From a virus (taxonomy: Duplodnaviria; Heunggongvirae; Uroviricota; Caudoviricetes), in IMG/VR virus record IMGVR_UViG_2639763153_000002: a DNA stretch of 17,234 nucleotides, one strand, 5' to 3'. Shown in pieces: positions 1 to 17,234 of the stretch (its first letter is position 1; each line of letters opens with the position of its first letter). Position numbers and translations under genes: made by a program. The notes below the pieces were generated by a model. That model saw only the letters and a list, made by a program, of their open reading frames with translations. It did no database searches and was not told the DNA's origin.

Positions 1-1143
1 TCATACTGCTTTTTTACCAACAACGATCCACTCTTTGCCGCGGTCATCATTGTATCTGTCAGTCATTTTCATTGTTTTGTGGCCCAATAGTTTCTGAGTG
101 TCTATTCCTTGCTCACGATACAAGCGCTCTGAAAGAGACCTCTGTTCATGGAAAGTCGGTGCTGTTCCTTCTTCCCAGGTAAGACCGCTTTTTTCCCGTG
201 CTTTCTTGAACGTTGAAGTAAGTGTTTTGGCTGACACTTGGTCACCACGACTAGCTTGTGAGGTGCTATGGCGAAAATGAACAAGATATTTACTCACCAC
301 AGCATCTCTACATTTTGAAATAACATCACTCAGAGTAATATTTAACGCTTCATTTCTGAGGGAAAGGGGAATGGCTAAACGAGTTCCTGTTTTCTCCTGC
401 TCAATATGCAGCATATCATCCCATACATCCGAAAACTTCATATTGCAAATATCTCCGAGGCGTTGCCCTGTTACAATGGCAAGCAACATTCCACATTGTA
501 AATAAGGTTGTTGTTGTTCGGCGGATGTATAAATAACCTTCCATTCCTCCAGAGATAGCCTTTGTCTGCTTATCTTGTTTCGTGGCTGTTTCGTTGCTTG
601 GGCAGGGTTGTATCCTGGCGGAACGTGACCAGCATGTTGAGCCTCCTTAAAAACATCAATTAGTACCATCCGTACAACTTGAGCCATCCTGTTATGACCC
701 TCTGCCTTAACAGCATCTGTTATTTCGGAAATATCAAGTGCTGTTATATCTTTTAGATATTGCATACCACAATGTTCACGAAAAAGACGGATTGGTTTTG
801 CTTTCTGTCGAAAAGAGTTTGGTCGCAGTTCGTTGAGTTTCAATCTTTCCTCCTGCACCAATTCATATTTGTCGAGCCATGAAGAAACTGTAATATCAGT
901 GCGGTTTCCTTTCATGCGAGCCAGACGCTCGTTAATACCAAGGATCTGCCTGGTGCGCTGCTCTGCAATAATCGTATTTGCTTCACTTGCCACCTGCTTT
1001 GCTTCAGCTTCGTCCGTGCCGAGGCTATGAAAACGACCAGAGATAGGGTGTTTGTATTGCCAGTAAACCTTTCCGGTACGTTTATCAAGTTTGCAATATA
1101 GGTTTGGAATAGTGATTTTATGGGTACGCGGTCTAGCTGCCAT
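1..1143 (-). CDS. intE: Tyrosine recombinase, lambda-type phage integrase closely resembling e14 IntE
   Basis: N-terminal arm-binding segment (MAARPRTHKITIPNLYCKLDKRTG); catalytic residues in TGQRLGDI (R), EKT (K), FHEQR (HxxR), LLGHK (H), DRYND (Y); 380 aa, intact. Confidence 0.93.
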   Translation of the reverse strand: MAARPRTHKITIPNLYCKLDKRTGKVYWQYKHPISGRFHSLGTDEAEAKQVASEANTIIAEQRTRQILGINERLARMKGNRTDITVSSWLDKYELVQEERLKLNELRPNSFRQKAKPIRLFREHCGMQYLKDITALDISEITDAVKAEGHNRMAQVVRMVLIDVFKEAQHAGHVPPGYNPAQATKQPRNKISRQRLSLEEWKVIYTSAEQQQPYLQCGMLLAIVTGQRLGDICNMKFSDVWDDMLHIEQEKTGTRLAIPLSLRNEALNITLSDVISKCRDAVVSKYLVHFRHSTSQASRGDQVSAKTLTSTFKKAREKSGLTWEEGTAPTFHEQRSLSERLYREQGIDTQKLLGHKTMKMTDRYNDDRGKEWIVVGKKAV

Positions 1144-1369
1144 CGCTAATTATCCGTCTCAGTTTTGGGTTAACATGTATTGGAAGTTGAGGTTCAGCAA
1201 CTACACCTATAAAACGAGCTTCTTTGTCAACCATCCAGCGCCGCCCGACTCTCATCGGTGGTGGTGCTATCATCTGACCTTTAGCGTATTTTTTTAATAC
1301 TCGCTCGCTAGGGGCTTCACTGCCGAATTCATCTTTCGCCCATTCGAGTAAAGAGACCATACGTGACAT
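1133..1369 (-). CDS. xisE: Excisionase, e14 XisE-like, 78 aa (MSRMVSLLEWAKDEFGSEAPSERVLKKYAKG...)
   Basis: Sequence resembles e14 XisE; GGAGAAG RBS upstream of the ATG at 1369 (start trimmed from the 1480 ORF); overlaps the int start by 11 nt. Confidence 0.9.
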   Translation of the reverse strand: MSRMVSLLEWAKDEFGSEAPSERVLKKYAKGQMIAPPPMRVGRRWMVDKEARFIGVVAEPQLPIHVNPKLRRIISDGS

Positions 1370-1397
1370 TTCTTCTCCATATACCGGCTGCACCCGG

Positions 1398-1670
1398 TTA
1401 ACGAACGTTATAAGCACATGACGAGCAACCACCACGGATCCCGTCATTACATCTTCTGCATAGCTGGTGGTCTCGATCATCCTTATCTGTTTCGTAAATC
1501 TTCAGTTTGGCAATCACCGTTTTAGATACTGGTAGAATCTGTTTGCGAAGGTTTGCAACTTCATCGGCTAATTCCATAAGACGGCAATGAAGGTCCTTTG
1601 CTTCATCCTTATACCAAGCTAAATCATCCCGCATACGCCTCCATCGCCGGCGCTTTAATTTACTTGGCAT
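1398..1670 (-). CDS. Hypothetical phage protein, 90 aa: basic N-terminus, coiled coil, C-terminal CxxC-x7-CxxC putative zinc finger
   Basis: ORF co-oriented with the pL operon; CRRC...CSSC motif; ATG overlaps an upstream TGA (TGATG). Confidence 0.75.
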   Translation of the reverse strand: MPSKLKRRRWRRMRDDLAWYKDEAKDLHCRLMELADEVANLRKQILPVSKTVIAKLKIYETDKDDRDHQLCRRCNDGIRGGCSSCAYNVR

Positions 1671-1723
1671 CAGTCGTCATCCTCATCCTCGTCGTCACCG
1701 CAGGATGCGAGCAGTGGATTCAT
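1670..1723 (-). CDS. 17-aa acidic peptide MNPLLASCGDDEDEDDD, or the C-terminal remnant of a longer gene
   Basis: GGAG 1 nt before the ATG (too close for a good RBS); TGATG coupling to the next gene; the frame stays open upstream to about 1795 (...VLHNLGRRGYACQVGRR). Confidence 0.35.
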   Translation of the reverse strand: MNPLLASCGDDEDEDDD

Positions 1724-1895
1724 TCTCCGACCTACCTGGCAGGCGTACCCGCGGCGACCGAGGTTGTGCAGCACGCTGCGTCTTCTCCAGTTCCTCTACC
1801 AGCGATAACTCGAGTTTTCGCATATGGTCTTTACTACCAATTGCCAGATTTGAAAGATCAGCACGAAGCTGCGCCAGTTCGGGGATATTACTCAT
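1695..1895 (-). CDS. Hypothetical phage protein (MSNIPELAQLR...), possibly the truncated N-terminus of an Ea22/Ead-like protein
   Basis: ATGA overlap with the upstream 44-aa ORF; helical N-half ending in LVEELEKTQR followed by an atypical tail. Confidence 0.5.
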   Translation of the reverse strand: MSNIPELAQLRADLSNLAIGSKDHMRKLELSLVEELEKTQRAAQPRSPRVRLPGRSENESTARILR

Positions 1896-2026
1896 GCTGT
1901 CACCCATTCAATAATCATGCAGATCCCCCAGGTCACGACGAAAAAAGCGACCCAACCGGCAATTTCGATCACAGCTGCGAACCAGAGCAGGGCGCGCCGG
2001 CTGCAATTTTCAGTTTCAAAGTTCAT
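1892..2026 (-). CDS. 44-aa small membrane protein MNFETENCSRRALLWFAAVIEIAGWVAFFVVTWGICMIIEWVTA (below the ORF-track cutoff)
   Basis: Translated by hand; ATGA overlaps at both ends (ParB stop, next start); GGAGG RBS; long hydrophobic stretch. Confidence 0.75.
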   Translation of the reverse strand: MNFETENCSRRALLWFAAVIEIAGWVAFFVVTWGICMIIEWVTA

Positions 2027-2808
2027 TGCGCCTCCCCAAGCACCCAGCGCAGAGCCTCGGCATATTCGCCGCTGGCATCTTCGAGGGCTTTTGCAATTTC
2101 CTTGCGTGATTTGATACGCTGCTTTGCTTCACCGAGTATCTGACGTTGCCGACGGGCTTTTTCGTGGCCTTTGGTACCAGCGGTCGCCAGCTCGATTTCT
2201 GCCACTTTTGTCCGCTGTTCTTCAGGTGGGAGCGCACCAAGCTGACGCGCCTGGGTAACGGTGACAGTTCCGGACTCCACTGCATCTCGTACAGCCTGGG
2301 TGGCATCCAGCAATGACAGCGTTGCGCGTACGGTCTGGACACTCACGCCAAACATCAGCGCTAAATCGTCCTCGTCGTGGCCGCGCTCCAGCGCATCAGC
2401 CATTTTCTTTGCTCGGCCCAGCGGTGTATCTGCCTGGCGGATTTCGTTAGCACTTACCATCGCCTGCGCCATGCGAATGGCGGAGCCACGTTTAGCGACT
2501 GCCGGAACCAGTAACGGTTCTTTGCCTTCTTTCGTCAGACGCTTGTTAGCTTCCAGTGTATGGCGCACACGCTGGCGGCCATCAACCACACAAGACAGCC
2601 CTGTCTCCGGGTCTTTCCAGACGATAATCGGCTCAAGAACGCCCTGGTCCATGATATTCAGCACCATTGCCTCGCTGATAGGCAGGTGGATGCGCTCATC
2701 GTAAAGCGGGTGCGTTTTGTCGATAACCAGGTGCAGTTTTTCAGGTTCAAACGCTAAAACGTTCGTTTTGCCGCTGGCGCCGTATACAACCTTTGAGTCT
2801 TTAGCCAT
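2023..2808 (-). CDS. ParB/Srx-like N-terminal domain plus HTH phage protein
   Basis: GVLEPIIV...VVDGRQR (ParB GxxR-type motif), followed by ANEIR and an HTH (DDLALMFGVSVQTVR); start set at MAKDSK. Confidence 0.85.
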   Translation of the reverse strand: MAKDSKVVYGASGKTNVLAFEPEKLHLVIDKTHPLYDERIHLPISEAMVLNIMDQGVLEPIIVWKDPETGLSCVVDGRQRVRHTLEANKRLTKEGKEPLLVPAVAKRGSAIRMAQAMVSANEIRQADTPLGRAKKMADALERGHDEDDLALMFGVSVQTVRATLSLLDATQAVRDAVESGTVTVTQARQLGALPPEEQRTKVAEIELATAGTKGHEKARRQRQILGEAKQRIKSRKEIAKALEDASGEYAEALRWVLGEAQ

Positions 2809-3001
2809 GGTTATTAACCCCATTCAGGCCTGCCAACACTGCAGCCTGTGCTGTGTTTTGGTCCATTGCTTCGGTAAGGGCGATGAACGTTACATCCAGC
2901 CGTGAAGCGATATTGCGCATTAACTCTGCTTTTTCCGGTGGTAGATCGGGTGCCGCAGCGTAAGCTGCAGCGACCAGTTCTTTAACTTTCATATGTGCCA
3001 T
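2801..3001 (-). CDS. Hypothetical phage protein, 66 aa
   Basis: Coupled to the yfdR stop (TAATG) and overlaps the ParB start; helical composition. Confidence 0.75.
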   Translation of the reverse strand: MAHMKVKELVAAAYAAAPDLPPEKAELMRNIASRLDVTFIALTEAMDQNTAQAAVLAGLNGVNNHG

Positions 3002-3528
3002 TAGCGCCGCTCCATCAGCTGGTGGAAGCGGTTCATGAACATCCCGTAGGCCTGGCCTGGGCGAACCGGATTAATAACGAATTGATCCGTCGGAATAATG
3101 CCTTCGAGCATGGGCCAGACAGTGCCGTAGTCGATCTCAAAATCACGACGTTCGCTGGCCAACATCACCAGGTCGGCATATTTAACGGTCGAGTGCTGCT
3201 CAGCCGGCAGGCCGAATTTCTGACGTATTGCAGAATCAACCCGAATCTCCATTGCGCAATAGTCAGGTAAGAGGTGCTTAAGCGGAGCCGGAATATCCTG
3301 CAGGTAAGCCTCGGCAGCATCGTGGAGAAGTGCCTCAAGTGCGAACTCCTGCGGTACGAGCAGGCTGGATAAAACGCTGTGCTGTCCAACGCTGTAGAAC
3401 TCTGGCAGGTGGCCGGCAAATCGGCAGATATGCGAGAGGGCGGTGGCAATATCCTCGATCTCGATCGCGTCTTGATGGATATCGAGATAACTAAACTGTT
3501 TTCCTGAAAGGGTTTGTATAAAGCTCAT
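3001..3528 (-). CDS. yfdR: HD-domain phosphohydrolase, YfdR/YfbR (5'-deoxynucleotidase)-like
   Basis: GQHS...LLHDAAEAY...YAD HD motifs; MSFIQTLSGK N-terminus like CPS-53 YfdR; GGAG RBS before the ATG at 3528. Confidence 0.88.
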   Translation of the reverse strand: MSFIQTLSGKQFSYLDIHQDAIEIEDIATALSHICRFAGHLPEFYSVGQHSVLSSLLVPQEFALEALLHDAAEAYLQDIPAPLKHLLPDYCAMEIRVDSAIRQKFGLPAEQHSTVKYADLVMLASERRDFEIDYGTVWPMLEGIIPTDQFVINPVRPGQAYGMFMNRFHQLMERR

Positions 3529-3560
3529 TTTTTCTCCATAACCAAATATCGCTTGGGTTG

Positions 3561-3588
3561 TTGCGTTTATTTGTGAATGCGGTATAAT
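3561..3588 (+). promoter_or_regulatory. Sigma70 promoter firing antisense to the pL operon
   Basis: TTGCGT (3561-3566), 16 bp spacer, perfect TATAAT (3583-3588). Confidence 0.7.
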
Positions 3589-3718
3589 CCCTGCACGGAT
3601 CATTCCAAATCAACTCTGGTTGTTTGGCGTGAATTTGCTCTCTATTTCAGTAGCTGCATTAGCGTTGGTAGCCGATATTGTGACTATCTATCCATTTATC
3701 GCATTAGGAGAAACCGCT

Positions 3719-3802
3719 ATGACTGCAACTGTTGTCACTGAAATCTTTGTATTAGTAACTTGCGGGTGTGCGTTGCGGGCTGCAAACCTGATGCAAAGCT
3801 GA
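3719..3802 (+). CDS. 27-aa hydrophobic sORF MTATVVTEIFVLVTCGCALRAANLMQS; an in-frame upstream TTG at 3620 would give a 60-aa two-TM version
   Basis: AGGAG RBS 8 nt before the ATG; lies between a promoter and a terminator. Confidence 0.5.
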   Translation: MTATVVTEIFVLVTCGCALRAANLMQS

Positions 3803-3876
3803 ATTTGAGACTAGTTTCTGCCATCCGAACCATACTCTTCGATGAGATGAGTAGCTCATGCCCGCACCAATTCAAG

Positions 3877-3901
3877 AACCTCGCCTTTGGCGGGGTTTTT
3901 T
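3877..3901 (+). terminator. Rho-independent terminator of the antisense mini-unit
   Basis: AACCTCGCC-TTT-GGCGGGGTT followed by a T tract. Confidence 0.85.
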
Positions 3902-3955
3902 GTTATGGCGTTATTGTGATGTTTCCATCTGCTAACTTAATCAAAGCTGGTGGTT

Positions 3956-3975
3956 ATCCCCGCTGCTGCGGGGAT
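3956..3975. other. GC-rich hairpin downstream of yfdQ (stability or pause element)
   Basis: ATCCCCGC-TGCT-GCGGGGAT perfect 8-bp stem, no U tract. Confidence 0.55.
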
Positions 3976-4003
3976 TAAAGACTGCGCGATCATGCTTGAT
4001 CTA

Positions 4004-4831
4004 TCAGGCTTTGAAATTACCGATAAAGGTATCTACCGGCTTGTTATCGAACTGAGCGACCAACAAATCGCGGAATTCGTTAGCCATTTCTTCTTCCCGT
4101 GCTTCGAGTTGAACAATCCGCAGCACAAATATTGGTTCGCCACTTTTAAGTAGGCTGTTACGAAGAATAAAGCGGCGCTCGCCAAGGCCTTCGTAAGGGA
4201 TGCACTTAAATTCGAACGCGACCGGCATTACATCTTTGCTACTCGCTTCAACACTTTGCATCAGCGATTTTTTACCGGCGAAATCACTATCTTCGTGTTC
4301 GGCCTGATTAGTCTGCTGGATAGTCACACGACGAACAGCCTGTGCCGCTTTGGAGATATCCATGGTTGTCCCTTCAGTATCGAAAGCGAGCAATAAATCG
4401 CTCCAATCTTCGAGCCATTCGGCAATTTGTTTCTGGCTCAAGCGATCGCCATTGACTGCGAGCAAGGCCCGGAAAGGTGCTGTTTTTTTTAGGCGGATTG
4501 ACGCTACGTTGTCTGCATGCCCAGGTTCGTCTAGGGAACCGATGTTAAACACTGCACGGGCTGACATGCTCTCTGCGTCGATGAAACAGCGGGCTGGAGT
4601 ATCAATAACAGCATAGCCAACTGAATAACGAACGAAATCGGCAATGCTGGTTGTTTCCAGGGTTCCACGGAAGCGGAAACGGTTGAGGTTAAAGCGCTCC
4701 AGGCTTTCGATACCATACCCGGACGGCAACATAACCGTGGGGCATATGGTAGTTTTCAGATCCTGCGTGTGGACCGCAGCAAGAGTTAGCTCCTGAATTT
4801 TCTCGATAGCGTCGCCGTTTAATTGTGACAT
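4004..4831 (-). CDS. yfdQ: YfdQ family (DUF2303) phage protein
   Basis: ESLERF...RFRFRG.L.TTSI.DF.RY and AAQAVRRVTI...KKSLMQSVEA motifs typical of YfdQ; located between yfdP and yfdR. Confidence 0.88.
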   Translation of the reverse strand: MSQLNGDAIEKIQELTLAAVHTQDLKTTICPTVMLPSGYGIESLERFNLNRFRFRGTLETTSIADFVRYSVGYAVIDTPARCFIDAESMSARAVFNIGSLDEPGHADNVASIRLKKTAPFRALLAVNGDRLSQKQIAEWLEDWSDLLLAFDTEGTTMDISKAAQAVRRVTIQQTNQAEHEDSDFAGKKSLMQSVEASSKDVMPVAFEFKCIPYEGLGERRFILRNSLLKSGEPIFVLRIVQLEAREEEMANEFRDLLVAQFDNKPVDTFIGNFKA

Positions 4832-4877
4832 AGGTTTTCCTTAAAGATTTACGGTTAAAGAACAGGTCGGTCGCGGC

Positions 4878-5249
4878 TTATTTAGCCGCCCGTAGCTTTC
4901 CATCAGGATCGCCAGCGAGGTTAAACAGGTTGCCCTGATCTTCCTGCAGGATCGTGAGCTTCCCACCTTTGTTAACCCACATTGGTGTTTCGGTGGTGTC
5001 CTCTTCGGACGCTTTGCCGCGTGGGGTAGGAGTGCTGTAATTCAGGCGATGCTTGATCTTGACACGCTTCTCTTCAACAGAGTTACCCATACGTTCAAAA
5101 TCAAAGGTGAGGACTACCTTGCCTTTGTTGCCGTTGTTAAGAACACCGAGCGCGGTGGTATTGAGCGCCGCCGCAATCTTGTTCATGAATACGCCGGCGT
5201 CAAGTTCACTCAGGAAATCGGGCACGACTGTCATGCGATCATTACTCAT
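4878..5249 (-). CDS. yfdP: YfdP-like phage protein, 123 aa
   Basis: MSNDRMTVVPDFLSELDAGVFMNKI...TETPMWVNKGGKLTILQEDQG; GAGG RBS; start trimmed from the 5498 ORF. Confidence 0.85.
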   Translation of the reverse strand: MSNDRMTVVPDFLSELDAGVFMNKIAAALNTTALGVLNNGNKGKVVLTFDFERMGNSVEEKRVKIKHRLNYSTPTPRGKASEEDTTETPMWVNKGGKLTILQEDQGNLFNLAGDPDGKLRAAK

Positions 5250-5297
5250 GGTTTTTACCCTCATGAAAGGCGGCTGCAACCGCCGGATTTTCTCCAT

Positions 5298-5387
5298 ACA
5301 CAACACAGAAGAGCATCTGCGGTTGACAGCCGCCCGGGTGGATTGGGTTATGAGCCCGTCGCCCGGTGATGCTCTTGTGTCTTGTGT
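5298..5387 (-). ncRNA. Structured pL-leader cassette C, putative RNase III-processed RNA
   Basis: Closing stem ACACAAGACACA-AGAGCATC ... GATGCTCT-TC-TGTGTTGTGT with internal hairpins. Confidence 0.5.
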
Positions 5388-5445
5388 AAAAAGGGCGGTA
5401 CCAGAAACAAAGGGAAACTGGCACCGCCAAAACTTCACACAGCTT
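5388..5445 (-). ncRNA. DicF-like small RNA / terminator hairpin
   Basis: GTTTTGGCGGTGCCAG-TTTCCCTTTGTTT-CTGGTACCGCCC-TTTTT resembles DicF (GTTTGGCGGTATCAGTTT...GCCGCCC, recalled); 11-bp stem plus U tract. Confidence 0.6.
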
Positions 5446-5616
5446 TCGTTACAGGTACTACGGGTTACCACGCTGGCTACGTGATGGGGTTGTGACACCA
5501 GGTCGCTAATCTGCTTACTTCCCGTCGCTCTGTTTTGGTATTGGCAACCAGCTGCTGTTACTCAGTCGATTCCCGGGTCTTTGCGTCGACCGGCGCTGCA
5601 GTACGCTTGTACACGT

Positions 5617-5735
5617 CACAACGGAGAGAGCACTGGGTTCCGATTCTTCTACGAGCAGCGCTGACTTACTCGCTTCTTCGTCGGGACGATAACTGTCAGC
5701 TTTCGGAGTTACCGCCAATGCTCTCACCTGTTGTG
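5617..5735 (-). ncRNA. Structured pL-leader cassette B
   Basis: CACAAC-AGGT-GAGAGCATTGG ... CCAGTGCTCTC-TCC-GTTGTG enclosing nested stems TCCGA/TCGGA, GCTGAC/GTCAGC and TCGTC/GACGA. Confidence 0.5.
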
Positions 5736-5907
5736 TCCCGGACTCTTCCCGGGCGTCACACCTTTTCGCCGCGCTGGTGGGGCGCACGTCGTGCCTGAAA
5801 CACTTAGCTTGCACATTCTTCCGGAATTCCTGAGAGCGCATGGATAAAGGTAACTCTCAGGCGGCTAACGCTGCATGTGCCATACAGCGGTTGCGAATAT
5901 TGCCGTT

Positions 5908-5984
5908 CACAACTGGAAGCGCACTCCTTCAGTTACAAACCAGTCCCCACGACGGATGAAGATGGAATGCGCTTTCATGTTGTG
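5908..5984 (-). ncRNA. Structured pL-leader cassette A
   Basis: CACAAC-ATGA-AAGCGCATTCC ... GGAGTGCGCTT-CCA-GTTGTG. Confidence 0.5.
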
Positions 5985-6026
5985 TGCCTGCTTTTATCCA
6001 CATCAGGCGAGGTGGATCCTGGTTAT

Positions 6027-6072
6027 TCCCCAACAACAAGGATTCGGGTAATCTGGATATCCCCAACAACAA
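6027..6072 (+). repeat. 13-bp direct repeat TCCCCAACAACAA, two copies (6027-6039, 6060-6072)
   Basis: Exact copies at a 33-bp period at the left border of the micropeptide cassette. Confidence 0.85.
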
Positions 6073-6086
6073 ATGGAGTTTCGATA

Positions 6087-6167
6087 ATGAGCTATGACTA
6101 CGAAGAGCGGCATATGCCTCCGTTTAAGAGGCCTGAGCCCCCTCCGAAACCTGATGATTCAGACTGA
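6087..6167 (+). CDS. Proline-rich micropeptide 1, 26 aa MSYDYEERHMPPFKRPEPPPKPDDSD
   Basis: TGGAG RBS 8 nt upstream; the stop overlaps the RBS of the next gene; shares a motif with micropeptide 2. Confidence 0.7.
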   Translation: MSYDYEERHMPPFKRPEPPPKPDDSD

Positions 6168-6175
6168 GGTGTGAA

Positions 6176-6628
6176 ATGACCCGCGACGATATGATTTTTG
6201 ATGTGAACTACTCATTTCATTTAGAGAAACTGTATTTCACTGTTCTTACTAGAATTGACAAAGCAATCACTATGCTATTAATCGTCTTGGGTTTTTCTGT
6301 TTTTGCACCTTTCATGAATTTATTTTTATTCGGTGTATCCGTTGCTTTTTTATCTGTTATTCAACTGGTCTATCAATTTGGACAGGCAGCTGGTCTTTCT
6401 AAAGAGCAGATGAGGCAATATAGAAGACTACTCGTAGAGCTAAGCTCTCTAACAGATGAAGAGTTGCGAGAAAAATACATAAAAATTCAAGATGCCGATA
6501 GCATTCCGTGGCAGTCATTGCAAGAAGCTGCTTTTAAGCGAACCTGTATTTCTTTAGGAAGAAATTGCGAGATTAACTTATCCTTGAGAAAACGTGTTAT
6601 TGCATGGATTGCCGGGGATATGCCCTGA
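6176..6628 (+). CDS. 150-aa two-TM membrane protein with SLATT-like topology; candidate anti-phage effector
   Basis: N-terminal helix, adjacent hydrophobic segments AITMLLIVLGFSVFAPF and LFLFGVSVAFLSVIQLVYQF, then a charged helical C-terminus; GAGGTG RBS; visibly AT-richer than the backbone. Confidence 0.75.
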   Translation: MTRDDMIFDVNYSFHLEKLYFTVLTRIDKAITMLLIVLGFSVFAPFMNLFLFGVSVAFLSVIQLVYQFGQAAGLSKEQMRQYRRLLVELSSLTDEELREKYIKIQDADSIPWQSLQEAAFKRTCISLGRNCEINLSLRKRVIAWIAGDMP

Positions 6629-6643
6629 CTTTAAGGACTAGAC

Positions 6644-6718
6644 ATGAGCTCCCCTATCATCCCAAACCACGCACCTCCGTTCCCTAGGCCTCCTGCGCCT
6701 CAGCCAAAACCGAAGTAA
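6644..6718 (+). CDS. Proline-rich micropeptide 2, 24 aa MSSPIIPNHAPPFPRPPAPQPKPK
   Basis: TAAGGA RBS; translated by hand; paralogous motif to micropeptide 1. Confidence 0.7.
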   Translation: MSSPIIPNHAPPFPRPPAPQPKPK

Positions 6719-6741
6719 TTTGTTATGGTTGATATCCAGAT

Positions 6742-6753
6742 TGTTAAAGAGCA
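6742..6753 (-). promoter_or_regulatory. boxA antitermination element (rrn consensus) on the pL transcript
   Basis: Minus strand TGCTCTTTAACA matches the rrn boxA consensus exactly and is preceded by a hairpin in boxB-like position. Confidence 0.8.
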
Positions 6754-6776
6754 AAGCGTCCGATGGGCGCTTTTTT
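6754..6776 (+). terminator. Terminator for the accessory cassette; the same hairpin precedes boxA on the minus strand
   Basis: AAGCGTCC-GAT-GGGCGCTT plus TTTT. Confidence 0.75.
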
Positions 6777-6855
6777 CATACCTGCGAATCATCCCGGTCT
6801 TCGTATGCCCCGGGCGGCTACTTCGTGGGCGTTCTGCCTGTCCGCTGTTTCTGTT

Positions 6856-6889
6856 AGGTACATTATGTACCCACAGGGTACATTGTCAA
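6856..6889 (-). promoter_or_regulatory. pL promoter with overlapping oL operator
   Basis: TTGACA (6884-6889), 16 bp, CATAAT (6862-6867); palindrome ATGTACCC-ACA-GGGTACAT (6865-6883) between the hexamers; extra half-site AGGTACAT at 6856-6863. Confidence 0.85.
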
Positions 6890-6893
6890 GTAT

Positions 6894-6916
6894 AAAAAAA
6901 CCTGCCGGAGCAGGTT
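6894..6916 (-). terminator. Terminator of the cI transcript
   Basis: Minus strand AACCTGC-TCCG-GCAGGTT followed by a T run. Confidence 0.85.
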
Positions 6917-6943
6917 AAGTCATGCTGGTGAGGCTCTTATAAG

Positions 6944-7603
6944 TTATCTTCTTGGTTTTCCAGAAAAAATAACGGTGCCGATAATCGAACAATTGCCATT
7001 GATTTTGATATAAGGCTCTGGCCAGTTTGTGTTCAGAGCTTTTAGGTAACGTTGTCCCGCATCCTCAATCAGGCGTTTGAAAGTAGTCTCTCCAGAATCA
7101 TGCATTAACGCAATTACATCGTCACCGTGCGCTGCTGGTACTTCTGGATCCACAAAAATCATATCGCCAGGTCGGTATTCATCGATCATCGAGTCGCCAA
7201 TAACGCGAAGAATATAAGTCATGGGCCCACATGGTACAGGGCATGGATAGTTTTCTGTACTATTCAAGTCCACCTCAGCATAGCCAAATTCGGTCCATGC
7301 TCCAGCCTGTACCCAGGATATAACCGGAACCATAATAAAATTTCTATTCGTATCTGAAACATCCGGTGATTTAGCAACATTAGTGGTTTGATGTTCCTGA
7401 TCTAACCAACCCATAGGCAAGTCAAAACACTTTTCGATGTGCCGGGCCATAGCATCACCAATGTTCTTAGTTGCACCATCACCCATAAACCGGCTGGTTT
7501 GGGTAGGCTCGCGATCAATCATGTTGGCGAAGTAGATATTTCCACCAACACCATCTCTCAATTTTCTGGCGTTTAACCGCCTGATTTCCTGGATTGTTTT
7601 CAT
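6944..7603 (-). CDS. cI: Prophage repressor CI (HTH plus S24 autopeptidase), e14 CohE/YmfK-like, 219 aa
   Basis: MKTIQEIRRLNARKLRDGVGG N-terminus; VQAG (A-G cleavage site), GDSM (Ser) and TFKRL (Lys) S24 motifs; divergent from cro. Confidence 0.95.
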   Translation of the reverse strand: MKTIQEIRRLNARKLRDGVGGNIYFANMIDREPTQTSRFMGDGATKNIGDAMARHIEKCFDLPMGWLDQEHQTTNVAKSPDVSDTNRNFIMVPVISWVQAGAWTEFGYAEVDLNSTENYPCPVPCGPMTYILRVIGDSMIDEYRPGDMIFVDPEVPAAHGDDVIALMHDSGETTFKRLIEDAGQRYLKALNTNWPEPYIKINGNCSIIGTVIFSGKPRR

Positions 7604-7620
7604 ATTGAAATTTAACCGCG

Positions 7621-7687
7621 TGTACCTCAAAGGTACAAGTACCTTGAAGGTTCATTTCTTTCGTGTAATATGTACACAAGAGGTACA
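7621..7687. promoter_or_regulatory. oR region: three 17-bp operators overlapping pR/pRM
   Basis: TGTACCTCAAAGGTACA (7621-7637), AGTACCTTGAAGGTTCA (7638-7654), TGTACACAAGAGGTACA (7671-7687); same consensus as oL; candidate pR TTGAAG (7644) ... TAATAT (7666). Confidence 0.85.
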
Positions 7688-7690
7688 TAT

Positions 7691-7891
7691 ATGAAAGAGT
7701 TTTGGGATTCATTGACCAAAGAGCAACAAAGCACATTAGCGGCAAGCGTTGGTTCTACAACCGGTTATCTGCGTTTAGTTTTTAACGGTTACAAAAAGGC
7801 CGGCTTTAATCTGGCCAAAAAGCTGGAAAACATCACATCAGGCCAGATCACTAAGTTTGACCTTCGGCCAGATATCTATTCCAAACAATAA
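7691..7891 (+). CDS. cro: Cro-like repressor (e14 CroE/YmfT-like), 66 aa
   Basis: MKEFWDSLTKEQQ...GSTTGYLRLVFNGYKKA...DLRPDIY; AGAGG RBS; divergent from cI. Confidence 0.93.
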   Translation: MKEFWDSLTKEQQSTLAASVGSTTGYLRLVFNGYKKAGFNLAKKLENITSGQITKFDLRPDIYSKQ

Positions 7892-7935
7892 CATGTGGTT
7901 TCACCTGAAATAACCACAGAGATAAGGGGTAAGCC

Positions 7936-8412
7936 GTGGGTGTCAAGTCAGCGCAGGAAACGATTAAGAAGCAACCTTACATCAGTGCAGGTGATTTATC
8001 TCCAGAGGAGTTAAGACTCTGGCTGAACCGTGTTGCAGATTCAGCCGGTGTAAAAACCGATGGCATGTTTGAGATCGTAAGCAGTCTGCGCCTGCTGGCG
8101 GATGAACTGAAAAAGCCGCTGGAAACCATCCAGGTAAAGATTACTTACCTTTCAAGCCCGGAAATAATTCGTTCGGAAGATCATTCCAACTCAACTCAGG
8201 AAGACCTTCGCCTACTTCGTGAGATTCAGCAATCAGTTCACGATTTCCGTCAATCCATTGATTCATTGACTCTTCAGATTTCAGAAACCCGTCGCTGGCC
8301 GCTACCTGTTGACTGGCTAAACACGGACCCAGGAGTTTCAGAGCAAGAGAAGCGGGAATATTTTCAAGGGATAAAAACACAACCCCAGAGTGGGCATGAA
8401 GCAAATGAATGA
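7936..8412 (+). CDS. Hypothetical 158-aa ORF that uses the former ymfL RBS and GTG start; its 3' 272 nt overlap an antisense gene
   Basis: TAAGGGG RBS before the GTG; helical N-terminal ~65 aa; no family recognised. Confidence 0.5.
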   Translation: MGVKSAQETIKKQPYISAGDLSPEELRLWLNRVADSAGVKTDGMFEIVSSLRLLADELKKPLETIQVKITYLSSPEIIRSEDHSNSTQEDLRLLREIQQSVHDFRQSIDSLTLQISETRRWPLPVDWLNTDPGVSEQEKREYFQGIKTQPQSGHEANE

Positions 8413-8608
8413 TCGCTTCCCGGCTGTTCAGGTTGAGTTCTGGATTTTCAATTTTGTACTGGCGGGTGACCGCATAAAGTCTGGTGAGTTGAATCGAACG
8501 GGCGGCAATCAGGTTCTGTAGCCAATACCCGACTTCCTCCCGATAGGTATTCGCATAACTCGCCATGAGGGAATTTTTAATTGAAACGTACGCAGATTGC
8601 AAAGTCAT
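8141..8608 (-). CDS. 155-aa accessory protein antisense to the pR operon, with possible resemblance to ECs1072-family phage proteins
   Basis: Strong AAGGAGG RBS before the ATG at 8608 (start trimmed from 8728); family resemblance is from memory only. Confidence 0.7.
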   Translation of the reverse strand: MTLQSAYVSIKNSLMASYANTYREEVGYWLQNLIAARSIQLTRLYAVTRQYKIENPELNLNSREAIIHLLHAHSGVVFLSLENIPASLALKLLGPCLASQQVAASDGFLKSEESMNQWIDGNRELIAESHEVGEGLPELSWNDLPNELFPGLKGK

Positions 8609-8612
8609 GTTG

Positions 8613-8664
8613 AACCTCCTTCGGTTCTTAGTCGTGGAAAACCAAGAATATCCGAAGGAAGGTT
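8613..8664 (-). promoter_or_regulatory. Long hairpin sequestering the RBS of the 8141-8608 gene
   Basis: Minus strand AACCT-T-CCTTCGG-ATA-TTCTT ... AAGAA-CCGAAGG-AGGTT pairs the AAGGAGG Shine-Dalgarno. Confidence 0.65.
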
Positions 8665-8688
8665 CGGCACCAACAGAGGTATTGAACA

Positions 8689-9237
8689 ATGAATGAACCT
8701 GGATGGAAAGTGGATAAGCAGCCGGCATGGCTGGTGGCCTCTATAAAAAAAACGATCACTGATTTGGACGGTGGTTACGTGGAAGCAGCGGAGTGGTTGG
8801 GCGTTACTGAAAATGCATTGTTTAACCGTTTACGCGCCGATGGTGATCAGATTTTTCCTCTCGGCTGGGCAATGGTCCTGCAGCGTGCTGGTGGCTCAAA
8901 CCACATTGCCAATGCGATAGCACGCCATTCGAACGGGGTATTCGTGCCACTGGCCGATATCGAGGAAGTTGACAACGCCGATATTAACCAGCGCCTGATG
9001 GAGTCGATCGAGTGGATAGGAAAACACTCGCAGTATCTACGCAAAGCCACTGCTGACGGTGTTATTGACCAGGCCGAACGTGAGCAGATCGAGGAGAACA
9101 GTTACCAGGTCATGGCGAAATGGCAGGAGCATTTAACGTTACTTTTCCGTGTCTTTTGTCAGCCAGAAAAGAGTGACGCCCGCGAGTGTGCAGCTCCGGG
9201 CGTCGTGGCAGATAAATCAACGTGTATGGAGAAATAA
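8689..9237 (+). CDS. ymfL: YmfL family putative regulator (cII position)
   Basis: WKVDKQPAWLV...GGYVEAAEWLGVTENALFNRLRADGDQIFPLGWAM; GAGG RBS. Confidence 0.88.
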   Translation: MNEPGWKVDKQPAWLVASIKKTITDLDGGYVEAAEWLGVTENALFNRLRADGDQIFPLGWAMVLQRAGGSNHIANAIARHSNGVFVPLADIEEVDNADINQRLMESIEWIGKHSQYLRKATADGVIDQAEREQIEENSYQVMAKWQEHLTLLFRVFCQPEKSDARECAAPGVVADKSTCMEK

Positions 9238-9242
9238 TCCGC

Positions 9243-9569
9243 ATGAGCAATTTAATCGTAAATCTCAGGTTACCGCAACTACGTATGCGTCCGGTGACGG
9301 GTGCTGCGCTGTTTCGGTATGAACGCATGGTATGCGGTAAATGGGTTTCATGTAACCACAGCCGGGCAACGGCGATTGTGGGGGTCTTTAACCGGAGGGT
9401 AAAAGCGTTATGCGCGAAGTTAACCGAAAGTTCAGAGACCACTATGGCAAGCCCGTCAGAGTCATACGGTGGGAACGTGAGACCAATCGCGTCATTTACC
9501 TCAGGGAAGGCTATCCGCACGAGTGTTTTAGCCCACTCGATCAGTTTCAACGAAAATTCAGGGAAGTAG
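9243..9569 (+). CDS. Hypothetical phage protein (MSNLIVNLRLPQLRM...); the C-terminal half overlaps the DUF4222 gene out of frame
   Basis: GGAG RBS at the end of ymfL; the first ~56 codons fill the ymfL-DUF4222 gap. Confidence 0.5.
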   Translation: MSNLIVNLRLPQLRMRPVTGAALFRYERMVCGKWVSCNHSRATAIVGVFNRRVKALCAKLTESSETTMASPSESYGGNVRPIASFTSGKAIRTSVLAHSISFNENSGK

Positions 9570-9589
9570 AGGGCAGCCATGAGCAGTAA
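9410..9589 (+). CDS. DUF4222-like small phage protein, 59 aa MREVNRKFRDHYGKPVRVIRWERETNRVIYLREGYPHECFSPLDQFQRKFREVEGSHEQ (below the ORF-track cutoff)
   Basis: Translated by hand; GGAGGG RBS; VRVIRW...RVIYLREGY.HECF.PL..FQRKF motif; overlaps the rep start. Confidence 0.82.
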   Translation: MREVNRKFRDHYGKPVRVIRWERETNRVIYLREGYPHECFSPLDQFQRKFREVEGSHEQ

Positions 9590-10490
9590 ATTACACGGTC
9601 TGGTATGGGAAGCCTGTGCTTTCAAAGGCCTGATCATATCTGAAATAGCGGTCATGGCCCGCCTGGCTGACTTCAGCAACGATGAAGGAATATCGTGGCC
9701 TGCTGTGACAACTATTCAGCGACAGATCGGGGCAAAGAGCGAGAACACTGTTCGAAGCGCCATTAAAAAACTTCAGGCGAAAGGGTGGCTGAAGAAGCAG
9801 GAGCGTCGCGTAGGCGGCAAGAATAATTCGAACGTCTACAAACTCAACGTCGATATGCTGGAACGTGCAGCAGCTGAAGCAAAACTCTTCTACGCAACCC
9901 CGCGTGAACAATCAAAATTTGATGCCTCAGAAATTGAGGGTTCAAAATTTGAGGGGTCAAATTCTGATGCCTCAAATAATGGGTCTGCATCCCCTCAAAT
10001 ATTGCGGGGGGACCCCTCAATGGTTGAAGGCGATCCGTCATTAGATCCGTCATTAGATCCGTCATCTAAAAAACCTTCTTGTCGGGCTCCTGCGGAACCC
10101 GACGATAAGCCGGATCCTGAAGTGGTAATCACTGACTATGCGATCGAAGTTCTGACGCATCTGAATCAGGTCAGTGGCTCCCGGTTTCAGAAGTCAAAAA
10201 CTTCCCTCGAAAACATTCGGGCACGTCTACGTGAGGGGCATACGGTTCCAGATCTGAAACTCGTTATCGACGTTAAGCATGAGCACTGGCATGGCAACGA
10301 CGAGCAATACCAGTACATGCGCCCCGAGACGCTTTTTGGTCCTAAAAAATTCGAAGGCTATCTGCAGAGCGCTATCCGCTGGGATGCCAAAGGGCGACCA
10401 CCACGGGAATGCTGGGACAGAAGTAAGCCGCGGGATATCAACCAAATTGGTGCAGTGCAAACGACCATACCGAAGGGGTTTCGTGGATGA
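9579..10490 (+). CDS. Phage replication initiator (N-terminal HTH, low-complexity iteron linker, conserved phage C-terminal domain)
   Basis: LADFSNDEG.SWP...TIQRQIG...NTVRSAIKKL HTH; C-terminal YMRPETLF...KFEGYL; internal iteron repeats. Confidence 0.88.
   Translation: MSSKLHGLVWEACAFKGLIISEIAVMARLADFSNDEGISWPAVTTIQRQIGAKSENTVRSAIKKLQAKGWLKKQERRVGGKNNSNVYKLNVDMLERAAAEAKLFYATPREQSKFDASEIEGSKFEGSNSDASNNGSASPQILRGDPSMVEGDPSLDPSLDPSSKKPSCRAPAEPDDKPDPEVVITDYAIEVLTHLNQVSGSRFQKSKTSLENIRARLREGHTVPDLKLVIDVKHEHWHGNDEQYQYMRPETLFGPKKFEGYLQSAIRWDAKGRPPRECWDRSKPRDINQIGAVQTTIPKGFRG
9915..9974 (+). repeat. Four tandem degenerate 15-mers, putative replication-origin iterons inside rep
   Basis: AAATTTGATGCCTCA / GAAATTGAGGGTTCA / AAATTTGAGGGGTCA / AATTCTGATGCCTCA, with related CCCCTCAA copies up to about 10020. 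Confidence 0.75.
10032..10065 (+). repeat. 12-bp tandem repeat GATCCGTCATTA, about 2.8 copies (encodes DPSL-DPSL-DPS)
   Basis: Read directly; each copy contains a GATC. Confidence 0.9.
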
Positions 10491-10945
10491 ACATTACTCA
10501 AATGGCCTTTGAATTCATTGCTAAAAAACCAGATCAGAAAATGCGCGATATCATTGCCGCCTTTCCTGACTGCAAACCTGTTTCTGTGAAAAGTGCCGTA
10601 TATCGCCTGTACACAGAAGGGCGCCTGGAGACCAAAGCAACCTCATGCGGTTTTATTTATCGAGTCATCAATGATGCATCCTGCTGCGATGACCTACAGG
10701 ACGACTTTAAGTCCAGAGGCAACCTTGAACAGGAAAAAGCCGCAAAAAAACTCGAAGAACGCAGCCTGTATCGCCGGGCCGCTACTGTATGGCACCAGCT
10801 CAGTACCTCAAGCTGCAGCCAAAAAACTCTTGAGTATTACATTCGTCAGAAAAATGCCTGCCTCCGGAAAGCACGCATGGGGAAATCACACACTGAGTGT
10901 CTCTTAGCCGGGAATTACTGCGGAGGTGATCTGTGCATCGACTGA
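10487..10945 (+). CDS. PerC-family transcriptional regulator with an N-terminal winged-helix-like segment
   Basis: AKKLEERSLYRRAATVW PerC motif; ATGA overlap with the rep stop. Confidence 0.8.
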   Translation: MNITQMAFEFIAKKPDQKMRDIIAAFPDCKPVSVKSAVYRLYTEGRLETKATSCGFIYRVINDASCCDDLQDDFKSRGNLEQEKAAKKLEERSLYRRAATVWHQLSTSSCSQKTLEYYIRQKNACLRKARMGKSHTECLLAGNYCGGDLCID

Positions 10946-11802
10946 ACACGATCAGCGAAGGCGAAATGCTGGTGGATGAGGCCGAACTCTCAATCACCAG
11001 AAGCCAGTACTGTGATGCTCTGGATGCATTACGTGCTGCACCTGCCCACTATCTCAAGGAGGTGGGCGATCAGTGGAGAACGCCCGATCTGTTGTTCTGG
11101 GGGGTTAACGCTATGTATGGCCCACTGGTGCTGGACCTCTTTGCAGACGAAAGCAACGCAAAATGCCCTGCGTGGTACTCAGCAGAAGATAATGCCCTGA
11201 CGCAGGACTGGGCGGGGCGACTGATAGAACTCGGCGGCGCGGCATTTGGAAATCCGCCGTATGGCCGTTCTCAGTATCACGAAAAGCAGGTGATCACAGG
11301 CATGACCCACATCATGAGTTATGCATCCGCTCAGCGTGAAAAGGGTGGTCGTTATGTCTTTCTGGTGAAGTCAGCGACGAGTGAGACGTGGTGGCCAGAA
11401 GATGCGGATCATGTATGTTTTATCCGCGGTCGCATCGGTTTCGATCTGCCTACCTGGTTTAAGCCGGCGGACGATAAGCAGAAGCCGACCAGCGCCTTCT
11501 TTGCCGGGGCGATTGTTGTATTCGATAAGTCCTGGCGAGGTGAGCGCTTTAGCTATATCGATCGTGTGGCTCTTGAAGCGAAGGGGCGCGCGAGTATGGC
11601 CCTTGCCCAGTACGCCGTGGGTAAACAGGCAACAGCTCCAGTAATGGATCAGCCTCAGACAGAGCAAGATGAAACTGAAATCCCGCTTCTTCAGGACGAA
11701 ATCCTCGCAAAAAGCGGCATACGATCCTGGGCCTGCGTGGTTGCGGCTTTTGGAGATAAAGCCGAGTACACCTTTGCCGAGTCGAAGTATGGTCATACCT
11801 AG
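10933..11802 (+). CDS. Phage DNA N6-adenine methyltransferase (Dam-like); catalytic part intact but ends at a premature TAG
   Basis: DQWRTP, LDLFAD (SAM binding), GNPPY (catalytic) and RGRIGF motifs; the reading frame continues after the TAG. Confidence 0.88.
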   Translation: MHRLNTISEGEMLVDEAELSITRSQYCDALDALRAAPAHYLKEVGDQWRTPDLLFWGVNAMYGPLVLDLFADESNAKCPAWYSAEDNALTQDWAGRLIELGGAAFGNPPYGRSQYHEKQVITGMTHIMSYASAQREKGGRYVFLVKSATSETWWPEDADHVCFIRGRIGFDLPTWFKPADDKQKPTSAFFAGAIVVFDKSWRGERFSYIDRVALEAKGRASMALAQYAVGKQATAPVMDQPQTEQDETEIPLLQDEILAKSGIRSWACVVAAFGDKAEYTFAESKYGHT

Positions 11803-11814
11803 GCGGCTGATTCA

Positions 11815-12315
11815 GTGGATAAACCGGAGTTTACGCCGGTTAACTCTGAAACGATCGCCACAGCTCAATCCCTGATCATCAAACAGACAGCGAAACAAGC
11901 GCTGGTGGGCTGGCTTAACGGAGTTGATCTCGGATCCACAACTGCACGTGAAGAAGCCATAGAACGCATGAACTCGGTGTATGCAGAGTTTGTCGACACA
12001 TGCTCTGTAACTGAGTTCATCGATATTGTCAGCAGTCTGGATAAAACGAGCTGGTTCAACAGCAGACTGATCCGCACTCATGTTCGGGAAGCTCTCTCAG
12101 TTGCTAAACAGGCCTTACCCGAAAGCCGGATATGGCCACTGGAAGTAGGCTTGGTGTTTGAGCGAGTCGAAGGCGTGCACCATCTTAACGAGTCTCAGCA
12201 AAACAAACTGAAAGCACACATCAATCAGCTGTGGCTTGAGCGTACGCCCAGTACCGAAATCATAACTATTGCCAGCGGGCTGGTCAGCAGCATGCAGGGG
12301 GTTAGCCATGCGTGA
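11815..12315 (+). pseudogene. In-frame C-terminal extension of the Dam-like MTase, separated by an amber codon
   Basis: ACC-TAG-GCG-GCT-GAT-TCA-GTG in the same frame as 10933-11802; no RBS before the GTG at 11815. Confidence 0.7.
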
Positions 12316-14158
12316 AATTATCGTTGATAACTTTGCCGGAGGCGGCGGCGCTTCTACCGGGATTGAGATGGCTATTGGGCGTAGTGTCGATATTGCCATT
12401 AACCATGACGAAAATGCTGTGGCCATGCACCGGACGAATCACCCTGACACGCTTCATTATTGTGAGAACGTGTTTGACGTTGATCCTTTAGCCGCGACTG
12501 GCGGAAAGGCAGTCGGTTTTGCATGGTTCAGTCCAGATTGTACCCACTATTCAAAGGCGCGAGGCAGTAAACCTGTAAAACGTGAGATTCGCGGGCTGGC
12601 TTGGGTATCTGTTCGCTGGGCACTGGATGTTCGCCCTCGTGTAATGGCTCTCGAAAATGTTGAAGAGTTTAAAACGTGGGGCCCACTGCTTTCTTGTGAG
12701 ATGCGTCCTGATCCTGAGCGTTCGGGGGAAACATTCCGGGCATTTGTTGGAATGCTATCCACTGGAATACCTGATGATCACCCGGCGCTGTTCGAATGTT
12801 GCGAATTTCTAGGCATATCGCCGGCTAGCAAACAAGCTAAACGGCTGATTGCTGGCCTCGGGTATAAGGTCGAATATCGCGAACTTCGTGCCAGTGATTA
12901 TGGTGCGCCTACGATCCGCAAGCGATTCTTTATGTTGATGCGTTGCGACGATAAACCCATTGTCTGGCCTGAGGCTTCGCATGGTGACCCTAAATCGACC
13001 GCGGTGCTGACAGGTAAACTGGCGGCATGGAGGACAGCTGCTGAATGCATCGACTGGTCCATTCCTACACCATCGATATTTGACCGCAAAAAGCCTCTTG
13101 CAGTTAACACGTTGAAGCGTATAGCTCGGGGTATCCAGAGATTTGTGGTCGATAGCGATAACCCATTCATCGTGAAATGCAACCACACCACGACGCGCGG
13201 TAAATATGATTGTTTCCGTGGACAGGCGTTGTATTCGCCGATACAGACAATTACCAAAACCCACGGCTACGCGCTGGCTATACCTACTCTGGCACCGTTT
13301 ATGGCTGGAAGTGGTGGTAGCCAGTACCAGGCGAAACCGCGTCCACTCAACAAACCAGCGCATACCATCCTTAAGCAATCTCGAGCATGCATAGTTGCGC
13401 CGGTGATCGCGCGCCAGTTCGGCGGCAGTATCGGCCACCGGGCAGATGAGCCCAGCGCTACGATTACCGCTGGTGGTGGGGGTAAGTCTCAGTTAGCCAT
13501 GGCCACGCTTATTCAGATGGGGTATGGCGAACGGGTGGGGCAATCGCCGCGGGTTCTCAATCTTGGTAAACCGTTGGGTACTGTTACAGCTGGGGGCAAT
13601 AAGTTTGCCGTAACAACTGCGTTCCTGGCGAAACACTATGGCGGGAACTACACCGGTCCGGGCGTTGCGCTTGATGAGCCAGCTCACTCAGTTACTACCG
13701 TTGATCATCATGCTCTTGTGGCATCGCACCTGGTAAAACTGCGTGGTACCTGCCGTGATGGTCAGCGTACCGATGAACCGATGCCGACAATCACCGCTGG
13801 AGGTCAGCATGTGGGAGAGGTTAGCGCGCTGTTGGCAGCTAATGATTACGACGAGCGGCGTGCGGATCAAGTTAAAGAGTTCCTCAATTCTTTTGGCGTC
13901 AGCGAACTGGTGACGATTAAGGGCATCGTTTACCGCATTGTTGACATCGGAATGCGCATGCTGCAGCCACATGAACTTTACCGCGCTCAAGGATTCCCGG
14001 ACTGGTACATCATCGACCGGGACTACCGCGGCGTGAAGTATTCGAAGGAAAAACAAGTTGCGCGCTGCGGAAATGCCGTTCCGCCCCCGTTCGCTGAGGC
14101 GCTGGTTAGGGCCAATCTGCCGGAAATGTGCATTAACAAACAGGAGCGAGCCGCGTGA
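12308..14158 (+). CDS. C5 cytosine DNA methyltransferase, phage type, with a long repetitive variable region, 616 aa
   Basis: DNFAGGGG (motif I), SPDC (catalytic Cys), ENV, RKR, YRAQGFP and CGNAV motifs; start at MREIIVD. Confidence 0.93.
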   Translation: MREIIVDNFAGGGGASTGIEMAIGRSVDIAINHDENAVAMHRTNHPDTLHYCENVFDVDPLAATGGKAVGFAWFSPDCTHYSKARGSKPVKREIRGLAWVSVRWALDVRPRVMALENVEEFKTWGPLLSCEMRPDPERSGETFRAFVGMLSTGIPDDHPALFECCEFLGISPASKQAKRLIAGLGYKVEYRELRASDYGAPTIRKRFFMLMRCDDKPIVWPEASHGDPKSTAVLTGKLAAWRTAAECIDWSIPTPSIFDRKKPLAVNTLKRIARGIQRFVVDSDNPFIVKCNHTTTRGKYDCFRGQALYSPIQTITKTHGYALAIPTLAPFMAGSGGSQYQAKPRPLNKPAHTILKQSRACIVAPVIARQFGGSIGHRADEPSATITAGGGGKSQLAMATLIQMGYGERVGQSPRVLNLGKPLGTVTAGGNKFAVTTAFLAKHYGGNYTGPGVALDEPAHSVTTVDHHALVASHLVKLRGTCRDGQRTDEPMPTITAGGQHVGEVSALLAANDYDERRADQVKEFLNSFGVSELVTIKGIVYRIVDIGMRMLQPHELYRAQGFPDWYIIDRDYRGVKYSKEKQVARCGNAVPPPFAEALVRANLPEMCINKQERAA

Positions 14159-14631
14159 TGAAGTTAACTCTCAGGCAGCAGGAGGTTCTGAACCTCCTGA
14201 TCGACTACCAGCGTAAGCATGGTTTCCCGCCTACTACCTACGAACTGACCGGCATGCTGGGGTGCCGGTCCCCCAATGCGGCAGCAACCCACCTGAAGGC
14301 ACTGGAGAGAAAAGGGGCCATCACAATCACCCGCGGGGTATCCCGCGGTATCAGCATCACTCCTTCGGTTTCCCGAAAGGAGCTGGTCGTTAACCTCAAC
14401 AGCATCGTGAAAGTGAAACTTAATGAAGTTTCCCTCAGTCATTTGGAAAAACAACACGAAGAGAACCGTATACGTTATCCGGGGATATTCGGCGAGTTTG
14501 TACCGTTGGCGACAGACGAAAATGGCTACTCGTCAATGACCCTATGGCGCCTTATGTCTGACCTGGGACAGCTTTGCTATTGCGGAGGGGAGGTTCCCTT
14601 TGAGCTCAAGTTGATTTTGGAGGATGAATGA
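14158..14631 (+). CDS. LexA-type DNA-binding domain fused to an unrelated C-terminal domain (no S24 peptidase)
   Basis: LTLRQQEVLNLL...GFPPTTYEL...GCRSPNAAATHLKALERKGAI.ITRGVSRGI; TGATG coupling to the C5 MTase. Confidence 0.85.
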   Translation: MKLTLRQQEVLNLLIDYQRKHGFPPTTYELTGMLGCRSPNAAATHLKALERKGAITITRGVSRGISITPSVSRKELVVNLNSIVKVKLNEVSLSHLEKQHEENRIRYPGIFGEFVPLATDENGYSSMTLWRLMSDLGQLCYCGGEVPFELKLILEDE

Positions 14632-15026
14632 AATTTATTCTTCCGTTCCCGCCCAGCGTCAATACCTACTGGCGATCCCCAAATAAGGGGCCCGCAAAAG
14701 GTAAACACCTCGTCAGCGCTGCAGGCCGAAAATTCAAACATGCAGTACGGTCAGCGGTCATTGAGCAACTGCGTGCAATTCCAAAACCTTCAACCGCGCC
14801 AGCAGCCGTAGAAATTTTACTTTTCCCGCCGGACTACCGCCGGCGCGATTTGGACAATTACAACAAATCTCTGCTCGATTCTTTGACCTATGCCGGGATC
14901 TGGGAGGATGACAACCAGGTCAAGCGCATGGTTGTTGAATGGGGTGAAAATGTTAAGGGGGGGCGGGTAGAAATCACTATATCAGCGTATAAAAAAATGC
15001 TGGATGTTTGTTCAGTGGTAGGTTGA
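14628..15026 (+). CDS. rusA: RusA Holliday junction resolvase
   Basis: LPFPPSVNTYWR N-terminus; RRDLDN.NK.LLD.L...EDD.QV catalytic Asp motif. Confidence 0.93.
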   Translation: MKFILPFPPSVNTYWRSPNKGPAKGKHLVSAAGRKFKHAVRSAVIEQLRAIPKPSTAPAAVEILLFPPDYRRRDLDNYNKSLLDSLTYAGIWEDDNQVKRMVVEWGENVKGGRVEITISAYKKMLDVCSVVG

Positions 15027-15115
15027 AGACTATGCAATCAGGCATTAATCTCAAGGTGTGTAAACGAACCGGGCGTGCAGGCCCGATCGTCACGTTAAAG
15101 TGTATGGAGATAAGT

Positions 15116-15937
15116 ATGGCTAACCACGTTATGGGCTATGGTGCGCCCAAAAACCACTCTCATTTGGCGATTGAAGGTATTTTCGTTCGCCGGGATGCGG
15201 CAGGTCGATTTTGTTTAAATGACTTTCAGCGCGCAGCTGGTGGAGAAGAACGTCATAATCCTAACCGCTGGCTTCGGTCCGAGAGGGCAGCTCAGTTGAT
15301 TGCTGAGCTAACGCCAGATATGGCGTTTGCTCCTGTCGATGTTGTGAGAGGAGGGATCAACCCTGGGACATACGCCTGCAAGGAATTGGTGTATGCCTAT
15401 GCTATGTGGATTAGCGCCGCCTTCAATCTGAAAGTCATCAGAACGTTTGATGCGGTGCAAAATACTATGACAACGCTGACCTCCGATCGTATTCAGGCTG
15501 GTGTCATTTTGCTGGAGTCAGCATCCCGAACATTAAACCTCTCCAATTCTTCCAAACTTGGTGCTTACCAGAAATTGCAACAGGCGGCCGGGCTTCCAGA
15601 TTTAATGCCTGCTTATGCGATTGATGCTCCAGCCGGCGCCATGGATGGATCCAGTCGGCCCACACTCTCGCTTAGTGCTCTGCTTAAAACCCATGGGATA
15701 CGGCTAACTGCAAACCAGGCATATCACTTAATGGCTCGTGCCGGGATCGTGGATAAGAAGGAACGGCAAAGCCTGAGCGGATTAAACGGAGTAAAAAAAT
15801 TCTGGTCTGTAACAGCCAAAGGCTGCCTTTACGGGAAAAATATCACCAGCCCTGCGAATCCCCGGGAGACTCAGCCACATTTTTTTGAATCAAAATTTCC
15901 CGAGCTTCTGAGACTGCTCGGCATTGTCACGCAGTAG
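15116..15937 (+). CDS. KilA-N domain DNA-binding protein (antirepressor/Roi-like), 273 aa
   Basis: GRFCLNDF.RAAG...PNRWLR...GTYACKELVYAYAMWISAAFNLKVIRTFD; GGAG RBS; start trimmed from 15008. Confidence 0.88.
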   Translation: MANHVMGYGAPKNHSHLAIEGIFVRRDAAGRFCLNDFQRAAGGEERHNPNRWLRSERAAQLIAELTPDMAFAPVDVVRGGINPGTYACKELVYAYAMWISAAFNLKVIRTFDAVQNTMTTLTSDRIQAGVILLESASRTLNLSNSSKLGAYQKLQQAAGLPDLMPAYAIDAPAGAMDGSSRPTLSLSALLKTHGIRLTANQAYHLMARAGIVDKKERQSLSGLNGVKKFWSVTAKGCLYGKNITSPANPRETQPHFFESKFPELLRLLGIVTQ

Positions 15938-15940
15938 GGG

Positions 15941-17005
15941 ATGATCTTGCGCGGATTACTAACACCAGAGATTGTGCCCCGCCTCGGCGTAGTGCTCTTT
16001 AAACCGGGAAAGGATCTGATGAGCCTCTTTGCTCAGGGGCGCGTTCTAATAACTCCTCAGCCCGAGTACATGGCCGGTTTTCCGACGGGGAAAGTGCCTG
16101 ACGCTCGCCAGCCGTTATCCGTAGATCGCAGCCTTATTCCTTTCTTTACCGATTCACGTGTCGTCACAGCTGCGGGAGGTATTGAGGGGCTGGAGCGATG
16201 GCTTAGCCTGGGTGTCAGACAATGCCAGAATCATGATGAGGGATATCACCACATCGAAACAGTCATCTTAAGGCAAGATCCAGGCTCCGTTTTATTATGC
16301 TGGCATTGCGACAATAAGCTTCGAGATGAGCCGGATCCGGCGATCAAGGAAATAGCAAGCCGTAATGTTATCGACTGGGTCATCGATATGGTCCTGCTTT
16401 CGCTTGGATGCACCCGGGAAAGGACATTATCCCTGGCAGAGTTGTGCTGGTGGGCTGTTCAGTCTGGGATTTCTGATGCGATAACGGAGGCTATGGCTGA
16501 AAAGGCCTTGCGGATAGCTCCAGAGCCGCACCGTTCGGTATACAGGGACAGCGACATCATCCCAGCAATACCCGCGGCCGACATACTTAAAAGACGTCTG
16601 GATAAGAGGAAAAGCCATGTCATAACAAGGGATCTGGAGACGGGTGATCAGGGTGCTGAGAATTCTATTCTACGGTTGGGCGTGGATCCGGAATGCCCTG
16701 AAGCATTTATGTTGCGACCGAAGCGCCGGCGCTGGATTTGCCCTGTATACACCCAGTGGGTAAAAACACAGGAATGTGCCTGCTGTAGGCAACCAGCTGA
16801 CGATCCACACCATATAATAGGGCATGGTATGGGAGGAACAGCAACCAAAGCCCATGACCTGTTCGTGATACCGCTGTGCAGAGCGCATCACGATGAACTA
16901 CATGCCAACCTCATCGCATTTGAAGAGAAGTATGGTTCGCAGCTGGAGCTGCTAATCCGTTTTCTTGATCGTGCGCTTGGCATTGGCGTCATTTTTAAAG
17001 AATAA
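15941..17005 (+). CDS. DUF968 (YdfU-like) phage protein with a C-terminal Cys/His motif
   Basis: LCWHCDN and CACC...DDPHHIIGHG.GG..TKAHDLF.IPLCR.HHDELH; typical position before Q. Confidence 0.88.
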   Translation: MILRGLLTPEIVPRLGVVLFKPGKDLMSLFAQGRVLITPQPEYMAGFPTGKVPDARQPLSVDRSLIPFFTDSRVVTAAGGIEGLERWLSLGVRQCQNHDEGYHHIETVILRQDPGSVLLCWHCDNKLRDEPDPAIKEIASRNVIDWVIDMVLLSLGCTRERTLSLAELCWWAVQSGISDAITEAMAEKALRIAPEPHRSVYRDSDIIPAIPAADILKRRLDKRKSHVITRDLETGDQGAENSILRLGVDPECPEAFMLRPKRRRWICPVYTQWVKTQECACCRQPADDPHHIIGHGMGGTATKAHDLFVIPLCRAHHDELHANLIAFEEKYGSQLELLIRFLDRALGIGVIFKE

Positions 17006-17023
17006 GTGTATGGAGTGATTAGC

Positions 17024-17234
17024 ATGAAACTTGAATCATTACCGAAATTTTATTCCCCAAAGTCACCAAAGCTTAATGATGAAACACCGGACACTGGTGG
17101 AACTTCTCTAACGATTACTGATGTTATGGCTGCGCAAGCTATGGCGTCTGTCCAGGCTCGATTTGGCTTCAATTTGTTTCTCGCAAAAATGGGTATTCAG
17201 GATCCAGAGCCGGCTATCGAGCAACTAACAAGTT
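17024..17234 (+). CDS. Q: Late antiterminator Q, lambda-Q family (5' part only; runs off the window)
   Basis: MKLESLPKFYSPKSPKLND...LTITDVMAAQAMA..QARFG, similar to lambda Q (MRLESVAKFHSPKSP...TDVMAAMGMAQSQAGFG); GGAG RBS. Confidence 0.88.
   Translation, partial: MKLESLPKFYSPKSPKLNDETPDTGGTSLTITDVMAAQAMASVQARFGFNLFLAKMGIQDPEPAIEQLTS

What the first reader, a model, noticed from the sequence alone, without database searches (positions are those of the whole stretch)
6087..6718. Candidate new defence or toxin system: two-TM membrane effector flanked by two paralogous proline-rich micropeptides
Seen: a three-ORF plus-strand operon with its own terminator. It encodes a 26-aa peptide (...HMPPFKRPEPPPKP...), a 150-aa two-TM protein and a 24-aa peptide (...HAPPFPRPPAPQPKP...). 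Each has an RBS, and the first stop overlaps the next RBS. The peptides share H-x-P-P-F-x-R-P-x-x-P-(x)-P-K-P, and several shared residues use different synonymous codons (CAT/CAC, TTT/TTC, CCG/CCA, CCT/CCG), which suggests selection on the peptide rather than a DNA repeat. Neither peptide would be called by standard annotation. Established: the slot beside cI holds exclusion genes in lambdoids (lambda rexAB); SLATT-type two-TM proteins are predicted membrane effectors; proline/arginine-rich peptides (oncocin, Bac7, apidaecin) bind the ribosome exit tunnel and DnaK; PPP motifs need EF-P. Inference: the peptides may be labile antitoxins or gating ligands of a pore-forming effector, decoys sensed by a phage protease or protein, or translation-stress sensors. 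No nucleotide-signal synthetase is adjacent, unlike classical SLATT loci.
Basis: partly seen in the sequence, partly recalled or inferred. Interest (0 to 1): 0.85.

Follow-up and report, generated by a model that had tools for sequence, protein, structure and literature searches.

The report
Prophage SLATT-like protein with proline micropeptides
Next to the repressor gene of a Klebsiella-type lambdoid prophage lies a small cassette: a two-helix membrane protein distantly related to SLATT "suicide-pore" immune effectors, bracketed by two unannotated proline-rich micro-genes that are conserved and under selection in many phages. This points to an undescribed peptide-controlled membrane module, probably for phage exclusion, whose function has not been tested.

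Summary
Three tightly packed plus-strand ORFs (26 aa, 150 aa, 24 aa) with Shine-Dalgarno sites and an intrinsic terminator lie convergent with the cI-like repressor.

The peptides are real genes:
- An acidic upstream peptide (U) precedes the membrane gene in 50 of 50 evaluable close loci. It also does so in about 14 of 18 distant lineages (25-48% identity; lambdoid and P2-like phages, GC 32-59%).
- One or two basic downstream peptides (D) follow in all 53 close loci.
- pN/pS is about 0.3 with saturated synonymous sites; the other frames give ratios above 1.3 and contain stops.
- Reverse DNA-pattern scans of 2.9 million viral contigs find the peptides almost only beside this gene.
- Pectobacterium carries a natural in-frame fusion of D to the membrane protein's cytosolic C-terminus.

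The 150-aa protein misses every curated SLATT cut-off, yet it is a remote SLATT relative (hhalign 96% against SLATT_4; TM 0.75-0.87 to annotated SLATT models).

Conserved polyproline stalling is not supported, because several U peptides have no PP.

Best reading (0.45): a lysogen-expressed SLATT-like effector controlled by direct binding of the co-translated micropeptides, toxin-antitoxin-like or Rex-like. Function is untested.

This scan has noted the same cassette before on other genomes. I found no published description.

The parts
5975..6075 (.). Conserved ~100-nt leader of the cargo slot, with two CCCCAACAACA repeats. It is shared with loci that carry unrelated cargo.
   Evidence: 95% identity in many phages and in 853 E. 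coli genomes; alignment of 12 loci, including L001 with ECs1072 cargo.
6050..6074 (.). Left arm of a 25-nt inverted repeat that brackets the three ORFs exactly.
   Evidence: arms 6050-6074 and 6718-6742, 84% complementary.
6087..6167 (+). Peptide U, 26 aa, acidic (net -3), motif Y-E-E-R-H-M-P-P-F-K-R-P-E-P-P-P-K-P plus an acidic tail. Its stop overlaps the SD of the next gene.
   Evidence: Conserved in 50 of 50 evaluable loci. pN/pS 0.32 in frame. Reverse pattern search 39 of 39 evaluable.
6176..6628 (+). 150-aa SLATT-like protein (phrog_6315). It has an N-terminal helix, a two-TM helical hairpin (tip at about residues 43-48), a conserved post-TM helix and a family-specific C-terminal domain ending in A-G-D-x-P.
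   Evidence: AF2 pLDDT 80. Fold TM 0.75-0.87 to annotated SLATT models. hhalign 96.2% against SLATT_4.
6644..6718 (+). Peptide D, 24 aa, basic (net +3), motif I-I-P-N-H-A-P-P-F-P-R-P-P-A-P-Q-P-K-P-K.
   Evidence: One or two D peptides in all 53 loci. pN/pS 0.32. Reverse pattern search 34 of 36. Fused in frame to the 2TM protein in Pectobacterium.
6718..6742 (.). Right arm of the bracketing inverted repeat.
6755..6779 (+). Intrinsic terminator of the cassette (9-bp stem, U-run). The same hairpin precedes a boxA-like TGCTCTTTAACAA (6754-6742) on the minus strand.
   Evidence: The boxA was read directly from the sequence; the consensus is from my own knowledge.
6862..6889 (-). pL-like promoter (TTGACA-16-CATAAT, 11 of 12) overlapping GTACAT-type operator repeats. 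Its transcript would run antisense through the whole cassette.
   Evidence: operator-like repeats read.
6944..7630 (-). cI-like S24/LexA-family repressor, convergent with the cassette (context).
   Evidence: Same convergent layout in 40 of 43 loci where a repressor homologue lies in the flank.

Best explanation
This is a lysogen-expressed prophage cargo module whose effector is a divergent SLATT-superfamily inner-membrane protein. Like other SLATT proteins, it is expected to oligomerise and permeabilise or depolarise the membrane when released.

It has no enzymatic signal generator. Instead its only conserved partners are co-translated proline-rich micropeptides: an acidic one encoded just upstream and translationally coupled (the position of an antitoxin), and one to three basic ones downstream.

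I infer three steps:
1. The peptides adopt extended polyproline-II conformations and bind the family-specific cytosolic C-terminal domain of the membrane protein.
2. They are made in excess and most likely hold the protein inactive.
3. Loss, titration or displacement of the peptides during infection by another phage frees the effector, giving exclusion or abortive infection. This would be toxin-antitoxin-like, or like the RexA/RexB ratio control in the same lambda slot.

On induction of the prophage itself, pL transcription runs antisense through the cassette and would silence it.

Shown: the genes, their conservation and selection, exclusivity of the pairing, the natural fusion, remote SLATT homology, and the slot architecture.
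Inferred: binding, the sign of regulation, toxicity and defence.
For: Pairing is near-obligate both ways.
- U is present in 50 of 50 evaluable close loci, and D in 53 of 53.
- U-like sORFs sit next to relatives at 25-48% identity in lambdoid and P2-like phages, including Fels-2, at GC 32-59%.
- Motif patterns occur almost only beside this gene in 2.9 million viral contigs.

Selection acts on the peptide. pN/pS is 0.30-0.32 with pS 0.68-0.79; the other frames give 1.4-3.1 and contain stops.

The layout is antitoxin-like. The U stop lies 6-10 nt before the effector ATG in most loci, and there are 2-3 peptide genes per effector gene.

There is a natural fusion. In at least four Pectobacterium assemblies a D peptide is fused in frame after the C-terminal A-G-D-L-P. 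In the AF2 model of that fusion the linker has pLDDT 49-52 but the last ten residues (R-P-P-A-P-P-K...) reach 73, which hints at docking.

The effector is SLATT-like.
- Fold matches TM 0.75-0.87 to annotated SLATT entries.
- 23 of 52 relatives hit NCBIfam SLATT_4 below threshold.
- hhalign against bona fide SLATT_4 gives 96.2%, E 2.4e-9, over the TM hairpin and the next helix. The C-terminal domain lies outside that match and is family-specific and highly conserved.

The most distant relatives (L070/L071) sit beside a nucleotidyltransferase instead of a peptide gene, as classical SLATT proteins do.

The slot is convergent with cI in 40 of 43 loci and antisense to a strong pL-like promoter. In Fels-2 it is likewise antisense to the early operon.

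One K. pneumoniae copy has the effector gene split by a ~115-bp insertion while both peptide genes are intact. This fits a gene whose loss is tolerated.
Against: - The sign of regulation is unknown, so the peptides could activate or co-assemble rather than inhibit.
- No plus-strand promoter was identified.
- A few family members lack a recognisable peptide gene (L165, L167, L070; L065 is unclear).
- In two low-GC lineages U lies about 95-100 nt upstream, so coupling is not universal.
- Proline-rich peptides tend to resist general peptidases, which does not fit a labile antitoxin well.
- The pLDDT rise in the fused tail is only a hint; I could not inspect coordinates.
- SLATT pore activity itself is predicted, not solved. 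No PDB relative was found.
Confidence: 0.45

Rival explanations
1. The peptides are structural or assembly partners (co-subunits, activators, or membrane-targeting or stability factors) of the 2TM protein rather than inhibitors. The module may also serve the prophage in another way, such as addiction or stabilisation, lysis or induction timing, or an envelope change, rather than anti-phage defence.
For: The same evidence for tight pairing, selection and fusion fits a co-subunit as well as an inhibitor. A covalent fusion that survives in several Pectobacterium strains is easier to reconcile with a constitutive partner than with a releasable antitoxin. One relative lies beside a lysis cassette, on the opposite strand.
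Against: - The copy number of peptide genes varies from 1 to 3 per effector gene, and double-motif peptides occur. That suggests dosage rather than fixed stoichiometry.
- The slot and its antisense placement to early lytic promoters are typical of lysogen-expressed exclusion cargo.
- The fusion keeps the internal SD and ATG of the peptide.
Confidence: 0.22
2. The basic D peptides, and perhaps U, act in trans on host machinery as intracellular mimics of proline-rich antimicrobial peptides, binding the ribosomal exit tunnel or DnaK. The membrane protein would then be their partner for sequestration or release.
For: D peptides carry H-(I/V/A)-P-P-x-P-R-P-P-x-P. This is close to the PrAMP core Y-L-P-R-P-R-P-P of oncocin and Y-I-P-Q-P-R-P-P of apidaecin. 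In those peptides the PRP prolines are essential, Y6H is tolerated in oncocin, and expression inside E. coli slows growth (PMC10862732). D peptides are cationic (+1 to +6).
Against: - The universal partner is the acidic U peptide (mean charge -1.5), which has no PRP in many lineages.
- The D motif has an extra proline between the aromatic residue and PRP.
- D peptides are far less arginine-rich than PrAMPs.
- This reading does not explain why the peptides occur only beside this membrane protein or why one is fused to it.
Confidence: 0.1
3. The small ORFs are cis-acting translational control elements. Ribosomes pause on polyproline (EF-P or Pro-tRNA dependent, as with mgtL/mgtP leaders, or as arrest peptides), and this sets translation or mRNA stability of the membrane gene. 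The peptide products themselves would have no function.
For: U ends in the SD of the next gene. The window's U has P-P-P, and all D peptides have P-P.
Against: - Several U peptides contain no adjacent prolines at all (Fels-2, L028 group, L059, L066), yet they keep H, R/K and alternating P-x-P.
- Non-proline positions and the acidic or basic tails are conserved.
- The uORF-SD region has no significant structure to remodel (z = +0.35).
- Downstream copies and an in-frame fusion to the protein make no sense for a leader.
- U lies about 100 nt upstream in two lineages.
Confidence: 0.08
4. The peptide ORFs are not genes. Their conservation would reflect the non-coding functions of this region: the inverted-repeat stalk, the pL leader, or a DNA duplication.
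For: The cassette lies inside a conserved pL-leader architecture with a bracketing inverted repeat. Within the window the two motifs share much DNA identity.
Against: - Synonymous sites are saturated while the peptide is kept.
- ATG and SD are kept in all loci.
- The peptides travel with the 2TM gene into P2-like phages that lack this leader.
- The leader and stalk occur with unrelated cargo that has no such ORFs.
Confidence: 0.02

Closest known systems
SLATT superfamily (SMODS- and SLOG-associating 2TM effectors; nearest curated model NCBIfam NF033632 SLATT_4). Examples are the SLATT-5 effector of DRT10/UG17 and the SLATT proteins of DRT3 and CBASS-like loci.
   Same: A small protein of about 150-200 aa with an N-terminal helix, a two-TM hairpin and a conserved following helix. 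Remote homology is shown by hhalign (96.2%), by sub-threshold HMM hits in relatives and by fold. It lies on mobile elements. The most distant relatives sit beside a nucleotidyltransferase.
   Different: - It falls below every curated cut-off in Pfam, NCBIfam and PADLOC.
- It has its own conserved C-terminal domain.
- There is no SMODS, SLOG, TIR or RT partner. The only conserved partners are 21-53-aa proline-rich peptides.
- In DRT10 the SLATT effector needs an RT and an ncRNA (bioRxiv 10.64898/2026.04.29.721553).
Lambda RexA/RexB and SieB (exclusion genes in the cI-pL region of lambdoid phages)
   Same: Same genomic slot beside cI, presumed expression from the prophage, and a small inner-membrane effector. 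In Rex, activity depends on the ratio of a soluble partner to the membrane channel (my own knowledge).
   Different: No sequence relation: no Pfam SieB or Rex hit even at E up to 10. The cassette is convergent with cI, not co-transcribed with it. The partners are micropeptides.
SpoIISA-SpoIISB/SpoIISC of Bacillus (a membrane toxin with two small paralogous protein antitoxins); small-protein inhibitors of defence toxins in general
   Same: By analogy only (my own knowledge): a membrane-anchored toxin with a cytosolic domain is neutralised by short, paralogous, co-encoded proteins.
   Different: No homology was tested or expected. The antitoxins there are 45-56 aa, not proline-rich, and encoded downstream only.
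Proline-rich antimicrobial peptides (oncocin, apidaecin, metalnikowin)
   Same: A short aromatic-aliphatic-P-x-P-R-P-P core and cationic character in the D peptides.
   Different: These peptides are made inside the cell by a prophage. There is an extra proline in the core, few arginines, and the universal U peptide is acidic. No activity data exist.
Proline-codon leader peptides (MgtL/MgtP) and RAPP-type arrest peptides
   Same: A short proline-rich ORF lies immediately upstream of a membrane-protein gene.
   Different: Adjacent prolines are not conserved, there is no attenuator structure, and copies lie downstream or are fused to the protein.

Membership tests
SLATT (Pfam SLATT_1-6 / NCBIfam NF033631-34) | Score above the curated cut-off of a SLATT HMM | tested here: not met
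   The window protein has no SLATT hit in Pfam or NCBIfam. Among 52 relatives, 23 hit SLATT_4 at E<=0.1 with a best E of 2.2e-5; the weakest genomic SLATT_4 match that cleared the 55-bit cut-off scored 58.9 bits at E 1.6e-15.
SLATT (Pfam SLATT_1-6 / NCBIfam NF033631-34) | Remote homology of the core (TM hairpin plus following helix) to bona fide members | tested here: met
   hhalign of the family alignment A2 against 10 Enterobacterales SLATT_4 proteins that pass the cut-off: probability 96.2%, E 2.4e-9, 86 columns.
SLATT (Pfam SLATT_1-6 / NCBIfam NF033631-34) | Two-TM helical hairpin flanked by cytosolic helices; fold like annotated SLATT models | tested here: met
   AF2 model with pLDDT 80, helices 3-42 and 49-90 with a tip at 43-48. 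[quoted passage not shown] No solved structure exists to compare with.
SLATT (Pfam SLATT_1-6 / NCBIfam NF033631-34) | Genomic association with a nucleotide-signal or nucleic-acid-synthesising partner (SMODS, SLOG, TIR, RT) | tested here: not met
   Neighbours are a repressor, a non-coding pL leader and peptide sORFs. Only the most distant relatives (L070/L071) adjoin an NTP_transf_8 gene.
SLATT (Pfam SLATT_1-6 / NCBIfam NF033631-34) | Membrane permeabilisation or toxicity on activation | not testable with these tools
   Needs expression and membrane-potential assays.
Type II-like toxin-antitoxin module | Small antitoxin gene upstream of, and translationally coupled to, the toxin gene | tested here: met
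   The U stop lies 6-10 nt before the effector ATG and the SD sits inside the U 3' end in most loci. Exceptions have gaps of about 25 nt (L164) and about 95-100 nt (L064, L163).
Type II-like toxin-antitoxin module | Toxin toxicity neutralised by direct antitoxin binding; labile antitoxin | not testable with these tools
Indirect hints only: the natural fusion and a pLDDT of 73 in the fused tail.
Proline-rich antimicrobial peptides (oncocin/apidaecin type) | Aromatic residue next to an essential PRP motif, strongly cationic peptide | tested here: inconclusive
   D peptides have H-x-P-P-x-P-R-P-P and charge +1 to +6. U peptides are acidic and often lack PRP.
EF-P-dependent polyproline or arrest leader peptides | Conserved consecutive prolines (PPP/XPPX) and a downstream RNA switch | tested here: not met
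   U peptides in the L028 group, Fels-2, L059 and L066 have no PP. The uORF-SD region folds no better than shuffles (z = +0.35).
SieB (PF14163) / known PADLOC defence proteins | HMM match | tested here: not met
   No SieB hit was found. PADLOC gave only weak hits to CBASS 2TM effector models, E 0.0097 and 0.022.

The most novel reading that the evidence does not exclude
The cassette is a peptide-gated suicide pore. The basic D peptides double as phage-encoded intracellular mimics of animal proline-rich antimicrobial peptides. They are normally sequestered on the cytosolic domain of the SLATT-like protein (or neutralised by the acidic U peptide). On infection they are released, so that both arms fire: the membrane pore opens and the ribosome exit tunnel or DnaK is blocked. 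That would be the first bacterial or phage use of the PrAMP pharmacophore, and the first SLATT effector regulated by peptides rather than by nucleotides or cDNA.
Probability: 0.07. Interest if true: 0.9.

Novelty: new variant of a known kind. Interest (0 to 1): 0.7.

Why it matters
SLATT proteins are widespread predicted pore effectors, and how they are activated is still an open question. The 2026 DRT10 preprint says so explicitly.

This is a compact SLATT-like family of 224 clusters at 50% identity. The window's exact protein occurs on 271 contigs and a close variant on 747. Its enzyme partner has been replaced by genetically simple micropeptides of 21-53 aa.

If the peptides bind and control the effector, the system would be:
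- a minimal and tractable model for SLATT gating;
- a new class of micro-antitoxin or regulator that standard annotation misses;
- a common but unrecognised exclusion module in Klebsiella, Salmonella, Enterobacter, Pectobacterium and other prophages, which matters for phage host range in the laboratory and for phage therapy.

It also shows a reusable cargo slot placed antisense inside the pL leader.

Tried and rejected

Searches that gave nothing useful:
- tblastn of the 26-aa and 24-aa peptides against phage records gave no match even at E 10, probably because of the low-complexity filter. I replaced it with degenerate DNA pattern scans.
I replaced it with an HMM search of 401 genomes.
- Pfam, NCBIfam and PADLOC give no significant family for the window protein.
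- PDB searches by fold and by sequence give nothing.
- Rfam finds nothing in the leader or cassette, only a sub-threshold DicF-like hit at 5393-5441.
- The promoter scan finds no plus-strand promoter, and the leader alignment shows no conserved -35/-10.

Checks that changed or removed a lead:
- Apparent truncated effector variants: P0030 is only cut by a contig end. P0057 is a real insertion-disrupted copy.
- N-terminally extended relatives were checked for a fused U peptide and none was found.
- The ECs1072 protein in the same E. coli slot is unrelated to the 2TM protein.

Rejected readings: a SieB or Rex homologue, a polyproline stall as the conserved feature, and a chance ORF or plain DNA repeat.
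Full report
**Context.** The window is the first 17.2 kb of a 57.9-kb IMG/VR provirus of the e14-like lambdoid type, probably from Klebsiella. The immunity region has three recognisable genes:
- an S24/LexA-type cI-like repressor at 6944-7630 (-);
- a Cro/YdaS-like gene at 7670-7891 (+);
- a CII-like gene at 8689-9237.

Left of cI there is a cI terminator at 6916-6899. Next comes a strong pL-like promoter on the minus strand (TTGACA-16-CATAAT, 6889-6862), overlapping GTACAT-type repeats. The finding lies just downstream of that promoter, on the opposite strand.

- Peptide U is 6087-6167 (26 aa), with GGAG 9 nt upstream of the ATG.
- The 150-aa ORF is 6176-6628. Its GAGGTG SD overlaps the TGA of U.
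- Peptide D is 6644-6718 (24 aa), with AAGGA upstream.
- A 9-bp hairpin with a U-run at 6755-6779 closes the unit.

No plus-strand promoter was detected.

**The peptides are genes.** The 150-aa protein brought in relatives from several collections:
- 50 viral loci at 59-100% identity;
- two genomic loci;
- four phage records at about 33% identity;
- further loci through a profile search of 1.8 billion cluster representatives, which found 224 family clusters, and through an HMM scan of 401 species genomes.

In the 53 close loci, every one with upstream sequence (50 of 50) has a U-type sORF ending 6-10 nt before the effector ATG. All 53 have one (17 loci) or two (36 loci) D-type sORFs, and some D peptides carry a double motif.

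U peptides are acidic (18 distinct sequences, mean charge -1.5). Their core is (Y/F)-E-(E/K)-(K/R)-H-(M/L/V)-P-x-x-x-(R/K)-P-x-x-P-P-K, followed by an acidic tail. D peptides are basic (29 distinct sequences, mean +3.3). Their core is H-(V/I/A)-P-P-x-P-(R/K)-P-P-x-P, and they end in K or R.

Across 16 distinct DNA versions each of the U and D1 cores, synonymous sites are near saturation (pS 0.79 and 0.71). Non-synonymous change is low (pN 0.25 and 0.23). The two alternative frames give ratios of 1.4-3.1 and contain stops.

Degenerate DNA patterns for the D and U cores hit only 36 and 41 of 2.9 million viral contigs. Of these, 34 and 39 lie directly beside the effector gene. Of the rest, two are chance hits in long GC-rich ORFs and two are cut by the locus end.

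**Distant relatives keep the upstream peptide.** Relatives at 25-48% identity keep a U-like sORF in about 14 lineages:
- Fels-2, a Yersinia and other P2-like phages;
- a Providencia phage and phage EKP1;
- L059, L060, L062, L064, L163, L066, L067, L069, L164 and L166.

Host GC in these ranges from 32 to 59%. L065 is unclear. L165, L167 and L070/L071 have none, and L070/L071 instead sit beside an NTP_transf_8 nucleotidyltransferase.

For this variant the exact peptides are absent from a collection of 15 billion predicted proteins, while the 150-aa protein is present on 271 contigs.

**What the 150-aa protein is.**
- It belongs to phrog_6315 (unknown function) and has no Pfam, NCBIfam or PADLOC assignment.
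- AF2 (pLDDT 80) gives a long helical hairpin with its tip at residues 43-48, plus three C-terminal helices.
[quoted passage not shown] Nothing is found in the PDB.
- Of 52 diverse relatives, 23 hit NCBIfam SLATT_4 below its cut-off, best E 2.2e-5.
- I collected ten Enterobacterales proteins that pass the SLATT_4 cut-off. hhalign of the two alignments gives 96.2% probability, E 2.4e-9, over the TM hairpin and the following helix.

So it is a divergent branch of the SLATT superfamily, not a member of a curated SLATT family. The highly conserved C-terminal region (D-S-x-P-W ... A-G-D-x-P) lies outside the aligned core and is specific to this family.

**Link between peptide and protein.** In at least four Pectobacterium assemblies, one of them a complete genome, a D peptide is fused in frame to the C-terminus right after A-G-D-L-P. 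The peptide's own SD and ATG are retained, and a normal U gene lies upstream. With two TM segments and a positively charged N-terminal region, both termini should be cytosolic, so the tethered peptide sits next to the family-specific domain.

An AF2 model of the fusion gives pLDDT 49-52 for the linker but 73 for the last ten residues, which hold the R-P-P-A-P-P motif. This is a weak hint of docking, because I could not inspect coordinates. The complex predictor was not available.

One K. pneumoniae copy has the effector gene split by a ~115-bp insertion with IS5-like ends, while both peptide genes are intact.

**Mechanism.** The best-supported reading is a peptide-controlled SLATT-like effector. 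The grounds are:
- U occupies the antitoxin position and is coupled to the effector;
- peptide genes outnumber the effector gene;
- the pairing is exclusive both ways;
- a natural fusion points to physical interaction at the cytosolic domain.

I infer that the peptides hold the protein closed and that their loss or displacement during superinfection opens it. This would be abortive infection or exclusion, as with toxin-antitoxin modules or the Rex ratio switch in the same lambda slot. The sign of regulation, the toxicity and the defence role are all inferences.

The layout fits a lysogen-expressed function that must be shut off in the phage's own lytic cycle. The cassette is convergent with cI in 40 of 43 loci. 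It is antisense to pL here and antisense to the early operon in Fels-2.

**Rivals.**
- *Polyproline or EF-P leader.* This is disfavoured. Several U peptides have no adjacent prolines, non-proline residues are conserved, there is no RNA switch (z = +0.35), and copies lie downstream or fused.
- *PrAMP-like action.* The D core resembles the oncocin and apidaecin core, where the PRP prolines are essential, Y-to-H is tolerated and intracellular expression is toxic (PMC10862732). But the universal U peptide is acidic, and the exclusive linkage to the membrane protein is left unexplained. I keep this as the most novel reading not excluded.
- *Co-subunit or activator role.* This remains a serious alternative.

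**Slot architecture (outside the finding).**
- The three ORFs are bracketed exactly by a 25-nt inverted repeat, 6050-6074 and 6718-6742.
- A ~100-nt leader at 5975-6075 and the terminator region are conserved. In E. coli they surround an unrelated cargo gene, ECs1072.
- On the minus strand the terminator hairpin is followed by TGCTCTTTAACAA (6754-6742), which matches the rrn boxA consensus as I recall it.

This agrees with another first-stage note that the cargo sits in a stalk-loop of the pL leader.

**Novelty.** Three literature searches and a reading of the DRT10 SLATT preprint found no description of proline-rich micropeptides partnered with SLATT-like proteins. Earlier agents of this scan reached similar readings for the same cassette on other genomes.

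- reciprocal exclusivity scans;
- a codon-level selection test for three peptide classes;
- a formal profile-profile link to SLATT_4;
- the Pectobacterium fusion and its model;
- evidence against polyproline stalling;
- the insertion-disrupted copy.

I rate it a new variant of a known kind: a SLATT-superfamily effector with an unprecedented peptide partner.

Noticed in passing
window 6050-6074 and 6718-6742; leader 5975-6075; minus-strand boxA 6754-6742: A 25-nt inverted repeat (84% complementary) brackets the cassette ORFs exactly. The flanking leader and terminator are conserved around unrelated cargo in E. coli, with partly compensatory changes in the stem. On the pL strand a hairpin is followed by TGCTCTTTAACAA, which is rrn boxA-like. 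This suggests a stalk-loop cargo slot inside the pL leader, perhaps an RNase III site.
   Followed up: partly
window 6862-6889 (-) and 6899-6916 (-): A pL-like promoter (11 of 12 consensus) lies just after the cI terminator and overlaps GTACAT-type operator-like repeats. Its transcript would be antisense to the whole cassette.
   Followed up: partly
window 5393-5441 (-): A sub-threshold DicF-like RNA match (29.6 bits against a gathering score of 48, E 0.0011) lies in the long, apparently non-coding pL leader. The 108-aa ORF at 5515-5841 (-) has no family hit.
   Followed up: no
L001 3108-3542 (E. coli NZ_CP063332.1): The same slot in 853 E. coli genomes keeps the conserved flanks. In the locus examined it holds an unrelated ECs1072-family protein plus an overlapping antisense small gene, so the slot appears to be a hotspot for exchangeable cargo.
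   Followed up: partly
L137 about 1460-1580 (K. pneumoniae GCA_041947345.1): The SLATT-like gene is interrupted after codon ~88 by a ~115-bp element with GGAAGGTGCGAA-type terminal inverted repeats and a CTAA duplication (an IS5-derived MITE, from my own knowledge). Both peptide genes are intact.
   Followed up: partly
L072-L075 1501-2043 (Pectobacterium, P0032): A D-type peptide is naturally fused in frame to the C-terminus of the SLATT-like protein. The internal SD and ATG are kept, so both the fused and the free peptide may be made.
   Followed up: yes
L070/L071 220-1983 (GC 60% metagenome contigs): The most distant family members have no proline-rich sORF. They follow an NTP_transf_8 (PF12281) nucleotidyltransferase gene and precede a 232-aa gene, which is a more classical SLATT-type context.
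   Followed up: no
window 7936-8412 (+): A 158-aa ORF (phrog_37051, unknown function) sits between the cro-like gene and the CII-like gene. Another first-stage note treats it as an insert.
   Followed up: no
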